From the IMG/VR virus record IMGVR_UViG_2862481585_000002, positions 25,894-89,893 of that record: DNA of 64,000 nt. One strand, written 5' to 3'. Position 1 is the stretch's first letter, and each line of letters begins with the position of its first letter. Shown one piece after another: positions 1 to 64,000 of this stretch. This stretch comes from a virus (lineage: Duplodnaviria; Caudoviricetes). The notes beneath the pieces were generated by a model that did not search any database, was not told the DNA's origin, and worked only from the letters and a program-made list of their open reading frames with translations. Made by a program: the position numbers and the translations under genes.

Positions 1-774
1 GCGTCCCAGCTCGTCGAAGGCGTCCGCATGGAGACGCACGCCCTCACCGCGTCCCAGTTCAGCATCACGGTCAGCGAGCACGGCTACGCCATCGCGGTGT
101 CGGAGCTACTGCTCAACTCCTCGTTCGACGACGTCCTCGCCTCGGGATCCCGACTCCTGGGCCGAAACATGGCGAAGTACCTCGACGAACAGGCGCGCGA
201 CACCCTGCTTCAGGCCAGCTCGGTCCTGTACGGCTACGACAAGTTCGCTACGACTGGCAACGCACCGACCCGCATCTCGCCGTACGACAAGGGTGCGCCG
301 TCCGCGAACCGTGCCGGCCTGACCGGCAACTACCGGTTCACCAGCGCGCTTGTGAAGGACATGGTCGAAACCCTCGCGACCCGAAACATCCCGAGGCTCG
401 GCGATGTCTACGTGTGCTTCGTCCACCCGCACCAGTCCCGCTGGCTGCGTGAGGACCCGACCTGGATCGAGTCCAGCAAGTACGCGCAGCCGGGTGCCTT
501 CAGCCTGGGTGAGATCGGTCGGATCGACGACGTGATCTTCATCGAGACCACGCAGGTCAAGAAGATCGGCAACGGTAACGGCACGACCCCGGCGGACGTC
601 TACCAGAGCATCTGCATCGGTGACAACGCCTTCGGTCACGCCATCTCCCTGCCGGTCGAGCTGCGTGATGGCGGTGTCCAGGACTTCGGCCGTGAGCACC
701 TCCTGGCCTGGTACTCGATCTTCGGCCTGGGTCTGATCACCGACGCCTCTGTCGTCATCGCGGAGACCAACTGA
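1..774 (+). CDS. Major capsid protein, N4-gp56-like family (5' truncated by window)
   Basis: Frame open from base 1; motifs ITVSEHG, GEIGRIDDVIFIET, DFGREHLLAWY typical of this MCP family; lies upstream of neck/tail genes. Confidence 0.85.
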   Translation, partial: ASQLVEGVRMETHALTASQFSITVSEHGYAIAVSELLLNSSFDDVLASGSRLLGRNMAKYLDEQARDTLLQASSVLYGYDKFATTGNAPTRISPYDKGAPSANRAGLTGNYRFTSALVKDMVETLATRNIPRLGDVYVCFVHPHQSRWLREDPTWIESSKYAQPGAFSLGEIGRIDDVIFIETTQVKKIGNGNGTTPADVYQSICIGDNAFGHAISLPVELRDGGVQDFGREHLLAWYSIFGLGLITDASVVIAETN

Positions 775-782
775 GTCTTCGA

Positions 783-850
783 GACTGTGAAGCTCGGGCT
801 TCGCAGTCACCCCCCGCAGGCAGGTCTTCGCTCGGAGGCCTGCCTGCGGG
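783..850 (+). terminator. Two consecutive hairpins after capsid gene (terminator or mRNA stabiliser)
   Basis: GACTGTGAAGC..GCTTCGCAGTC (783-808) and CCCGCAGGCAGG..CCTGCCTGCGGG (813-850). Confidence 0.6.
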
Positions 851-884
851 TTCGCACCAAACTTCCCTTGAGTAGGAGAACCAC

Positions 885-1238
885 ATGGCGACTGCCCGCA
901 AGCCCGCCGGAGACCTCACCGGCCGCACCGCCGAGAAGCTCGCCCGCGAGCGCGACACCGAGGCCAAGGAGCGCGCGAAGTCGATGGCGACGGCGACGGT
1001 CGTCGCGGAGTCCGAGAAGGCGGACACCGTCGTCGACCTGGTCGATGGCCCCCAGCCCGAGGTCGAGGAGCAGCCGGTCGTCGTCGAGGAGTCGGACCGT
1101 GTCATCCGCGTCAACGCTGACCTGAACGACGTCGTGATCGGCCAGGGCAACTACTTCACCTTCGAGACCGGTGTGCAGTACCGGGTGCCGGCGTTCGTCG
1201 CCAACCACCTGGAGGAGAAGGGCCTGCTCTGGCACTGA
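885..1238 (+). CDS. Hypothetical virion-module protein
   Basis: AGGAG RBS; GC3-rich codons. Confidence 0.8.
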   Translation: MATARKPAGDLTGRTAEKLARERDTEAKERAKSMATATVVAESEKADTVVDLVDGPQPEVEEQPVVVEESDRVIRVNADLNDVVIGQGNYFTFETGVQYRVPAFVANHLEEKGLLWH

Positions 1239-1254
1239 GCCAGCACGCGACCGC

Positions 1255-1290
1255 GGGGGAGAGGGATCCACTCCCTCTCCCCCCTTTCTC
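1255..1290 (+). terminator. Intrinsic terminator
   Basis: GGGGGAGAGGGA..TCCCTCTCCCCC stem followed by TTTCTC. Confidence 0.65.
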
Positions 1291-1306
1291 TTCTCAGGAG
1301 ACATCT

Positions 1307-1639
1307 GTGAGTGACATCCAGTTCGGACAGCGATACGTCCTGATGGCTGAAGGCGGATACGGCGCTGGGGTCGGCTCCCTACCGCAGGGCGCCGTGGTGA
1401 CACCGGTCGAAGAGGTCGAGCCCGGCACAGCCGGCGTCGGCTACTCGACCGAGAACGTGGTGATCAGTACCTATGCGGATGCGTTGACCTTCCCCGGCAC
1501 GACCATCGAGCGCACCCTGGCCATCGCTCTGTCCGCCTTCGACGAGTCCTTCACGCTCGAATCCGACCTTCCGCCAGCACCGCCTCCGGAGAACCCGGAC
1601 CCCGAGATGGCCGACCCCACCCCGCCGGGTGGTGAGTGA
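1307..1639 (+). CDS. Hypothetical protein, Pro-rich C-terminus
   Basis: AGGAG RBS, GTG start, stop overlaps next ATG. Confidence 0.75.
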   Translation: MSDIQFGQRYVLMAEGGYGAGVGSLPQGAVVTPVEEVEPGTAGVGYSTENVVISTYADALTFPGTTIERTLAIALSAFDESFTLESDLPPAPPPENPDPEMADPTPPGGE

Positions 1640-2259
1640 TGCCCGGATACCTCACCCGGTACGCCAGTAAGGCCCTTCTGACGCTGATGACCGGCGGTGG
1701 CGAGAACGCTGCTTCGGGGACCGATCCGGTGGCTGACCGTCTGCTGAAGGCGCACCTGATCAGGCACATGGCCGAGCCGACCATCGGTGTCTGGGCACCC
1801 AAGGCATACCTGCTTTCGCTCCTGGACCAGGTCGACTCCCAAGGATCCGCGGCCGTGCGCGCCGAGATACAGGCCCGTCCAGCAGACCCGAGCGGCTCGC
1901 TGTATCTGGCGCTGTGCACTTCCAATCCCGGCAACATGGCTACGGGTTTGTCCAGCGAGTTGACCGCAGTTGGCTACCAGCGTCAGGCCGTTCAAATGTC
2001 GGCTCCGAAGAACGGGGCGGCCTTCGTCGTGGAGTCAGCAACACCTGCCCAGGCGTCCCTGTCCAGCAGCGTGGTCTTCGGTCCCTTCACCGACGCCACT
2101 GGATCCGGTGGTGCCGTGACGCACATGGCGCTGGTCACCGCAGCGACCGGCACAGACATTGCGGTCCTCGCGGTGTGGCCCCTGGACTCTCCGGTCACCG
2201 CAGCTCAGGGCGAGTCCTTGCTGGCGTCGGCCGGCACACTCACGATCAAGGTGGACTGA
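1639..2259 (+). CDS. Virion structural protein, paralogue 1 (small fibre/decoration-like family)
   Basis: TGATG coupling; LYLAL..GYQRQ..VVFGPFT..THMAL..VW.LD.PV.A motifs shared with next gene. Confidence 0.7.
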   Translation: MPGYLTRYASKALLTLMTGGGENAASGTDPVADRLLKAHLIRHMAEPTIGVWAPKAYLLSLLDQVDSQGSAAVRAEIQARPADPSGSLYLALCTSNPGNMATGLSSELTAVGYQRQAVQMSAPKNGAAFVVESATPAQASLSSSVVFGPFTDATGSGGAVTHMALVTAATGTDIAVLAVWPLDSPVTAAQGESLLASAGTLTIKVD

Positions 2260-2879
2260 TGGCGGGATATCTGACCCAGGTCGCGGAGCGTGCTGCGCTC
2301 CAGCTCGTGACGTCCACTGCCACCACGGCGCAGGTACCGTCCCCCACCGTGTTGCGGTCGTACCTCGTCAAGCTGTACCAGCAACAGGGGCTGTCGGGGG
2401 TCGCCTTCTACTTGCCTGTGGCCTTCCTAAACGAGTTTTCGGCGCAGACCAAGGCCGACACTAGCGGCGCCTGGCTGAACGGGCTCACCACCGGCCGCAC
2501 AGACGGTACGGGCACGCTGTACCTGGCTCTGCTGACCAGTGATCCGGGCCGGCGGACGGCGATGACCGACATGGCGGCCGTCGAGATCACCGCCACCGGG
2601 TACAGCCGGCAGCCGCTGCCTTTCTCCGTGGCCACGTCACCACTTGGCGGCGGGTCGAGCGTCAGCAATTCGGCCCCCGTGTTCTTTGGACCGTTCACGG
2701 CCAGTGGGGGAATGGGAGCCGTCGCCACACACGCAGCGCTGGTCAGCGCGGCCACGGGCACGGGCGGTGGGGTGATGGCGGTCTGGCAACTCGACACACC
2801 TGTTTCCGCCTCGCAGAACGAGAACCTCATGCTGAGCACGGCTGGCTTGGCAGTTGGGTTGGACTCATGGCAGAACTGA
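2259..2879 (+). CDS. Virion structural protein, paralogue 2
   Basis: TGATG coupling at 2257-2261 (MAGYLTQ..); same motif series as upstream gene. Confidence 0.7.
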   Translation: MAGYLTQVAERAALQLVTSTATTAQVPSPTVLRSYLVKLYQQQGLSGVAFYLPVAFLNEFSAQTKADTSGAWLNGLTTGRTDGTGTLYLALLTSDPGRRTAMTDMAAVEITATGYSRQPLPFSVATSPLGGGSSVSNSAPVFFGPFTASGGMGAVATHAALVSAATGTGGGVMAVWQLDTPVSASQNENLMLSTAGLAVGLDSWQN

Positions 2880-3685
2880 CTAGGCTCCTCTCTCGAATAC
2901 GCGGAGAGCTAGGCGACTTCGGCACCAGTTTCCGCGACGTGCTCTCTGGGACAGGAGAGCTGACGGATTACGACCTGAGCGCGGTCAACGTCACCCTGAC
3001 CCGCGTCAGCGTGCTGAACGGCGGGACGCTGACCGACCTGGTAGTCGGCACCGACTACCGTGTGGACGGGCGCGAGGGTCGCGTCACGCTCCTCGGCAGC
3101 CGCGCTCCACTCCCACTCGGCCAGGTCCTCATCGTTGAGGGCGCGGCTGCCGGCATGTTCACCGACGAGGAACTCACCCAGCACCTGCGCGACGCCGAGC
3201 TCCAGCACTGCCACAACAGGCACGTCACGGTCAGGTACCGCAGCAAGAACGGGTTCATCCGCTACGCCGATGAGCCGCTCACGCTGGAGAACCTGCCGGA
3301 TGTCGAGGAGCTGCCGGTCGTACTGCTCACCGTCATCAACGCCCTCTGGGCGGTGGCGACGGACGCTTCGTCGGACGTGAACATATCCACGGGCGAGGGC
3401 ACCCACGTCGACCGCGGACAGCGATACACGCAGGTCCTTCACCAGATCTCGGTCCTCACCGATCGGTACGAGGAACTCTGCCGACAGTTGAACATCGGCC
3501 TGTTCCGCATCGAAATGGCGACGCTGCGCCGTGTGTCTCGCACCACCGGCCGCTACGTGCCGATCTACGTCGACCGCGAGTTCGACGACCACGCCTACCC
3601 CGAGCGCGTCCTGCCGCAGATCGACAAGCACGACGTCGACCCGTCTGGCATCCCCAACCCGACCTATCCGGGGTGGGCTGCATGA
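2867..3685 (+). CDS. Probable head-tail adaptor/neck protein
   Basis: Position between head and tail genes; LSRIRGELGD and FTDEELTQHL motifs resemble adaptor proteins. Confidence 0.55.
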   Translation: MAELTRLLSRIRGELGDFGTSFRDVLSGTGELTDYDLSAVNVTLTRVSVLNGGTLTDLVVGTDYRVDGREGRVTLLGSRAPLPLGQVLIVEGAAAGMFTDEELTQHLRDAELQHCHNRHVTVRYRSKNGFIRYADEPLTLENLPDVEELPVVLLTVINALWAVATDASSDVNISTGEGTHVDRGQRYTQVLHQISVLTDRYEELCRQLNIGLFRIEMATLRRVSRTTGRYVPIYVDREFDDHAYPERVLPQIDKHDVDPSGIPNPTYPGWAA

Positions 3686-4212
3686 GCCGAGCCGACTGGA
3701 AACGGGGACGGTTCAGCGCAACCGAGGAGACCGAGCGCATCGACCGCGGCCTACGGGCCTGGCAGCGCCACATGGGAGACGTCATCTCCTGGTGGCGCTT
3801 CTCCCACTTGCGCTCGGTCTCCCACGATATCTACGACGAGGGAGACGCAGGCGGCCTGGCCTACGACGGGCCATGGCCGGTGCCTGTCCTGCACGCCACG
3901 CACGTGGAAAAGGGCGACCAGGAGAGCGACCGCGGTTTCTACACCGTCGACACCCTGGACGTCACCGCCAGCTTCGACCAGGTCCAGAAGACCGGCATCA
4001 CCCAGGCCGACATCCATCACGACCGCTACCTCCGGGACCGCATCGCCTACGACGGCAGGCTCTTCCGGATCACCCAGATGAGCATCCTCGGCCAGATCCG
4101 TCGCGCAGACGTACTCGTCTCGATCACGGCCGTCGAGGTCAAGCCCGACGAGATCACCGCGGACAGCGTCTTCGCGCAGTACATCCCCGCGCAGGGAGCC
4201 GGCGAACGCTGA
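3682..4212 (+). CDS. Probable head-closure protein
   Basis: ATGA overlap with previous stop; DRIAYDGRLFRI beta-rich motif typical of head-closure proteins; synteny. Confidence 0.5.
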   Translation: MSRADWKRGRFSATEETERIDRGLRAWQRHMGDVISWWRFSHLRSVSHDIYDEGDAGGLAYDGPWPVPVLHATHVEKGDQESDRGFYTVDTLDVTASFDQVQKTGITQADIHHDRYLRDRIAYDGRLFRITQMSILGQIRRADVLVSITAVEVKPDEITADSVFAQYIPAQGAGER

Positions 4213-4233
4213 CCGGGCACAGCAAGGAGCACG

Positions 4234-5442
4234 ATGGCCCCCTACTCCTACCCGGACGCCTTCGTCCAGGAGCAACTGACCACCTTCGAGGACACCGCGT
4301 CCCTGTCCGCCGCAGACCTGCTCACGGTGGCCCTGGCCGACGCCCGATATCAGCGGCTCGGCCAGCCGGTGAACCTGTCCATACCGCTCAGCAGCGGGCC
4401 CGCGCTCACCGTGCAGCAGGACACCGACTCCCAGCCGCGCATCGCCGTAAGCCCCGACGGGGAACTCACCTTCGGCGACGGCACCTCCGATCCGGACGTC
4501 GTACTGCGCCGCGTCGGACCGAGCACGCTCGCTGTCGTCGAGGGAACGCTTTCCCAAGGCGGCCAAGCCGTCCTCGACGCCTCAAAGGTCGGGGCCGCCA
4601 ACGGCGTAGCCGCACTCGATGCCAACGGCCAGGTGCCCAGCGCCCAGCTCCCCCCGACGAACGTCGGCCTCAGCCAGGCACAGGCGGACGCCCGATACAT
4701 CCTCAAGACCTCGGCCGGCGCCGCGTCCGGTGTCGCCACACTCGACGCGTCCAGCAAGATCCCCACCGCTCAAGTTCCTGACCTCTCCGGGACCTACGTC
4801 GCGACCAGCACCCGCGGTGCGGCATCCGGCGTCGCCACGCTGGACTCCGCCTCCAAGGTGCCCGTCTCTCAGATCCCGGACCTCGCCAACACCTACGTCA
4901 CCGCCAGTACCAACCTCGACAACCAGTACGGCCCCGGTGACCACGGCATGTTCACATGGTCATGCGGTCTTGAGCACCTCCGAAGCAGCGGCCAGCCGGA
5001 GTCCGGCGGCGTCCGCATGATCAAGGTCCGGCTCAAGCGGCCGGTCACCATCGGCTGGATCTGGATGCACCTGACATCCGGCGGCACCTCGCTCACGGCC
5101 AACCAGTGCTTCGCCGGCCTCTACACGACTGCCGGTGCCCGCGTTGCTGTCACGGCGGACCAGTCCACGGCCTGGTCCACGATCGGCGAAAAGAAGATGT
5201 CGCTGACAACCCCGTACAACGCCGCGGCCGGCGACTACTTCATCGCGTTCGTGGCGAACGGGACGACCATCCCCCAGTTCACGGCCGCCAGCAACAACTC
5301 ATCCTCGGGCCTCAACATGGGCGTTACAGGGGCTTCGCTCCGATTCGCCAACGGCCCGACTGGGCAAACCTCGCTCCCTGCGTCCATCAATATGGGAACC
5401 ATTTCCCCCGGATCCGCCTCCTATTTCGTGGCGCTGTCATAA
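4234..5442 (+). CDS. Fibre/neck-appendage-like protein with three GAAxGVAxLD..K/QxPxxQxP repeats
   Basis: AAGGAG RBS; three internal repeats of a type common in actinophage fibre shafts; beta-rich C-terminal domain. Confidence 0.65.
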   Translation: MAPYSYPDAFVQEQLTTFEDTASLSAADLLTVALADARYQRLGQPVNLSIPLSSGPALTVQQDTDSQPRIAVSPDGELTFGDGTSDPDVVLRRVGPSTLAVVEGTLSQGGQAVLDASKVGAANGVAALDANGQVPSAQLPPTNVGLSQAQADARYILKTSAGAASGVATLDASSKIPTAQVPDLSGTYVATSTRGAASGVATLDSASKVPVSQIPDLANTYVTASTNLDNQYGPGDHGMFTWSCGLEHLRSSGQPESGGVRMIKVRLKRPVTIGWIWMHLTSGGTSLTANQCFAGLYTTAGARVAVTADQSTAWSTIGEKKMSLTTPYNAAAGDYFIAFVANGTTIPQFTAASNNSSSGLNMGVTGASLRFANGPTGQTSLPASINMGTISPGSASYFVALS

Positions 5443-5524
5443 GGAACTGGGTTGTAACAGTTTTCTTTGATTACTGGCATTCTGATCGCGGAGGCTCGAT
5501 GTCGTAGACACCGGAAGGCGCGCA

Positions 5525-6109
5525 ATGCCCTGGATAGAGAATGAGGACGCCGCAATCAAGGCGAAGCTCCAGGGCATTTTCGTCAACGACACGAACACCC
5601 CTGCCGGCGGCCTTCCAGTCGACGTCCGATTTCGGCTCCCTGAGAACGAGTTGGCCACCGCCACCTTCCCGCTCATACTCATCGAGCGCACGCGCGCCGA
5701 GCCCGACCACCAGGCGGAACACCGGGGGACGGTCGTACTCGGATACACCCCCGAAGGTCAGGACAGCGCCTCCACGTACCTGGCGACCGACCCCATCCCG
5801 TACCTGATCGAGTACCAGGTCACCGTCTACGCAAGGAAGCAGCGGCACGCGGCGAACATCGCACACGCGCTGTCCGGGAGGGACTACCTCCATCCCCGGT
5901 GGGCCTATCTGGAAGTGCCCGAAGACGGAACTGTCCGGCGTCTCGAAGTCGCCGGGGGACCAGAGTTTCACGATGGCCGTGACGCACAGGGAAAGCGCCT
6001 CTGGCAGGTCGATTACCTGATCCAGGTCAGCGCTGAGCTGCTCGACGAAATCGCAGCAATCAAGCCCGTCCAGACGGTCGAACTCAACACTCATCCCCTC
6101 GGCCACTAG
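5525..6109 (+). CDS. Probable tail terminator/sheath stabiliser
   Basis: Directly upstream of sheath; FPLILI..PYLIEYQVTVYAR pattern typical of tail-completion proteins. Confidence 0.55.
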   Translation: MPWIENEDAAIKAKLQGIFVNDTNTPAGGLPVDVRFRLPENELATATFPLILIERTRAEPDHQAEHRGTVVLGYTPEGQDSASTYLATDPIPYLIEYQVTVYARKQRHAANIAHALSGRDYLHPRWAYLEVPEDGTVRRLEVAGGPEFHDGRDAQGKRLWQVDYLIQVSAELLDEIAAIKPVQTVELNTHPLGH

Positions 6110-6130
6110 GCCCCGAAGGAGCTTTTCACC

Positions 6131-7681
6131 ATGGCGACTTTCCTGCGCCCCGGCATCTACGTGGACGAGACGCTGGATGCGATCTCCAACCCTGTGGTCC
6201 AAACCCCAGGCGAGGCAATCGCTGCCTTCGTCGGAAGCCACAATTTCGGACCGGCGGTCCCCACCCTGGTCACGTCCTGGAGCCAGTTCGAGCAGGTGTA
6301 CGGCGGCTGGGGCAACGGCACCGACCTGCTGCCCTACGCCGTCTACTCCTTTTTCAACAACGGCGGCGGAAAGGCGTACGTCGCACGAGCCGTTCCCTCG
6401 GACTCGGTGGCCGCCACGGTCACGCTCAACGACCGGCAGGCGACGCCCGAACCTGTTCTGAAGTTCACCGCGAAGGCGGCCGGAGCGTTCGGCAACCGGA
6501 TCTACATCGACATCACCAACTCCAACACGGGTGCCGGCCGGTTCAACTGCGCGATCAAGGTCGGCGGTACGACCGACGCGTACATCTCCGACCGCTACAA
6601 CGACGTCTCACTGGACCCGGCGGACGCCCGCAACCTGGTCGCGATGGTCAACTCCCCGGTCAACGGCTCCGCTTTCGTTACTTCCGAGTACCTCGCCACC
6701 GACGCCTACAGTGCGAGCATCACTCCTGCGCTCCAGAGCGCAACCCCGATGACCGGCGGCATCGACGGTGTCGCCGCGCCAGACCTCGTCGCCGCGACCA
6801 GGCAGCTCGAAGCGACCGGCGAGATCGTCAACGTCAACTTGCCCGGCGTGTCCGACACCACGATCCTCAACTCGGTCATCACCTGGGCCGAGGAGTACGG
6901 CTACGCCTTCGTCGTCGTGGACGCCCCGAAGACCGCCTCCCTCGACCCGGCAGCCGCGGTCACCGAGTACGCCAAGCTCTCCCCGGCCGCCAACAGCGGC
7001 TCGACGCCTGCCCCCCTGCGCTCCAGCTCCTACGCCGCCGTCTACGGTCCCTGGCTTCTCGCTGCCGACCCCTCCTCGGTCGCGCCGGGCGCCACGCGCC
7101 TGCTGCCGCCGGGCGGCGCAGTCCTGGGCAAGTACAGCGAGACCGACGTTCTCTACGGCCAGCAGCAGTCTGCCGCCGGCACGCTGAGCCGTCTCGTCGG
7201 GGTGTACTCCACCGAGCTTCGCTTCTCCAACAGCCAGCTCGACAGCCTCAACGCCTGGGGCATCAACGTGATCCGCCAGGTCCCGCAAGCCGGTATCTGC
7301 ATCATGGGTGCGCGCACGCTGAAGAGCGGCTACCCGGACCGGTACATCGCCGTCCGCCGGCTGCTCACGTACACCCGCAAGATCCTGGTCGACCTGACCC
7401 GGTCGGCTGTCTTCGCGCCCAATACGCCGGAGCTGTGGCACTCCATCGCGGCAAACGTCACTCAGCAGCTCACTGCCATGGCGCAGGCCGGCATGTTCGC
7501 CTCCGCCAGCCCCGACCAGGCGTTCGTCGTCGTCTGCGACGACACCAACAACACAACGACGACTGTGGACAACGGTGAGGTGCACATCGATGTCGGCGTC
7601 GCCGTGGCACGGCCGGCCGAGTACATCGCCATCCACATCAGTCAGTTCGACGGCGGCGCCACGGTCACCGAATCCGCGTGA
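6131..7681 (+). CDS. Contractile tail sheath protein
   Basis: FLRPGIYVDE N-terminus, FFNNGG, AAVYGPW, GINVIR, GARTL, RYIAVRR, VGVAVARPAEYI motifs. Confidence 0.95.
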   Translation: MATFLRPGIYVDETLDAISNPVVQTPGEAIAAFVGSHNFGPAVPTLVTSWSQFEQVYGGWGNGTDLLPYAVYSFFNNGGGKAYVARAVPSDSVAATVTLNDRQATPEPVLKFTAKAAGAFGNRIYIDITNSNTGAGRFNCAIKVGGTTDAYISDRYNDVSLDPADARNLVAMVNSPVNGSAFVTSEYLATDAYSASITPALQSATPMTGGIDGVAAPDLVAATRQLEATGEIVNVNLPGVSDTTILNSVITWAEEYGYAFVVVDAPKTASLDPAAAVTEYAKLSPAANSGSTPAPLRSSSYAAVYGPWLLAADPSSVAPGATRLLPPGGAVLGKYSETDVLYGQQQSAAGTLSRLVGVYSTELRFSNSQLDSLNAWGINVIRQVPQAGICIMGARTLKSGYPDRYIAVRRLLTYTRKILVDLTRSAVFAPNTPELWHSIAANVTQQLTAMAQAGMFASASPDQAFVVVCDDTNNTTTTVDNGEVHIDVGVAVARPAEYIAIHISQFDGGATVTESA

Positions 7682-7687
7682 GTAAAC

Positions 7688-7719
7688 GGGGCCGGATCGG
7701 CTGCACCGAGACCGGCCCC
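7688..7719 (+). terminator. Hairpin between sheath and tube genes
   Basis: GGGGCCGG..CCGGCCCC imperfect stem. Confidence 0.5.
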
Positions 7720-7797
7720 ATCGGAAGCATTCTGAACCACCACTCGGCACCCAATTGGGAGAAACACCCGGTGCACTTCGTGCTACGGGAGTAGTGA

Positions 7798-8379
7798 ATG
7801 GCAACCCTCAAGACGGTGACCCAGAGCCAGAGCCTGGCCAGCCGGCAGACCGACCCTTTGCGGTCCTTCAAGTTTCACGTTCAGATCAGTCAGGTCGGAA
7901 AGCTCGCATCGGCCTATCCAAAGCTCGGCTTCATGACCGTTTCCGGGCTCTCCGTGACCACTGACGTCATCGCTTACCGGGCCGGTGGGATGAACACCAC
8001 CACCCAGAAGATGCCTGGGCAGAGTGACTTCAGTCCCGTCACCCTCTCCAAGGGGATGATGCCCGGCGACCAGAACCTCGTGAACTGGATGTATCAGCTA
8101 TTCGACGTCATGCAGGGCAACGGTTCCGGTAGTGACACGGGCACCGAGTTCCGGGCCACGATCGACATCATGCTGATCGACCACCCGGTCACCAAGAACA
8201 AGGCTGCCGTGAAGGCGGTATGGCGGCTTTACAACGCCTGGCCCACGTCGGTCGCATTCGGCGATCTTGACGCCGGCAGTAACACATTCGCCGTTTCCCA
8301 GCTCACATTTGCGCACGAGGGCTGGGACTTCAAGGTGGCCGACAAGTACGGCCCGAGCAGCTACGCGCAGATCAAGTAA
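7798..8379 (+). CDS. Tail tube protein (T4 gp19/Afp1-like)
   Basis: DPLRSFKF, GF.TVSGL, YRAGG..KMPG, VTLSKG, W.LYNAWP motifs. Confidence 0.93.
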   Translation: MATLKTVTQSQSLASRQTDPLRSFKFHVQISQVGKLASAYPKLGFMTVSGLSVTTDVIAYRAGGMNTTTQKMPGQSDFSPVTLSKGMMPGDQNLVNWMYQLFDVMQGNGSGSDTGTEFRATIDIMLIDHPVTKNKAAVKAVWRLYNAWPTSVAFGDLDAGSNTFAVSQLTFAHEGWDFKVADKYGPSSYAQIK

Positions 8380-8402
8380 GAACCGACACGAGGACACAAC
8401 TC

Positions 8403-9257
8403 ATGACCGATATGCATTACGACTGGACTTTCGACTCTCCCGACGGTGGCCGGCAGGTCGACGTCCTGGCCGACACCCAGGGTGCGACCGCCGCCATTCA
8501 TTCGCTCCTGTCCGACTCCACCGAGGATCCGCCGGCCATCCCTGAGCCGGCTGACTGCCTGGTGACTCTGCCCGTAGGACTCGTCCGCGACGACGTCATC
8601 CTCACCGAGGCCGAAGTCCGGGAGCTCACGGGGTCGGACGAGGAAGCCCTCGCTCGCGTACGGGCCAACCCGCTGCGCCTCCTGGAGACGCTTCTGGAGC
8701 TCGGCACCGTGCGCATCGGCGACGTGCCGGCCACCTCCGACGTCCTCCCTCAGCTCCTTCTGGGAGATCGAGATGCCCTGGTCATCGCCATCAGGCGGGT
8801 GACTTTCGGGGACGAGATGGAGTTCGACGAGATCAACTGCCCGAACTGCGGCGAGTACTTCTCGGCCACCATCTCCCTCGGTGCAATCCAGTCCCAGACC
8901 GCGCCCATCGGCCGGCTCACCGTGCCCCTCCGCAAGGGCGGCTGCGCAATCGTCCGGTACCCGACGGGGGCGGATCAGGCGGCCATGCTGGCTAACGCTA
9001 AGGCAACCAACGCCGAGCACAACAGCACGCTGCTGTCCCGCTGCCTGGTCGAGATACGCGATGCCGAAGGCAAGGTCACGCCAGGCGGAGCGGACGTGGT
9101 CGCGTCACTCGGCATGGGTGACATCCGCACCATCCTCAAGCAGCTCGCCGCCACCCAGCCGGGCCCCCGCCTGCTGGAGACGACGATCGAGCACGAGGAG
9201 TGCGGAGGTGAGGTGCCGCTCCCGCTCAGCGTGGCCGACATCTTTCGCGATTTCTGA
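8403..9257 (+). CDS. Tail assembly chaperone / baseplate hub-assembly protein (T4 gp26-like, CxxC)
   Basis: EVRELTGSDEE, GDRDALVIAIRRVTFG, CPNCG; between tube and tape measure. Confidence 0.75.
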   Translation: MTDMHYDWTFDSPDGGRQVDVLADTQGATAAIHSLLSDSTEDPPAIPEPADCLVTLPVGLVRDDVILTEAEVRELTGSDEEALARVRANPLRLLETLLELGTVRIGDVPATSDVLPQLLLGDRDALVIAIRRVTFGDEMEFDEINCPNCGEYFSATISLGAIQSQTAPIGRLTVPLRKGGCAIVRYPTGADQAAMLANAKATNAEHNSTLLSRCLVEIRDAEGKVTPGGADVVASLGMGDIRTILKQLAATQPGPRLLETTIEHEECGGEVPLPLSVADIFRDF

Positions 9258-9414
9258 TGCCCGAGCAGCGCGGGCCGATTTCACGACGCTCGCCTACGCC
9301 CACCCGGAGTGGCAGCTCAGCGAGATCAGACAACTGACGGTTCAGGAACGCTGGTACTGGCGCGACCTGGCCGTATGGGTCAAGAACAGAAGGGAGGCGG
9401 CTTCCAGTGGCTGA
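9244..9414 (+). CDS. Second chaperone segment with no start codon of its own (probable +1 frameshift extension)
   Basis: Frame reads FAISDARAARADFTTLAYAHPEWQLSEIRQLTVQERWYW, like the W-x-L-x-E-I..ER..W small ORFs preceding tape measures; no in-frame start after the upstream stop. Confidence 0.55.
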   Translation, partial: FAISDARAARADFTTLAYAHPEWQLSEIRQLTVQERWYWRDLAVWVKNRREAASSG

Positions 9415-12400
9415 GAACGACGACATCCGGAATCAGGAGCCGAACTTCACGGGCCGCCTCCTCGGCACCAACGGAATGCAGCGGGCAGCCGACAAAGTGG
9501 CCCGCGACATCGACAAGTTCGGCGCCCAGGTCGCCGCGCTCAACCGTGCCCTCCAAGGGGCGATCAACACCGCGTCCCAGGGCGCTGCCTACCGCGGCCA
9601 GCCGACTCTCGCATTCCCGCCGGCCAACCAGGGCACGCGGCTCTCCCCAGCCCCCGTCCACCATCCGCCGGCTAACACCGCCGCACCCATCGGCGGGTCG
9701 GCCACCACGTTCACCCACCCCGTCACTGGTCGCGTCTACAGCGGGCCTATGGCGTCTCGCCTTTCAGACCGGTACGACGCCCAGGTCGGCCGCTCGAACT
9801 TGCAGGCACAGGCTGCATACGCGCAAGCCCAGGCGCAACAGCAGCTCCGGAGCGCACAAGAGATTGCACGGCAGCAGTCGGCGCTTCGCCAGCAGCAGCG
9901 TCACGACGCCCAGTTGCAGCGCGAGGCCCAGCGGCGTGCCCAGATGGATGCCCAGCGGGAGCAGCAGGCTGCCGCCGCCCAGGCCCGCTACCAGGCCCAG
10001 CAGAGTGCCGCAGGGGCGCGGTCCGGAGTCAATCCGGACCTTCAGGCCCGCTTCAGCGCTGCATCTCCGGAGCGCCGGGCTCAGGCGCGGCAGTCACGCC
10101 TGGACGCGTACTACGGCTCCCTCTTCGATGAGGCGATCCGCCGCCAGGATGCGGCAAACGTGCCGACGTGGGGCATGCGGGTCGGGCAGAGGATGTGGGC
10201 GTACAACCGCACCACCGGCCTGTCGCGTGCCACCGTCTCAGGCAGTGGCTTGTACGTCACCCGCAACAACACCGTCTTCCAGATGGGTGGGGGCGGGGGT
10301 GCTCGTGGTGGCCAAGGAGGCAGTGGCGGAGGGAACGTCACCGTCCCGCCCTCTGGCGGCTTCAACCCGACAGTTCCTGCGGCCAACAGCAGCCCGACGC
10401 CTCCTGGCGGACAGGTAGCAGACTTCGGTGGTATGGCCGGCGGCGCCTATAAGGAGCTTGTCAAGTACGGCGACCGCATGCGCCCGCAGATGGAGGAGAT
10501 GGACCGGTACACCAACTGGGCTGCCATCGCCTCGGGCGATACGCCGGCTGGCTACGACAAATGGGGCTGGAAGAACAAGATCCGGACGTCGTCCTACGGC
10601 ACCGTCGTGGGCAAGTCGACCGAAGACGTCTCCAACGCGCAGTTCCTCCTCGACAAGAACTTCGGCCTCACCTTCGGCACCACAGCGCAGGCTGCCGCCC
10701 GTAACAACGCCTTCGGTGCCGCATACGTTGCCGGCCTCGATGCCGAGACCGGCGCCAAGCTCTACTCCAGCACGTACAACCCCCAAGCGTCGCTGGCCGC
10801 TCAGCGGCTCGGCTTCGGACGAACGATCGGTCGCGGCGGCCAGGCCATGGGAATGGGGACGCTGGCGGACGGCATCATGAAGCGAACCTTCGGATCTACG
10901 TCCATCACCGCGAAGAAGTTCGCGGCAGCCACAGCCAGCGGCCAGGCCCTCGACTGGAACTTGGACCAACTCGGAAAGGCATCAGGCTGGGACGACGCCA
11001 CGGTCGATAACCTGAAGGAGTACATGCGGGGCCGCAACACGCTGCTCCAGAAGTCAGGCATGTCGTCGGCGGAAGCCGACCAGCTCATCGCGGACGCATC
11101 GCACAGCGGCAAGAAGGGCGATGCGGCCCGGAAGACACTGACCAAGTACGGCGTCTCCGAAAGTCTGGGACAGGCGAGGAAGACCTTCGAGGCCCAGGAA
11201 CGCCAGCATGACGCGAACATGGGCAGCTCCTTCGCCCCCGCCATGGAGAACGCCACCAAGGCCGTCCAGAAGTTCGAGTCAGCGATCAACCACATCCTGG
11301 AGCTGCCCGGCATCAGGCAGATCGTCGGTGGCGGTGGCGCATGGGCTTCGGTCACCAAGGACCAGGTCAGTACGCTGAAGAGCGTCTGGGACTTCGGCAA
11401 GCGCCTCCTCCCGATCAACATTGGCGGTGGAGCCGGCGAACCCACGTCCAACAGCGGCGGGGACAAGAAGAAGAGCGACAAGCCGAGCACCGCCAAGGCA
11501 GGCAGCGTGGCCAACGGCAACGCGACCAAGGCCATCCAGACTGCGCTAGCCCAGGTCGGCGACCCCTACGTCTGGGGCGCCACGGGCCCAGACGCGTTCG
11601 ACTGCTCCGGCCTCACCTCGTTCGCCTACCGCCAAGCCGGCATCGAGATCCCGCGCACCTCACAGCAACAGATGAAGGTCGGCGTCCGCGTGGACAAGGA
11701 CGCCATCCAGCCCGGCGACCTCCTCTTCCCCAACCCCGGCCACGTCATGATGGCGCTCGGCGGCGGCAAACTCGTCGAGGCACCTCGCACTGGCCTCGAC
11801 GTCCGCGTCCGTACCTTCAACCTCGGCGAGATCAAGGAAGTCCGCCGCGTCGCAAGCTCGGTAGGTGCCCTCGCGGAGTACAACACCAACAAGAAGCAGG
11901 ACGACAACGAGGCCGGCGCGGGAAACGCTGGTTGGTGGGGCGGAACGGGGGAGTCCTTCAGCCAGGAAGAGGTGGACGCCCTGTCCGCGTTTCTGTCCGG
12001 CGGCGGCGCCTACTCCATGGGCACCCGCTCGCAAGGGACAGACGAGTCCAGCAACAGCGCGGAGGACGTCACCACCAACGCCAAGAGCGCACCCGCCAAC
12101 CCCAAGGGCAACGTCAAACTCGGCAAGAAGATGGCCGCGGACATGTTCGGGTGGACCGGCCCCCAGTGGGATGCGCTCTACCAACTGTGGCAGCACGAAT
12201 CCAACTGGAACCACAAGGCCGGCAACCCGAGTTCCGGAGCGTACGGAATCCCCCAGGCCCTCCCGGCCACCAAGATGGCGTCGGAAGGATCGGACTACCG
12301 CACCAACCCCGCAACCCAGATCAAGTGGGGTCTGAAGTACATCAAGGATCGCTACAAGACCCCCGCGAAGGCGTGGGCCTTCTGGCAGAACCCCACGGTG

Positions 12401-12757
12401 CACGTGCCCGGAGCCTCGAAGAACTGGTACGCCGCCGGGGCTTGGGACATCCCCGAGGATCAGGACGCCGTCGTCCACAAGGGCGAGATGATCATTCCTG
12501 CCGCCAAGGCAGAAACGATTCGTCAAGCACTGATCAAGGACTCCGTCAACGTCGTCTCGCCGGCTGGAGCTACCGCCTCGGCCGCCGCGGGAGGCACGCA
12601 GCCCGGCGGGGGAGTCTCCCTGTCCTTCGCCAAGGGCGCGATCCAGATCAACGTCAACGGCGCAATGTCCGACAGGGCTGCCTCCGACGCAGCCAAGCGT
12701 GTCGTGCACTACATCGCTGCCGACGAACGCATCAAGAACCTCGGAGTGGGTGTCTGA
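9407..12757 (+). CDS. Tape measure protein with NlpC/P60 peptidase and lytic transglycosylase domains
   Basis: Long Ala/Gln-rich helical region; GDPYVWGATGPDAFDCSGL..PGD..GHV (NlpC/P60); HESNWN..NPSSGAYGIPQA..NPATQIKWGLKYI (SLT-like). Confidence 0.9.
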   Translation: MAENDDIRNQEPNFTGRLLGTNGMQRAADKVARDIDKFGAQVAALNRALQGAINTASQGAAYRGQPTLAFPPANQGTRLSPAPVHHPPANTAAPIGGSATTFTHPVTGRVYSGPMASRLSDRYDAQVGRSNLQAQAAYAQAQAQQQLRSAQEIARQQSALRQQQRHDAQLQREAQRRAQMDAQREQQAAAAQARYQAQQSAAGARSGVNPDLQARFSAASPERRAQARQSRLDAYYGSLFDEAIRRQDAANVPTWGMRVGQRMWAYNRTTGLSRATVSGSGLYVTRNNTVFQMGGGGGARGGQGGSGGGNVTVPPSGGFNPTVPAANSSPTPPGGQVADFGGMAGGAYKELVKYGDRMRPQMEEMDRYTNWAAIASGDTPAGYDKWGWKNKIRTSSYGTVVGKSTEDVSNAQFLLDKNFGLTFGTTAQAAARNNAFGAAYVAGLDAETGAKLYSSTYNPQASLAAQRLGFGRTIGRGGQAMGMGTLADGIMKRTFGSTSITAKKFAAATASGQALDWNLDQLGKASGWDDATVDNLKEYMRGRNTLLQKSGMSSAEADQLIADASHSGKKGDAARKTLTKYGVSESLGQARKTFEAQERQHDANMGSSFAPAMENATKAVQKFESAINHILELPGIRQIVGGGGAWASVTKDQVSTLKSVWDFGKRLLPINIGGGAGEPTSNSGGDKKKSDKPSTAKAGSVANGNATKAIQTALAQVGDPYVWGATGPDAFDCSGLTSFAYRQAGIEIPRTSQQQMKVGVRVDKDAIQPGDLLFPNPGHVMMALGGGKLVEAPRTGLDVRVRTFNLGEIKEVRRVASSVGALAEYNTNKKQDDNEAGAGNAGWWGGTGESFSQEEVDALSAFLSGGGAYSMGTRSQGTDESSNSAEDVTTNAKSAPANPKGNVKLGKKMAADMFGWTGPQWDALYQLWQHESNWNHKAGNPSSGAYGIPQALPATKMASEGSDYRTNPATQIKWGLKYIKDRYKTPAKAWAFWQNPTVHVPGASKNWYAAGAWDIPEDQDAVVHKGEMIIPAAKAETIRQALIKDSVNVVSPAGATASAAAGGTQPGGGVSLSFAKGAIQINVNGAMSDRAASDAAKRVVHYIAADERIKNLGVGV

Positions 12758-13407
12758 TGGGCACTGTTTCCAACCCCAAGTTCGACTCGCGGATGACCGC
12801 GATTCCGCAACTGGGACTTCGTGGCCGAACTGCTGGCCAGGCCCCCGGCGGCGCCCCGCTCGGGGTGTACTGGCGAGGTTCCATCGTTCGCGACAACGAT
12901 TCGAGCGCGGTCCACGCCCACCCCAAGTCCAGTACCGCGACTTACCGGGTCGACTTCCTCTTCAACCCCTCGACCATCACCGTCTCGCACGAGAGCGGGC
13001 CGATGCTGACGGCTGACCAGCGGTCCACCGACGGCCAGTACGTGAATGCCGGCGGCATCGGCCAGGTCACCTTCAGTCTCCTCTACGACCGAACGTACGA
13101 GATGATCTCAAACAGGTCGGGAAACGAAGCCACCAAGCGCGGCGTGCTGGCCGATATGGACGCCTTTTACAGGGTGACCGGGGTGTATGACGTATCCGCC
13201 AAGGGTGTGAACGCCAGGCAGTTCAACCCCATGCAGTCCTACAACTGCAATTTCTACTTCGGTGGAGTGGGTAGCAATTCTCTCGCCTACTACGGATACA
13301 TATCGACGTTGTCCGTCCAGTACACGCATTTCACGCGGGAAATGATCCCGCAGCGGTGCGCTGTCAACGTCACCGTTGAAATGACGCAGAAGGGGGCGGC
13401 GCAATGA
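12757..13407 (+). CDS. Tail tube initiator-like (CIS tube/Afp7-like) protein
   Basis: TGATG coupling; FLFNPSTI, FSLLYDRT, GYISTLSVQYTHF..PQRC.VNV motifs. Confidence 0.7.
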   Translation: MGTVSNPKFDSRMTAIPQLGLRGRTAGQAPGGAPLGVYWRGSIVRDNDSSAVHAHPKSSTATYRVDFLFNPSTITVSHESGPMLTADQRSTDGQYVNAGGIGQVTFSLLYDRTYEMISNRSGNEATKRGVLADMDAFYRVTGVYDVSAKGVNARQFNPMQSYNCNFYFGGVGSNSLAYYGYISTLSVQYTHFTREMIPQRCAVNVTVEMTQKGAAQ

Positions 13408-13682
13408 TTTCGGCGAACTCTCGCTTCGTCGGCGCCGGAACGGCCATCGTTACCGCTAGTGACGGCAAGTCCCGTAAGGTGATCCTCCCGAAGGGGGCAG
13501 AGATGTTCTCGGCCTCGGTGCGGATTTACACGTGGGTCGAAGGTGACCGGGTGGACTTGGTCGCTTACAGAAATTACGGCGACGCTTCACAGTGGTGGCG
13601 CATCGCGGACGTCAACCCCAGCGTTATGGACTGGACGGAAATACCGGCCGGCACGAGGATAAGGATCCCGATTGTCCAGTAA
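13404..13682 (+). CDS. LysM-like baseplate protein (gpX/gp53-like)
   Basis: EGDRVDLVAYRNYGD..WWRIADVNP..G.RIRIP. Confidence 0.85.
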   Translation: MISANSRFVGAGTAIVTASDGKSRKVILPKGAEMFSASVRIYTWVEGDRVDLVAYRNYGDASQWWRIADVNPSVMDWTEIPAGTRIRIPIVQ

Positions 13683-14844
13683 GCAGCCGATACTCTCCCT
13701 GGAGATGCCGGCCCTCACAGGGCGGAAATGGGTGACGGACACCGTCATCACCCAGGGCGAATCGCTGCACGAGGTCGCCGAGATAACCGTCATCCACGAG
13801 GTGACGCGCGGGACGGCGAGTGGTTCGGGCTGGAATCTGATTTTTGCCGGGGTGCTATCCGAAGGGCAGCCCCTCGCGCTGCGATACGGGACCGCTGCCC
13901 GTTCCAAGATCTGGCACGGATACATCACCGCAGTGTCGGTGCTCGGCGACGAGATACCGCAAACCTCCCTCAGGGCCGTCCAAGTTCCCGTCGTGTACAC
14001 CTGCGTTGGCCCGACCCACCCCATGCAGTCACAGGCCAACCGGCTCTGGTCCTCGACCACCGCCTCGTTCGTCGCCCGGAAACTCGCCCGCGGATCTGGA
14101 CTGCGCCCCCAGGTACAGCGCAGCACCCGCCTGTTCGGCACCATCCCGCAGCAGGCCAAGAGCGACTTCGCCTTCCTGCGGGACCTGGCCGACGAAGTCG
14201 GGTACCGGCTGACCCCTCACGGCACCACCCTCGCCTTCACGCACCCCCTGGTGTCGCTGCGCGAAGCCGACGAGGAGCGTCCCACGTTCCACTACGCGAA
14301 GGACGCCACGGACACCGTGAAGACGTGGGAGTCCACCACCGGACAACTTGACCCTCTCGGTGGCCGACACACCCGCCGAGAGGGCTACTCCTTCAACATC
14401 AACACGGGTGCACTGGTCCGACATGTGGCTGCCGGCACCCAGGATTCACCCATCACCCAGTACAGCACCGGGCGCCCCTTCACCTCGCAGGCCGAGGCGG
14501 TGGAGATCCTCAACGCCGAGGCGCGACGCGATGTCCTGTGGGTCCACGCGAAGGCGACGGTCATCGGGGACGCTCGTGTGCGCACCGGCACGGATCTGGA
14601 GATGACGGGCGGGGCTCTCGGCCCCCACGATCCGGGCCCGTGGATGGTCCGCTCAGCGACCCACCGGATTTCCGTAGTCCCTGACCAGCCGGCCGCTGGC
14701 CGCTACTGGCTCGACGTAACCCTCGGACGGAACCGCATCGGGGGCCTGGACCTGGTCGCCAAGGACGAGGTGGTCGACAGCGTCCAGGACGGGACAGCAC
14801 TGATCGATGGGCGCTGGCGCGCTCAGCACATAGGGAGGGCATGA
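13672..14844 (+). CDS. Baseplate hub (gpD/gp27/VgrG N-terminal-like)
   Basis: Q..KSDFAFLRDLADEVGY motif; synteny; TTG start uncertain. Confidence 0.8.
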   Translation: MSSKQPILSLEMPALTGRKWVTDTVITQGESLHEVAEITVIHEVTRGTASGSGWNLIFAGVLSEGQPLALRYGTAARSKIWHGYITAVSVLGDEIPQTSLRAVQVPVVYTCVGPTHPMQSQANRLWSSTTASFVARKLARGSGLRPQVQRSTRLFGTIPQQAKSDFAFLRDLADEVGYRLTPHGTTLAFTHPLVSLREADEERPTFHYAKDATDTVKTWESTTGQLDPLGGRHTRREGYSFNINTGALVRHVAAGTQDSPITQYSTGRPFTSQAEAVEILNAEARRDVLWVHAKATVIGDARVRTGTDLEMTGGALGPHDPGPWMVRSATHRISVVPDQPAAGRYWLDVTLGRNRIGGLDLVAKDEVVDSVQDGTALIDGRWRAQHIGRA

Positions 14845-17009
14845 CCGTGGCGCTGACCGCCGCCGGCAGTGACGTCTACGCCGCTGTCGTCACGCACGCC
14901 GTCGACCCCGAGGGCCGCGGGCGGGTACGGCTGCGCATCCCGCAAGTGTCCGGAGACGCGATCACCGACTGGGCCTACCCCTCTGGGGCGGTCGGTCACA
15001 AGGTCGTCGTGGGGGAGCGGGTCTGGGCCGCCTTCGACGGTAGCGGCAGCCGGCTGGTGTACTGGATTGCCACCAGCGGGGGCGACCAGTCCGAGTTCGA
15101 CATCATCGAGCCGTTGCAGACCTGGCAGACCGCCGGACCAGACCTCACTCAGCCCGCCAACGTGTGGAACCAGTTCCCCGAGAGCGCATGGTCGACGATC
15201 ACCTTCACCGCCCCCAACAGCGGCAAGGCGTTCATCACCATCTCCGGCAGGATCTACAACAACACCGGCGCCACATCGAGCGCGCCAGGCACGGCAGCGT
15301 GCCTGCTGGGCTGGGAAGTCTACGACTCCGTCCTGGGAACATCCGACGGTGTCTCGTCGAACATCAAGGCCCTATCCGCGGCCGGAGGCCAGCTCAACAG
15401 CCAGGGCGACGCCGGCGGATCCCGGCTGTCCAGCTCGCGGCGCACCCTCGTCGAGGGCCTCATCCCTGGCCGGACCTACAACGCGCGCCCTGTGTGGTTC
15501 GTGACGAGCCCCATCGACGCATCCAAGATCTACATGCAGGACGGGCAGCTCCTCGTCGAACCCGTCGCCCATACGGCGTATCCGCCCGCCTGCTCCTACC
15601 AGAACATCGTGCCGCAGTACGTCGCCAACGACACGTGGACAGACTATGACCCAGCGGTGTGGGCCCCGATCACCTTCACGGTGCCGCCGAGCGGGAAGGC
15701 GTACATATCCGTCAGCGGCATGTGCACAAACTCCCAATTCGAGACGGCGTCCGTCGCCTGGATGGGCTACCGCCTGACCGGTGCGTACACCACCGACTCC
15801 AACACTCAAGGCGAGTCCCTGGCGCTGTCCTCAAGCGGTGAGTTCCACCGCGTCTTCGCCACGCGACGCGTCCTCTTCGAAGACCTGCCGCCAGGCCAGC
15901 GGGTGACCGTCATTCCGCAGTGGCGAGTGAGTGCAACCGAGGTCACCAACGCCGGATTGCGCGCCGGCCAGCTCATCGTCGAGCCGGTCGGGGAGACGAG
16001 CGCACCATACGCCCCAACGAGCACCAAGCAGATCGCCGATCCGCCGTTCGACGTGGTGGCCGTGACCACCGCCTTCACCGAGGCGGCCTGGCCATCGCTC
16101 ACCTTCACCGCCGGAGCATCGGGGAAGGCATTCGTCACGGTCTCAGCCGCGGTGTCAAACAACAACAGCCAGGCAGCAGCCTCCACGTGCTCCTGGACGC
16201 TCGTCGGGCCCAGCGACGACATCCCCACGGCCCGGAAGGAAGTCAGCGGTGCCGGCACGAACCGTCGCGTCCATGCCTGCCGCCGTGTGCTCCTGGACGA
16301 CCTCAAGCCCGGAGCCCTGTACACGCTGGTGCCGAACTGGCGAGTCTCCAGCGTCACCCAGACCGGCGGAGCCTTCAACGCCAAGATCCGGGGCGGACAG
16401 CTCTCCGTAGAACCAGTGCCCCCGGCCACGCAGCCGGCGACCAGGCCCACTGCTAGCCAGCTCATCGTGCCACAGGCCCAGAACGACGCCTGGCGCGCAG
16501 CCATCCCGCCGGAAGACGGAACGCTCATCCTCAAGCGCAAGGGGCAGGCCGGCTACCTCGAAGTCGCCACTGGTGGCACATGGGTGCCAGTCAACGAAAA
16601 GCACTACGCCCACTGCGACGTGAACAACCTCGGAGCACTGACCGGCGGCGCGTACAAGGCCGTCCCCTTCACGAGCTGCGCCGTGCAGACCGACGACAGC
16701 ATGTGGCTGACCACCATCCCCAACAGAATCACGATCAAGACAGCGGGTCTGTACCGAATAACGGCCAACTGCACATGGCCCGGCAGCCAGACCGATGCCC
16801 GTGCGGCGATCGGGGTGAACAGCCTCACCTCGCCCAAGTACCAGCTCGACCTCGTCTCGCAGGCCAACGGCGCAGTCGGTAGCAGCGGATCACGCATCAC
16901 CTACCTCGACGCCAACGACTACGTGGCCTTCCTGCTGTACTCCACCGCCACCACCGGGTCCTTCAGCACCACGGCCTGCGCTCTGAGCGTCGAGTGGATC
17001 GGCCCGTGA
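14841..17009 (+). CDS. Baseplate spike (gpV OB-fold) with long C-terminal extension of three repeated beta domains
   Basis: DPEGRGRVRLRIPQV..TDWA..VGERVWAAF N-terminus; 3x W..TFT...SGKA....S..RR.L...L.PG..P.W.V..GQL.VEPV. Confidence 0.8.
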   Translation: MTVALTAAGSDVYAAVVTHAVDPEGRGRVRLRIPQVSGDAITDWAYPSGAVGHKVVVGERVWAAFDGSGSRLVYWIATSGGDQSEFDIIEPLQTWQTAGPDLTQPANVWNQFPESAWSTITFTAPNSGKAFITISGRIYNNTGATSSAPGTAACLLGWEVYDSVLGTSDGVSSNIKALSAAGGQLNSQGDAGGSRLSSSRRTLVEGLIPGRTYNARPVWFVTSPIDASKIYMQDGQLLVEPVAHTAYPPACSYQNIVPQYVANDTWTDYDPAVWAPITFTVPPSGKAYISVSGMCTNSQFETASVAWMGYRLTGAYTTDSNTQGESLALSSSGEFHRVFATRRVLFEDLPPGQRVTVIPQWRVSATEVTNAGLRAGQLIVEPVGETSAPYAPTSTKQIADPPFDVVAVTTAFTEAAWPSLTFTAGASGKAFVTVSAAVSNNNSQAAASTCSWTLVGPSDDIPTARKEVSGAGTNRRVHACRRVLLDDLKPGALYTLVPNWRVSSVTQTGGAFNAKIRGGQLSVEPVPPATQPATRPTASQLIVPQAQNDAWRAAIPPEDGTLILKRKGQAGYLEVATGGTWVPVNEKHYAHCDVNNLGALTGGAYKAVPFTSCAVQTDDSMWLTTIPNRITIKTAGLYRITANCTWPGSQTDARAAIGVNSLTSPKYQLDLVSQANGAVGSSGSRITYLDANDYVAFLLYSTATTGSFSTTACALSVEWIGP

Positions 17010-17033
17010 CGCACGTAACCACTGGAGTACCGA

Positions 17034-18155
17034 ATGGCTGACACCTATCGAAGCTACGCGGAACTGGCCGCAGCAAAGACCCGCGGCGTCGACTACCTCA
17101 TCTCCTCACGCGCCGTGGCCGACGCAAGAGGCTCGCACATCGCCATACACGGCGGCGGCATAGAGCCCCCCACCACGCAACTGGCGGACTACTGCGCAGC
17201 GACGAGCGGGTCCTCCTACTACTCGTTCCAAGGCGTGATGAGCAGCGGAAACAGCGCACTGCACATCACCGCAACCCGGTTCGATGAACCGACCGTCTTC
17301 CAGATTCAGCGGGGAGTCGAGTGGACGGTCTCCTGGCACGGGGCCAGCGGCAGCGATCAGCTCACCTACATTGGCGGGCTGGACACTGAGCTGGGGGAGG
17401 AAATCCGGAACCGACTGACTGCGGCTGGATTTCTCGTAGCGCCATCAGTTCCCACCGAGATTGATGGCGACGACCCCCTCAACATCACCAACCGGAACAG
17501 GACCGGCCGAGGCGTCCAACTGGAGCTAAGTAGGGGGCTGCGCGAGTCGTTCTATGCCGGCGGCGACCTGACGCTGGCCTCCATAGCCATCGCAGAAAAC
17601 CGAACCGACGCCTTCTACACGTACGCGACAGCGGTCATCAACGCTGTAGCAGCTACGTGGCCGGAGTCGCGACCGCCGACGCCAACAAGCATCCAGCCCG
17701 TGGCCGGCCCGGAAACCGCCGCCAGCACAGCCGGCTATCCGGGGACGGGAAGCGTACAGATGCGCATGCCGTTCCAACTCGACGCCATGGGCAGGGTGGC
17801 CGTCCTCACCGACAGCGACCACATGATGGTGCAGCGAGCGCGCGCTGTCGTGGCCACCGTGCCCGGCGAGTACGTCGGTGAGCCAGCCTTCGGCTCAGAC
17901 ATCTCCTCCGCACTGTTCCGGCCAAGCGACCCCATCGCCCCGATGATCATCACCGATGCTGTGCGGACGGCCATGACACGTTGGGAGCCCGACACCGTCG
18001 TCACCGCTATCACTCCCGTCGTCCACGACGACCAGGAAGGCATCGTGGACGTCGAGGTGGACGTCGCTCAGGCCAACACGCCCGCAGTGGAAGCCGACCA
18101 CATCGAGACCGTGAGCGTCCTTCCCGGCGGTCGGGTGGTCGGCGGCTCCCTCTAA
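17034..18155 (+). CDS. Poly-gamma-glutamate hydrolase (PghP/DUF867-like) fused to baseplate wedge gp25/gpW
   Basis: N-term DTYRSYAEL, AIHGGGIE, LHITATRFDEP, SWHG, NITNR..GVQLELS; Pro/Thr linker; C-term PF..G.V..T.PGE....PAFGS..LF..RWEP (gp25). Confidence 0.85.
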   Translation: MADTYRSYAELAAAKTRGVDYLISSRAVADARGSHIAIHGGGIEPPTTQLADYCAATSGSSYYSFQGVMSSGNSALHITATRFDEPTVFQIQRGVEWTVSWHGASGSDQLTYIGGLDTELGEEIRNRLTAAGFLVAPSVPTEIDGDDPLNITNRNRTGRGVQLELSRGLRESFYAGGDLTLASIAIAENRTDAFYTYATAVINAVAATWPESRPPTPTSIQPVAGPETAASTAGYPGTGSVQMRMPFQLDAMGRVAVLTDSDHMMVQRARAVVATVPGEYVGEPAFGSDISSALFRPSDPIAPMIITDAVRTAMTRWEPDTVVTAITPVVHDDQEGIVDVEVDVAQANTPAVEADHIETVSVLPGGRVVGGSL

Positions 18156-18241
18156 CGCTTCAACCTCCGAGCCTCATAAACTGATCTCCATACGGTGCAC
18201 GAATTGGGAACCCCCCTGTCCCATTTCAGGAGTAACGCACC

Positions 18242-19747
18242 GTGGCGGATCTGACTTCGAGTTCACCGGCTATCGACTACACCTCGAAAGACTTCGAGGG
18301 GTTCCGGCAAGCGATGCTCGCGCATGCCGCCCGCGTATACCCGGAGTGGTCCGGACGGAATACGGCGGACTTCGGTGTCCTGCTGGTGAACCTGTTTGCG
18401 TACATGGGCGACATCCTCAGCTACTACCAGGACGCCGCCGCACGAGAGGCATTCCTGGAGACCGCCACGCTCCGGTCGAGCGTCCTCGCCCACGCAGCCA
18501 CGCTCGGCTACAGCCCAGCGTCGGCGGCCCCGTCCACCGGAACCGTCACCTTTCTCACCGAAACCAGTCAGCCCACCGACGTGATCCTGCCGGCCGGGAC
18601 CCAGGTCACTACCGCCTTCATCCCGGCGATCGACGCGCCCCTCACCTTCGAACTGGATGAGGATGTCACGGTGCCGGCGCGAGGCGGCAGCATCACCGCA
18701 CGCGTAACCGAGGGGGCCACGGCCGGAACACAGCCACTGACCCTGAACACCGGGACAGGAACCGAGACCATCGTCCTGGTCGACAGCCTCGGCACCTCCA
18801 GCGGCACCGAGAACCAGTCCTTCACCCTGCCGTCCTCTCCGGCCCTGGTGGACAGCGTCCGAGTCTTCGTGGGCGCCGACGCCCCAGTGGAGTGGCATGC
18901 AACGAGCGACATGCTCACCGCAGCTCCCACCGATCAGGTCTTCAAGCTCACCGTGTCCGACAGCGGCACCGTCACCATCACCTTCGGCGACGGCACCCTC
19001 GGAGCCATACCCAACCTGGACCTGCCCATCTACGCCTCCTATCGCGTCGGCGGAGGCGAGCGCGGGAACATCGACGCCAACCAGGTGATCGACATCTCCC
19101 AAGGAGTAGCCGGCGTGTTCATCGCCAGCTCCTCCGCCATGACCGGTGGCCGGGAAATCGAGAGCACCGAATCCATCCGTGCCAACGCACCCAAGGCCTA
19201 CCGCACCCAGGACCGCGCGGTGACCCTGCGGGACTTCGAGGACCTGGCGCTCGCGGTACCGGGCAACGCCAAGGCCAAGGCCACCGGCAACCACCACTCG
19301 TCCATCACCATCAGCATCATCGGTGCCGACAACGCAACCCCGTCCGACGACCAGATCACTGCCACCGTTCGCTACATCCAGGACCGCACCCTGACGGGCG
19401 TCTACGTCCACGTCGCTCCCGGCACCCTTGTCGGCGTCAACCTCGGCAGCTCAGCATCCCCGGTCGTGCTCGGCATCTACCCGAACTTCCGGGCGTCAGA
19501 AGTCGTCCTGGCCGCTCAGAAGGCGATCCAGGACCTCCTCTCCAGCCAGCGCAGCAGCTTCGGTCAGCGCATCCCAGCCTCCCGCATCTACGCGCTCTTC
19601 GACGCCATCCCTGGCGTGGAGTACGTGAACATTCCGCTCCTTGCCCGCGCCGACGGGCCACAGAACGGCACCCAGGACATCATCTGCCGCGACTGGGAGA
19701 TCCCTGTGGCCGGCCAGATCTTCATCACCGCTGACGGCGGCCAGTAA
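18242..19747 (+). CDS. Baseplate J/gp6-like wedge protein
   Basis: DYTSKDF, DFGVLL..AYMGDILSYYQD..EAFLETA, FGDG..G..P, GG.E.ES..IR..AP..QDRAVT..DF. Confidence 0.93.
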   Translation: MADLTSSSPAIDYTSKDFEGFRQAMLAHAARVYPEWSGRNTADFGVLLVNLFAYMGDILSYYQDAAAREAFLETATLRSSVLAHAATLGYSPASAAPSTGTVTFLTETSQPTDVILPAGTQVTTAFIPAIDAPLTFELDEDVTVPARGGSITARVTEGATAGTQPLTLNTGTGTETIVLVDSLGTSSGTENQSFTLPSSPALVDSVRVFVGADAPVEWHATSDMLTAAPTDQVFKLTVSDSGTVTITFGDGTLGAIPNLDLPIYASYRVGGGERGNIDANQVIDISQGVAGVFIASSSAMTGGREIESTESIRANAPKAYRTQDRAVTLRDFEDLALAVPGNAKAKATGNHHSSITISIIGADNATPSDDQITATVRYIQDRTLTGVYVHVAPGTLVGVNLGSSASPVVLGIYPNFRASEVVLAAQKAIQDLLSSQRSSFGQRIPASRIYALFDAIPGVEYVNIPLLARADGPQNGTQDIICRDWEIPVAGQIFITADGGQ

Positions 19748-19756
19748 GGACACCAG

Positions 19757-20584
19757 ATGACCAAGGTCTACCCCAACGCAATCCGCAACTTCCCGACACA
19801 CAAGGATGGCCGGGACTTCGTCCTCGCTGCGGATGTGAACGAGATCCAGGACGAACTGACGGGTGTGGAGACGGTGCTCGGCACCAAGCCTCAGGTCTAC
19901 ACGAATGCGGCAGGCAAGAAGTCCGAGTACAAGGACGTCGTCACCCGGCTCGACGCCATGCAGCGCTACGACGACCAGGTCGCCGAGACAGTCAACGCCC
20001 TGGTCGACGCCAGCCAGACCGGCTGGAACCTTCCCGTCGGCACGGTCCGATCCACCGGCAGCACCATCCGGCCGACCGTTCACAACCTGAGCATCCAGGA
20101 GTCCGACTGGCAGCCGGTCCTCTGGAACCGCCGGATCACCGACATGCCTCACCCCGTCCGGATGTTCCCGTGGGCCACCAGCCCCACCATCACCTGCCCC
20201 AAGACAGGTTGGTGGATCATCACCATGCGGGTGATCTCCTCCATCCCCTCGGGCCCCACCAGCCTGGACCACATGTGCTTCGCCCGCATGTACCTGTCCG
20301 ACCACGACACCGACGTGGCCACAGGTGCCTCCACCAACCCCCGCGGCACGCGCGGCTGGCACCGCGCTGACCTCACGTACGCCGGCGAGTGGTTCATGGG
20401 GGAGCGGCTCCAGCTCCAGATCCGCCACATGGACTCCATGAAGGTGAACAACCGCGCGAAGCACCCCAACCCCGTCGGCAACATCACCTCCTACGCCTGG
20501 TGCGGACTGACCTACATCCGAGCCCTCCCCAACGCGTTCACCAGCCGACCGATCGAGGACGTCGACCCGGCGCTGCCGGCCTGA
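19757..20584 (+). CDS. Hypothetical tail/baseplate-associated protein
   Basis: AAGGA RBS; A.DVN.IQDE..VE..LG motif seen in phage fibre-associated proteins. Confidence 0.6.
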   Translation: MTKVYPNAIRNFPTHKDGRDFVLAADVNEIQDELTGVETVLGTKPQVYTNAAGKKSEYKDVVTRLDAMQRYDDQVAETVNALVDASQTGWNLPVGTVRSTGSTIRPTVHNLSIQESDWQPVLWNRRITDMPHPVRMFPWATSPTITCPKTGWWIITMRVISSIPSGPTSLDHMCFARMYLSDHDTDVATGASTNPRGTRGWHRADLTYAGEWFMGERLQLQIRHMDSMKVNNRAKHPNPVGNITSYAWCGLTYIRALPNAFTSRPIEDVDPALPA

Positions 20585-20612
20585 GCACGGCCCATCCCCA
20601 GGAGACCCACCT

Positions 20613-23378
20613 ATGGCCGTGTACGGCTACGACTACTACGGCAAGTCGCTGTACGGCGCGGAAACCGCAGTTCAGTACAGCGTCGAGCCCGTCACCGCGA
20701 CTCCCATCGCACCCGGCCACATCCAGCTCGGTTGGGGTGCCGCGACTCAAAACGCATGGAACACGATGCGGCTCGTCCGCAACCCCTTCGGCGTGCCCGC
20801 CCATGGCGACGACGGCACGGTCATCGCCGAGATCCCACAGACCGCCCCCGGCCGAACCTGGGACGACATCGACCTTCCCGAAGGCCGTGTCTTCTACTAC
20901 GGGCTCTTCCTCGGCGTCACCACCTGGTCGAGCACGACCGCTTACCAGTCCGGCGACATCGTCGCCTACAACGGCATCAATTATGGAGCCGTCGCCGCCA
21001 GCACTGGCATCACGCCAGGCAGCAACTCCAGCGTCTGGCAGCCGACCACCACCAGCGACCCGTGGATTCGAGCGGGCGCGGCTGCCGGCCTGTCGGTGGC
21101 TGACCACGGCTACGCCATGCGCCTGTACAAGTCGATCCCCAGGCCCTACCGACTGGACACGAGCGAAGTCACCGGCTACGAGGACGGAGTCACCAACCCT
21201 GACCTCTTCAAGTTCCTGAGTCTCTTCGGGCACCAACTGGACACCCTCGCTACCCAGACCGACATCCTGCGCGACCTTCGCCACATCGATACCGCGCCGG
21301 ACGACGCCGTCAGGAGCCTGACCCACCAGTTCGGTGTTCTCACCGAAGTGAGCGACGAGCCCATCCGCCGCCGGGTGCACGCCACGAAGGCTGTCGAGCT
21401 GGCGAGGAACCGCGGCACCGACGCTGGGCTCGCCGACCTCATCAACACCCTGACCGGCTGGGACGTCGAGGTCGAAGGCAGCACCAACCTGATGCTCAAC
21501 CAGGACCAGGCGAACTGGGCGAGTCCTAACTACCCCGCCTGGGACAAGGACGTCACCTACCTCGGCGGAGAGGTGGTCAACCACAACGGCGCCCTCTGGA
21601 CTGCGACCAAGTCCGTCAGCGCCATTACGCGCGCCGACACAATGACGGTCACCGCCAGTTCCGGGACCGTCACCAAGAACCCGCCGGCCTCGGGGGGCAC
21701 TGGACCGACGCCGTACATCTACAACACCACCCCGTACATGATCTTGAGCGGACCGGTCAACAGCTACGTGACGGTCTCCTTCACCGTGGCGGCATCAGGT
21801 ACGTACGACCTCTCCATTCGCGCAGCAGACGGAACCGCCTACGGCATCACCACGTACTCCATCGACGGTGTCCAGAGCAGCCTCGGCAAGGTCGACCACT
21901 ACGTCCCGCCCCTGCGCACCGTCCCCATGACGACCTCCTCCACCCGCTACCTCGGCCGGTACACCATGACAGCCGGCACCCACACCTTCACGATCAAGGT
22001 GGTCGGAAAGAACGCCGCAGCCACTGACTACAAGGCCGGCCTGTACAGCCTCTCTGTCACCGGCACCGCCGACCCCTCGCGCGGCCAGGAACCTGTGAAC
22101 GGCAGCGGCTGGTGGACAAAGGTCACGGCCGCCACCGGCATTGACGTCACCAGCAGCCTGACGAACCCGATCACCCGAGGCCCCTCCACGTGGAGCCTGC
22201 GCAACATGACGACCGGCTCCTACCCGGCCGGACTCAGCGTTGCCGCAGGCATCGCCGCTGTCACTGGCACCGACACCAACAACAGTGCCGGCACAGTCAC
22301 CAACACAGGAGGGGCGGCTGCGAACCTCGGCGTCCGCTCGGTCGGCACGCCCACGGCCCCGGCCTGGTCGTCCACCACTGCGTACGTTCTCGACAACCTC
22401 GTGCGCGACACCAAAGGAACCGTCTGGCGGGCGCTCGCGGCCAGCCGGGGCGTCACCCCCGGCACGGACCGCGACGTCTGGGAGGTGGCCGACATACAGA
22501 GCAGTGACCCACTGCCGCTCGCCGCCATGGTCCGCCAGTGGGGCGCTCCGCTGAACAAAACACCGCAGTGGAGTCCCCAGGTCGAGTACGCAGCCGGCGA
22601 CAGGGTCGCGTACAACAACTTCACCTATACCGCCATGACCTCGTCACGGAACCGGGAGCCGGACGGCGACGCCGCGGACAACACCTACTGGCAGTTCGAC
22701 GGCCCGGCACAGCGGATGTGGACCGCCTCTGCGTACACCAAGCTCTTGGCTGGAACGACCAGCACCACCGCGAAGCTCTTCCTCGACTGGTATGACGCGC
22801 AGGGAAATCTCATCACCACCGTGACAGGTGCAACCCCCTCCGGCTTTTTCCAGCGCTTCGATGAACCGACCACAACGCTCAGTGGCGACCGGAGCTACTC
22901 GACGGACTGGCTGTGGGACAGCAGCGGCGCCTGGTCGACAAGCGGCACCTGGGTCGTCTCCAACGGCGTGCTATCCCCGGTCACACCCAGCACCACGCCT
23001 TACACACGGTGGGCACTGAACACCATTCCGACGGGAGCAGCCCCGAACGGAGACCTGCGGTTCTACATCACGTTCATGACCCGACCGCGCCTGGGTGCAG
23101 GCGCCGAGCAAGGCATGATCTTTCGCTCCGACAACACCGCCGCGAACTTCTGGATGGCCTCGCGCACGCGGCTGACCAAGAACGTCAATGGAGCCGTCAC
23201 TGTGATGGCCACCTGGCCAGAGATCCCGGATGGCGGGCGCATCTACGTCCACCTCGCAGCAGGCCTCATCGAGGTCTACCGGTACGTCAGCCCCGGCGTC
23301 GCCCCCGTCAAGATCGCCTCGGTTGCCCAAGCTACGCCGGACGGCGGCGGCTTCGGCCTCATGGAACGGAGCCTGTGA
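20613..23378 (+). CDS. Baseplate gpI-like / tail fibre protein with four CBM5/12-like modules
   Basis: P2 gpI-like segment (FL.LFG..LD..RGT..GL..LTGW); W....Y..GD.V.YNG..Y/W.A repeats. Confidence 0.75.
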   Translation: MAVYGYDYYGKSLYGAETAVQYSVEPVTATPIAPGHIQLGWGAATQNAWNTMRLVRNPFGVPAHGDDGTVIAEIPQTAPGRTWDDIDLPEGRVFYYGLFLGVTTWSSTTAYQSGDIVAYNGINYGAVAASTGITPGSNSSVWQPTTTSDPWIRAGAAAGLSVADHGYAMRLYKSIPRPYRLDTSEVTGYEDGVTNPDLFKFLSLFGHQLDTLATQTDILRDLRHIDTAPDDAVRSLTHQFGVLTEVSDEPIRRRVHATKAVELARNRGTDAGLADLINTLTGWDVEVEGSTNLMLNQDQANWASPNYPAWDKDVTYLGGEVVNHNGALWTATKSVSAITRADTMTVTASSGTVTKNPPASGGTGPTPYIYNTTPYMILSGPVNSYVTVSFTVAASGTYDLSIRAADGTAYGITTYSIDGVQSSLGKVDHYVPPLRTVPMTTSSTRYLGRYTMTAGTHTFTIKVVGKNAAATDYKAGLYSLSVTGTADPSRGQEPVNGSGWWTKVTAATGIDVTSSLTNPITRGPSTWSLRNMTTGSYPAGLSVAAGIAAVTGTDTNNSAGTVTNTGGAAANLGVRSVGTPTAPAWSSTTAYVLDNLVRDTKGTVWRALAASRGVTPGTDRDVWEVADIQSSDPLPLAAMVRQWGAPLNKTPQWSPQVEYAAGDRVAYNNFTYTAMTSSRNREPDGDAADNTYWQFDGPAQRMWTASAYTKLLAGTTSTTAKLFLDWYDAQGNLITTVTGATPSGFFQRFDEPTTTLSGDRSYSTDWLWDSSGAWSTSGTWVVSNGVLSPVTPSTTPYTRWALNTIPTGAAPNGDLRFYITFMTRPRLGAGAEQGMIFRSDNTAANFWMASRTRLTKNVNGAVTVMATWPEIPDGGRIYVHLAAGLIEVYRYVSPGVAPVKIASVAQATPDGGGFGLMERSL

Positions 23379-25070
23379 TGGCGACCCTGCTGATAGCCAG
23401 CCAGCCAGCCGGCACAGGCCGCCGCCTCCACCCACGGCAGCGACCCCCTCATCCAGTACCCGATCGTCATCAGCGGCAGCGCGACCAGCACCTCCAGCGG
23501 CGAGGCGGGTATCACAACGCTGCGCCCGGCCGGCGGGTTCGCGGACCTTGGCGTCGCTGTAGGCACCACGGTGGACCCGGCCATCTCCTACGTGGTCGGA
23601 TCCGAAACGCCCCATACCCTGAATTCGACGTGGCAGCGCATGAGCCTTACTGCCACGGCGCCCATCGACTATGAGCGCGGAGAAGCCGGAAAGCTGTGGA
23701 ACGGTGCCGCGTACGCGAGTGTCGGACTGAGCTGGGACGGTTTGCCAGCCAGTAGCACCGTGGCGTTCGATCGGGTCCAGTTCGCCAGGACGCCCTCGGG
23801 CAACCTGCTCGGGCGCTCGGCCGCCTTCCACGACGACCACATGTGCTACGAGTCCGGCGCCGGCACGATCACCACCCGCACGCGTGAACGGACGATGGTC
23901 GGCGAGTACAGCGCAAAGTGTCTTCTCTCCTACATCCCCGGCGGTACCGACGGATGGGAACTGTCCCCGCACACCGATGCGCTCGCCTCCCTGAAGGCCG
24001 GCGGTGGCCGCGTCACCGGTCGGGTCTCGGTATCCACCGACGTTCCTCGGCGCTGGCGTGTCCGTATCCGTGCGTACGACTCCAACTACAGCCTGGTCTA
24101 CGACGGGCTCTCCTCCGCACCGAACAACACCTCGCATGCCAACGGTGTCTGGTCAACGGCTCAGTTCAGCGCCACGATGCCGAGTACCGCCCGGTACGTG
24201 GCTGTCACGCCATACGTGTACTACGACAGTGCCACCCCTCAGCCGGGCTGGTACTTCTACTCCGACGCCCACTACCTTTCCTACGACATCTCCGACCCGA
24301 ATTTCCGCGTTCCCGAGTGGCGTGCGCCGCGAAGTCTGAAAATTCGTGTCAAGCCCGCACGCGTCAATCTAGTGAACAATCCGGGCTTCAACACCGGGAG
24401 CTCGGGATGGGGCTATTTCGGAGCTTCCGGAGTGTCTGGGCAGATGACCTGGGACAGCTCTACCGGGAGAGGGAAACCGGGGTCGGTCAAGTTCCACCTC
24501 GCCAACGGAAACACCGTCACTAACTCGATAGTCGGCATCGCACCCATATCTGGCATCAACCCCGGCACTAAGGGCGGCGACATGCTGCGGACGGGAGTAC
24601 CCCACATACTCTCGGCCTGGGTGAAGGTGCCTGCCGGCTACCCGCCAGTGAGTGCGGCTGCCTGGGACCCGCTCGCCGCTGTCTACAGGTACGGCCCGAA
24701 CTCCGACTGGATCAGAGCCAACCGTCCTGAGCTGGTCCAAGGAGAATGGGTCCGCGTCTACTACACGTGGACTCCGCCAGCAACCAGCACCCGCCAGTTC
24801 TACGGCGGAGTCCTGGTCCCCAAGGCCACTTACACGGCCAGCAGCAATGGGCTGTCTTTCTGGCTGGACGATGTCCTGCTGGAGGAAACAGACGAACTGC
24901 GCGACTACTTCGATGGGGCTGACATCTCCGCAGACTATCTATGGCAGGGCACCTCCAACATGTCGAAGAGTCTCTATTTCCCTGGAAGGGCGAGGCACGC
25001 GCAACGACTTACCGAAATTGTCCGGGACAATGTGCCGTGGGGAACAACATTCGATCTCGTCTTCTCCTAG
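23378..25070 (+). pseudogene. Tail fibre/carbohydrate-binding protein, frameshifted at (AGCC)4; open frame runs 23397-25070 with possible GTG restart at 23571
   Basis: Coupled ATG at 23378 is out of frame with the long ORF; removing one AGCC gives MATLLIASQPAQAAASTHGSDPLIQYP.. in frame; NLVNNPGF and W.RV motifs are CBM4/9-like. Confidence 0.6.
23395..23410 (+). repeat. (AGCC)4 simple sequence repeat
   Basis: AGCCAGCCAGCCAGCC read directly. Confidence 0.95.
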
Positions 25071-25086
25071 GAATTCCGGAGTGTCA

Positions 25087-25401
25087 ATGGACAAGGTAAG
25101 TATTGTCAACCTACTGGTCGGCGCAGTCCTTCCGCTGATCGTCGCCCTTATCTCGAAGGAGACCTGGGCCGGCTGGGTCAAGGGCCTGCTGCTCGCGGCG
25201 CTCTCGGCGGCCGGCGGTCTGGGGACAGAGTTCGTTGCCGACCCCGACGCCTTCAGGCTGAGCGTCGCCGGCTGGAGCGCAGCCTCCGCCTTCGTCCTCG
25301 GTGTCGCTGCCCACTACGGCGTCTACAAGGGAACGACCGTCCAGGAGCTGCTCGCCAAGGCCCTGTACAAGGCTCCAGCCCCGGCGGACACGTCCGGCTG
25401 A
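25087..25401 (+). CDS. Probable holin
   Basis: 104 aa with about three hydrophobic segments, GGAG RBS, at end of tail module. Confidence 0.7.
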   Translation: MDKVSIVNLLVGAVLPLIVALISKETWAGWVKGLLLAALSAAGGLGTEFVADPDAFRLSVAGWSAASAFVLGVAAHYGVYKGTTVQELLAKALYKAPAPADTSG

Positions 25402-25413
25402 CCGAGCTCCGTT

Positions 25414-25451
25414 GCGGCGAAGCCCGTCCTTACGTGGGGCGGGCTTTCCGC
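25414..25451 (+). terminator. Terminator ending late operon
   Basis: GCGG..AAGCCCGTCC-loop-GGGCGGGCTT..CCGC. Confidence 0.65.
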
Positions 25452-25498
25452 TTGTTGGCCAACTTGTTGTTCAACTTGTACGTTAAGATGTTCCACAA
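25451..25498. promoter_or_regulatory. 12-bp tandem array A (STTGTNNNNCAA-like x4)
   Basis: CTTGTTGGCCAA CTTGTTGTTCAA CTTGTACGTTAA GATGTTCCACAA. Confidence 0.75.
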
Positions 25499-25535
25499 GT
25501 CATGATCTTCGGCGCGTCCGTCAGGACGACGAGGC

Positions 25536-26552
25536 GTGCCCGTACAAGGAGCACAGTTGGCCATCCATATCGCTGTCGCCGGGGCCGGTCCGGTCGACAA
25601 GAGCACCGTCACCGAACTTCTCGACGACTGGCTCGGCATCGACGCCAACGGCAAGCCCACCACCGACGAAGAGGTCTTTCTCGTCCTCCCGGCCGCCGCG
25701 GAACACGTCACCCCCGCCGTGAAGGCGGTCTACAACTGGTCCGGGGAAGTCGACCCCGAGATCCCCTACACCGCCGTCGTCGCCCAGACCCTCGACAAGG
25801 CCTCCAAGGTCATCCGCGACAACGCCGAAAGCGCCGAACCGGCCCGCGACGGCGAGGTCTACACCGTCCTCGGTCGCACGCTCGCCGATCGTCTCACCGG
25901 CGACCGCTTCCTCCTCGTTGCTGGCGGCCAGGACGACGAGGATCTGGCCGACCTGGTCGGCTACTGCCACGACGAGGACATCACCGTCCTCGACCTGCGC
26001 GACGCACTGAAGCAGATCACCCCGCCCGAGCCCGAGGCCGACAACGCCGAAGAGAGCGCGGACCAGGTCGACGAGAAGCCGGCCCCCGAGGAAGAGGCCG
26101 AGGCCGACGAAGAGCCCTGTGAGGGTGGCACTCAGACCCTCGTCCCCCTTCCGCAGCCGCAGCCGGCCGCGACCCTGGAGGACGAGGTGGCAGCGGCACA
26201 CCACCGGATCACGGCCGCCGACCCGAAGGGTATTCAGGGCGTCATTGCCGTCCTGGAGGACGTCACCCACCACCTGCGCCTGGTGGACGAGTCGAACGCC
26301 GCCGCCAACCTCGCCGCTCCCCGGTACCGGCCGATCACCGAGCGGTCGATCCAAGGGCTCGAATGGGCCAAGGCCCTCCAGTACGACGGCCTGAAGCCCG
26401 TGACGTCCGCGGCGGAGCCGGAGGAGCCTCAGCCGGCGAAGCGGAGCAGCGGCAAGGTCCGCAAGGAGTGGTTCAACCCCGAGACGGAGCGGTGGGAGCC
26501 GCTGCGAGGCCGACCGCGCAAGGGAGTCGAGATCCGCCCGGTCGCTGCCTGA
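25536..26552 (+). CDS. Hypothetical acidic protein, first early gene
   Basis: GC3-rich ORF; start may instead be TTG at 25557 after AAGGAG. Confidence 0.75.
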   Translation: MPVQGAQLAIHIAVAGAGPVDKSTVTELLDDWLGIDANGKPTTDEEVFLVLPAAAEHVTPAVKAVYNWSGEVDPEIPYTAVVAQTLDKASKVIRDNAESAEPARDGEVYTVLGRTLADRLTGDRFLLVAGGQDDEDLADLVGYCHDEDITVLDLRDALKQITPPEPEADNAEESADQVDEKPAPEEEAEADEEPCEGGTQTLVPLPQPQPAATLEDEVAAAHHRITAADPKGIQGVIAVLEDVTHHLRLVDESNAAANLAAPRYRPITERSIQGLEWAKALQYDGLKPVTSAAEPEEPQPAKRSSGKVRKEWFNPETERWEPLRGRPRKGVEIRPVAA

Positions 26553-26622
26553 AGCAGCACGCCAGCGGGGCGGCCACGAGCCGCCCCGCTTTCCCACGCC
26601 CCACGCTTCCCGAGGTGACCAG

Positions 26623-26883
26623 ATGAGCCACGAGGACTTCCCGACCGGCACGCTCCAAGGCTGGGCCAGCGCGCCCGTCAGCGTCCCGCGAGAGGTCGCC
26701 ACCGATCGCCGCCTCTCCACCGGAGCCCGAGGCCTGTACCTGTACCTGCTGACCCGCGAGGAGGGCGCCGAGATGACGCCCGCGGCCCTCGCTGGCGAAC
26801 TGCCCGACAGCCTGCCGAAGATCAACGGCTGGTGGGTCGAGCTGCGCGCTGCCGGCCTCATCACCGCTGCGAGTGGCCAGTGA
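26623..26883 (+). CDS. Small winged-helix protein (replication-initiator N-terminus-like)
   Basis: DRRLSTGARGLYLYLL..ELRAAGLI motif; GAGG RBS. Confidence 0.65.
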   Translation: MSHEDFPTGTLQGWASAPVSVPREVATDRRLSTGARGLYLYLLTREEGAEMTPAALAGELPDSLPKINGWWVELRAAGLITAASGQ

Positions 26884-27824
26884 CCGACGCACCAGAGGAC
26901 CGCCTCCAGGCCCACGAACTGTGGGTCCAGACCCCGCACGTTTTCATTGTCGACCACAAGATCTCCGACGCCGCCTTCCGTCTCGGCTGCCTGCTGGCCA
27001 AGTACGCCGGCCGCAACGGCTGCGCCTTCCCGAAGCAGGCGACGCTCGCCAAGGACCTCAACTGGTCCCTGCGCACCGTCTCCCGCCGCATCACCGAACT
27101 GCGGGACAGGGGCTGGCTGCGCTCCGAGCGGCGCTGGCCCGGAGGCCCCTGCAACTACTACCTGGCCACACCTGAGGAGATGGGTTACGCCAAAACTGGC
27201 GTAGGGGTCACGACAGATGTGGCGCAACAAGAAGGAGATTCAAAGAATCTCCTTCCTACGGAAGGGCCGCACGCTCCGCGCACGACGTCCCGGAGGGTCT
27301 CCCGGCGAGCTGAGGAACGGAGGCGGGCGGCTGAGGAAGACGCCTACGACCCGGCCAAGGCCATGGGGTTGTGGGACGACGAGAAGGTGCCGCATGAGGA
27401 CGGTGAGCCGTCCCGTGGCGGATGGGGAGCCGGCAAGCGCACCAGCGCCTCCAGCAGCCGCCGGCCGGGCCCTGACACCGGTCCTGGGTTGGCTCGGCAC
27501 TGGCGGGAGACGGTCGAGGCGCAGCCGTGGGCGTTCGGCCTGGAGAGCAACGTTCGTGCCCTCGCCAGCCACTTCGTGAAGCTCAAGCAGGCCGGCCTGA
27601 CCCCGGACGAGCTGCGGGAGATGAGCGAGCTGTACGCCACCACGGAGGGGCTGCGGAACCCGCGGACGCTCGCCTGGCAGGACTTCATCGGCAAGCGGGC
27701 TCTGCTTATCGATGCGGTCCGCAAGGGGCGCGAGGCAAAGGCCGCGCAGGAGCGCCCGGATGAGGTCTACGACGGCTGGGGCGAGCCCGAGCAGGAGAAG
27801 CCGGCTGACGACTGGTCCTGGTGA
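26880..27824 (+). CDS. HTH_36-type phage replication initiator
   Basis: ISDAAFRL..AFPKQATLAKDLNWSLRTVSRRITELRDRGWL; GTGA coupling; followed by DnaC-like ATPase. Confidence 0.75.
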   Translation: MTDAPEDRLQAHELWVQTPHVFIVDHKISDAAFRLGCLLAKYAGRNGCAFPKQATLAKDLNWSLRTVSRRITELRDRGWLRSERRWPGGPCNYYLATPEEMGYAKTGVGVTTDVAQQEGDSKNLLPTEGPHAPRTTSRRVSRRAEERRRAAEEDAYDPAKAMGLWDDEKVPHEDGEPSRGGWGAGKRTSASSSRRPGPDTGPGLARHWRETVEAQPWAFGLESNVRALASHFVKLKQAGLTPDELREMSELYATTEGLRNPRTLAWQDFIGKRALLIDAVRKGREAKAAQERPDEVYDGWGEPEQEKPADDWSW

Positions 27825-27831
27825 CCCTCAA

Positions 27832-27867
27832 CTTGTTACTTAAGTTGTTCCACAACTTGTGGTTCAA
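27832..27867. promoter_or_regulatory. 12-bp tandem array B (x3)
   Basis: CTTGTTACTTAA GTTGTTCCACAA CTTGTGGTTCAA. Confidence 0.75.
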
Positions 27868-27896
27868 TGAGGTCCTCATCGATCAAGGAGGGGACC

Positions 27897-28586
27897 GTGC
27901 AGACCGCCGAGCCACAGACCAGGGACGAGAGCCTGGTCTGGCGCACCGCCCGCATCCCGGTGAAGCACTGGGGCCGCGGCATCGAGGACCTCAACCAAAT
28001 GAACCCCGAGGTCCGGACGACCGTCGAGCGCTTCATCGCGACGTGGCTCCAGCGCTACATCCCGCTCGACGCGACCATGGCCCAACTCCCGGAGGATCGC
28101 AGCCTTGTCGGCAAGGGGCTGCTCCTCTTCGGCAACGCGGGCACCGGCAAGACGACAACCGCGGCCGGCGTCGCCACCACCATCCGGCGCCACTACGGCG
28201 CAGTGGTCTTCTTCGTCCCCTTCGCCGACTACATCCAGGCCCTGATCGACCACGGCCGCTGGCGGGAGCTCTACCAGGCCACGGGCGACGAGTTCGCCCG
28301 CGAGAAGTTCCTGGCGCTCCAGAAGCTGCTGGACAAGGTGCTCACCTGCCCGCTGGTCGTCCTCGACGACATGGGCAAGGAGCACCACACCTCCAGCGGC
28401 TTCGCAGCCGACGTCTTCGACGCCCTCATCCGCGGCCGGCACCGCAACGGCCGCCCCACCATCCTGACCAGCAACAACCGTCCGGGCGACTGGGACAAGA
28501 CCTACAACGCCTCGATGCAGTCATTCCTCACCGAAGCCTGCGAGGTCGTCCCCATGGCCGGAAGGGACCACCGCCGTGGCGCATAA
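27897..28586 (+). CDS. DnaC/IstB-like AAA+ helicase loader
   Basis: Walker A GNAGTGKT, Walker B LVVLDDMGKE, R....PTILTSN; AAGGAGG RBS before GTG 27897. Confidence 0.9.
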   Translation: MQTAEPQTRDESLVWRTARIPVKHWGRGIEDLNQMNPEVRTTVERFIATWLQRYIPLDATMAQLPEDRSLVGKGLLLFGNAGTGKTTTAAGVATTIRRHYGAVVFFVPFADYIQALIDHGRWRELYQATGDEFAREKFLALQKLLDKVLTCPLVVLDDMGKEHHTSSGFAADVFDALIRGRHRNGRPTILTSNNRPGDWDKTYNASMQSFLTEACEVVPMAGRDHRRGA

Positions 28587-29391
28587 GCACGTCGTCATGT
28601 TCAGCAGTGGTGCCGGCTCCTGGGCGGCGGCCCGGCGCGTGGTCGAGCAGCACGGCAACGAGAACCTCTACCTCGTCTTCTCCGATGTCAAGGGCGACAA
28701 CCCCAGCCCCCACGCCGGCGAAGACAAGGACAACTACCGCTTCCTGCGCCAGGCGGCCTGGGACCTGGGCGGCCAACTGGTCTGGCTGACCGAGGGACGC
28801 GACATCTGGCAGGTCTTCCGGGACGACCGGTTCCTCGGCAACACCCGCCTCGCCAACTGCTCGAAGTTCCTCAAGCAACGGCCAGCGCGTGAATGGCTGG
28901 AGGCCCACTGCGACCCAGACGAGACCACCGTCTACGTCGGCATCGACTGGAGCGAAGCACACCGCCTGCCGGCCATCGAGCGCTCCTACCAGCCCTACAA
29001 GGCCGTCGCCCCGCTCTGCGAGCCGCCCTACCTCGACAAGGAAGACATCCTGGAGCAGCTCCGGGAACGCGGCATCAAGCCGCCCCGCCTCTACGACATG
29101 GGCTTCGCCCACGCCAACTGTGGCGGCTTCTGCGTCCGCTCCGGTCAGGCCCAGTTCAAGAACCTGCTGAAGGTCATGCCAGAGCGCTACGCCTATCACG
29201 AGCAGCAGGAGCAGGCCCTGCGCAACTACCTCGGCAAGGACGTCGCCATCCTCCGGGACCGGCGCGGCGGGACCACCAAGCCCATGACGCTGACGGACTT
29301 CCGCCAGCGCGTCGAGTCCGAGCAGATCAACGTCGACCCGTACGACATCGGCGGCTGCGGCTGCTTCGTCGAGGAAGAGAACGCCGCGTGA
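28576..29391 (+). CDS. PAPS-reductase/PP-loop-like protein with Cys clusters
   Basis: VVMFSSGAGS PP-loop-like, CSKFLK, NCGGFCV, GGCGCF. Confidence 0.7.
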   Translation: MAHKHVVMFSSGAGSWAAARRVVEQHGNENLYLVFSDVKGDNPSPHAGEDKDNYRFLRQAAWDLGGQLVWLTEGRDIWQVFRDDRFLGNTRLANCSKFLKQRPAREWLEAHCDPDETTVYVGIDWSEAHRLPAIERSYQPYKAVAPLCEPPYLDKEDILEQLRERGIKPPRLYDMGFAHANCGGFCVRSGQAQFKNLLKVMPERYAYHEQQEQALRNYLGKDVAILRDRRGGTTKPMTLTDFRQRVESEQINVDPYDIGGCGCFVEEENAA

Positions 29392-29621
29392 TCCACGCCT
29401 GCACCTACGAGCACAGCTTCGAACTGCCGGCCTGGCTGCCCCGCCACCAGATCCGACGCATCGAGCGCTCCGGCCTCACGGTGATCCTCGCCCAGATGCG
29501 CGCGGACGGCGTTGAGCCCGACTGGAGCACCTTCCGCCTCCACGTCGAGTGGCCCCGGCGCACCGGCAAGACCGTCCTGATCAACACCATCATCGCGGCC
29601 CTGAAGGGGGGAGACGAGTGA
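29388..29621 (+). CDS. Small hypothetical protein
   Basis: GTGA coupling at both ends (VIHACTYE..). Confidence 0.55.
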   Translation: MIHACTYEHSFELPAWLPRHQIRRIERSGLTVILAQMRADGVEPDWSTFRLHVEWPRRTGKTVLINTIIAALKGGDE

Positions 29622-30895
29622 AGTCGACCCTGTCGCACGAGCACAAGCTGCTCTGCAAGGTCATCCAGACCGGAGACATCTCCACGGTCCTCAACGCCAA
29701 GATCAAGCCTCGGCACATCACCAACGCCGAGATCCGGCGCGTGTTCGAGGACATGATCGCCTACAACGCCGAGTACGGCACGGCGCCCACCCTCGACGCG
29801 GTCCGAGCCGACCACCCGACCTTCGAGGTCGCCCAGGTCGACGAGCCGCTCGATTACCTCATCGACCGCATCCGCGACCGGCGCCGCACAGCACTGACCG
29901 AACGCGGCCTGAACGCCGCCGTCGAGGCGCTGGTCTCTCAGGGCGACACCGACCACGCACTGGACATCGTCCGAGCCCTCATCAGCAAGGTCGCCGAAGA
30001 CACCCCTGTCGGCAACGACTTCAACTGGGCCAGGACCGTTGACGACCGACTGGCCACCTACCGCTCCTACGCCGAGCGGGAGGAAGGTGAGCTGATCGGC
30101 CTTCCGACCGGCTTCCCCTCCCTGGACCGGCTCACCCTCGGCCTCCAGGCCGGCCAGATGGTCACCCTCACCGGTCTGGAGAAGTCCAACAAGACCACGA
30201 CACTCCTGGCGATCACCCGCGCCATGCACGCCGTCGGCGCCCGACCGCTGCTCTTCTCCTTCGAGATGTCCGCCATGGAGATCTCCGAGCGCCTGGATTC
30301 CTTCCTCGCCGGCATCAGCCAGCGCAAGCTCCGAGCCGGCGAACTCAACGAGCTGGAGTGGAAGCGCCTGGAGAAGGCCATGCGGAAGCTGGAGGGAATG
30401 GGCGACTACATCATCGCCGAGGATCCTTCCGCCCGGATGACCCTTGACAACGTCCAGGCCAAGATCGACGAGTACAAACCCGACGCGGTCATCATCGACG
30501 GCGCGTACTTCTTCGTCGACTCGATCTCCGGCGAGCAGCAGACCCCGCTGGCCATGACCAACATCAGCCGCGGCATCAAGCGCATGGCGGCCCGCAACGG
30601 TCTCCCCTTCGTCGTCACCACCCAGGCCCTGCGCAGCAAGCTCGGCTCCAACGGCCTGAACTCCGGCTCCATGGGCTACACCTCGGCGTTTGCCCAGGAC
30701 GCCACCCTTGCCCTCGGTGTCGAGCAGACCGACGATCCGATGTTCTACAAGCTCAAGGTCCTGGCCGGCCGCAACGTCCCCAAGGCGGAGTGGTTCGTGA
30801 AGCTCGACTGGGAGTCCGGCTCCCTGATCGAGCAGGACGGCGACCCCTTCGGCGAGGAGGTGGAGGACGATGTCCCGGCGTACGCGGGCTGGTAG
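29618..30895 (+). CDS. dnaB: DnaB-like replicative helicase
   Basis: GLPTGFPSLDRLTLG, variant Walker A GLEKSNKTT, FSFEMS, IIDGAY, VTTQ, QDA. Confidence 0.88.
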   Translation: MKSTLSHEHKLLCKVIQTGDISTVLNAKIKPRHITNAEIRRVFEDMIAYNAEYGTAPTLDAVRADHPTFEVAQVDEPLDYLIDRIRDRRRTALTERGLNAAVEALVSQGDTDHALDIVRALISKVAEDTPVGNDFNWARTVDDRLATYRSYAEREEGELIGLPTGFPSLDRLTLGLQAGQMVTLTGLEKSNKTTTLLAITRAMHAVGARPLLFSFEMSAMEISERLDSFLAGISQRKLRAGELNELEWKRLEKAMRKLEGMGDYIIAEDPSARMTLDNVQAKIDEYKPDAVIIDGAYFFVDSISGEQQTPLAMTNISRGIKRMAARNGLPFVVTTQALRSKLGSNGLNSGSMGYTSAFAQDATLALGVEQTDDPMFYKLKVLAGRNVPKAEWFVKLDWESGSLIEQDGDPFGEEVEDDVPAYAGW

Positions 30896-31847
30896 CGAGG
30901 ACCTCTTCGACGCCCCCATCCCCGGCGACGTCCTCTCGGCGCTGGGGAAGCTGGGCATCGAGATCGTGGGGGAAGACTCGGAGAACTGGCGCATCCCCTG
31001 CCCGGCACACCTGCGCCGGAAGGGAAGAGAAGACCGGAACCCTTCCTGCTACGTGCACAAGGACACCGGAGTCTTCCTCTGCTTCTCCTGTGACTTCCGA
31101 GGTCCCTTCGTCCGCCTCGCCGAGGAGATCCGCGGAGAGGGAGCAGAAGACGCATCACAGTGGGTGAGCGAGCAGGGCGTCATCGACCGTGCCGTGCGCC
31201 TCCTGGCAGGCGAGACCTACACCCGGAAGCGGGAGACGGAAGAGGTCACCGAGTCGCACCTGGCGCTCTTCACCGAGCCGCCGGCCAAGGTCCTCGCCTC
31301 CAAGGGCATCACGGCCGAAGCCGCCCGCCGCTTCGAGATCCTGTGGGACCCCAAGCGCAAGTACTGGATCTTCCCGGTCCGTGACGAGAACGGAAGGCTT
31401 CTGGGGTGGCAGGAGAAGGGGAAGGGTCACTTCCTGAACTACCCCGAGGGCATGCAGAAGGGCGACTCGCTCTTCGGCCTTCAGGCCCTCGACGGGGAGG
31501 AAGGCGTCCTCGTCGAGTCACCCATCGACACCGCCGTGCTGTGGACGGCCGGCATAGCCGGCGGGCTCGCCGCCTACGGTGCCATCCTCACCCCAAGGCA
31601 GTTCCGTATCCTCGGCGGCCGACTCAGCCGACTGGTCGACGCACACGACAACGACCACGACGGCAAGCGCGAGCGCAGGAAGGTCTTCGACCACTTCCAC
31701 GGCACCGGCCTGCTCGTGCGCTACTTCGACTACGGCGACCTGGCCGTGAAGGACCCCGGCGAGATGACGCCCGAGCAGAACCGGGCCGCGTACGAGGGCG
31801 CCTACCACCCGATGATGCGCCGTCTGTCGGCCTTCGGGAGGCGCTGA
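30870..31847 (+). CDS. DNA primase (CHC2 Zn finger + Toprim)
   Basis: CPAH..PS..F.CFSC; IFPVRD..G; VLVESPID; DNDHDG; KDPGE. Confidence 0.88.
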   Translation: MSRRTRAGSEDLFDAPIPGDVLSALGKLGIEIVGEDSENWRIPCPAHLRRKGREDRNPSCYVHKDTGVFLCFSCDFRGPFVRLAEEIRGEGAEDASQWVSEQGVIDRAVRLLAGETYTRKRETEEVTESHLALFTEPPAKVLASKGITAEAARRFEILWDPKRKYWIFPVRDENGRLLGWQEKGKGHFLNYPEGMQKGDSLFGLQALDGEEGVLVESPIDTAVLWTAGIAGGLAAYGAILTPRQFRILGGRLSRLVDAHDNDHDGKRERRKVFDHFHGTGLLVRYFDYGDLAVKDPGEMTPEQNRAAYEGAYHPMMRRLSAFGRR

Positions 31848-33484
31848 TGTTCACCGGAGTCCTTCACCCCTACCAGGCCGACGACGTCGACCGCATCGTC
31901 GAGCGCGGCTCCATGCTCGCCGCGTACGGGATGGGCACCGGCAAGACCGTCATGGCCATCGCCGCGGCCGAGATGCTTATGGACAGCGACAAGCACATCA
32001 CCTGCATGGTCGTCGTGCCGGCCGCGCTGAAGTGGCAGTGGGCCGAGCGCATCGCCCAGTTCACCGACGTCGACACCAAGCAGAGGAAGGTCGGCAAGGC
32101 CCACATCGTTGTGCCGGCCGACCACCACTGCACGGTCATCGACGGAACACCGGAACAGAAGAGGAAGCAGTTCGCCTTCATCCACGAACACCAGCCGGAC
32201 TACGTCGTCACCGCGTACGAGAACCTCGTGCACGACTGGACCGAGGTGCGAAAGATCAAGCCCGGCATCGTCGTCGCCGACGAGGCGTCCCTGATCAAGA
32301 CCTTCCAAGCCGAGCGCACCCGGAAGATCAAGCGGATCAAGTCCGATCACCGCATCGGCCTGACCGGAACGGTGATGGACAACGGCAACCCGGAGGAACT
32401 GTTCTCCATCTTCCAGTGGGTCGACCCGGAAGTTCTGGGGCCCTGGGAGTACTTCGACCCGGCCTTCATCGTCCGCAGCAAGGGGAAGGGGAGGGCCGGC
32501 TTCCCCGTCGCGTACAAGAACCTTCCCCTTCTGCATCAGAAGGTCGCCACCGCGATGGTCCGCAAGACGCGAGAAGACCCCGAGGTCGCGAAGTACATGC
32601 CGCGGGTCGAGCACAGCAGCCGGCTCGTCGACCTCGACCGGGACACCGCAAGGGTCTACCGCCGCATCGCCAAGGACACCCTGTTCGAGCTGTCCAAGGC
32701 GGCGGGCCACGGCTCCGGCAGCATCGACCTAGCCGCGCTCTACTCGGGCAAGGCCAAGCCGACCGAGGACACCGCCCAGGGGCGCGTGATGGGACGGCTC
32801 CTGGCCCTCCACATGCTGGTGAACCATCCGGGCCTGATCCGCGACAGCGCCAAGCGCTACCTGGCCGGCAAGGGAGGCAGCCGGTACTGCCTGTCGCTGG
32901 TGGAATCCGGGGCCCTCGACGGCCTGGACCACTCGCCCAAGCTGGAGGAACTCACCCGCCTTCTGCGGAAGGAATTGATGCTGGACCCGGAGCTGAAGAT
33001 CGTGGTCTTCTCGTTCTTCAAGGGCATGCTCAAGCTCGTCGCCGAGGCGATGCCCCAGTACCGATCGGTGTCCTTCACGGGAGACCACAGCGCGCTCAAG
33101 AAGGCGGAAGCCAAGGCGCTGTTCTCCTACGAGAAGGACGTACGACTCTTCCTGGCTTCAGGTGCCGGAGGGTACGGACTCGACCTGCCGGAAGCCCGCA
33201 TCCTCATCAACTACGACCAGAGGGACAGCGCGGGCGCCCAGGACCAGCAGGACACCCGGCACGTGCGCGCCTCCAGTCAGCACGACGTCGTCCAGGTGAT
33301 CGACTTCATGGCGGCCGGCACCGTCGAGGAGCGGCGCAGCCAGCGCCGGCAGTTCAAGACCAGAACCGCTGCCGCCATCTTGGACGGCCGCGGAGCCGAC
33401 GCCGACGGCAAGGTCGTCAACGACGTCGAGAGCCTCAGGGAGAACCTTGAACGCTCCCTGCGTCAGCTCTCGCCGGCTGCCTGA
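31847..33484 (+). CDS. SNF2-family helicase
   Basis: LHPYQ, MGTGKT, VVPAALK.QW, DEA, LTGT, K.VVFS.F, GGYGLDL. Confidence 0.9.
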   Translation: MFTGVLHPYQADDVDRIVERGSMLAAYGMGTGKTVMAIAAAEMLMDSDKHITCMVVVPAALKWQWAERIAQFTDVDTKQRKVGKAHIVVPADHHCTVIDGTPEQKRKQFAFIHEHQPDYVVTAYENLVHDWTEVRKIKPGIVVADEASLIKTFQAERTRKIKRIKSDHRIGLTGTVMDNGNPEELFSIFQWVDPEVLGPWEYFDPAFIVRSKGKGRAGFPVAYKNLPLLHQKVATAMVRKTREDPEVAKYMPRVEHSSRLVDLDRDTARVYRRIAKDTLFELSKAAGHGSGSIDLAALYSGKAKPTEDTAQGRVMGRLLALHMLVNHPGLIRDSAKRYLAGKGGSRYCLSLVESGALDGLDHSPKLEELTRLLRKELMLDPELKIVVFSFFKGMLKLVAEAMPQYRSVSFTGDHSALKKAEAKALFSYEKDVRLFLASGAGGYGLDLPEARILINYDQRDSAGAQDQQDTRHVRASSQHDVVQVIDFMAAGTVEERRSQRRQFKTRTAAAILDGRGADADGKVVNDVESLRENLERSLRQLSPAA

Positions 33485-33654
33485 GCATCCAGGGCAGCCT
33501 GAGCCCGCTGGTACCACCCGGCCGGCACCAGGACGGCCACTTGCTTCCCGTGCCTCGTGATGACCGTGATCTGGTCATCCTGCACCGCAGCGTCGATGTG
33601 GTCTCGCAGCTTGTCGCGCGCCTGCTGCACACCAACGGTCTCGATCCTCGCCAT
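33463..33654 (-). CDS. Phd/YefM-family antitoxin-like DNA-binding protein (no adjacent canonical toxin)
   Basis: VGVQQARDKL....D......VITRHGKQVAVLVP signature; TACGT-like -10 (TACGCT, minus strand 33661-33666) just upstream suggests leaderless mRNA. Confidence 0.85.
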   Translation of the reverse strand: MARIETVGVQQARDKLRDHIDAAVQDDQITVITRHGKQVAVLVPAGWYQRAQAALDAQAAGES

Positions 33655-33671
33655 GTCGGTAGCGTACCGGC

Positions 33672-33707
33672 CTGGCAGTTCTGTAAGGTCTGTAAGGGCT
33701 GACAGGT
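33672..33707. promoter_or_regulatory. Four 9-bp direct repeats in divergent promoter region
   Basis: CTGGCAGTT CTGTAAGGT CTGTAAGGG CTGACAGGT. Confidence 0.7.
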
Positions 33708-33797
33708 TCTTAGCCCTCGTGGACATTCGTACACCGACACGAAAAGACGGCCCTGGGCGCGCACCCAGAGCCGTCGGAAACAGGAGCCGTGACTCCC

Positions 33798-34661
33798 ATG
33801 AGAAACCCTATCCGCAAGCGGCGACCGAAGGCCCCCATCGACCACAACGCCCGCATCCCCGGTGAGCGCTTCACCGTCGCCTTCGTCATGACCGGCGCCG
33901 TCGCCGCCATCCTCCTCGCCTTCGCCTTCGACTTCGGCAACGTCTGGGCTCTCGCGGCCCGGCTCGGCGTGCCCGCCGAGGTCCAGCCACTCACCGCGCC
34001 AGCCGTCACCATCAGCTACCTCGCCCTCATGGTCGGCCAGCAGTACCTGGCCCTGCGCGGCTGGACGAACCGCGAGCTGCGCAAGCCCCGCCTGTGGCTG
34101 CTGCTCATCGGCGTCATGACTTACGCCCTCAACTGCGGCGATGCCTTCATGCGCGAGGCCTACGGAGAGGCGGCCTTCGATGCCGTCATGCCCACTCTGT
34201 TGCTGATGTGGGGCGAGCTGGCCCCGTGGCTGATGCGTCAGGTCCACACCGCTCGGGAGCGCGCCGCCGAGGTCGCCGAGCCGGCGATCGAGGGCGACCG
34301 AGTTGACGGCATCGAGCGCACCCTTGAGGAGCTGCTCGCAGAGTTCATGGCGCAGGACGTGGCTCAGGAGGCCCGCGCCAGCAAGCCGCGAGGCCGGCGG
34401 GAGTCCAGGCTGCGGCCGACCGCGCGAGAGTTCATCTGGAAGTGGCTGGACGACGGCAAGAGCTACGACGACCACCCGGCCGCTGCCTGGCATAAGGCGC
34501 TGGTGACTGAGATGGGGGAGGGTGAGGTGCCCACGGTCGAGCGCTGCCGGCAGATCATGCGGGAGGAGTTCCCGAAGATCAAGGAGAAGTGGGAGGCGGC
34601 GCAGAAGGCCAAGCTGGAGGCGGACGAGCGGATCGAGCAGATGGAGTCGCTGAACGCCTGA
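33798..34661 (+). CDS. DUF2637/SpdA-like membrane protein (about 4 TM plus cytoplasmic tail)
   Basis: LAFAFDFGNVWALA.RLGV...V.PL.APAV and ..P.LLL.W.E pattern typical of actinomycete mobile-element DUF2637 proteins; alternative GTG at 33789. Confidence 0.6.
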   Translation: MRNPIRKRRPKAPIDHNARIPGERFTVAFVMTGAVAAILLAFAFDFGNVWALAARLGVPAEVQPLTAPAVTISYLALMVGQQYLALRGWTNRELRKPRLWLLLIGVMTYALNCGDAFMREAYGEAAFDAVMPTLLLMWGELAPWLMRQVHTARERAAEVAEPAIEGDRVDGIERTLEELLAEFMAQDVAQEARASKPRGRRESRLRPTAREFIWKWLDDGKSYDDHPAAAWHKALVTEMGEGEVPTVERCRQIMREEFPKIKEKWEAAQKAKLEADERIEQMESLNA

Positions 34662-34669
34662 GTCACCAA

Positions 34670-34704
34670 AGAGCCCCGGTGGACGTACGTGCCACCGGGG
34701 CTCT
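34670..34704 (+). terminator. Intrinsic terminator
   Basis: AGAGCCCCGGTGG..CCACCGGGGCTCT. Confidence 0.75.
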
Positions 34705-34718
34705 CTGCTGCCCAACAA

Positions 34719-34766
34719 CTAGATCCACAACTTGTCCTTCAACTTGTTCCACAAGAGTGTTAGTCT
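34719..34766. promoter_or_regulatory. 12-bp tandem array C (x3) adjoining a TAGTCT -10 box
   Basis: CTAGATCCACAA CTTGTCCTTCAA CTTGTTCCACAA then GAGTGT-TAGTCT. Confidence 0.75.
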
Positions 34767-34771
34767 GTGAT

Positions 34772-34840
34772 CAGTCGCCAGGGCGAGCCTCCGAACTGCG
34801 GCGGTCCGCGTTACCGCGCAGTCAGCCGCCCTGGCGACTG
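34772..34840 (+). other. Structured 5' leader or small RNA hairpin
   Basis: 14-bp perfect stem CAGTCGCCAGGGCG/CGCCCTGGCGACTG with inner ACTGCG/CGCAGT stem, starting just after the -10 box. Confidence 0.55.
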
Positions 34841-34868
34841 TTCCCTACTCGTACTTGAGGAGACTGGC

Positions 34869-35366
34869 GTGGATTTCTCAGACGCCCCGGCAGAGTCGGT
34901 TCTGACCGCGAACACGCCGGAATCCGCATTCGAACGCAAGGCCGCCCAGTGGGCTCTGATCAGGCACCGCGTCGACACCCAGACCACGCTGCTCAACAAG
35001 CTCCGCGACGACATGACTGCGGACCTGCGAGAGGTCGGGATCCAGGACGAGAAGGGCAGCTACATCATCGAGCTGCCGCGCCCCCTTCGAGTCGGCGAGA
35101 AGCCCTTCAAGGGCATGAAGCTGGAGCGGTACACAACCCAGGGCCTGAACGAGGACGAAGCCGAGGACATCGCCCGCGTTCTCGACACCGAAGCTGCCGA
35201 CAACGGAGCCGACGCCGTCGTCTACGAGCGGCTCTTCCCCATGGTCCGCCAGTTCGACCCCCAGGAGGCCTACGTCCTCTACCAGGAGGGTCTCCTGACG
35301 GACGAGCACATGGAGCGGATCTTCCCGGAGAAGGAAGGCTTCCGGTTCAAGCGGGTGGACGCATGA
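34869..35366 (+). CDS. Hypothetical protein
   Basis: GAGGAG RBS, GTG start, coupled to next gene. Confidence 0.75.
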   Translation: MDFSDAPAESVLTANTPESAFERKAAQWALIRHRVDTQTTLLNKLRDDMTADLREVGIQDEKGSYIIELPRPLRVGEKPFKGMKLERYTTQGLNEDEAEDIARVLDTEAADNGADAVVYERLFPMVRQFDPQEAYVLYQEGLLTDEHMERIFPEKEGFRFKRVDA

Positions 35367-35854
35367 GGGACTGGGACAGCGAGTTCGCCACCATCGCCGG
35401 CCCTCCGCCGACGCAGTTCTACCCCGGCTCCACCCGCCGTATCTCCCGGCGGCCGGTACGCACCCAGAACGACGTCCAGGCCGCCCACCAGGACACCTAC
35501 GTCGACCACGACCGCTGGGACGCCAAGCCCCAGGTCAAACCCTTCGGTGGCGGATACCGCGAGTTCTTCGGCATCGGCGACCTCGCCAAGGCCCTGCACC
35601 GCGATGCCGTGACGATGCGCAAGTGGGAGGCGAACGGGGTCATCCCGAAGGCCACCTACGTCATCAGCGGCAAGACCGCCAACGGCAACCGCCGCCTCTA
35701 CACCCGCGAGCAGATCGAGGTCATCGTCCGCATCGCGCACGAGGAGGGTCTGTTCGACGGCGACCCCCGCGGCATCCGCATCACCGACACGAACTTCACT
35801 CAGCGGGTCAAGGACGCATTCGAGCAGCTCAGGCAGAAGGAGACGGCGGCGTGA
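35363..35854 (+). CDS. MerR-like HTH DNA-binding protein
   Basis: IGDLAKALHRDAVTMRKWEANGVIP..RRLYTREQI. Confidence 0.8.
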   Translation: MRDWDSEFATIAGPPPTQFYPGSTRRISRRPVRTQNDVQAAHQDTYVDHDRWDAKPQVKPFGGGYREFFGIGDLAKALHRDAVTMRKWEANGVIPKATYVISGKTANGNRRLYTREQIEVIVRIAHEEGLFDGDPRGIRITDTNFTQRVKDAFEQLRQKETAA

Positions 35855-36075
35855 AGCCTGTTCTGGAGTACACGAAGACGGTCACGGAACGCTTCAACCT
35901 CGGCTCCTACGAGCACATCGAGGTGACCGCCACGGTCAAGTCGACCGATCCGCGGGTCCTGGACGACGCCATCGACGAACTGCTCGCGCGAGAGAGACAG
36001 ATGGCGGCCGACCTCACCACCGAGGACAACTCCTTCGCGCACGTCCACCCCGCCATCACCGACGACGAGGACTGA
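35851..36075 (+). CDS. Small hypothetical protein
   Basis: GTGA coupling; FNLGSYEHIEV motif. Confidence 0.7.
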   Translation: MKPVLEYTKTVTERFNLGSYEHIEVTATVKSTDPRVLDDAIDELLARERQMAADLTTEDNSFAHVHPAITDDED

Positions 36076-36076
36076 T

Positions 36077-36934
36077 ATGGCCCGAGGCACCATCGACGAC
36101 ATCTTCGACGAGGAGGAGACGACCTCCCGCCGGCCGGGACGCAGCCGGCGAGGCGCGCTCGACGAGGACGACGCCCCGAAGACGCGACGCGGCCGAAAGG
36201 CTCAGGGCCGCGACGCCTTCGACGAGGACGACGACGAGACCCCCCGCAAGGGCAGGGAGCGCACCAACTCCGCCCGCAAGCAGGGTGCGGCATCCGGCTG
36301 GGACGCCTTCGACTCGGTCGCCGGCAGCGGCGGACAGGACTTCGAGGCCAAGAACGAGATGCGCCTGGAGATCACCAAGGATCCCCAGCTCATCCGGCTG
36401 CTGGAGCCCGAGCCGTTCGACAGCTACGAGTACCACTACGTCCGCGAGATCACCTCCGGCAAGCGCTCCTTCCGAGGACTCGCGCCGGCCGACGACTGCC
36501 CGCTCTGCGACGACCTCGACCACTACGGCCGCAAGGTCGCCACCTTCAACGTGGCCGTCTGGGACGAGGACGACGAGAAGTGGGCCCACAAGGTCTGGGA
36601 GGTCGGCATCCGTGCTGCCCGAACCCTCCAGGCCATCGCCAAGGACCCCAAGAAGGTCGGCAAGGACAACGTCGGCGACCTCACCTCCCCGCAGCTCTAC
36701 ATCGCCGTCCACAAGACCGGCAAGGGCACCAAGACCGAGTACCACGTCGAGGCAGTCAAGGCCCGCGACGTCGAGTCCGACTGGGACGCCGACGAGCTCA
36801 CCGACGAGGACTACGAGCGACTGTCCAAGTCCCTCTATTCCGACGCCTGGGAGCGCCACTGCACCCGCGCCGAGCTGGAGGCCGCCGTACAGAAGGTCCT
36901 CAACGGCGTGGACGACGACGAGGACGACGACTAG
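36077..36934 (+). CDS. Probable gp32-like single-stranded DNA-binding protein
   Basis: IRLLE..PF..Y.YHYV, DCPLC, K.GKG.KTEY, acidic C-tail DDDEDDD. Confidence 0.7.
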   Translation: MARGTIDDIFDEEETTSRRPGRSRRGALDEDDAPKTRRGRKAQGRDAFDEDDDETPRKGRERTNSARKQGAASGWDAFDSVAGSGGQDFEAKNEMRLEITKDPQLIRLLEPEPFDSYEYHYVREITSGKRSFRGLAPADDCPLCDDLDHYGRKVATFNVAVWDEDDEKWAHKVWEVGIRAARTLQAIAKDPKKVGKDNVGDLTSPQLYIAVHKTGKGTKTEYHVEAVKARDVESDWDADELTDEDYERLSKSLYSDAWERHCTRAELEAAVQKVLNGVDDDEDDD

Positions 36935-36945
36935 ACCACCCGACC

Positions 36946-36991
36946 GGCCGCTCCCCACCCGTACCCCCTCTCCTCCGGGTGGGGAGCGGCC
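36946..36991 (+). terminator. Hairpin/terminator after SSB
   Basis: GGCCGCTCCCCACCCG..CGGGTGGGGAGCGGCC. Confidence 0.7.
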
Positions 36992-37011
36992 ACCCCTCGC
37001 GAAGGAAACGC

Positions 37012-38346
37012 ATGCCGATCCTCGGCCTGTGCGCGGGATTCGGCGGCCTGGAAATCGCAGTAGAGGAACTCACGGGCGAGCCCGTCGCCTACGTGGCAGA
37101 AGTCGACCCCTACGCCGCCCAGATCCTCGCGCACCACCACCCAGAGATCCCCAACCTCGGGGACATCACCTGCATCGACTGGACCGAACTGCTCGGCCAG
37201 GTCGACATCGTCTGCGCGGGATTCCCGTGCCAGGACATCTCCAACGCCGGCCACAGGAAGGGAATCGATGGCGAGAAGTCGGGCATCTGGCGCAACGTCG
37301 CAGACGCCATTCGCGTACTTCGACCCCGCCTCGTCTTCCTGGAGAACGTCAGCGCCATCGCTCGACGAGGACTCGACCGAGTACTCGGGGACCTGGCCGC
37401 GATCGGGTACGACGCGCGGTGGATGTGCTTTCGAGCTTCCGAAGTTGGAGCAGCCCACCACCGAGACAGGTGGTTCTGCGTCGCCTTCCCTACTGCCGAC
37501 GCCCCTGGCGCGGGACTGGAAGGCGGGCACAGGCAGCCAGCACGGGAAGATGAGCCGGCCGCTGAGCGAGGTAGCGCTGCTTCTGCCGGCCGAGCCTCTG
37601 CCGGCGAAGATGCTGCCGACCCCGACCGCCTCGAACCCCAACGATGGGGAGTCCTACGCCTCGTGGGAGGCACGCCGGCAGCGGAACCTGGCCAAGAAGA
37701 TCAACGGGAACGGTCAGGGAATGCCCCTGGGGATGGCAGTGAAGCTCCTGCCGACACCGAGAGCCAGCGACGGGCCCAAGGGCGGACCGAACCAGCGCGA
37801 CAGCAGCGGAAACTACACCTCGTTGCCGGGGGCGGTGACGCACCTCCTGCCGACACCCTTGGCGGCGGATTGCCGATCGTCGGCGAGCTGGAGCGCGGAC
37901 GGGAGTCCGTACACGGGAACGCGAGCGAACCCGACACTGACGGACGCGGTGAGGCACCTACTGCCGACGCCCACGGCTCGCGACGGCATGGGCGGAGCGG
38001 GACGCGCCCCCAGCTCGACTGGGGGGATGAACCTGCGCACCGTCGTCACTCTCCTCCCGAGTGGTGGGGAGAGTACTGGCCGGCCATCCACCGATGGGAA
38101 TGCATCATCGGCGTCCCGGCCCCGTACCCGACCGAGATTGGGCCCAGAGGCGGACGCCGCCTGACCTCGGCCTTCGCCGAGTGGCTGATGGGCATCCCCG
38201 GCCGCGTGACGACCGTCCCGAAGCTCAGCCGCTCCCAGCAACTCCACAAGATCGGCAACGGCGTCGTACCTCTCCAGGCCTACTCCGCCTACCGCCTGAT
38301 CCTCATCGAGCTCCTGCTCACCGAACGACTCCAGATCGCAGCCTGA
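37012..38346 (+). CDS. DNA (cytosine-5)-methyltransferase
   Basis: Motif I LCAGFGG, IV GFPCQDIS, VI LENV, VIII HHRDRWF, IX RLT..EWLMG.P, X IGNGVVP. Confidence 0.93.
   Translation: MPILGLCAGFGGLEIAVEELTGEPVAYVAEVDPYAAQILAHHHPEIPNLGDITCIDWTELLGQVDIVCAGFPCQDISNAGHRKGIDGEKSGIWRNVADAIRVLRPRLVFLENVSAIARRGLDRVLGDLAAIGYDARWMCFRASEVGAAHHRDRWFCVAFPTADAPGAGLEGGHRQPAREDEPAAERGSAASAGRASAGEDAADPDRLEPQRWGVLRLVGGTPAAEPGQEDQRERSGNAPGDGSEAPADTESQRRAQGRTEPARQQRKLHLVAGGGDAPPADTLGGGLPIVGELERGRESVHGNASEPDTDGRGEAPTADAHGSRRHGRSGTRPQLDWGDEPAHRRHSPPEWWGEYWPAIHRWECIIGVPAPYPTEIGPRGGRRLTSAFAEWLMGIPGRVTTVPKLSRSQQLHKIGNGVVPLQAYSAYRLILIELLLTERLQIAA
37268..38164 (+). CDS. Nested +1-frame ORF inside the MTase with five (L/M)LPTP repeats
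   Basis: ATG preceded by AGGAAGGGA; 298 codons without stop; GC3-rich codons in this frame across the repeat region. Confidence 0.65.
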   Translation: MARSRASGATSQTPFAYFDPASSSWRTSAPSLDEDSTEYSGTWPRSGTTRGGCAFELPKLEQPTTETGGSASPSLLPTPLARDWKAGTGSQHGKMSRPLSEVALLLPAEPLPAKMLPTPTASNPNDGESYASWEARRQRNLAKKINGNGQGMPLGMAVKLLPTPRASDGPKGGPNQRDSSGNYTSLPGAVTHLLPTPLAADCRSSASWSADGSPYTGTRANPTLTDAVRHLLPTPTARDGMGGAGRAPSSTGGMNLRTVVTLLPSGGESTGRPSTDGNASSASRPRTRPRLGPEADAA

Positions 38347-38365
38347 TACGGAAGGACCACGAGAC

Positions 38366-40312
38366 GTGCGCGACGTCATCCTGACGATGGCAGACCTGGA
38401 AGAGGCTGTCGCGTACTTCTCGCGGTACGACGAGTTCGTCATCGACATCGAGACCGTCGGCGACCACCGCGGCGTGCCCGTCGCCAACGAGATCCTGTGG
38501 ATCGCCCTCGCCACCTACGGCCGCGCGGTGGTCATCCCCATGGGCCACCCCAACGGCGACCACCTGATATCCAAGGGCACCTGGCGCAAGAACAAGCAGA
38601 CCGGGGAACGGGAGACCGTCCCCGCCGTGTGGAGCGCACCGCCCAAGCAGCTCCGCCCCAGCCAGGTCTTCAAGGCCCTCGAACCGCTGATCTTCTCCAG
38701 CCGGCGAAAGGTCGCCCACAGCGCGACGTTCGACCTCGGCAGCCTCGCCAAGTACTACGGCGGCCGTATCCCGCCCAAGCCCTACGGCTGCACTCTGGTC
38801 GGCAGTTGGCTGCTCGACGAGAACCGCCTCAACGGCCTGAAAACCCTCGTCGAGAAGCGCTACAAGCACAAGTACGACACCGAGAACGTCGGCAAGGCCG
38901 TCGAGAAGCACGGCTTCAGCACGGTGGCCCGCTACGCCTACCTGGACGCCAAGTACACCTGGCTGCTGTGGCGGGCGATGTGCGGCGACCTGGTCGAGCA
39001 GGACCTCTCCCGCATCATGGCGCTCGAACTCGGCGTCACCGAAGTACTGCTCGACATGCACCCCACCGGGGCCTGCATCGACGAGGACCGGCTCCTGGAG
39101 CTGGAACACGAACTCGTCATCGCGCTGGAGGAGATCAAGACCCGGCTCTTCCGGGCCGCCGGCAAGGTTTTCAACGTCGGCTCCCCGCAACAGCGCCAAG
39201 ACGTCCTCTTCCTGCCCAAGTCCAAGGGCGGCCAGGGCCTCAAGCCCATCAAGCTCACCGACGGCGGCAAGAACAAAAAGCGCAACGGCGAGAAGGTCGA
39301 CTTCCGGGACTGGAGCACCGACGCGGAGACCCTGGAGGCTTACCCGGAGAACGAGGTCTGCCGGATCCTCCTGGAGCACGCCGAGGTCGACAAGCTCCTC
39401 TCCACGTACGTCTACGGCTACCTCGGCAAGGCAGACCAGCCCCGGCGCATCTTCAACGGGCGCATCCACCCCATCTTCAAGCAGTACGGCGCCCGCACCG
39501 GCCGCTTCTCCTGCTCCGCGCCCAATCTCCAGAACGTTCCCCGGCCGGGCACCGAACTGGGCACCAAGATCCGGTCCTTGTTCATCGCACCCAAGGGGCA
39601 CAAGCTCCTGGTCGCCGACTGGGGCCAGATCGAGCTGCGCGTCCTCGCCCACTACCTCGGCCGCGGCGCCCTCTACGAAGGCTTCCTGGCCGGCGTGGAC
39701 GCCCACACAGCCACCGCCGCCCTCGTGTTCGGCGTCTCCTGGGACGACGTCACCAAGGAGATGCGCCAGGTCGCCAAGGGCCTCAACTTCGCAATCGTGT
39801 ACGGGGCGGGACCCGAGACCGTCGCCGCCATGGCTGGCATCACGGTGCGCGAAGCCGAGCGCATCATGGGCGTTCACGAGGAGCAGTTCCCGGAGATCTA
39901 CGAGTTCAAGCGGTCGGTCGTCAACACAGTTCGCAAGCGCGACACGCACGACCTCACCACGCTGCTCGGCCGCAAGCGCCGGCTGCCGGAGATCGTCTCC
40001 AAGCTGGGCTGGCTCCGCTCCAAGGGCGAGCGTCGGGCAGTCAACAGCCTCATTCAGGGCTCCTCGGCCGACCTGATCAAGCTCGCCATGATCCGCCTGC
40101 ACAAGGCCATCAAGGAGAGCGGCCACGACGGCATCAAGCTCTCCCTCACCGTCCACGACGAACTGGTCGTCATCTGCCCGGACGGCCTTGTTGACGTCGG
40201 CTCCAAAATCCTCCAGGAGTCGATGATCGGCGAGGGAATCCAGCACCTCATCAACGTCCCCCTCACCGCCGACGTGGTCGTCTGCGACCGCTGGTCTGAC
40301 GCCAAGGATTGA
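38366..40312 (+). CDS. polA: Family A DNA polymerase with 3'-5' exonuclease
   Basis: DIET exo I, YAYLDA, RTGRFSCSAPNLQNVP, ADWGQIELRVLAH, RQVAKGLNFAIVYG, IQGSSAD, VHDE. Confidence 0.96.
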   Translation: MRDVILTMADLEEAVAYFSRYDEFVIDIETVGDHRGVPVANEILWIALATYGRAVVIPMGHPNGDHLISKGTWRKNKQTGERETVPAVWSAPPKQLRPSQVFKALEPLIFSSRRKVAHSATFDLGSLAKYYGGRIPPKPYGCTLVGSWLLDENRLNGLKTLVEKRYKHKYDTENVGKAVEKHGFSTVARYAYLDAKYTWLLWRAMCGDLVEQDLSRIMALELGVTEVLLDMHPTGACIDEDRLLELEHELVIALEEIKTRLFRAAGKVFNVGSPQQRQDVLFLPKSKGGQGLKPIKLTDGGKNKKRNGEKVDFRDWSTDAETLEAYPENEVCRILLEHAEVDKLLSTYVYGYLGKADQPRRIFNGRIHPIFKQYGARTGRFSCSAPNLQNVPRPGTELGTKIRSLFIAPKGHKLLVADWGQIELRVLAHYLGRGALYEGFLAGVDAHTATAALVFGVSWDDVTKEMRQVAKGLNFAIVYGAGPETVAAMAGITVREAERIMGVHEEQFPEIYEFKRSVVNTVRKRDTHDLTTLLGRKRRLPEIVSKLGWLRSKGERRAVNSLIQGSSADLIKLAMIRLHKAIKESGHDGIKLSLTVHDELVVICPDGLVDVGSKILQESMIGEGIQHLINVPLTADVVVCDRWSDAKD

Positions 40313-40315
40313 GCA

Positions 40316-40684
40316 ATGAGAGTAATACCCTTCGAGGTCCTCAAGGCCGAATTGGCTCAGGACCTCAATGCCGGCCGCGCCGACAATGACCTGTTCGTCA
40401 AGGTCGGCCAGGTGGGACGCAGCAGCGACGTTCTCGAAATGGAGCAACTCGAATCCGCCGAGCGACTTGCGGCAGTTGAGCCCTTGATGCCGCTCTTGGC
40501 GGTCTACGGAGCGCTCACCACCGACGTCCTTTTCGGGGGTATTCTGGACACCTCTGATTTGGAAGACGACCCGGCTGAGCATTCGGCGTTCCGCACGGAC
40601 TATCAGGCAATTCTGACCGCCTCCGTCATCGCCGTGATGGCCAACCTCATGGACAAGGGACTCATCCAAAGCGGAGTGGTGTAG
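40316..40684 (+). CDS. Hypothetical protein
   Basis: Tightly packed ORF between polA and next gene. Confidence 0.65.
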   Translation: MRVIPFEVLKAELAQDLNAGRADNDLFVKVGQVGRSSDVLEMEQLESAERLAAVEPLMPLLAVYGALTTDVLFGGILDTSDLEDDPAEHSAFRTDYQAILTASVIAVMANLMDKGLIQSGVV

Positions 40685-41067
40685 TGAGCAACTTCTGGAG
40701 CAAGCACCTCGGCACCCCTGCGGCCCCGGCTTACCAGCCTCCTGCGCCGATGTATCAGCCGCCGGCACCCCCATACCAACAGTCGGCCTACCAGTACCCG
40801 CAGCAGCACCAGCAGCCCGCCCCGCCACCCCGTCAGGCCGCACACGCCAGGGACGCAGAAATGTGCCCGGAGTGCGGCGGCAGCAACTACTTCGCTGCCC
40901 CGACGGAACCCCGTGCCGGAAAACGCTGCTACGAGTGCGGATTCCCCAAGCTCCACAGCACCTCCGGGATCTCGGTCAAGTCGGAGGGCAAGGCGACCCC
41001 CGCGCGACAGACGGCGGCAAACAAAAGCGGCGGCTTCTCAATGCAAGTCGTCGGCCGCATCGGATAA
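40684..41067 (+). CDS. Pro/Gln-rich Zn-ribbon protein
   Basis: CPECGGSNYF..RCYECGFP. Confidence 0.75.
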   Translation: MSNFWSKHLGTPAAPAYQPPAPMYQPPAPPYQQSAYQYPQQHQQPAPPPRQAAHARDAEMCPECGGSNYFAAPTEPRAGKRCYECGFPKLHSTSGISVKSEGKATPARQTAANKSGGFSMQVVGRIG

Positions 41068-41078
41068 CCGGAGAGTAT

Positions 41079-43031
41079 GTGAGCACCATCCTGAATCCGG
41101 ACGGAACCATCCAGGACCCGTACCGGAACTACATCGCCCTGTCCCGATACGCGCGCTACCTGGAGGAACACGAGCGCCGGGAAACCTGGGCGGAGACCGT
41201 CGACCGGTACTTCACGTTCATGACCGAGCACCTGGCCGAGAAGTTCGACTACCGCCCGGACAAGGACCTGCTCTACGCCATGCGGCACGCCGTGCTCCAG
41301 CACGACGTCATGCCGAGCATGCGCGCGGTCATGACGGCCGGCAAGGCCCTGGAACTCTCGAACATCGCGGGGTTCAACTGCTCGTACCTTCCTCTCCAGG
41401 ACCTCCGGGCCTTCGCCGAGCTGCTCTACATCCTCATGAACGGCACCGGAGTGGGCTTCTCAGTCGAAGGCCAGTACGTCGACCAGTTGCCGCCCGTGCA
41501 CAGCGAAATCAACGAGCACCCGACCCTCTACCTCGACGTGGAGGACAGCAAGCTCGGCTGGGCGGAGGCCTTCCTCAGCCTGCTCGAACTGGTCTGGATG
41601 GACGGCGTCGTCCCGTCGATCGACGTCACGCGGGTACGGCCGGCCGGCGCGCGGCTGCGCACCTTCGGCGGGCGGGCCAGCGGTCCCGAACCGCTGATGG
41701 ACCTGTTCACCTTCACCATCGACCTGCTCAAGGGCGCCTCGGGTCGCCGGCTGAAGCCGATCGAGGCCCACGACCTCGCCTGCAAGATCGCATCCGTGAT
41801 CGTGGTCGGCGGCGTACGGCGTAGCGCGATGATCTCGCTGTCCGACCTCGACGACCAGGAGATGGCCGGCGCGAAGTCGGGGGAGTGGTGGAAGGACCAC
41901 CCGTACCGGGCTCTCGCGAACAACAGCGCCGTTTACCACGACGACATGACCCGCGAAGCGTTCGACCTTGAGTGGGCCAACCTTGTCGCCTCTGGCTCCG
42001 GTGAGCGCGGCATCTTCCACCGCGGGGCGGCGCAGCGCCAGGCAGCCAAGTACGGACGACGTGACGCAAGTGTCGTGTACGGGACAAACCCGTGCAGCGA
42101 GATCATTTTGCGTCCGTTCAGCTTCTGCAACCTCTCCGAGGTCGTGGTCCGCGAGGACGACACCGAGGACACACTCGCCCGCAAGGTGGAATTGGCGACG
42201 ATCCTGGGGACCTGGCAGAGCACGCTGACGGACTACCCCTTCCTGCGGGAGGAGTGGCGCCGCAACGCCGAGGAAGAGCGCCTTCTGGGCGTCTCGCTCA
42301 CCGGCTTCTTCGGCTCCGACCTCCTGGTCACCCAGCCGGCTGACAAGCGCAACGCGCTCCTCGACGACCTGCGCGAACTGGCAGCCGCGGTCAACGTCGA
42401 CTATGCCGACGAGCTGGGTATCGGCCACTCGCACGCGATCACGTGCGTCAAGCCCAGCGGCACCGTCAGCCAGCTCGTCGGAGTCTCCTCGGGCCTGCAC
42501 ACCTGGCACAGTGAGCACTACATACGGCGCGTCCGGGCTGACAAGAAGGACCCGCTCAGCCAGCTCATGCAGACGTACGGTGTGCCGTGTGAGGACGACG
42601 TCATGGCCCCGACGAACAACGTCTTCTCCTTCCCGATCAAGGCGCCGGCCGGCGCGATCACCCGTGACCAGATCACCGCCGTCGACCACCTCAAGCTCTG
42701 GCTGGACGTTCAGCGGCATTGGTGCGACCACAAGCCCTCGGTGACCATCTCGGTGCGCGACGAGGAGTGGGACGAGGTCGGTGAGTGGGTGTGGGACCAC
42801 CTCGACGAGATCAGCGGCGTGAGCTTCCTGCCCCACAGTGATCACACCTACCAGCAGGCTCCCTACGAGGATTGTTCGCGGCAGGCGTACGAGGAGCTGC
42901 TGGCCCGCATGCCAGCAGAAATCCACTGGGAAGACCTGCCGTTCTGGGAGACCGAGGACAGTACGACCGGCAGCCAGGAACTGGCCTGCACAGCAGGTGC
43001 GTGCGAGATCGTCGACCTGGTCGCCGGTTGA
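41079..43031 (+). CDS. nrdJ: Class II (adenosylcobalamin-dependent) ribonucleotide reductase
   Basis: RETW.ETV.R, FNC, GTGVGFS, GGVRRSA.I, TNPCSEI, CNLSE, CVKPSGT, C-terminal CTAGAC. Confidence 0.95.
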   Translation: MSTILNPDGTIQDPYRNYIALSRYARYLEEHERRETWAETVDRYFTFMTEHLAEKFDYRPDKDLLYAMRHAVLQHDVMPSMRAVMTAGKALELSNIAGFNCSYLPLQDLRAFAELLYILMNGTGVGFSVEGQYVDQLPPVHSEINEHPTLYLDVEDSKLGWAEAFLSLLELVWMDGVVPSIDVTRVRPAGARLRTFGGRASGPEPLMDLFTFTIDLLKGASGRRLKPIEAHDLACKIASVIVVGGVRRSAMISLSDLDDQEMAGAKSGEWWKDHPYRALANNSAVYHDDMTREAFDLEWANLVASGSGERGIFHRGAAQRQAAKYGRRDASVVYGTNPCSEIILRPFSFCNLSEVVVREDDTEDTLARKVELATILGTWQSTLTDYPFLREEWRRNAEEERLLGVSLTGFFGSDLLVTQPADKRNALLDDLRELAAAVNVDYADELGIGHSHAITCVKPSGTVSQLVGVSSGLHTWHSEHYIRRVRADKKDPLSQLMQTYGVPCEDDVMAPTNNVFSFPIKAPAGAITRDQITAVDHLKLWLDVQRHWCDHKPSVTISVRDEEWDEVGEWVWDHLDEISGVSFLPHSDHTYQQAPYEDCSRQAYEELLARMPAEIHWEDLPFWETEDSTTGSQELACTAGACEIVDLVAG

Positions 43032-43040
43032 CGAGAACGA

Positions 43041-43075
43041 ACAAGGGGGGCCACCCGATGGGTGGCCCCCCTTGT
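43041..43075. terminator. Bidirectional terminator
   Basis: ACAAGGGGGGCCACC..GGTGGCCCCCCTTGT between convergent genes. Confidence 0.8.
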
Positions 43076-43854
43076 CATGCAGAGACGGACTCCTCTTCCT
43101 GCCTTGCACCCTCGTGCCCGCGCCAGCGTCGCAGGGCGCCGCCGAGCATGGGCAACGTCAGGCCGGCGAAGAGGAAGATCGTAGCCAGGCCGGAGAAGGC
43201 CGGACTCATCTTCTGCTCGACGGCCAGCGACCAGGGGTGGCCGAGCGTGTAGAGCAGGACGTACGAGCCCTTGCTGATCGTGTACGCAACCCCGAGGGCG
43301 GCGGCGACGGACGACATGGCGAAGCCCCAGCCCGTCCAGGGCCGCGTTCCCCAGTTGCGTTGCGCGGTACGCCCACACATGAACGCGAGCTCGGCGCATG
43401 TGATGAGGACGTACGCGAGGTAGATCAGGAGGTAGGAAGCGATTCGAGGATTGTCGACGTGTTCGGTCGTGAACTCGACGTCGCGGCCGTTGGTCGCAAG
43501 GAAGAGCGGGACCATGATGCAGAGCCAGACGAGGGCGGCGAAGCTGCGCTGAATCAGCGCGGTGCGGAGATAGTCCTGGCGATAGGCCAAGTCCACCATC
43601 GTGATCTGAAGGCTCGCGCACCAGAGGATCGCACAGAAGTGGGCGACGAGCTTCGCGACGTTGGGCACACCCGTGATGTCCGTGGCGAGTGATTCCACGG
43701 CCGGCACCGCGAAGAACACGCCGAGCGTGCAGATGCCGAAGGCCGCCGCGATCGACCAGGTGAAGACTCTCGGCTGCCTGCGCGCCCTCCGAACGCACAG
43801 CGTGGTGACAAATAGACCTACAACGGTGCAAGCCCACCATATGGCGCTATACAA
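43075..43854 (-). CDS. MAB_1171c-family multi-pass membrane protein
   Basis: About 7 hydrophobic segments; GVPNVAKLVAH, YLLIYLAY, GLTLP motifs; start codon uncertain. Confidence 0.75.
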   Translation of the reverse strand: MYSAIWWACTVVGLFVTTLCVRRARRQPRVFTWSIAAAFGICTLGVFFAVPAVESLATDITGVPNVAKLVAHFCAILWCASLQITMVDLAYRQDYLRTALIQRSFAALVWLCIMVPLFLATNGRDVEFTTEHVDNPRIASYLLIYLAYVLITCAELAFMCGRTAQRNWGTRPWTGWGFAMSSVAAALGVAYTISKGSYVLLYTLGHPWSLAVEQKMSPAFSGLATIFLFAGLTLPMLGGALRRWRGHEGARQEEESVSA

Positions 43855-43857
43855 CGG

Positions 43858-44322
43858 TTACCCTTCCAGTGCATCGGCCGCATATTGCGCAGCCTCGTCT
43901 ACGCTACGACGTTTCGCCGGCTTGGACTGCATGCTGGTGTCCTCCGCGAACGTGATCGGACTCAGGCCAAGATCGTCACGTCGGCGCTGAAGGTCCGCAA
44001 TCACGTTTTCCACCTCGGCTGCGGGCAGACCCGCGAGGAGGCGAGCGACGCGGCGGGTGGCCGGGTCCTCGAAAGCGATCAGCGCGTCTAGGTCGTCGTA
44101 GCTCTCGTGAGGCAGCAGGTACGCCGGAGGGGCCTCCAGTACCGCGCCCAGCGACAGGATCGTCTCCGTCGTGGGGTTCGGCTTGGAGCCGTTGAGCATG
44201 CCGGAGATCAACGCGTGGGAGACAGACTTGACTTCCGGAACCTGGTCGATGGCCGCAGACAAGGGGCGAGGCGTGAGTCGGCGGCGGTCCATCAGCCCCT
44301 TGAGCTTCGCGGCTACGGACAT
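43858..44322 (-). CDS. XRE/EspR-like HTH regulator
   Basis: SVSHALISGMLNGSKPNPT.ETI..L...L..PPAYL; co-oriented with MAB_1171c-like gene; alternative GTG at 44334. Confidence 0.8.
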   Translation of the reverse strand: MSVAAKLKGLMDRRRLTPRPLSAAIDQVPEVKSVSHALISGMLNGSKPNPTTETILSLGAVLEAPPAYLLPHESYDDLDALIAFEDPATRRVARLLAGLPAAEVENVIADLQRRRDDLGLSPITFAEDTSMQSKPAKRRSVDEAAQYAADALEG

Positions 44323-44449
44323 GCCGGGTCTCACCGGCCGAGACTCGCTCTCCCTGATGTCGTGTCACTTATTGTCCGATTCGTCGCCATGAGGAGGACC
44401 TTTTCTGGGGGGTGGCAGATCCTGTGAGTTGATCTACTGCCTACTTTAG

Positions 44450-44521
44450 TTGACAGCTATGCGTCTGGGAACGCATGCTCAGTGAGCGGACGTTGACTGC
44501 CGGGTGTGCCCCGGTTAGTCC
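44450..44521 (+). promoter_or_regulatory. Two sigma70/HrdB-like promoters divergent from the XRE gene
   Basis: TTGACA-18-CATGCT (44450-44479) and TTGACT-17-TAGTCC (44493-44521). Confidence 0.55.
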
Positions 44522-44527
44522 CTCTAT

Positions 44528-44755
44528 GTGCGAGAGGTGCGCCTTGCGGCGTCCGGGGGAGCGTGGAGCGTCATCGTGATGGCAGAGGGCTGGGGAGTCC
44601 GGATTCCTGCGTCGGGCGAGGAGATCGTTGATGAAATGCTGGCCGGCTCCGTGCTGGCCCAGGCTGTCGAGGATGGCTGGGTGAAGTGCCTGGTTCACCT
44701 CGGTACGGGTGCGGTCGTCTACAGGCTTGCCACCCATATCACGGCAGCAGCATGA
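44528..44755 (+). CDS. Small hypothetical protein, probably leaderless
   Basis: GTG 6 nt after TAGTCC -10; followed by strong terminator. Confidence 0.55.
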   Translation: MREVRLAASGGAWSVIVMAEGWGVRIPASGEEIVDEMLAGSVLAQAVEDGWVKCLVHLGTGAVVYRLATHITAAA

Positions 44756-44768
44756 CCGGATGACGCAG

Positions 44769-44800
44769 AGGCCCCCGACCACACGGTCGGGGGCCTTTTT
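44769..44800 (+). terminator. Intrinsic terminator
   Basis: AGGCCCCCGACC-ACAC-GGTCGGGGGCCT followed by T-run. Confidence 0.85.
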
Positions 44801-44884
44801 CGTGGGCTGAACTCGTGACCAATCCGTGATCGTCATGAGCAACTCGACTCCCTGGCTCCGGCGTGCACCGACACCTAATCTCCT

Positions 44885-44920
44885 CTTGAACGACAAGTTG
44901 AGGAACAACTTGTACAACAA
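44885..44920. promoter_or_regulatory. 12-bp tandem array D (x3, inverted relative to A-C)
   Basis: Minus strand reads CTTGTTGTACAA GTTGTTCCTCAA CTTGTCGTTCAA; immediately upstream of the recA RBS. Confidence 0.75.
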
Positions 44921-44934
44921 GTAAGGGGGTAGGT

Positions 44935-45996
44935 GTGGCGCCGACAGCGGAGGCACTCGCACTCATGGCCCAGCTCAACAAACGCTTCGGGCCCGAGGCC
45001 ATGATCATGGCCTCCCAGATGCGGCACGTACCGCCGATCGCCAGCGGCAATCTGCCGCTCGACATCATCCTGGGCGGGGGCTTCCCGGCGAACAAGTGGA
45101 CCGAGATCATCGGCTACGAGAGCAGCGGCAAGACCACCGTCGTCCACAAGGCCATCGCCCACCAGCAGGCCAAGAACCCCGAGTTCTCCACGCTGTGGAT
45201 CGCGGCCCAGGACTACGACAAGGAGTGGGCCCAGCAGCTCGGCGTCGACACCGACCAAGTCGTCGTCGCCGAGATCCGGGCGATGGAAGAGGCGTACGAG
45301 GTCATGCTCGAATTCGCCGCCTCCCGCGCAGTCGACGCCATCGTCCTCGACTCCTACCCGGCCCTCATCCCCGCGGAAGAGGACGCCAAGGCCATGGACG
45401 AGCTGACCGTCTCGGTCGGCGCGAAGGTCACCAACAAGTTCTACCGCAAGGCCGGCAAAGCCACGAAGCGCAGCCACCTCACCGAGGAGCGCGCGGTCAT
45501 GGGCATCGTCATCAACCAATGGCGCGAGAAGGTCGGCGCCTTCAGCCCGCAAGGCACCCCCAAGACAACGCCTGGTGGATTGGGCAAGAACTTCGCCTAC
45601 TGGACCCGCCTGGAAGTCTCCCGCGCCGAGTACCTCGACGAGGCGACCCCCGGCAAGGGCAAGGCCCGCGTCGGCCAGGCCATGAAGTTCAAGACGATCA
45701 AGCACAAGAGCGCCGGCCCCCAGAAGACCGCCGAGACCCACTTCTACTGGAGCGACGCTCCCTCCCGCGGCATCACTGCTGGCTCCTGGGACGCTGTCCG
45801 TGACCTGATGACGTGGGGCGTCTACTACGACGTCATCCGCCGGCGAGGGCGCTACTTCGACTTCGCCGACCGCACCTGGGACACCAAGGACGCGATCATC
45901 GACGCCCTGCGCGGTGAACTCGACCTCCAGGACGACGTCGCCGCAGCAGTCCTGCGCGCCGCCTTCACCTCCAACGAAGAGGCGGTGGCCGCGTGA
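44935..45996 (+). CDS. recA: RecA-like recombinase
   Basis: SG...LDIILGGG.P, EIIGYESSGKTT, IVLDS..AL.P..E, INQWREKVG, TTPGG. Confidence 0.93.
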   Translation: MAPTAEALALMAQLNKRFGPEAMIMASQMRHVPPIASGNLPLDIILGGGFPANKWTEIIGYESSGKTTVVHKAIAHQQAKNPEFSTLWIAAQDYDKEWAQQLGVDTDQVVVAEIRAMEEAYEVMLEFAASRAVDAIVLDSYPALIPAEEDAKAMDELTVSVGAKVTNKFYRKAGKATKRSHLTEERAVMGIVINQWREKVGAFSPQGTPKTTPGGLGKNFAYWTRLEVSRAEYLDEATPGKGKARVGQAMKFKTIKHKSAGPQKTAETHFYWSDAPSRGITAGSWDAVRDLMTWGVYYDVIRRRGRYFDFADRTWDTKDAIIDALRGELDLQDDVAAAVLRAAFTSNEEAVAA

Positions 45997-46151
45997 CGGG
46001 CGCACTGGCCGGCATCGCGTTCGCCGAAGCCGTCTACATCGTGTTCGTCTCCTGGCGGGCTAGCCGCTTTCTCAAGCGGAAGTCCGACGAGATCGACCAG
46101 CTCCTGAGCGTGATCCGAGCGAGGGTCTCAGGTGACGAACCGAGGCCTTAG
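45993..46151 (+). CDS. Small membrane protein (52 aa)
   Basis: GTGA coupling; hydrophobic N-terminus GALAGIAFAEAVYIVFVSW. Confidence 0.5.
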   Translation: MTGALAGIAFAEAVYIVFVSWRASRFLKRKSDEIDQLLSVIRARVSGDEPRP

Positions 46152-46437
46152 GCGATCCCAGAAGCAGGAAAAGGGACTCGCCACGAAATACGACGGCAAA
46201 GTAAGTCCCGGCTCGGGCAACGGCTGGATCCACAAGAACGACGTCCGCAACGACGAATTCAGCTTCGAAGCCAAGACCACCGAGAAGAGCCAGTACACGC
46301 TCAAGCTCGACGACCTGAAGCTCGCTGAGCGCAACGCGCTTCTATCCGGGAGAGAAATGGTCTTCGTCATCGAGATGGGAGGGAGGAACTGGATGGTGCT
46401 CTCCCAGGAAACTTTCGACACCATCCTGGAGACCTAG
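46132..46437 (+). CDS. PD-(D/E)XK Holliday-junction resolvase-like nuclease
   Basis: E..LA....G...PGSG....K.DV....SFEAKTT. Confidence 0.75.
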   Translation: MTNRGLRRSQKQEKGLATKYDGKVSPGSGNGWIHKNDVRNDEFSFEAKTTEKSQYTLKLDDLKLAERNALLSGREMVFVIEMGGRNWMVLSQETFDTILET

Positions 46438-46778
46438 TGGCCCTCTACTCCCGATGCTCGGCACCAGACTGGACCGGCGGAGACGACTCCGAATACGAAG
46501 CCAAGTGCCGCAAATTCCAGACGCCCTCCCGTGACGCCGACCCCTGGTTCGACGAAATGCGGGAAGCGGCAGCCATCTGCAACGGCGACACCGACGGAAT
46601 TATCTGCCCGATGCGCCAGCGCTGCCTGAACTGGGCCATGAAGAACTGCGAGCGCTACGGCGTCTGGGGCGGAATGCTCCCCAACGACCGAGCCAAGCTC
46701 CGCAAGCAGTACAGGAACGCGAAGAAACCGGAGATGTGGCCATGGCAGCCCCCAAGCGAAAGGCTCCCCGAGTCGTAA
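46437..46778 (+). CDS. whiB: WhiB-family transcription factor
   Basis: AKC..A.AIC..CPMRQRC..WA....YGVWGG....R. Confidence 0.88.
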   Translation: MALYSRCSAPDWTGGDDSEYEAKCRKFQTPSRDADPWFDEMREAAAICNGDTDGIICPMRQRCLNWAMKNCERYGVWGGMLPNDRAKLRKQYRNAKKPEMWPWQPPSERLPES

Positions 46779-47911
46779 AGCGCCGGGCACCGATACCCAG
46801 CTCCCTTTCCGACTTCCTCAGCGAGAAGCGCGGGGCCGGCGAGGAGAACTTCCTCGGCACCGTCCGCACTCACATCGTCGAGAAGAACAAGGCCGACAAC
46901 TCCCGCCGGCAGGACATCATCCACCCGTCCGAGATGGTCAAGACGGACTGGTGCCCCAAGGCCACCTTCCTGCGCATCACGACGGGCGTCCACCACAAGC
47001 AGTCCTTCGGCTTCCAGAGCCTCAACATCTTCGACACCGGACACGAGAGCCACCGCAAGTGGCAGCGCCGGGCCTGGGACGTCGGCTGGCTGGAGGGCAT
47101 GTTCGAGTGCCTGCACTGCTACGACAAGTGGTGGGACATCAGCCCCAAGCAGTGCACCTACTGCAAGAGCACGGCCCTCGAATACGCAGAAGTCCCGCTC
47201 TCCGCTGAGGGCACTCACCTGATCGTCGGCCATAGCGACGGGATGCTCACCCCGGCCCGGAGCCTGCTGGAGATCAAGACGGTCGGCGAGGGAACAGTCC
47301 GGTTCGAGGAGCCCGAACGGCTCTCGAAGTACCTGGTCGCCCTCCCCGACGGCAGCAAGATGGTCGACCTGCCAGCCATGTGGGGCTCGATCAAGGTCCC
47401 CTTCCCGAGCCACATCCGCCAGGGCCAGATCTACCTGTGGCTGGCCCAGGCCCGCGGACTCGACGTCGACCGGATGACCTACGTCTACGAGTCGAAATTC
47501 AACCAGGACGTCAAGCAGTTCGTCGTCCGGTTCAACCCCGACATCATCGCTCCGCTGCTGGAGACGGCCAGGGACATCAAGGAGCGTGTCGCAGCCGGCG
47601 ACCCCGCCCCTGACTGCGTTTCTGGCGACGTCTGCAAGCAGTGCAAGCCATACCAGCAGGAGACCGAGACGGATGGCGAGGAAGCCCCTCGACGAGGACG
47701 ACGACAAGCTCTCGGCGAGAACGACGCAGAAGCTCGGCCGGCGGGGACTGAAGCTGAGAAGCCGTCCCGAGGACGACATGCCGGACCTGCCGGCCAACCT
47801 GACCGAACTCACCGACGACAAGCTGATGGAGCTCTTCGTCGGGCTGACCAGGTGGGCCGAGTACGCCGGAACACAGCTAGCGGCAGCAGCAGTCGACGAG
47901 AAGGACTCTGA
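46742..47911 (+). CDS. Cas4-like PD-(D/E)XK exonuclease
   Basis: IHPSE..WCP, G...H, GHSDG, LLEIKT, Q.QIY, C-terminal C..CKQC. Confidence 0.8.
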   Translation: MAAPKRKAPRVVKRRAPIPSSLSDFLSEKRGAGEENFLGTVRTHIVEKNKADNSRRQDIIHPSEMVKTDWCPKATFLRITTGVHHKQSFGFQSLNIFDTGHESHRKWQRRAWDVGWLEGMFECLHCYDKWWDISPKQCTYCKSTALEYAEVPLSAEGTHLIVGHSDGMLTPARSLLEIKTVGEGTVRFEEPERLSKYLVALPDGSKMVDLPAMWGSIKVPFPSHIRQGQIYLWLAQARGLDVDRMTYVYESKFNQDVKQFVVRFNPDIIAPLLETARDIKERVAAGDPAPDCVSGDVCKQCKPYQQETETDGEEAPRRGRRQALGENDAEARPAGTEAEKPSRGRHAGPAGQPDRTHRRQADGALRRADQVGRVRRNTASGSSSRREGL

Positions 47912-48173
47912 GGCACACCTCGAACGCTGCAAGGCGATGGCCTCGGTCAAGGCGAAGAACGAGAAGTCCGTCACCGCCCAGAAAGCCGCAGCAGCCTCCG
48001 ACGAAGACGTCCTCGAAGCCGACGCCGAATACCGCAAGGCATACGCCGTCCGAAAGCTCACCGAGGCCATCTACAGCGGCGCCGACCGAAAGGCAGCCGT
48101 CGTCTCCCGAGAACTCACCCGGCGCATCGGCCGGAACGACCGAGAAAGCAGGGCAACACGATGGGCAGCCTGA
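47673..48173 (+). CDS. Coiled-coil hypothetical protein (possibly recombination mediator)
   Basis: GC3-rich frame MARKPLDEDD..; helical, ends SRELTRR. Confidence 0.65.
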   Translation: MARKPLDEDDDKLSARTTQKLGRRGLKLRSRPEDDMPDLPANLTELTDDKLMELFVGLTRWAEYAGTQLAAAAVDEKDSEAHLERCKAMASVKAKNEKSVTAQKAAAASDEDVLEADAEYRKAYAVRKLTEAIYSGADRKAAVVSRELTRRIGRNDRESRATRWAA

Positions 48174-48382
48174 CCTTCCGACGCATCCTCGCCGCCGTCA
48201 TGACCTGCATCGGATACGGATGCGCGGCCGGTGCCGGAGCCCTCCTCGCGCTCGTCACCATCGGCGCCGTCCAGTGGTCTCTCACCCTCTTCCTCCTCCT
48301 CGCCGGCACCGCCCTCAACTTCAGCATCGCCGCCGAAATCCTCCAGAACCCCAAGAAGGGCCCCAAGCATGCAGCCCGTTGA
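48161..48382 (+). CDS. Small two-TM membrane protein
   Basis: Two hydrophobic stretches, basic tail. Confidence 0.6.
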   Translation: MGSLTFRRILAAVMTCIGYGCAAGAGALLALVTIGAVQWSLTLFLLLAGTALNFSIAAEILQNPKKGPKHAAR

Positions 48383-48566
48383 CCAGGGCCAACTCTGGCT
48401 GGACAAGCACTCCAAGGGCGAGCGCGTCGTCTACATCCAGTCCGTCACCCCCAACTTCGGGGGCTACGCGAACTGCATCTCCTACAACTTCGCGAAGAAC
48501 ACCCGCCGCTACGTGCAGATCAAGCTCGCCGGCTTCCACAACCAGTTCCGCTGCCTCGCCACATAA
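48369..48566 (+). CDS. Small hypothetical protein
   Basis: MQPVDQGQLWLDK.., GC3-rich. Confidence 0.6.
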   Translation: MQPVDQGQLWLDKHSKGERVVYIQSVTPNFGGYANCISYNFAKNTRRYVQIKLAGFHNQFRCLAT

Positions 48567-48588
48567 CCCCTCCCGGAGACAACTTCAG

Positions 48589-49548
48589 ATGGCAATAACG
48601 CCAGCCAAGATGGACGACGACGGCGAGGCGCTGGCCGCCCTTACCCTCGACGAGGCCATCGAGCGCTCGCACCGAATCATCGACCAGGCCATCGCGATGA
48701 CCGAGGCCGACTGCAAGGAAGTCACCGCCGTCTGCGCCCTCTTCTCGGGCGGCAACGACTCCACCACCATGCTTCACCTGGTCCGCGACCGCATCACTCA
48801 CGCCGTCCACGTCAACACGACCATCGGCATCGAGCAGACCCGCGAATTCGTCCGCACCACCGCCGCCGACATGGACCTCCCGCTGATCGAGGCCTACCCG
48901 CCGCACAGCTACGACGAACTGGTCCGCGGCGAGGTCATCGCCAGCAAGGGCAAGCACGAAGGCGAGCCCGTCTGGAAGGGCTTCCCCGGCCCCGCCGGAC
49001 ACCAGATGATGTACACCCGCCTCAAGGAACGGGCCCTGCGCACTGTACGCAACCAGTTCGTCTCCAACCCGTTCCGGCAGCGCGTGATCTTCCTCGCCGG
49101 CATGCGCGTCTTCGAATCCTCCCGGCGCTGGCGCAACGCCAACGAGATCGACCGCGAAGGCAGCATCGTCTGGGCCTCGCCCATCGTGCACTGGACCAAC
49201 GACCACATGTGCGAATACCGCGCACTGCACCAGGTCCCTCGCAACGAAGTCTCCGACCTCATCCACATGAGCGGCGAGTGCCTGTGCGGAGCCTTCGCCA
49301 AGCCCGGCGAACTCGACGAGATCGCCTTCTGGTTCCCGGAGACCGCCCAGCGGATCCGCGACCTAGAAGAGCAGGTCAAAGCCCGAGGCATCGCCGCCTG
49401 CAAGTGGGGCGAGCGCCCGCCCAAGCAACGAGCCTCCACCACCGGCCGCCTCTGCACCACCTGCGAATGGGCGGAGGAAGGCACCGACCCCGGCCTCTCG
49501 ATCGAGGAGTGGGCAGCAAACCCGTCCATCACCCGCAAGGCCGCCTGA
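48589..49548 (+). CDS. PAPS-reductase family (PP-loop) protein
   Basis: LFSGGNDS, NTTIG, GFPGP..H, LKER, GMR.FES.RR, SPIVHW, SGECLCGA. Confidence 0.85.
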   Translation: MAITPAKMDDDGEALAALTLDEAIERSHRIIDQAIAMTEADCKEVTAVCALFSGGNDSTTMLHLVRDRITHAVHVNTTIGIEQTREFVRTTAADMDLPLIEAYPPHSYDELVRGEVIASKGKHEGEPVWKGFPGPAGHQMMYTRLKERALRTVRNQFVSNPFRQRVIFLAGMRVFESSRRWRNANEIDREGSIVWASPIVHWTNDHMCEYRALHQVPRNEVSDLIHMSGECLCGAFAKPGELDEIAFWFPETAQRIRDLEEQVKARGIAACKWGERPPKQRASTTGRLCTTCEWAEEGTDPGLSIEEWAANPSITRKAA

Positions 49549-49565
49549 ACCACGGAGCAAAGCTC

Positions 49566-50351
49566 GTGCCCACACCCGTCACCCCGACCGTCCGCATCAT
49601 CAGCCGACCGAACCTGGACCGCGACGAACTCGACCGGTACCTCGCGGAGATCGGCGGCCAGGACTGGACCGCACAGCGCACCGAGTACAACGACACCCAG
49701 GACCTCGTCGAGGTTGCCGGCCGGACCTGCTACCGCTCCTGGGCACCTGGGCTGAACCCCAACGTCACCCGCGTCCGGACCGACCCTGACGCCTACCTCG
49801 GCAACATCGTGGCCCACCGTCATGGGAGCGTCCTCGAACACGCCCAGTACACCTTCGTCCTCCAGAACGTCTCACGCGTCTTCACCCACGAGTGGGTGCG
49901 CCACCGCCAGGGCGTCGCGATCTCGCAGGAGTCACTGCGCTACGTACGCCTGACCGACCTGCCGTTCTGGTACCCCGAGTGGGCGCAGAACGATGCAGAT
50001 CTGGTCAGCCGCGGACAGCAGGTCCTCACCGCGCTGGAGGACTTCCAGGCATGGATGGCAGACCACTTTCAGCTCGACGCACCGGGTGTGCTCTTCCACG
50101 AGAAGAAGGCCAAGACCAGCTTCATGCGGCGCTTCGCCCCGGAGGGTCTCGCCACGGTCCTGGTCTGGTCGGCCAACATCCGCACACTCCGCCACGTCGT
50201 CGAGTCCCGCACCGACGAAGGCGCAGAGGAAGAGGTGCGCCTGGTCGCCAACCAGATCGGCGAGCTGATGGCGACCGAAGTCCCTGCCCTCTTCGCCGAC
50301 TACGTCATCGACGACACGGGTGCCTGGCTCACCACCAACCGCAAGGTCTGA
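49566..50351 (+). CDS. thyX: FAD-dependent thymidylate synthase
   Basis: GRTCY, HGSVLEH, SR..THE.VRHR....SQESLRY. Confidence 0.95.
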   Translation: MPTPVTPTVRIISRPNLDRDELDRYLAEIGGQDWTAQRTEYNDTQDLVEVAGRTCYRSWAPGLNPNVTRVRTDPDAYLGNIVAHRHGSVLEHAQYTFVLQNVSRVFTHEWVRHRQGVAISQESLRYVRLTDLPFWYPEWAQNDADLVSRGQQVLTALEDFQAWMADHFQLDAPGVLFHEKKAKTSFMRRFAPEGLATVLVWSANIRTLRHVVESRTDEGAEEEVRLVANQIGELMATEVPALFADYVIDDTGAWLTTNRKV

Positions 50352-50371
50352 CCAATACGAAAGGCAACCCC

Positions 50372-50842
50372 ATGCCTGGCCTCTTCGACCCGATCATCGA
50401 CATGCTGCCCGTCAGAGCCCGCGTCATCAAGGACCCCCTCAGCACCCGCTACGGCCTGCACTTCGCCAGGGTCGAACCCGGCAGCGGCGCCGCCATCCAC
50501 CAGGGCCGCTACAACAGCGTCCGCGGGCAACTCGAATTCACCGCCCCGCCCTACGCCACCGAACCAGCCGTCCTCCACCTCACGCGAGCCGAGTGCGACA
50601 CCCTCTACGAGGCCCTGGCCAAGGCGCTCAGCAAGACGCCCGACCAAGCCCTCAAGGACGAGATCGCCGCTGGCAAGAAGGCCTTGGCCGAGGCCCAGCA
50701 GGAGCGCGACGACGCCCGCGGCCGCAACCGTGTCCTCGTCAACGAGGCCGGCCGGCACAAGAACGAACTGCGTGAAGCACAGGCCCGCCTCACCCTGATG
50801 ACCGACCTCTACAACAGCCTGCTGGACCGGCTGAGCAAGTGA
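50372..50842 (+). CDS. Hypothetical protein with coiled-coil C-terminus
   Basis: GAAAGG RBS, GC3-rich. Confidence 0.65.
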   Translation: MPGLFDPIIDMLPVRARVIKDPLSTRYGLHFARVEPGSGAAIHQGRYNSVRGQLEFTAPPYATEPAVLHLTRAECDTLYEALAKALSKTPDQALKDEIAAGKKALAEAQQERDDARGRNRVLVNEAGRHKNELREAQARLTLMTDLYNSLLDRLSK

Positions 50843-50997
50843 CCCTCAGCCCCGCCCCGCACGCCACCCGATGCGCCTGCGGCCGGCTGATCGAAGCCGA
50901 CGAATACGCGGGCCAGGTCGACGGCCACACCGTCTGCGAAGTCTGCGCCGCCCCCGACTGGGACGACGACTACGCCACCACTTTCGACTACCTCTGA
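50839..50997 (+). CDS. Small Zn-finger protein (52 aa)
   Basis: GTGA coupling; CACG..CEVC. Confidence 0.55.
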   Translation: MTLSPAPHATRCACGRLIEADEYAGQVDGHTVCEVCAAPDWDDDYATTFDYL

Positions 50998-51019
50998 CCC
51001 TCATATCCGGAGCACCAAC

Positions 51020-51685
51020 TTGAGCAACGTCACCGACTTCCGCCCCTGGCCGAAGATCCCGCGCTTCAACCGCGAGTTCGTCCTGACGGAGAAGATCGAC
51101 GGCACCAACGCCCAGGTCACCATCAAGCACCTGGCCGACGACGAGGATGCCACCCGCTACCTCAACGAGCACGGCTACAGCGTCGTGTCCAAGGAGGACG
51201 GCCTGTACGTCCTGCGCGCCGGCAGCCGCAAGCGATGGATCGCCCCCAACCGGCAGAAGCTCGACGGCACCCAGGCCCTCGACAACTTCGGGTTCGCCGC
51301 ATGGGTCGCAGACAACGCCACCGCCCTGGCCAACCTCGGCGAGGGCACGCACTTCGGCGAGTGGTACGGCCGCGGCATCCAGCACGGCTACGGTATGGAC
51401 GGCCGCAAGTTCGCCCTGTTCAACACCACACGCTGGGGCACCCGCGGCCAGGGCCTGCCCGAGGAGTCGCCGGCTGAGCTGACCGTCGTCCCCGAACTCG
51501 CCCGTGTACGGGGCCACCTCCTCAACGAGGCCATCCGCGACTCCATGCGCCTCCTGCGCACCCTCGGCTCCGTCGCCGAACCGGGAGCCAAGGCTGAGGG
51601 CATCGTCGTCTACAGCGTCGAGGCCAACCAGTGCTACAAGGTCCTGCTGGAGAACGACGACATCCCCAAGGGGATGGCTGCGTGA
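51020..51685 (+). CDS. RNA ligase family (Rnl2-like adenylation domain)
   Basis: KIPR, TEKIDGTN (motif I), GSR, FGEW.G.GIQ, FALFN, EGIVV. Confidence 0.85.
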   Translation: MSNVTDFRPWPKIPRFNREFVLTEKIDGTNAQVTIKHLADDEDATRYLNEHGYSVVSKEDGLYVLRAGSRKRWIAPNRQKLDGTQALDNFGFAAWVADNATALANLGEGTHFGEWYGRGIQHGYGMDGRKFALFNTTRWGTRGQGLPEESPAELTVVPELARVRGHLLNEAIRDSMRLLRTLGSVAEPGAKAEGIVVYSVEANQCYKVLLENDDIPKGMAA

Positions 51686-52044
51686 ACTCCTGGTACCACG
51701 CCCAGTCGGCTGCCCGGAAATGGGGCGGAGACCCCACCGACTACCTGCCCATCAGCGAGTTCATCGACAGCAGCAAGCAGGCCATCGGTGACGTCCGCCA
51801 CAGGGCCCTCTACCACCACACCCTCGGGGTCTACCTCTGCGAGCGGATCTTCGGCAAGACGCTGAAGGTCGGCCGCAAGGAGATCCCCGTCCGCCAGATC
51901 GCCGAGCGCCACATCATCGAGGACCTCGGCTGGCTCCCCAGTCCCAAGGACTACATCGACGGCATGCCCATCGCGCCGTGGATGTCCGGGGCCAAGCGTA
52001 AGAAACTCCCTCTCTCCCATCTCCTCGGAGCAGCCGCACAGTGA
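51682..52044 (+). CDS. DUF6915-like protein
   Basis: HAQSAARKWGG...DY..I..F.D.SK...D.RHRAL.HH..G..E.HI.EDLG. Confidence 0.7.
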   Translation: MNSWYHAQSAARKWGGDPTDYLPISEFIDSSKQAIGDVRHRALYHHTLGVYLCERIFGKTLKVGRKEIPVRQIAERHIIEDLGWLPSPKDYIDGMPIAPWMSGAKRKKLPLSHLLGAAAQ

Positions 52045-52592
52045 CCGACACCCTCACCAAGACCGACGAAGCCCGCAACTTCCTGGGCATCCCGATCACC
52101 GGCGACATCGCCCACGGCTCGACCCGCGTCCCTCAGATCACCAAGGAGGAGTTCGCAGCGCTCCTCAAGCCCGTCCTGGACCACCCCGACGTCCACTGCA
52201 TCGGCTGGCGCCAGTACACCCCGTACTTCAACGACGGCGACACGTGTGAGTTCTCCGCCCACGAGGTGTGGCTGGTGACCACGCACGACCTGGAACAGTA
52301 CGAGTACCTCGTCGAGAACGACCCGTACATGGTCGAGGAAGACCTGGCCGTCGGAAGCGAGCGCCACCCCACCTTGGGCGGTCGGCCCCACCACTGGGAC
52401 GACGACAACCGCCGGATGGTGTACGAGGACTACCAGGGCGAGCACCGGGCGCTCTACGACGCCGCCAACGCGCTGGACGCGGCCGTTCAGTCCGGTAAGA
52501 GCGACCACGTGCTCATCGACCTGTTCGGCGACCACTGCCAGGTCGTGGTCTACAAGGACAAGATCGAGGTCGAGGAGTACTCGCATGACTGA
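52041..52592 (+). CDS. Hypothetical acidic protein
   Basis: WRQYTPYFNDGD.CEF and FGDH..EEY.HD motifs; coupled to previous gene. Confidence 0.75.
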   Translation: MTDTLTKTDEARNFLGIPITGDIAHGSTRVPQITKEEFAALLKPVLDHPDVHCIGWRQYTPYFNDGDTCEFSAHEVWLVTTHDLEQYEYLVENDPYMVEEDLAVGSERHPTLGGRPHHWDDDNRRMVYEDYQGEHRALYDAANALDAAVQSGKSDHVLIDLFGDHCQVVVYKDKIEVEEYSHD

Positions 52593-53094
52593 GGACTCCA
52601 AGAGAGCCCTCGGCTACTTCGGCGCCGCCGCCTACATAGCCACCATTCCGGCGGCCAACCTGGCTCTCCAGCACTACGGCACCGTCTCCGTTGGCTTCGG
52701 CTACACCGCGCCGGCCGCCGTCTTCCTGGTCGGTCCTGCCCTGGTCCTGCGCGACCTGGTGCAGTGGGCCCTCGGCCGCCGGGCCGCCATCATCGCCCTC
52801 GTCTTCGGCGTCGTGCTCTCCTTCGTCGCCGCCGACCCCGCCGTCGCCCTGGCCAGCGCTGTAGCGTTCGGCATCAGTGAAGCCGCCGACATGGCCGTCT
52901 TCAGCCGGCTGTCGCCCCGCTGGGTCCGCGCCGTCCTCGTCGGAGGAGTCGTCGGCATCCTCATCGACTCCCTGCTGTTCCTGTCCATCGCCTTCGGGTC
53001 CCTCGACTTCCTCGGCGGACAGATCATCGGCAAGCTCTACGGAGTCCTGCTCGGCTCCCTCGTCGTGGCGCTGCGGCGCCGCGCCGCCAGGTGA
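52585..53094 (+). CDS. VUT/YhhQ-family (queuosine precursor) transporter
   Basis: Multi-TM; G..LVLRDLVQ..LG, ALAS..AF..SE..D..VF, DSLLFL.IAFG..GQ..GK. Confidence 0.88.
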   Translation: MTEDSKRALGYFGAAAYIATIPAANLALQHYGTVSVGFGYTAPAAVFLVGPALVLRDLVQWALGRRAAIIALVFGVVLSFVAADPAVALASAVAFGISEAADMAVFSRLSPRWVRAVLVGGVVGILIDSLLFLSIAFGSLDFLGGQIIGKLYGVLLGSLVVALRRRAAR

Positions 53095-53867
53095 CCTTCT
53101 ACCTCGGCACACATATCCCCAGTTGGCTCGGAAACGCCGGCGTCCCGCTGTTCGTCTCGCACCGCCGCCTGATCGGCCGCAAGACCTTCCCCAGAGCCCT
53201 CACCACCTGGGCTCTGGACAGCGGCGGCTTCACCGAGATCTCCATGCACGGCCGGTGGACCATCACCCCCACCGCGTACATCGAAGCCGTACGCCGCTAC
53301 AGCGACGAAATCGGCAACCTCGCCTGGGCCAGCCCTCAGGACTGGATGTGCGAGCCGTGGATCACCCAGAAGTCCGGCCTGACCGTCACCGAGCACCAGC
53401 ATCGCACCGTCGACAACTACCTCGAACTCAAGGCAGCAGCTCCCGACCTCCCCTTTATCCCCGTACTCCAGGGTTGGGAGCGAGCCGACTACCAGCGCTG
53501 CGCCGCCATGTACGAGAAGGCCGGCGTCGACCTGGCCGCCGAACCCGTGGTCGGCATCGGCTCCGTCTGCCGGCGTCAGCACATGGACGAGGCCGTCGAC
53601 ATCATCACCGACGCCACCGACCGAGGCTTCCGCGTCCACGGCTTCGGCTTCAAGATCACAGGGCTCAGGCGGGTGGGCCATCTGCTCACCTCCTCGGACT
53701 CCATGTCCTGGAGCCTCCACGCCCGACGCCGCCCGCCACTCCTCGGCTGCACCCACAAGAGCTGCTCGAACTGCCGCCGCTACGCACTGCGCTGGCGGGA
53801 GAAGCCGCTGGCGGCGATCGAGGAAGCCCGCGCCAATAACCCCTATCACCTGGAGCAAGCAGCATGA
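53091..53867 (+). CDS. DpdA/TGT-like base-exchange transglycosylase
   Basis: FYLG, WALDSGGF, QDWMCEP, PVLQG, G.GSVCRR, HGFGFK, SSDSMSWS; coupled to VUT gene. Confidence 0.85.
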   Translation: MTFYLGTHIPSWLGNAGVPLFVSHRRLIGRKTFPRALTTWALDSGGFTEISMHGRWTITPTAYIEAVRRYSDEIGNLAWASPQDWMCEPWITQKSGLTVTEHQHRTVDNYLELKAAAPDLPFIPVLQGWERADYQRCAAMYEKAGVDLAAEPVVGIGSVCRRQHMDEAVDIITDATDRGFRVHGFGFKITGLRRVGHLLTSSDSMSWSLHARRRPPLLGCTHKSCSNCRRYALRWREKPLAAIEEARANNPYHLEQAA

Positions 53868-54139
53868 CCCGCCGCAAGACCGCCGCCGTCGCACTCGTCG
53901 CCGCCCTGGCTGGCGCCTCCCTGACCGCCTGCGGGATGGAGAAGTACAGCGAGCCCTTCCGCGACGCCCCGCGCTCCGGCACCGACAACGGCTCCGCCCT
54001 GGTCTTCACCATGCCCGACGGCTTCGGCAACGGCGCCACCAAGTGCCTGGAGGGCACCGGGGTCCGCGTCACCACGCTGTACCACCAGGACGGCGCCTAC
54101 GGCAGCGTCTCCACGATCCTCGACCCCGCCTGCGAGTAG
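53864..54139 (+). CDS. Small lipoprotein
   Basis: Basic N-terminus, hydrophobic core, lipobox LTAC; MPDGF.N.ATKC. Confidence 0.8.
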   Translation: MTRRKTAAVALVAALAGASLTACGMEKYSEPFRDAPRSGTDNGSALVFTMPDGFGNGATKCLEGTGVRVTTLYHQDGAYGSVSTILDPACE

Positions 54140-54257
54140 CGGACGGCCCCGATCTCGGGGCGATCGAAGAGGGGTGAGCCAGAACCCCGCCCCCGCACAT
54201 GCACCCACCGAAGCTGATCCCTGCTGGACGACGTCCGGCGACGCAGAAAGAACTGCC

Positions 54258-54755
54258 ATGACCCAGCGAATTGAGCCCGGACAGATATGGGCGGACAACG
54301 ACCCTCGCCGCGCCGGCCGCAAGATCCGTATCGACGAGGTGAAGGCCAACTTTGCGTTCTGCACCGTCATGCAGAACACGCACGAGGTGCAGTCGAAGAT
54401 CGACACCTTCGGCTTTGGCGCCGCCGTCGACCGCCGCGGCTCAACCACGCGCATCGGGCTGGCCCGGTTCTACGACGAGAAATACCGCCTGTGCACCCCG
54501 GACGAACTCCAGGCCATGAGTGCCGCCCACTACGGCAATGTCGTGCGGCTGCCGAGCGCCTGCACCGACCTCACCCAGCACAGGTGGGTCCCGGTCACCG
54601 TCACCTACAGCTCGACCGCCCGCCCGATGTTCTTCCGCCCCTCCGAGCCGGACGGCTACGTCGTCGTCGCTGTCTGCCCCAAGTGCTGGTCTCACACGGA
54701 GTTCCCCTCCAAGCGCATCCCCGCCCCGACCACCCCCGGAGACATCGCCGCATGA
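54258..54755 (+). CDS. Hypothetical protein
   Basis: IEPGQIWADNDPR N-terminus, CPKC near C-terminus. Confidence 0.65.
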   Translation: MTQRIEPGQIWADNDPRRAGRKIRIDEVKANFAFCTVMQNTHEVQSKIDTFGFGAAVDRRGSTTRIGLARFYDEKYRLCTPDELQAMSAAHYGNVVRLPSACTDLTQHRWVPVTVTYSSTARPMFFRPSEPDGYVVVAVCPKCWSHTEFPSKRIPAPTTPGDIAA

Positions 54756-55318
54756 ACCCACTCCCCGAAGTCCTCGCCCTCGGTGGGTATGCGTACGCCG
54801 GCAAGGACTCCGTCGCCCAGGTCCTCGTCGAGCGCTACGGCTACACCCGCATCGCCTTCGCCGACGCCGTACGCGACATCCTCGAAGCGATGAACCCGCT
54901 CGTGCCCACCCCCTACGGCTCGGTCAACCTCGCCTGGGTCATCAAGGACGTCGGCTGGGACGTCGCCAAGCGCGAGTATCCCGAGGTGCGCCGGCTGATG
55001 CAGCGCCTCGGAGGCTCGGTCCGCGAGAACATCGGCGAGGACGCCTGGATACAGGCCGCGCTGCGCAAGGCCGAGGGCCACCCGCGGGTCGTCTACACCG
55101 ACGTACGGCACCGCAACGAGCTGGAGGCCCTGGCCGACCTGGACCACTACAGCATCTGGATCTCCCGCCCCGGCATCGGCCCCCTCAACCAAGACGTCTC
55201 CGAGAACAGCCTGGGCCGACTCGACTTCGACTTCGGGTTCTTCAACGAGGATGACCTGGCGGACCTGCCGGACAACGTGGGGCTCTTCATGAGCAACATC
55301 TTCGGGGTGGAGCCGTGA
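54752..55318 (+). CDS. Deoxynucleoside monophosphate kinase
   Basis: GYAYAGKD, AFAD..R, VRRLMQRLG...R, TDVR..NE. Confidence 0.9.
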   Translation: MNPLPEVLALGGYAYAGKDSVAQVLVERYGYTRIAFADAVRDILEAMNPLVPTPYGSVNLAWVIKDVGWDVAKREYPEVRRLMQRLGGSVRENIGEDAWIQAALRKAEGHPRVVYTDVRHRNELEALADLDHYSIWISRPGIGPLNQDVSENSLGRLDFDFGFFNEDDLADLPDNVGLFMSNIFGVEP

Positions 55319-55875
55319 CCGTCTGCCTGGGCATCGACCAGTCCTACTCGGGCATGGCGATGGTCGCCTACGACAGCGACACTCAGCGCCGCTACAGCTA
55401 CCTGCACGCCTTCGCAGCCGACAGGTACGTCACCCAGTCCGACCGCCTCGACGCCGTCCAGGTCCAGGTCGGCCTCAACGTGAGCGACATCAAGACCATG
55501 TTCGGCCGCATCGACGTGGTCGCCATGGAGGGCTACGCGGCCGGCGCGAAGTTCGGCAGGGAACTCGCCGGCGAACTCGGGGGAGCGGTGAAGCTCGCGC
55601 TCCTCGACGTACTCGACAAGCCCGCCTGCTACCCGATCATCGTTGCCCCGACCAAGCTCAAGAAGTACACCACCGGCAAGGGCACCGCAGCCAAGGCGGA
55701 GATGCTGCTGGCGGTCTACAAGAAGTGGGGCGTCACCTACGACGACGACAACCTGGCCGACGCCTACAGCCTCGCCCGCGCCGCCAACTCCTGGTTCACC
55801 CGCACCGGCACCAAGGCCGAGCTGGACACACTGAAGGACCTCAAAAGGTTCAAAGGCGAAACCCGCCTCGTCTGA
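55315..55875 (+). CDS. RuvC-like Holliday-junction resolvase
   Basis: LGIDQS, MEGYA, ELGGAVK, P..LKKY.TGKG.A.K, DN.ADA. Confidence 0.85.
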   Translation: MTVCLGIDQSYSGMAMVAYDSDTQRRYSYLHAFAADRYVTQSDRLDAVQVQVGLNVSDIKTMFGRIDVVAMEGYAAGAKFGRELAGELGGAVKLALLDVLDKPACYPIIVAPTKLKKYTTGKGTAAKAEMLLAVYKKWGVTYDDDNLADAYSLARAANSWFTRTGTKAELDTLKDLKRFKGETRLV

Positions 55876-55877
55876 GC

Positions 55878-55907
55878 AAGAGCCCCGTCATAACCGGCGG
55901 GGCTCTT
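55878..55907 (+). terminator. Intrinsic terminator
   Basis: AAGAGCCCCG..CGGGGCTCTT. Confidence 0.75.
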
Positions 55908-55923
55908 CACGCATTAACACAAT

Positions 55924-55944
55924 GCGGATATATCCGCTTAGCCT
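55924..55944 (+). promoter_or_regulatory. 14-bp palindrome adjoining TAGCCT -10 upstream of SpoVS gene
   Basis: GCGGATATATCCGC then T-TAGCCT. Confidence 0.5.
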
Positions 55945-55976
55945 GACGAAGGAGATCAATTCGAGGAGAAACGAAT

Positions 55977-56273
55977 ATGGACCCCAAGAAGGAAAACGGC
56001 GCCGACGACGCCGTCTTTTTCGTCAAGAGCTCGACCAGCGCCACCGACCTGGGTGCCGCCGTCGCTCACGCCATATACGCCCGCAAGAACATCACCCTGC
56101 GAGCCATCGGTGCCGGCGCCATCAACCAGGCCGTCAAGAGTGTCCCCATCGCCCAGGGCTACGCCGGATCCAGAGGGCACCGACTCGCCATGCGGCCAGC
56201 CTTTTTCACCGCCACGGTCCCCGAGGGTGAAGTCTCCGGACTTTCCTTCGTCGTCTTCGACGAGGCCGCATAA
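55977..56273 (+). CDS. spoVS: SpoVS-family (Alba-like) protein
   Basis: VKSSTS...LGAAVAHA.....LRAIGAGAINQAVK...IAQG....G..L...PAF; GAGGAG RBS. Confidence 0.88.
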   Translation: MDPKKENGADDAVFFVKSSTSATDLGAAVAHAIYARKNITLRAIGAGAINQAVKSVPIAQGYAGSRGHRLAMRPAFFTATVPEGEVSGLSFVVFDEAA

Positions 56274-56377
56274 CACCCGGCACGGGATCGCCCATAAACT
56301 GATGAGGCAGTTCCACCACTCGTAGCTCACTCGCACTCTGCCCGGACTGCATCACACGGCATCACGCGAGGAGAACA

Positions 56378-56671
56378 GTGTCCGAGAACGTCCTCTCCAG
56401 CGGAGAGTTCCCGACCATGGGAACGTCTGCCGCGACCACCTTCCGCGTCCGCAAGCCTGAGGCCGGCACCCTCATCAGCAAGTCCGGCAACTCCAAGGGC
56501 GGAACGGGCGAGCCGACCACCGCCAACCACCGCAACGGCGTCCTCAACCGCGACCCGCTCGGCGGCCGAGGCGTCAAGGTCTGGCGCGAGTACAGCAACG
56601 CCGCCGAGTCAGCAGCCACAGGCCGCAACGTCAAGCTCCTGCCGTCGAAGTTCACCACGGACGGGCGGTGA
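56378..56671 (+). CDS. Hypothetical basic protein
   Basis: GAGGAG RBS, GTG start. Confidence 0.7.
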   Translation: MSENVLSSGEFPTMGTSAATTFRVRKPEAGTLISKSGNSKGGTGEPTTANHRNGVLNRDPLGGRGVKVWREYSNAAESAATGRNVKLLPSKFTTDGR

Positions 56672-56674
56672 CCG

Positions 56675-56833
56675 ATGCTCCCCATCCTCGTGCCGCTCCT
56701 GGCAGGAGCCGCCAGCGGGGTTGCCCGCGGCCTGACTGACGCCTTCACCGAGGGCGATGGAGAGTCCCGCCCGCAACAGCAGCAGGAGCCCACGCTCGTC
56801 AGGGAGACCAATCCGGTCTACAACCAGAAGTGA
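56675..56833 (+). CDS. Small hypothetical protein (52 aa)
   Basis: MLPILVPLLAGAASG..; fills the gap between neighbours. Confidence 0.45.
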   Translation: MLPILVPLLAGAASGVARGLTDAFTEGDGESRPQQQQEPTLVRETNPVYNQK

Positions 56834-56848
56834 GCAGAGGGACGCCCA

Positions 56849-57322
56849 GTGAGCAACACCCAGTACATAGCGCCCCTGGGCGTTCCCCAACCGGGTACGC
56901 CCACCTACGGTGGAGGCGGACGTACCGACATCGTCGGCGCCCGCAGCATCCTCGACGCCAAGCGCTTGATGGCGTCCGGCCGAGTCCCCTCCGCCGAATA
57001 CCCCGACGGCTACCTCGGCACCATCAACACGCGCCGCAGCGACCGCCTGGGCGACCAAGCACTCAACAGCCGGCCGATGCGCGCCGCGCAGAAGAACTAC
57101 ACCCGCGGAGTCCACCGGGGCGAACGCGCTGACCCCGGCGCCTACCTGTGGCCGTCCGACTTCAACCCCATGACCGCCCTGGAGTACCAGGCACGCGGAA
57201 AGAAGTGGACCCAGCACGGCGAGCAGCCGGCGGACACCCGCCTCGTGGGAACCGGGGCCATGCAAATGAGCGACCCCGATCGACTGGCCGCCCTGCGCAG
57301 CCTCCGCCCTCAGTGGAGATGA
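56849..57322 (+). CDS. Hypothetical protein
   Basis: P.AEYPDGYLGTI.TRR.DRL..Y.RGVHRGER motif-like; GC3-rich. Confidence 0.7.
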   Translation: MSNTQYIAPLGVPQPGTPTYGGGGRTDIVGARSILDAKRLMASGRVPSAEYPDGYLGTINTRRSDRLGDQALNSRPMRAAQKNYTRGVHRGERADPGAYLWPSDFNPMTALEYQARGKKWTQHGEQPADTRLVGTGAMQMSDPDRLAALRSLRPQWR

Positions 57323-57323
57323 C

Positions 57324-57524
57324 ATGCAGAACCAGGACGGCGTCTACGACCACACCAAGCCATGGGCCAGCCTTCCCGAGCGCCAGGTCAGCGACGTCCT
57401 CGCCTACCTGGCCAGCCAGGCACCAGCCTGCTGGACCCCTCCCAAGCCGGCCCCGAAGACCAGCAAGCACGAGCCGACCATCCACGACGTGCTCGGCATG
57501 ACCAAGGGAGACCCGCGTGGCTGA
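57324..57524 (+). CDS. Small hypothetical protein
   Basis: GGAG RBS, tight packing. Confidence 0.55.
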   Translation: MQNQDGVYDHTKPWASLPERQVSDVLAYLASQAPACWTPPKPAPKTSKHEPTIHDVLGMTKGDPRG

Positions 57525-57711
57525 CAAGAAGCCCATGAGCATGTTCGACCGGCGCCGCGCCGGACGCGGCGACAACGTGAAGTTCACCGTGGGGGACGCC
57601 GGCAACCTCACCGGACCCACCGCAGCCGACCGCTTCTCGTCCCTCTTCAACGACCGCAGCTCGAAGCTCGGTGGCAAGGACCTCAAGCTCGGCGGAAAGG
57701 CGGCGATCTGA
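57517..57711 (+). CDS. Small basic hypothetical protein
   Basis: AAGGGAG RBS; coupled to next gene. Confidence 0.6.
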   Translation: MADKKPMSMFDRRRAGRGDNVKFTVGDAGNLTGPTAADRFSSLFNDRSSKLGGKDLKLGGKAAI

Positions 57712-57902
57712 TGGGCCTGCCCACCCAGCGAAGCCTCAACGGCGACCTCGACAACGGCCTCGACGATGGCCGCTCCCGCCAGTCCACGCCCAACTGGGGA
57801 GGGCACGCGCCCGCGGACTGGGAAAGCCTGGACCACAACTGGCGCGCACTGCACGGATGTGAACCCGTCCAGGGCCGCCAGGGTTCGAGCCACCGCAACT
57901 GA
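57711..57902 (+). CDS. Small hypothetical protein
   Basis: TGATG coupling. Confidence 0.5.
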   Translation: MGLPTQRSLNGDLDNGLDDGRSRQSTPNWGGHAPADWESLDHNWRALHGCEPVQGRQGSSHRN

Positions 57903-57985
57903 CCACACACCCACTCGCGTAACACCACACAGACCACAGACACGGCGACACCACTCGGAGCACTCACCCTCGGGAGAGCACTCCG

Positions 57986-58768
57986 ATGGCAAGCACCGCT
58001 GCCGCCATGCTGGCCGAAGCCCGGAAGTGGAAGGGCTACAAGGAAGGCGCCAGCAACCACACCCGCTTCGGCGAGTGGTACGCCACCCTCGTCAAGGACA
58101 AGTCCTTCGCCTACGCCGCCTGGTGCGACGAATACGTCTCCTACTGCGGCTACGCCTCCGGTAACGCGGACGTAGTCGGCCAGTTCGCCTACTGCCCCAG
58201 CCACGTCAACTGGTTCAAGAAGCGAGGCCAGTGGCACAAGGCGACCGAGACCATCGAGCCCGGCGACATCCTGTTCTTCGACTGGAACGACGACGGCATC
58301 GCCGACCACGTCGAGATCGCCACGGCCGCATCCGCCCCCGGCGCGACCATCGCCACCATCGGCGGCAACACCTCCGCCGGCACCGCCGGTTCACAGTCCA
58401 ACGGTGACGGCGTCTACGAGCGAACCCGCTACCGCTCCGACATCCTCGGCTTCGGCCGGCCCGCCTACAAGGCATCCTCGACCGGCGGCTCAAAGCCCAC
58501 CACCCCGGAGACCTACAAGCCGCCGACCTTCCCCAAGGGACTGGCGCCCAACAAGTCGACCCCGTCGGCGAAGACGCTCCAGAAGGCGCTCAAGGCCACC
58601 GGCTGGATGGGCAAGGACGTCGAGCTCTCCGACAACTACGGACCCCGCACCCAGAAGGGCGTCGCCGGCTTCAACGCCAAGCACGGCCTGAACGACAAGG
58701 GCAAGACATACGACCCGGCCATCGGGCCCAGGGGCTGGGCACTACTGTTCACCCTCGCCTACGGCTGA
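57986..58768 (+). CDS. Endolysin (CHAP amidase plus peptidoglycan-binding domain)
   Basis: AWC..YVS, PGDILFFDW..ADHV, TIGGNT; LQKALK..YGPRT..V..F. Confidence 0.88.
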   Translation: MASTAAAMLAEARKWKGYKEGASNHTRFGEWYATLVKDKSFAYAAWCDEYVSYCGYASGNADVVGQFAYCPSHVNWFKKRGQWHKATETIEPGDILFFDWNDDGIADHVEIATAASAPGATIATIGGNTSAGTAGSQSNGDGVYERTRYRSDILGFGRPAYKASSTGGSKPTTPETYKPPTFPKGLAPNKSTPSAKTLQKALKATGWMGKDVELSDNYGPRTQKGVAGFNAKHGLNDKGKTYDPAIGPRGWALLFTLAYG

Positions 58769-58811
58769 CAGCACAAAGGCCCCAAGACAACCCCCTTGGG
58801 GCCTTTGTGCT
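58769..58811 (+). terminator. Intrinsic terminator
   Basis: AGCACAAAGGCCCAAG..CTTGGGCCTTTGTGCT. Confidence 0.8.
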
Positions 58812-58883
58812 ACTATGCGTCAAGCGTCTGAATGGCCTGCGAGGAACGTCGGACGGGAACGCCCCCAAGGTGAGGACTCCCGT

Positions 58884-59456
58884 GTGACTCGCAGGCCACT
58901 GTCGTACCTATCGGCGACTCTGCTGCTGACCTTTCTGCCGCTCACCACCGTCGAGCAACACGAGACTGTGAAAGCCGCACCAGCGCCGACACCGACCGCC
59001 TCACCCTCCCCGTCGTACAGCCCGCTGGCCTCCCCGACACCTACGCCCGAGGCCAGCACCCTGACGCCGACCAAGACGCCGAAGCCCAGCAAGACCCCGC
59101 GCCCCACCGCCACACGGTCCGCAGCGCCACGCGTCTCGCGCTCCGCGACGACCCCCCGCACGCCGATCTACGCCTCACCCAGGGCATACGCGAAGTCCGT
59201 CCTCAGCGCCACGCAATACGCCTGCGCCGACGCCGTCTTCACCCGCGAGAGCAACTGGAACCCGTACGCCACCAACCCCACCTCCGGCGCGTACGGCATC
59301 GCCCAGGCGCTTCCCCCCACGAAGTACGCCTCCGCCGGCTCCGACTGGCGCACCAACCCCATCACCCAGGTCCGGTGGGGCCTCACCTACATGAAGTCCC
59401 GGTACGGCAGCCCCTGCGGCGCCTGGGCGTTCTGGCAATCCCACCACTGGTACTGA
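58884..59456 (+). CDS. Secreted lytic transglycosylase (SLT/aggregation-promoting-factor-like)
   Basis: Signal-like N-terminus, Pro/Thr linker, RESNWNPYATNPTSGAYGIAQALP..NPITQVRWGL.YM..RYGSPC.AW.FW..HHWY. Confidence 0.85.
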   Translation: MTRRPLSYLSATLLLTFLPLTTVEQHETVKAAPAPTPTASPSPSYSPLASPTPTPEASTLTPTKTPKPSKTPRPTATRSAAPRVSRSATTPRTPIYASPRAYAKSVLSATQYACADAVFTRESNWNPYATNPTSGAYGIAQALPPTKYASAGSDWRTNPITQVRWGLTYMKSRYGSPCGAWAFWQSHHWY

Positions 59457-59475
59457 GCAAGGATCACCACCACAC

Positions 59476-59967
59476 ATGGCCGAGTACATACGCCTGCTGC
59501 TCTGCAAGACCTGCGGGTCCATGGAGGAGCTGCCCAACTACGAGGGCGACCCCCGCCAGGACTTCCTCCTCGACACCCTGGTCAAGAGGCACCGCAACCC
59601 TGATGGCACCCCCCACATCGCGCACCCGCTGATGAAGGTGGAGAAGCGCCACTGGGACAGCCCCTCCACTCGCGCGGAGATCATCAAGCGCATCCGCGAG
59701 CAGACCGGACACACCGGCCTCGACCCAGCCTGCTACGAGGCCAAGAACACCCTTCAGGAAGACGCCCTCTCCTGCTGGCAGGCCCACAACCGGTCCATCA
59801 CCTGCTCCGACTGGTGCACCGACAAGAAGCGGCTCACCCCCGACACCGCCGCCGAGCGCAAGGCAGCCGGCCTGCCGAAGTACCGCTCCACCAAGGACAT
59901 CTACCTGTGCCACTTCTGCCCGGTAGCCAACGCCGTGCGCCGGGCCGCGCACGACAAGGCCGGCTGA
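59476..59967 (+). CDS. Cys/His-rich hypothetical protein
   Basis: CKTC..H; CW..HNR...C; YLCHFCPV. Confidence 0.75.
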   Translation: MAEYIRLLLCKTCGSMEELPNYEGDPRQDFLLDTLVKRHRNPDGTPHIAHPLMKVEKRHWDSPSTRAEIIKRIREQTGHTGLDPACYEAKNTLQEDALSCWQAHNRSITCSDWCTDKKRLTPDTAAERKAAGLPKYRSTKDIYLCHFCPVANAVRRAAHDKAG

Positions 59968-60326
59968 TGTACCAGTACCCCGCCAAGATCGTGGAGATCG
60001 TGGACGGCGACACCGTCGACACCGAACTCGACCTCGGCTTCGACGTCGTCACCCGCCAGCGCATCCGCCTGTACGGCATCAACGCGCCCGAGAAGAACAC
60101 CCAGGCCGGCCGTGACGCCCGCCAGTTCGTCGTCGATTGGGTGAGGCAGCACACTCCGGCGATCACCCTGCACACCGTGCAGACCGCCAAGGGCAGCGAC
60201 GCCCGCGAGAAGTACGGCCGCTATCTCGGCACCCTCACCGCCGCCTCAGCCGGCGACTCCCTCAACGACGCGCTCATCGCGGCAGGCCTCGCCAAGCCCT
60301 ACGACGGCCACGGCCCCCGCACCTGA
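59967..60326 (+). CDS. Thermonuclease (SNase) family protein
   Basis: VDGDT.D..LDLGF..RIRL.GINAPE..KYGRYL..SLN..L...GLA..Y. Confidence 0.9.
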   Translation: MYQYPAKIVEIVDGDTVDTELDLGFDVVTRQRIRLYGINAPEKNTQAGRDARQFVVDWVRQHTPAITLHTVQTAKGSDAREKYGRYLGTLTAASAGDSLNDALIAAGLAKPYDGHGPRT

Positions 60327-60359
60327 ACCACCAACCACACCAACACCAGGAGCACCACA

Positions 60360-60737
60360 GTGACCATCGACCTGTCCACCCTCGCCGAGACCGCCGCCGA
60401 CACCGTCGAGGAACTGACCGACGACCAGCGCGAGCAGCTCAAGAAGATGGGGGAGGAGGCCGGCATCACCAAGGAGACCGGCACCGTCGCCGAGACCGCG
60501 TTCCTCGTCGTCATCACCCCCGACGGCCAGGTCCTCGCCGAACCCAACATCAATACCAAGGTCCGCACCAAGCGCCCGGCCAGCCTCGACGACTTCCAGC
60601 GCGCCGGCCACGTCCTGGTCGACGACGCCATCGCGATCAAGACCGCCTCGATCACCGGCCAGCAGATGATGCAGATGACCGCGGCCCTGGTCGAGCAGCA
60701 GCGCACCAACGCCCTCGTCAACAGCCTCAAGCTGTGA
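60360..60737 (+). CDS. Hypothetical protein
   Basis: AGGAG RBS, GTG start. Confidence 0.75.
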   Translation: MTIDLSTLAETAADTVEELTDDQREQLKKMGEEAGITKETGTVAETAFLVVITPDGQVLAEPNINTKVRTKRPASLDDFQRAGHVLVDDAIAIKTASITGQQMMQMTAALVEQQRTNALVNSLKL

Positions 60738-60801
60738 TCTTGCGGTAAGCTGTAACGCGAGCGAGCTTTCTTCCTCGGAGGGATGCTCTCTCCTCTCAAG
60801 G

Positions 60802-60848
60802 GAAGGCCCCCCGGAGACCACCAATCTCCATAAAAAAGGGGGGCCTTC
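60802..60848 (+). terminator. Branched GC hairpin / terminator
   Basis: GAAGGCCCCC..GGGGGCCTTC with inner GGAGA/TCTCC stem, followed by GCCTTTTT. Confidence 0.55.
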
Positions 60849-60913
60849 GCCTTTTTCTGGGCCCAGAAATGCAGCCCCTTTGAATTCTCTATATCGCCGG
60901 TAGAGTGCGGGAT

Positions 60914-61888
60914 ATGGAGACGAACTCTTTCTACCGTCGTCTCGGGAACAACGCTCAGCCCATCAGGGAAGGCGCGATCGGCGCCTCCGGCTATTTCTCC
61001 AGCCCGGCTGACCACCTTGACCCGAACCTTTTCAACGGCGACCTCATCATCCCCCAAGTTCGCAGTTGGCTCCTTGGCACGCTCTACACGTTCTGGGACA
61101 CCCGCTACAACGCACCAGGTCAGTGGAGCGAAGTCTGGCTCGCCGGCTCCGGCGTCAGCTACCAGTGGGCCGCCGACCGCGGAAATGGAGACCTCGACGT
61201 TCTGATCGGCGTCGACTTCTCTTCCTTCGGCTGGTACAACCCCGACTACTCCGGAATGACCAGCCAGGAAATCGCCGACCTCTTCGACGAGGAGCTCAAG
61301 GCGGAACTCTGGCCCGAAACCGCCACCACCCGAATTGGGGACCGGGTGTATGAGGTCACCTACTACGTCAACCCCAACAGCCGCGATATCCGCAACATCA
61401 ACCCCTACGCGGCTTACTCCCTCACCAAGGACGAATGGACCGTCCACCCGCCCGAGCTGCCGGCAAACCCCCGCGACACCTATTCGCAGGAGTTCAAGGA
61501 CGCCGCCGCCCGCGACACCGCCGAGGCTGAGCGCCTCGTCACCGCCTACAACGCCCTGGCCCAGGAGATGCATGCCTCCCCGCAGGGCGAAGGCCACTGG
61601 GTCACCCTCGGCGCCCAGCTCAAGACGATCGTCGCCCAGGCGGCCCAGCTCTTCGACGACATCCACCTCGGCCGGCGCACAGCCTTCGCACCCGGCGGCA
61701 GCGGCTACGCCGACTTCGCCAACTACCGCTGGCAGGCCGGCAAAGAGTCCGGGGCCGTCGAGATGCTCCGCTCCATCAAGGACATCCAGGTCGCCACCCG
61801 CAACCAGGCAGAGACCGACGCCTGGGGCCAGCCGATCAGCGACGCCCAGTTCGCCCTGCGCAACGCCGCACTGTGGCGGTCCAGGTGA
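60914..61888 (+). CDS. Pol-beta superfamily nucleotidyltransferase
   Basis: LAGS.VSYQW....GDLDVLIGVD (hGS..DhD) and YEVTYYV; ATG 7 nt after TAGAGT -10, likely leaderless. Confidence 0.78.
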   Translation: METNSFYRRLGNNAQPIREGAIGASGYFSSPADHLDPNLFNGDLIIPQVRSWLLGTLYTFWDTRYNAPGQWSEVWLAGSGVSYQWAADRGNGDLDVLIGVDFSSFGWYNPDYSGMTSQEIADLFDEELKAELWPETATTRIGDRVYEVTYYVNPNSRDIRNINPYAAYSLTKDEWTVHPPELPANPRDTYSQEFKDAAARDTAEAERLVTAYNALAQEMHASPQGEGHWVTLGAQLKTIVAQAAQLFDDIHLGRRTAFAPGGSGYADFANYRWQAGKESGAVEMLRSIKDIQVATRNQAETDAWGQPISDAQFALRNAALWRSR

Positions 61889-62370
61889 ACGTCGTCATAG
61901 CCATCGACGGCGTCCTCAAGCGCCCCGACAGCGACGCCGTCGTCCCCGCCGGGCAGCTCCTCTACCACGGACTCGCCGAAACCCACGTCGTGCACCTGGC
62001 CGACGACCCCGACACCTTCAACTCCTCGAAGGCGCTCGCGCAGAACTGGCTCAAGCGCAACGGATTCACCAAGCACATCCGCGTGATCAAGCCCAGAGTC
62101 AGCCAGCGCTACGGCCTGCTCGGCGGCCTTCAGGCCCTCCGAGCTGACCTCCACGTCGACCTGGTCGTCGTGGCCGACCCCACCGCCGCCGCCGACCTCC
62201 TCGCAGCCGGCTACACCACCGTCCTGTTCACCCACCCTCGCTACAGCCGCCCGCAGTGGAAGCCCGACTACCGCGGTGAGCCCCGAGCGTGGGACGACCT
62301 CGTCGCCGAGATCGAGCAGCAGGACCAGCACTACGCCCAGGACGCCAGGCGCACCGCCGGCCCCCTGTAG
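61885..62370 (+). CDS. HAD-like fold protein (degenerate motif I)
   Basis: VVIAIDGVL (first Asp of DxDGV replaced); GTGA coupling. Confidence 0.55.
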   Translation: MNVVIAIDGVLKRPDSDAVVPAGQLLYHGLAETHVVHLADDPDTFNSSKALAQNWLKRNGFTKHIRVIKPRVSQRYGLLGGLQALRADLHVDLVVVADPTAAADLLAAGYTTVLFTHPRYSRPQWKPDYRGEPRAWDDLVAEIEQQDQHYAQDARRTAGPL

Positions 62371-62381
62371 GAGACACCCCT

Positions 62382-63854
62382 GTGAAGCTGTACCTGGCCG
62401 GCACCGAGATCCCGGCCTACCGCAGCCTGCTCGCCCAGGAGGGCCACACCACCGTGGCCCTCTCCTACTGGGGCCTGCGCAGGCGCACCAAGTTCACCAA
62501 GCCCTACGACCTGGCCGAGAAGTTCGGGGACGAAATGGAGATCCTCGTCGACTCCGGCTGCCACTCCATCAACACCAAGCCCGCGGGCGACCTGTCCGAC
62601 GCCGAGCTGAAGGACATCGCCGAGCACTACTACGCCTCCTTCATCGCCCCCAACCGGGAGCGGCTCGCCTACTACGTCGAGTTCGACGCCCACCAGCTCG
62701 GCGACGAGTGGATCACCCAGCAGCGCGAGCGACTCCACCGGGACAAGGCGATCGTCGTCTGGCGACCCGAGACTGGCCGTGAAGGGCTGGAGCAACTCTG
62801 CCGGGACTGGCCCAACGTCGGCATCACCCAGGCCGGTGTCGACCGCCTCGACGTCTCCCACCTCCTCGCCCACCTGTCCAAGACCACCGACACCCGCCTC
62901 TTCGGCCTCGGCATGACCAAGACGGCGGCCCTGGAGCACGGCCTCTGGTACGGCGCCGCCTCCACCTCATGGCTCTCCCCGAGCCAGTTCGGCGACACCA
63001 TCGTCTGGGCCGGCAAGGAGCTGCACCGCTACCCCCGCCGGTACAAGGACATGGCCCGCAACAGACACAAGCACGCCATCACCGACGCCGGCTTCGACGC
63101 CGACGCCGTCCTTTCCGACGACCCCACCGAGGTCCTGCGCGTCTCGATCTGGTCCTGGAACCAGTTCACCGAGCACGTCAACGGCAGAGGAGTAACTGCC
63201 CCTGCCAAACCGCGTACAGCCGAAAACGCGGATCAGGCTCCGGAAGCAGTTGATCGACTGCCCGAACAGGTGCGGCACGCTGGAGTAACTCCGGCTGTCG
63301 TGGAACAACGCGAGAAGCGCCCCTTCCCCGGCCTTGCCGTCGTTCAGGACACCGCAGAGGACGGCACTCTCGGCCGACCCGTCCTCAAGACCGTCGACCC
63401 TGGCGTCCGCACCTGCGACCGCTGCTACCTCTCCAGCAGTTGCCCCGCCTCCCAGCCCAAGTCGGCCTGCGCGTTCAGCCTGCCCGTCGAGATCCGCACC
63501 AAGGACCAGCGCGCCGACGTCGCCGCCGCACTGCTGGAAATGCAGGCAGGACGCGTCTTCAACCTGCGATTCGCCGAGGAACTGGAGGGCGGGATCACCA
63601 ATCCAGTGCTCTCGGGAGAACTCGATCGCTTCCAAAAGATGCTCAAGGCCGTCGGGGACATGGAGGAGAACTCCTTTTCGGTGAAGATCACCGCCACCCA
63701 GAAGGGCGCCGCCGAGTCCGGCCTCATCAGCCGGCTGTTCGGCCGCGACGAAGGCGAGCAAGCCCGTTCCCTTCCCGAGCCGGTCACCGTCGAACGCGCC
63801 GCGATCGAGACCGGGTTTGTAGACGCCGAGGTGATCGAGGACAAGGCCGCATGA
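62382..63854 (+). CDS. TGT/DpdA-like TIM-barrel domain fused to Cys4 cluster and helical C-terminal domain
   Basis: KLYLAG, LSYW, ILVDSG, EFD, FGLGMT, W..AASTSW; then CDRCYL...CP.....C; ends VDAEVIEDKAA. Confidence 0.7.
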   Translation: MKLYLAGTEIPAYRSLLAQEGHTTVALSYWGLRRRTKFTKPYDLAEKFGDEMEILVDSGCHSINTKPAGDLSDAELKDIAEHYYASFIAPNRERLAYYVEFDAHQLGDEWITQQRERLHRDKAIVVWRPETGREGLEQLCRDWPNVGITQAGVDRLDVSHLLAHLSKTTDTRLFGLGMTKTAALEHGLWYGAASTSWLSPSQFGDTIVWAGKELHRYPRRYKDMARNRHKHAITDAGFDADAVLSDDPTEVLRVSIWSWNQFTEHVNGRGVTAPAKPRTAENADQAPEAVDRLPEQVRHAGVTPAVVEQREKRPFPGLAVVQDTAEDGTLGRPVLKTVDPGVRTCDRCYLSSSCPASQPKSACAFSLPVEIRTKDQRADVAAALLEMQAGRVFNLRFAEELEGGITNPVLSGELDRFQKMLKAVGDMEENSFSVKITATQKGAAESGLISRLFGRDEGEQARSLPEPVTVERAAIETGFVDAEVIEDKAA

Positions 63855-64000
63855 CCAACACGAGTAACTGGACCGACATGGACGACACCAGCAACAACGG
63901 TCATGTGACCGAGCGCCCCTGCCCGCACTGCAAGGGGCGCTGGCCCGAGATGGACGCCTGCATCGTCTGCCAAGGGGACGGCACCGTCGTCATCGAGTGA
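63851..64000 (+). CDS. Small Zn-finger protein (CxxCxG..CxxCxGxG)
   Basis: ATGA coupling; CPHCKG..CIVCQGDG; stop at 63998-64000. Confidence 0.6.
   Translation: MTNTSNWTDMDDTSNNGHVTERPCPHCKGRWPEMDACIVCQGDGTVVIE

Follow-up and report, generated by a model that had tools for sequence, protein, structure and literature searches.

A probable two-chain phage DNA cytosine-5 methyltransferase with its putative recognition modules in a nested reading frame

The C5 methyltransferases of the Bacillus phages SPR and phi3T are multispecific and carry tandem recognition modules between motifs VIII and IX. Some C5 enzymes are divided between two chains. In M.EcoHK31I of E. coli, which recognises YGGCCR, the small chain is encoded within the gene of the larger chain in another frame; the large chain contains motifs I-VIII together with X, and activity needs both chains (PMC2836561, PMC3404938). 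M.AquI (CYCGRG) is a C5 methyltransferase split into two chains, the cut lying in the variable region (PMC3404938), and fragments of M.SssI split in the proximal variable region complement each other without fragment overlap (PMC2836561, PMC3404938). A different out-of-frame ORF inside actinophage methylase genes has been described as the ShiLan domain. It encodes an HNH endonuclease, and the methylase frame is stop-free across the insert, the in-frame product being predicted to loop out (PMC11855218). Our literature searches turned up no account of a TRD chain nested within an actinophage C5 methyltransferase.

The window, which is the whole stretch of 64,000 nucleotides analysed here (positions 25,894 to 89,893 of the IMG/VR record IMGVR_UViG_2862481585_000002), contains a methyltransferase gene in which two frames, designated alpha and beta, are open over a long distance. 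Its features are as follows:

37012-38346, + strand: alpha ORF, consisting of N domain, filler and C domain in one frame (ORF list, motifs, PF00145)
37012-37488, + strand: alpha N domain with motifs I-VIII (FGG, PCQ, ENV, RDRWF; PF00145, tblastn, substitutions)
37255-37263, + strand: purine-rich SD-like sequence AGGAAGGGA, 4 nt before the beta ATG (from reading the sequence)
37268-38164, + strand: beta ORF in the +1 frame, consisting of leader, five putative TRD modules and tail; 298 aa plus stop
37268-37488, + strand: dual-coding overlap, in which the beta leader (about 74 aa) lies over alpha motifs VI-VIII
37489-38046, + strand: alpha filler of 186 codons, stop-free, the out-of-frame shadow of the beta modules
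37490-38051, + strand: five LLPTP-headed beta modules, with heads at 37490, 37610, 37745, 37844 and 37958
38047-38343, + strand: alpha C domain with WWGEYWPAIHRWE, then RRLTSAFAEWLMG (motif IX) and GNGVVP (motif X; tblastn, phrog_1008, pLDDT)
38052-38164, + strand: beta tail, out of frame over the alpha C domain

On the best reading, the closest precedents for this enzyme are M.EcoHK31I and M.AquI. The original prediction had named M.EcoHK31I, which is a fair comparison, as here too the second polypeptide is fully nested in another frame (PMC2836561, PMC3404938). The division of motifs is different: in M.EcoHK31I as described there the nested chain has motif IX only and the TRD belongs to the large chain, whereas in the window alpha has motif IX and beta the putative TRD modules. 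The nested chain of the window would thus comprise the whole recognition array and a leader over motifs VI-VIII, a comparison made by description and not by sequence. The nested chain of the cyanophage locus L010 does carry motif IX and is in this respect like that of M.EcoHK31I. An arrangement by frame like that of M.AquI, with motifs I-VIII on one chain and TRD and motifs IX-X on the other, was seen in 23 of 91 relatives, and Samy gp49/50 and RemusLoopin gp34/35 are examples of this kind. It is not that of the window, where the catalytic chain itself has motifs IX-X and the second ORF lies wholly inside the first. Several putative recognition modules in tandem in a phage C5 enzyme recall SPR and phi3T, but those enzymes are single chains read in one frame, while the modules of the window are on a separate frame and a specificity for each module is only putative. 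The ShiLan domain shares with beta the out-of-frame position in an actinophage methylase gene and the stop-free host frame across the insert. Unlike that mobile homing endonuclease, with its disjunct distribution, the nested ORF of the window would be a recognition region belonging to the enzyme itself.

With the ATG at 37012 as its start, alpha has 444 aa plus stop. That the main frame has C5 motifs around a filler-like middle had been noted from the sequence and was borne out. The signatures FGG, PCQ, ENV and RDRWF mark the N-terminal part of a C5 DNA methyltransferase, and the C-terminal part has WWGEYW and, as motifs IX and X, RRLTSAFAEWLMG and GNGVVP; the labels (I, IV, VI, VIII, IX and X) were assigned by reading the alpha sequence. 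The match to PF00145 was confined to residues 3-159 (E 6.3e-35), and the PHROG matches of alpha, phrog_363 (4e-63) and phrog_116 (6.7e-61), are N-domain families. Relatives of the N domain were found by tblastn in 1632 phage records and those of the C domain in 536. In the AF2 model residues 1-165 and 345-444 were mostly above a pLDDT of 90, the C part having values of 85-96 from residue 351, whereas residues 168-340 were mostly below 50; the top Foldseek match of this model was M.HhaI (1fjx_A, E 4.5e-13, 164 columns). Alpha itself has no TRD in the interval from motif VIII to motif IX. Its residues 160-345 are a filler in which Ala, Asp, Gly and Arg abound. GC3 and substitution phase place the conserved modules in the +1 frame and not in the alpha frame. 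The interpretation of the alpha middle as an out-of-frame shadow of the nested repeats is supported.

Beta lies wholly inside the alpha gene. It starts with the ATG at 37268 and its TGA (38162-38164) falls within the alpha codons CTG ACC of RRLTS. The five repeat modules first noted in it were confirmed: all five heads (CTSCTRCCGACVCC) are in the nested phase against 0.75 expected, and five or more were reached in 0 of 100 shuffles. Repeats in the DNA under the modules are only 15-40 nt long with 60-80% identity, and the proposed shuffling of modules by repeat recombination is no more than putative. Beta matched positions 63-215 of phrog_1008 'DNA methyltransferase' (E 3.8e-37) and the alpha C domain matched positions 225-315 of the same profile; in other words, one PHROG family is split here over two frames. 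There were at least 2639 database relatives of beta, and a Pfam domain in 0 of the 120 listed. The AF2 model of beta was poor (mean pLDDT 58.8) except for the leader, of which residues 11-60 had values of 83-88, and one helix. A fold search of this model against 48,161 chains gave nothing meaningful (best Z 2.4), a profile search of solved structures gave a single match with E 0.64, and an ESM Atlas search with the leader gave only unnamed viral and actinobacterial clusters with scores of 0.89. As these searches gave beta no relative among solved structures, its putative role is deduced from where it lies and from its homology to TRD arrays encoded in frame. DNA nearly identical to the locus was absent from the phage collection searched. 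Among sequencing runs no RNA match was listed, and all 24 DNA rows were at or below 0.10 of the sampled words.

The frames are distinguished by their codons. GC3 of the main frame was 0.82-0.92 at 37010-37250 and from 38090 on, and that of the nested frame, which had been noted as GC3-rich, was 0.80-0.90 at 37430-37950. Selection in each frame, proposed earlier as a check, was followed by substitution phase in the window and five relatives. In the N domain substitutions peaked at alpha codon position 3, in the module region they peaked at beta codon position 3 (0.31, against 0.12 and 0.10), and under the beta tail over the alpha C domain they tracked the alpha frame. Along the gene selection at the protein level thus shows the order alpha, beta, alpha. 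Against the favoured reading, the overlap region of close relatives has the alpha pattern (0.059, 0.005 and 0.143 per codon position), so that over such short distances the leader shows no visible selection of its own.

For a wider comparison 94 related loci were available, of which three without a C-domain match were dropped; the remaining 91 are related and not independent, and fall into 38 clusters at 70% N-domain identity. With the N domain in frame 0, beta-like sequence was in +1 in 13 of 13 annotated phage loci. The first TRD module was in +1 among the 91 loci with the exceptions of L009 (one frame-0 regex match, then three +1 modules), L075 and L092/L093, whose one GLPTP module was missed by the regex and is visible in +1. 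The C-terminal motifs were in the alpha frame, which is that of the N domain, in 68 loci and in the beta frame in 23. Not one frame-0 stop was found between N and C in any of the 68, where synonymous resampling of beta codons gave an expectation of about 181. In the 23 loci with the C domain in +1 every locus had at least one frame-0 stop, 93 being observed and 105 expected. The 68-locus layout spans 32 of the 38 clusters (27 pure, 5 mixed), and at a cyanophage locus of 57% GC there were 0 stops against 5.46 expected (P 0.0005). The nested ORF also stays open in the homologues, in which stops would have spoken against the original prediction: over the last 56 N-domain codons of the 91 loci, where the leader overlaps, there were 0 beta-frame stops against 92 expected, while an upstream control had 199 against 260. 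For the window alone, the chance that the main frame stays open over the nested region is about 0.09 by synonymous codon resampling, so it is not the window but the comparative set that is decisive. The layout is conserved and not due to chance; selection keeps both frames open. The +1 direction may have a simple reason: about 88% of beta codons have G or C as their last letter, which is the first letter of an alpha codon, so that stops in alpha are rare and the carrier frame would be cheap to keep open.

The relatives also vary. Close relatives differ in module number, beta having 298 aa in the window and 214-252 aa in L014-L019. Mixed loci have only the first modules in beta, and in 10 of 11 the beta stop lies 1-2 codons before the next frame-0 LLPTP. 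The GGPNQRGS cassette was in +1 in 50 loci and in frame 0 in five, and Kingsley has, compared with Shauna1, an additional frame break within motif VIII. As had been suspected, the layout recurs, mostly without annotation, in many actinobacterial phages; the nested ORF is unannotated in MidnightRain, Maddy2, Shauna1, Darolandstone and Gudmit.

The beta start is conserved. In 85 of 91 loci the N-domain end is preceded at 58-82 codons by an ATG or GTG, and most relatives have an SD-like motif before the equivalent start, which bears out the nested start and SD sequence first read in the window alone. The codons of ENV differ accordingly with its position. In 42 loci ENV precedes the N-domain end by 60 codons or more, which places the beta start at ENV or just behind it, and 24 of these have the minority codon AAT for its Asn. 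In the 48 loci with ENV nearer to that end, where beta starts upstream of it, AAT is used in 3 (background NAT use 17.6%).

Judged by comparison with fused relatives, which are rarer, the beta leader is a genuine protein segment. In the fused protein P0146, residues 210-258 lie behind motif VIII; the leader of L020 aligned with them at 50% identity (E 4e-12), and that of the window aligned with the same region (E 0.011). The scan of viral contigs with P0146 yielded no locus. A leader in frame with an N domain was present in at least 8 of 120 longer database matches. When the leaders of the two start types are compared as profiles, 29 columns align (P 2.7e-4). Their alpha-frame shadows align in only 6 columns, at the NV of ENV, which occupies the opening positions of one alignment and comes late in the other. 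The start types differ by 23 codons in how far ENV lies from the N-domain end, and yet their median leaders have 74 and 70 aa. It counts against the favoured reading that the 'insertion' segment found in the second start type is more alike in alpha (identity 0.50) than in beta (0.40). In the fused Tsukamurella gene L094 comparison of the in-frame leader with the gene's own motif VI-VIII DNA revealed no repeat beyond 12-nt chance matches.

It might be argued that recoding produces one polypeptide of the ordinary N-TRD-C type, by a +1 shift after motif VIII and a -1 shift back before WWGEYW. The selected frames do run alpha, beta, alpha as in one ordinary gene, and in 10 of the 11 mixed loci the beta stop is exactly at a module boundary, where shifty stops act; L006 and L081 have CTG...CTG pairs that would permit a short hop. 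Hopping at the beta stop of the mixed loci was tried as an explanation and rejected, since matching take-off and landing codons occur in only 2 of 10. The PRFect paper counts 'methyltransferases' among genes known to frameshift, but its reference 36, by title, deals with macrolide-induced frameshifting and not with DNA methylases. By eye there is no slippery heptamer or homopolymer at the junctions in the window (37470-37500 and 38040-38060), and the point of return varies by lineage. An open alpha middle, a beta frame that is open upstream of the junction and a conserved start of beta are all found, and recoding would need none of them. In addition the leader overlaps motifs VI-VIII but follows motif VIII in fused relatives, so one ribosome pass cannot yield both a whole N domain and the leader, and a frameshift at the end of motif VIII could not supply the leader that these relatives keep in frame. 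We regard recoding as improbable. Decay is a poorer candidate, and we consider it very improbable that the gene is an inactive remnant in which two compensating frameshifts hit a once ordinary methyltransferase and high GC left the frames open. At 68% GC long open frames are common, and the chance calculated for the window alone is not negligible; the phiBT1 record says of its copy 'DNA methylase may be inactive', and the extra break in Kingsley is inside motif VIII. Against this, the layout is common to most loci and clusters, stops are missing exactly where a two-chain reading requires it and have neutral density elsewhere, and all three segments have substitution patterns of purifying selection.

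Two chains need not form one enzyme. Alpha could be a methyltransferase without a TRD, unspecific or inactive, and beta a separate DNA-binding or regulatory protein, a view helped by the fact that the beta model resembles no solved structure and that the role of beta is deduced from position and homology. But the same module types are in frame with the catalytic domain in relatives, both in the five loci with GGPNQRGS in frame 0 and in fused proteins, and in 23 loci beta also has motifs IX-X, which are useless apart from a catalytic domain. Separate functions therefore seem unlikely.

We consider it probable that a two-chain DNA cytosine-5 methyltransferase is encoded here and that its recognition array is on the nested chain; the two-chain interpretation of the original prediction is partly supported. 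The gene, which is part of a phage replication module, would be translated as alpha from 37012 in one frame to 38343, giving motifs I-VIII and IX-X joined by a disordered linker of 186 residues that is a mere shadow of the other frame. Beta would initiate at its own ATG within alpha and consist of the leader and the five recognition modules, headed by LLPTPxAxD, which would replace the variable region (TRD) of ordinary C5 enzymes. By analogy with C5 fragments cut in the proximal variable region the two chains may assemble non-covalently. The modules would set the target specificity, possibly several specificities, and the putative role of the enzyme would be to shield phage DNA from host restriction.

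A more elaborate version, which we find rather doubtful, is a modular methyltransferase partitioned between frames, with recognition cassettes that can be placed in the alpha frame, in cis, or in the beta frame, in trans. Cassettes would be shifted from one chain to the other by short indels where modules meet, the in-phase beta stop 1-2 codons before the next LLPTP would be the mark of such a boundary, and the beta leader would be the docking piece that links a detachable specificity subunit to the catalytic chain. Phages would then re-partition or exchange specificities with the catalytic core untouched. Single-frame lineages with leader and core in series may have arisen by duplication of the overlapping segment.

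If the reading of a two-chain enzyme holds, many actinophage 'DNA methylase' genes are wrongly annotated, either as a single protein whose middle makes no sense or as two neighbouring genes without explanation, and the true recognition subunit is absent from the records. As an example of dual coding over a long range in dsDNA phages the family is clean and statistically strong, and it brings its own control, because the carrier frame decays once the C-terminus moves to the other frame. What M.EcoHK31I and M.AquI show as curiosities would be extended to a large natural family in which a whole target-recognition array is a detachable chain. This would bear on the ways in which anti-restriction methylation is diversified by phages, and on efforts to engineer methyltransferases that are split and retargetable.

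The layout predicted for 37012-38346, a methyltransferase gene that also encodes a repeat protein in its +1 frame, is real. It is conserved among relatives, and both frames are under selection. The two products are encoded as follows:

37012-38346, + strand: alpha, the long open reading frame ending at 38346, 444 aa when read from the ATG at 37012
37268-38164, + strand: beta, the nested open reading frame, 298 aa, ATG start

By sequence, the N-terminal part of alpha shows FGG, PCQ, ENV and RDRWF, followed by a 186-codon stretch in which Ala, Asp, Gly and Arg abound (the filler) and then by WWGEYWPAIHRWE, RRLTSAFAEWLMG and GNGVVP. The motif numbers used here (I-VIII for the N domain, IX-X for the C domain) are our own reading of the sequence. 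The Pfam match to PF00145 was confined to residues 3-159 (E 6.3e-35). In the structural model of alpha the N domain (1-165) and the C domain (345-444) were confident and residues 168-340 disordered; the model matched M.HhaI over 164 columns (E 4.5e-13). Beta matched phrog_1008, 'DNA methyltransferase' (E 3.8e-37), but no Pfam family; a fold search (best Z 2.4) and a sequence-profile search gave no match among solved structures. It possesses five heads of the form (L/M)LPTPxAx(D/N), each opening a putative target-recognition (TRD) module. Their DNA form occurs 5 times against 0.75 expected, always in the beta phase, and GC3 is high in the alpha frame at both gene ends and in the beta frame mid-gene. 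The filler is LLPTP-type sequence read one base early.

The gene sits in a replication module of the phage that also encodes a DnaC-like loader, a DnaB-like helicase, a primase, a DNA polymerase I, a ribonucleotide reductase and a UvsX-like recombinase. Between helicase loader and helicase lies a PAPS-reductase-like gene (28576-29388, + strand; phrog_424, E 3.8e-56; no Pfam match at E ≤ 0.01), which may serve DNA modification. The gene immediately before the methyltransferase, 36077-36931 (+ strand), encodes an acidic protein of 285 aa (GC3 0.93) without PHROG or Pfam match.

Relatives of beta were found by tblastn in 116 phage records, with hosts in Mycobacterium, Arthrobacter, Gordonia, Streptomyces, Rhodococcus, Synechococcus and Microcystis. 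All 13 annotated loci fetched had the N domain in frame 0 and beta-like sequence in frame +1. The suggestion that similar layouts lie unannotated in other actinophages was confirmed by five of them (MidnightRain, Maddy2, Shauna1, Darolandstone and Gudmit), in which a single long ORF is annotated as 'DNA methylase' or 'hypothetical' and the nested ORF is missing; other annotated loci are given as two adjoining genes, each called 'DNA methylase'. The annotation of phiBT1 covers the N-domain ORF gp9.1 alone, with the remark 'may be inactive'; downstream of it, at about 2254-3042 of the locus, an ORF with TRD modules and C domain in the +1 frame is left unannotated. Of 568 candidate stretches from a pattern scan of IMG/VR, 373 were relatives, and the best 80 of these were retained. 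From the comparison set of 94 sequences, L010, L076 and L090 were dropped for want of a C-domain match, leaving 91 classified loci. These are related to one another: clustered by N-domain identity, they fall into 73 groups at 90% and 38 at 70%. Large N-domain insertions occur in Darolandstone (~60 aa, between motifs IV and VI) and in the related locus L060 (~100 aa, after ENV); the alpha frame is open throughout them.

Of the 91 loci, 68 have N and C domain in a common frame, and none of these has a frame-0 stop between the two domains (92-408 codons). In the other 23 the C domain is in the beta frame, and each of them has at least one such stop. When the beta protein was held fixed and its synonymous codons were resampled, 181 stops were expected in the 68 loci and 0 observed, against 105 expected and 93 observed in the 23. 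The carrier frame is therefore strictly open wherever the C domain is reached through it, and neutral elsewhere. In a cyanophage locus (L010, 57% GC) beta carries motif IX and alpha again carries motif X, with 0 frame-0 stops against 5.46 expected (P 0.0005). At 70% identity, 27 clusters were purely of the C-in-N-frame type, 6 purely of the C-in-beta-frame type and 5 contained both. We infer that the former type turns into the latter by an indel near the TRD/C junction; the reverse change would meet stops.

Substitutions per alpha codon position (1, 2, 3), window against five relatives (L014-L017, L019)
N-only part: 0.077, 0.033, 0.155
Overlap: 0.059, 0.005, 0.143
Middle: 0.310, 0.122, 0.100
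C part under beta tail: 0.125, 0.050, 0.173
C-only part: 0.107, 0.062, 0.244

The peak in the middle is the third codon position of beta, so protein sequence is maintained for alpha in the N and C parts and for beta in the modules. The leader, i.e. the first ~74 aa of beta, encoded over alpha motifs VI-VIII (the overlap), follows the alpha pattern at short range in this six-sequence comparison, which counts against independent selection on it.

Over the last 56 N-domain codons the nested frame is not interrupted in homologues: 0 beta-frame stops were found in all 91 loci against 92 expected, compared with 199 against 260 in the upstream part of the N domain as control. Of the 91 loci, 85 have an ATG or GTG 58-82 codons upstream of the N-domain end, in most cases preceded by an SD-like motif. 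Two start types occur, one over the G.DDE segment downstream of motif IV and the other at ENV, where alpha has ~23 extra codons after ENV; the median distances to the first LLPTP are similar (74 and 70 aa). Identity in the extra segment is higher in alpha (0.50) than in beta (0.40). These codons often show a C-P-x-C pattern (EPCPWCVGD; e.g. in L020, L035 and L061), and this segment is the same DNA as the WNPARGVWET part of the leader. In 42 loci ENV is 60 codons or more upstream of the N-domain end, and beta starts at ENV or just after it; the Asn codon of ENV is the minority codon AAT in 24 of these, against 3 of 48 loci with a beta start upstream of ENV (NAT background 17.6%). This non-circular test supports selection for a beta start. 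On these sequence features, beta appears to be started on its own.

Several comparisons point to the leader as a real protein segment. When leader profiles of the two start types were aligned, the match extended over 29 columns (P 2.7e-4); for this DNA read in the alpha frame it extended over 6 columns only, at NV of ENV, which falls late in one alpha-frame alignment and occupies the first positions in the other. A search among longer proteins gave 153 matches at E 1e-5 or better, several with an in-frame leader that adjoins motif VIII and precedes the first LLPTP. Residues 210-258 of one such fused relative, P0146, matched the leader of L020 with 50% identity (E 4e-12) and that of the window at E 0.011.

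Matches to an HMM built from 66 distinct leaders, among the 120 similar-length and the 120 longer matches listed
Leader N-terminal: 94 similar-length, 6 longer
N domain with in-frame leader: 0, 8
Leader elsewhere: 1, 9
N domain without leader: 0, 70
Neither: 25, 27

AlphaFold2 predicted four strands for beta residues 11-60 (pLDDT 83-88; remainder mostly <60), which is suggestive only, as constraint from alpha could have raised conservation and with it the score.

It might be thought that the two frames are joined by recoding. Such a site would look like the junction in the mixed loci. Eight of these (L005, L006, L008, L061, L068, L081, L083 and L088) have the first 1-4 modules in beta (at least 3 in L008) and the other modules and the C domain in the alpha frame. 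In L075, L092 and L093 the pattern scan found no +1 module; frame translations revealed one GLPTP module in L092 and L093 that the pattern had missed, giving a beta content of 0-1. In 10 of 11 mixed loci (L005, L006, L061, L068, L075, L081, L083, L088, L092 and L093) beta stops with TAG or TGA 1-2 codons before the first frame-0 LLPTP. These stops are composed of rare alpha codons (GTA, CTA) or CTG ACG, in the recurrent contexts CTG TAG ACC TGC T.. and ACC TGA CGC TGC TGC CG. The junction may be a recoding signal, but matching take-off and landing codons occur in two mixed loci only, and so precise a stop would also suit a chain that acts in trans and is terminated promptly. In favour of two chains rather than recoding, the leader provides the strongest argument: because its codons in the window are those of motifs VI-VIII, one ribosome pass cannot yield both a complete N domain and a leader.

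The junction between stop and LLPTP may be portable. Among the cassettes, GGPNQRGS is the best conserved: 50 loci carry it in +1, 5 in frame 0 and Kingsley in the third frame, and in 35 it was not detected. Compared with its close relative Shauna1, the Kingsley gene is broken once more, inside motif VIII, so that its three parts stand in three frames; the break may be a genuine inactivating mutation or an error of sequencing.

Divided C5 methyltransferases are known. M.AquI is reported to be cut within the variable region, and M.SssI split in the proximal variable region to complement without fragment overlap; the beta chain of M.EcoHK31I is described as encoded within alpha in another frame (PMC2836561, PMC3404938). 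That chain holds motif IX only, whereas the nested chain of the window holds recognition modules. A 2025 paper reports out-of-frame HNH genes inside actinophage methylase genes, with the host-gene frame open (PMC11855218), a parallel to the present layout as described there but not identical to it. In the literature searched, no nested TRD chain is described. The sequences are most likely explained by a two-chain C5 methyltransferase in which alpha would be the catalytic chain and nested beta the recognition subunit. The two would assemble into an active enzyme, which may be multispecific and may serve the phage in anti-restriction.
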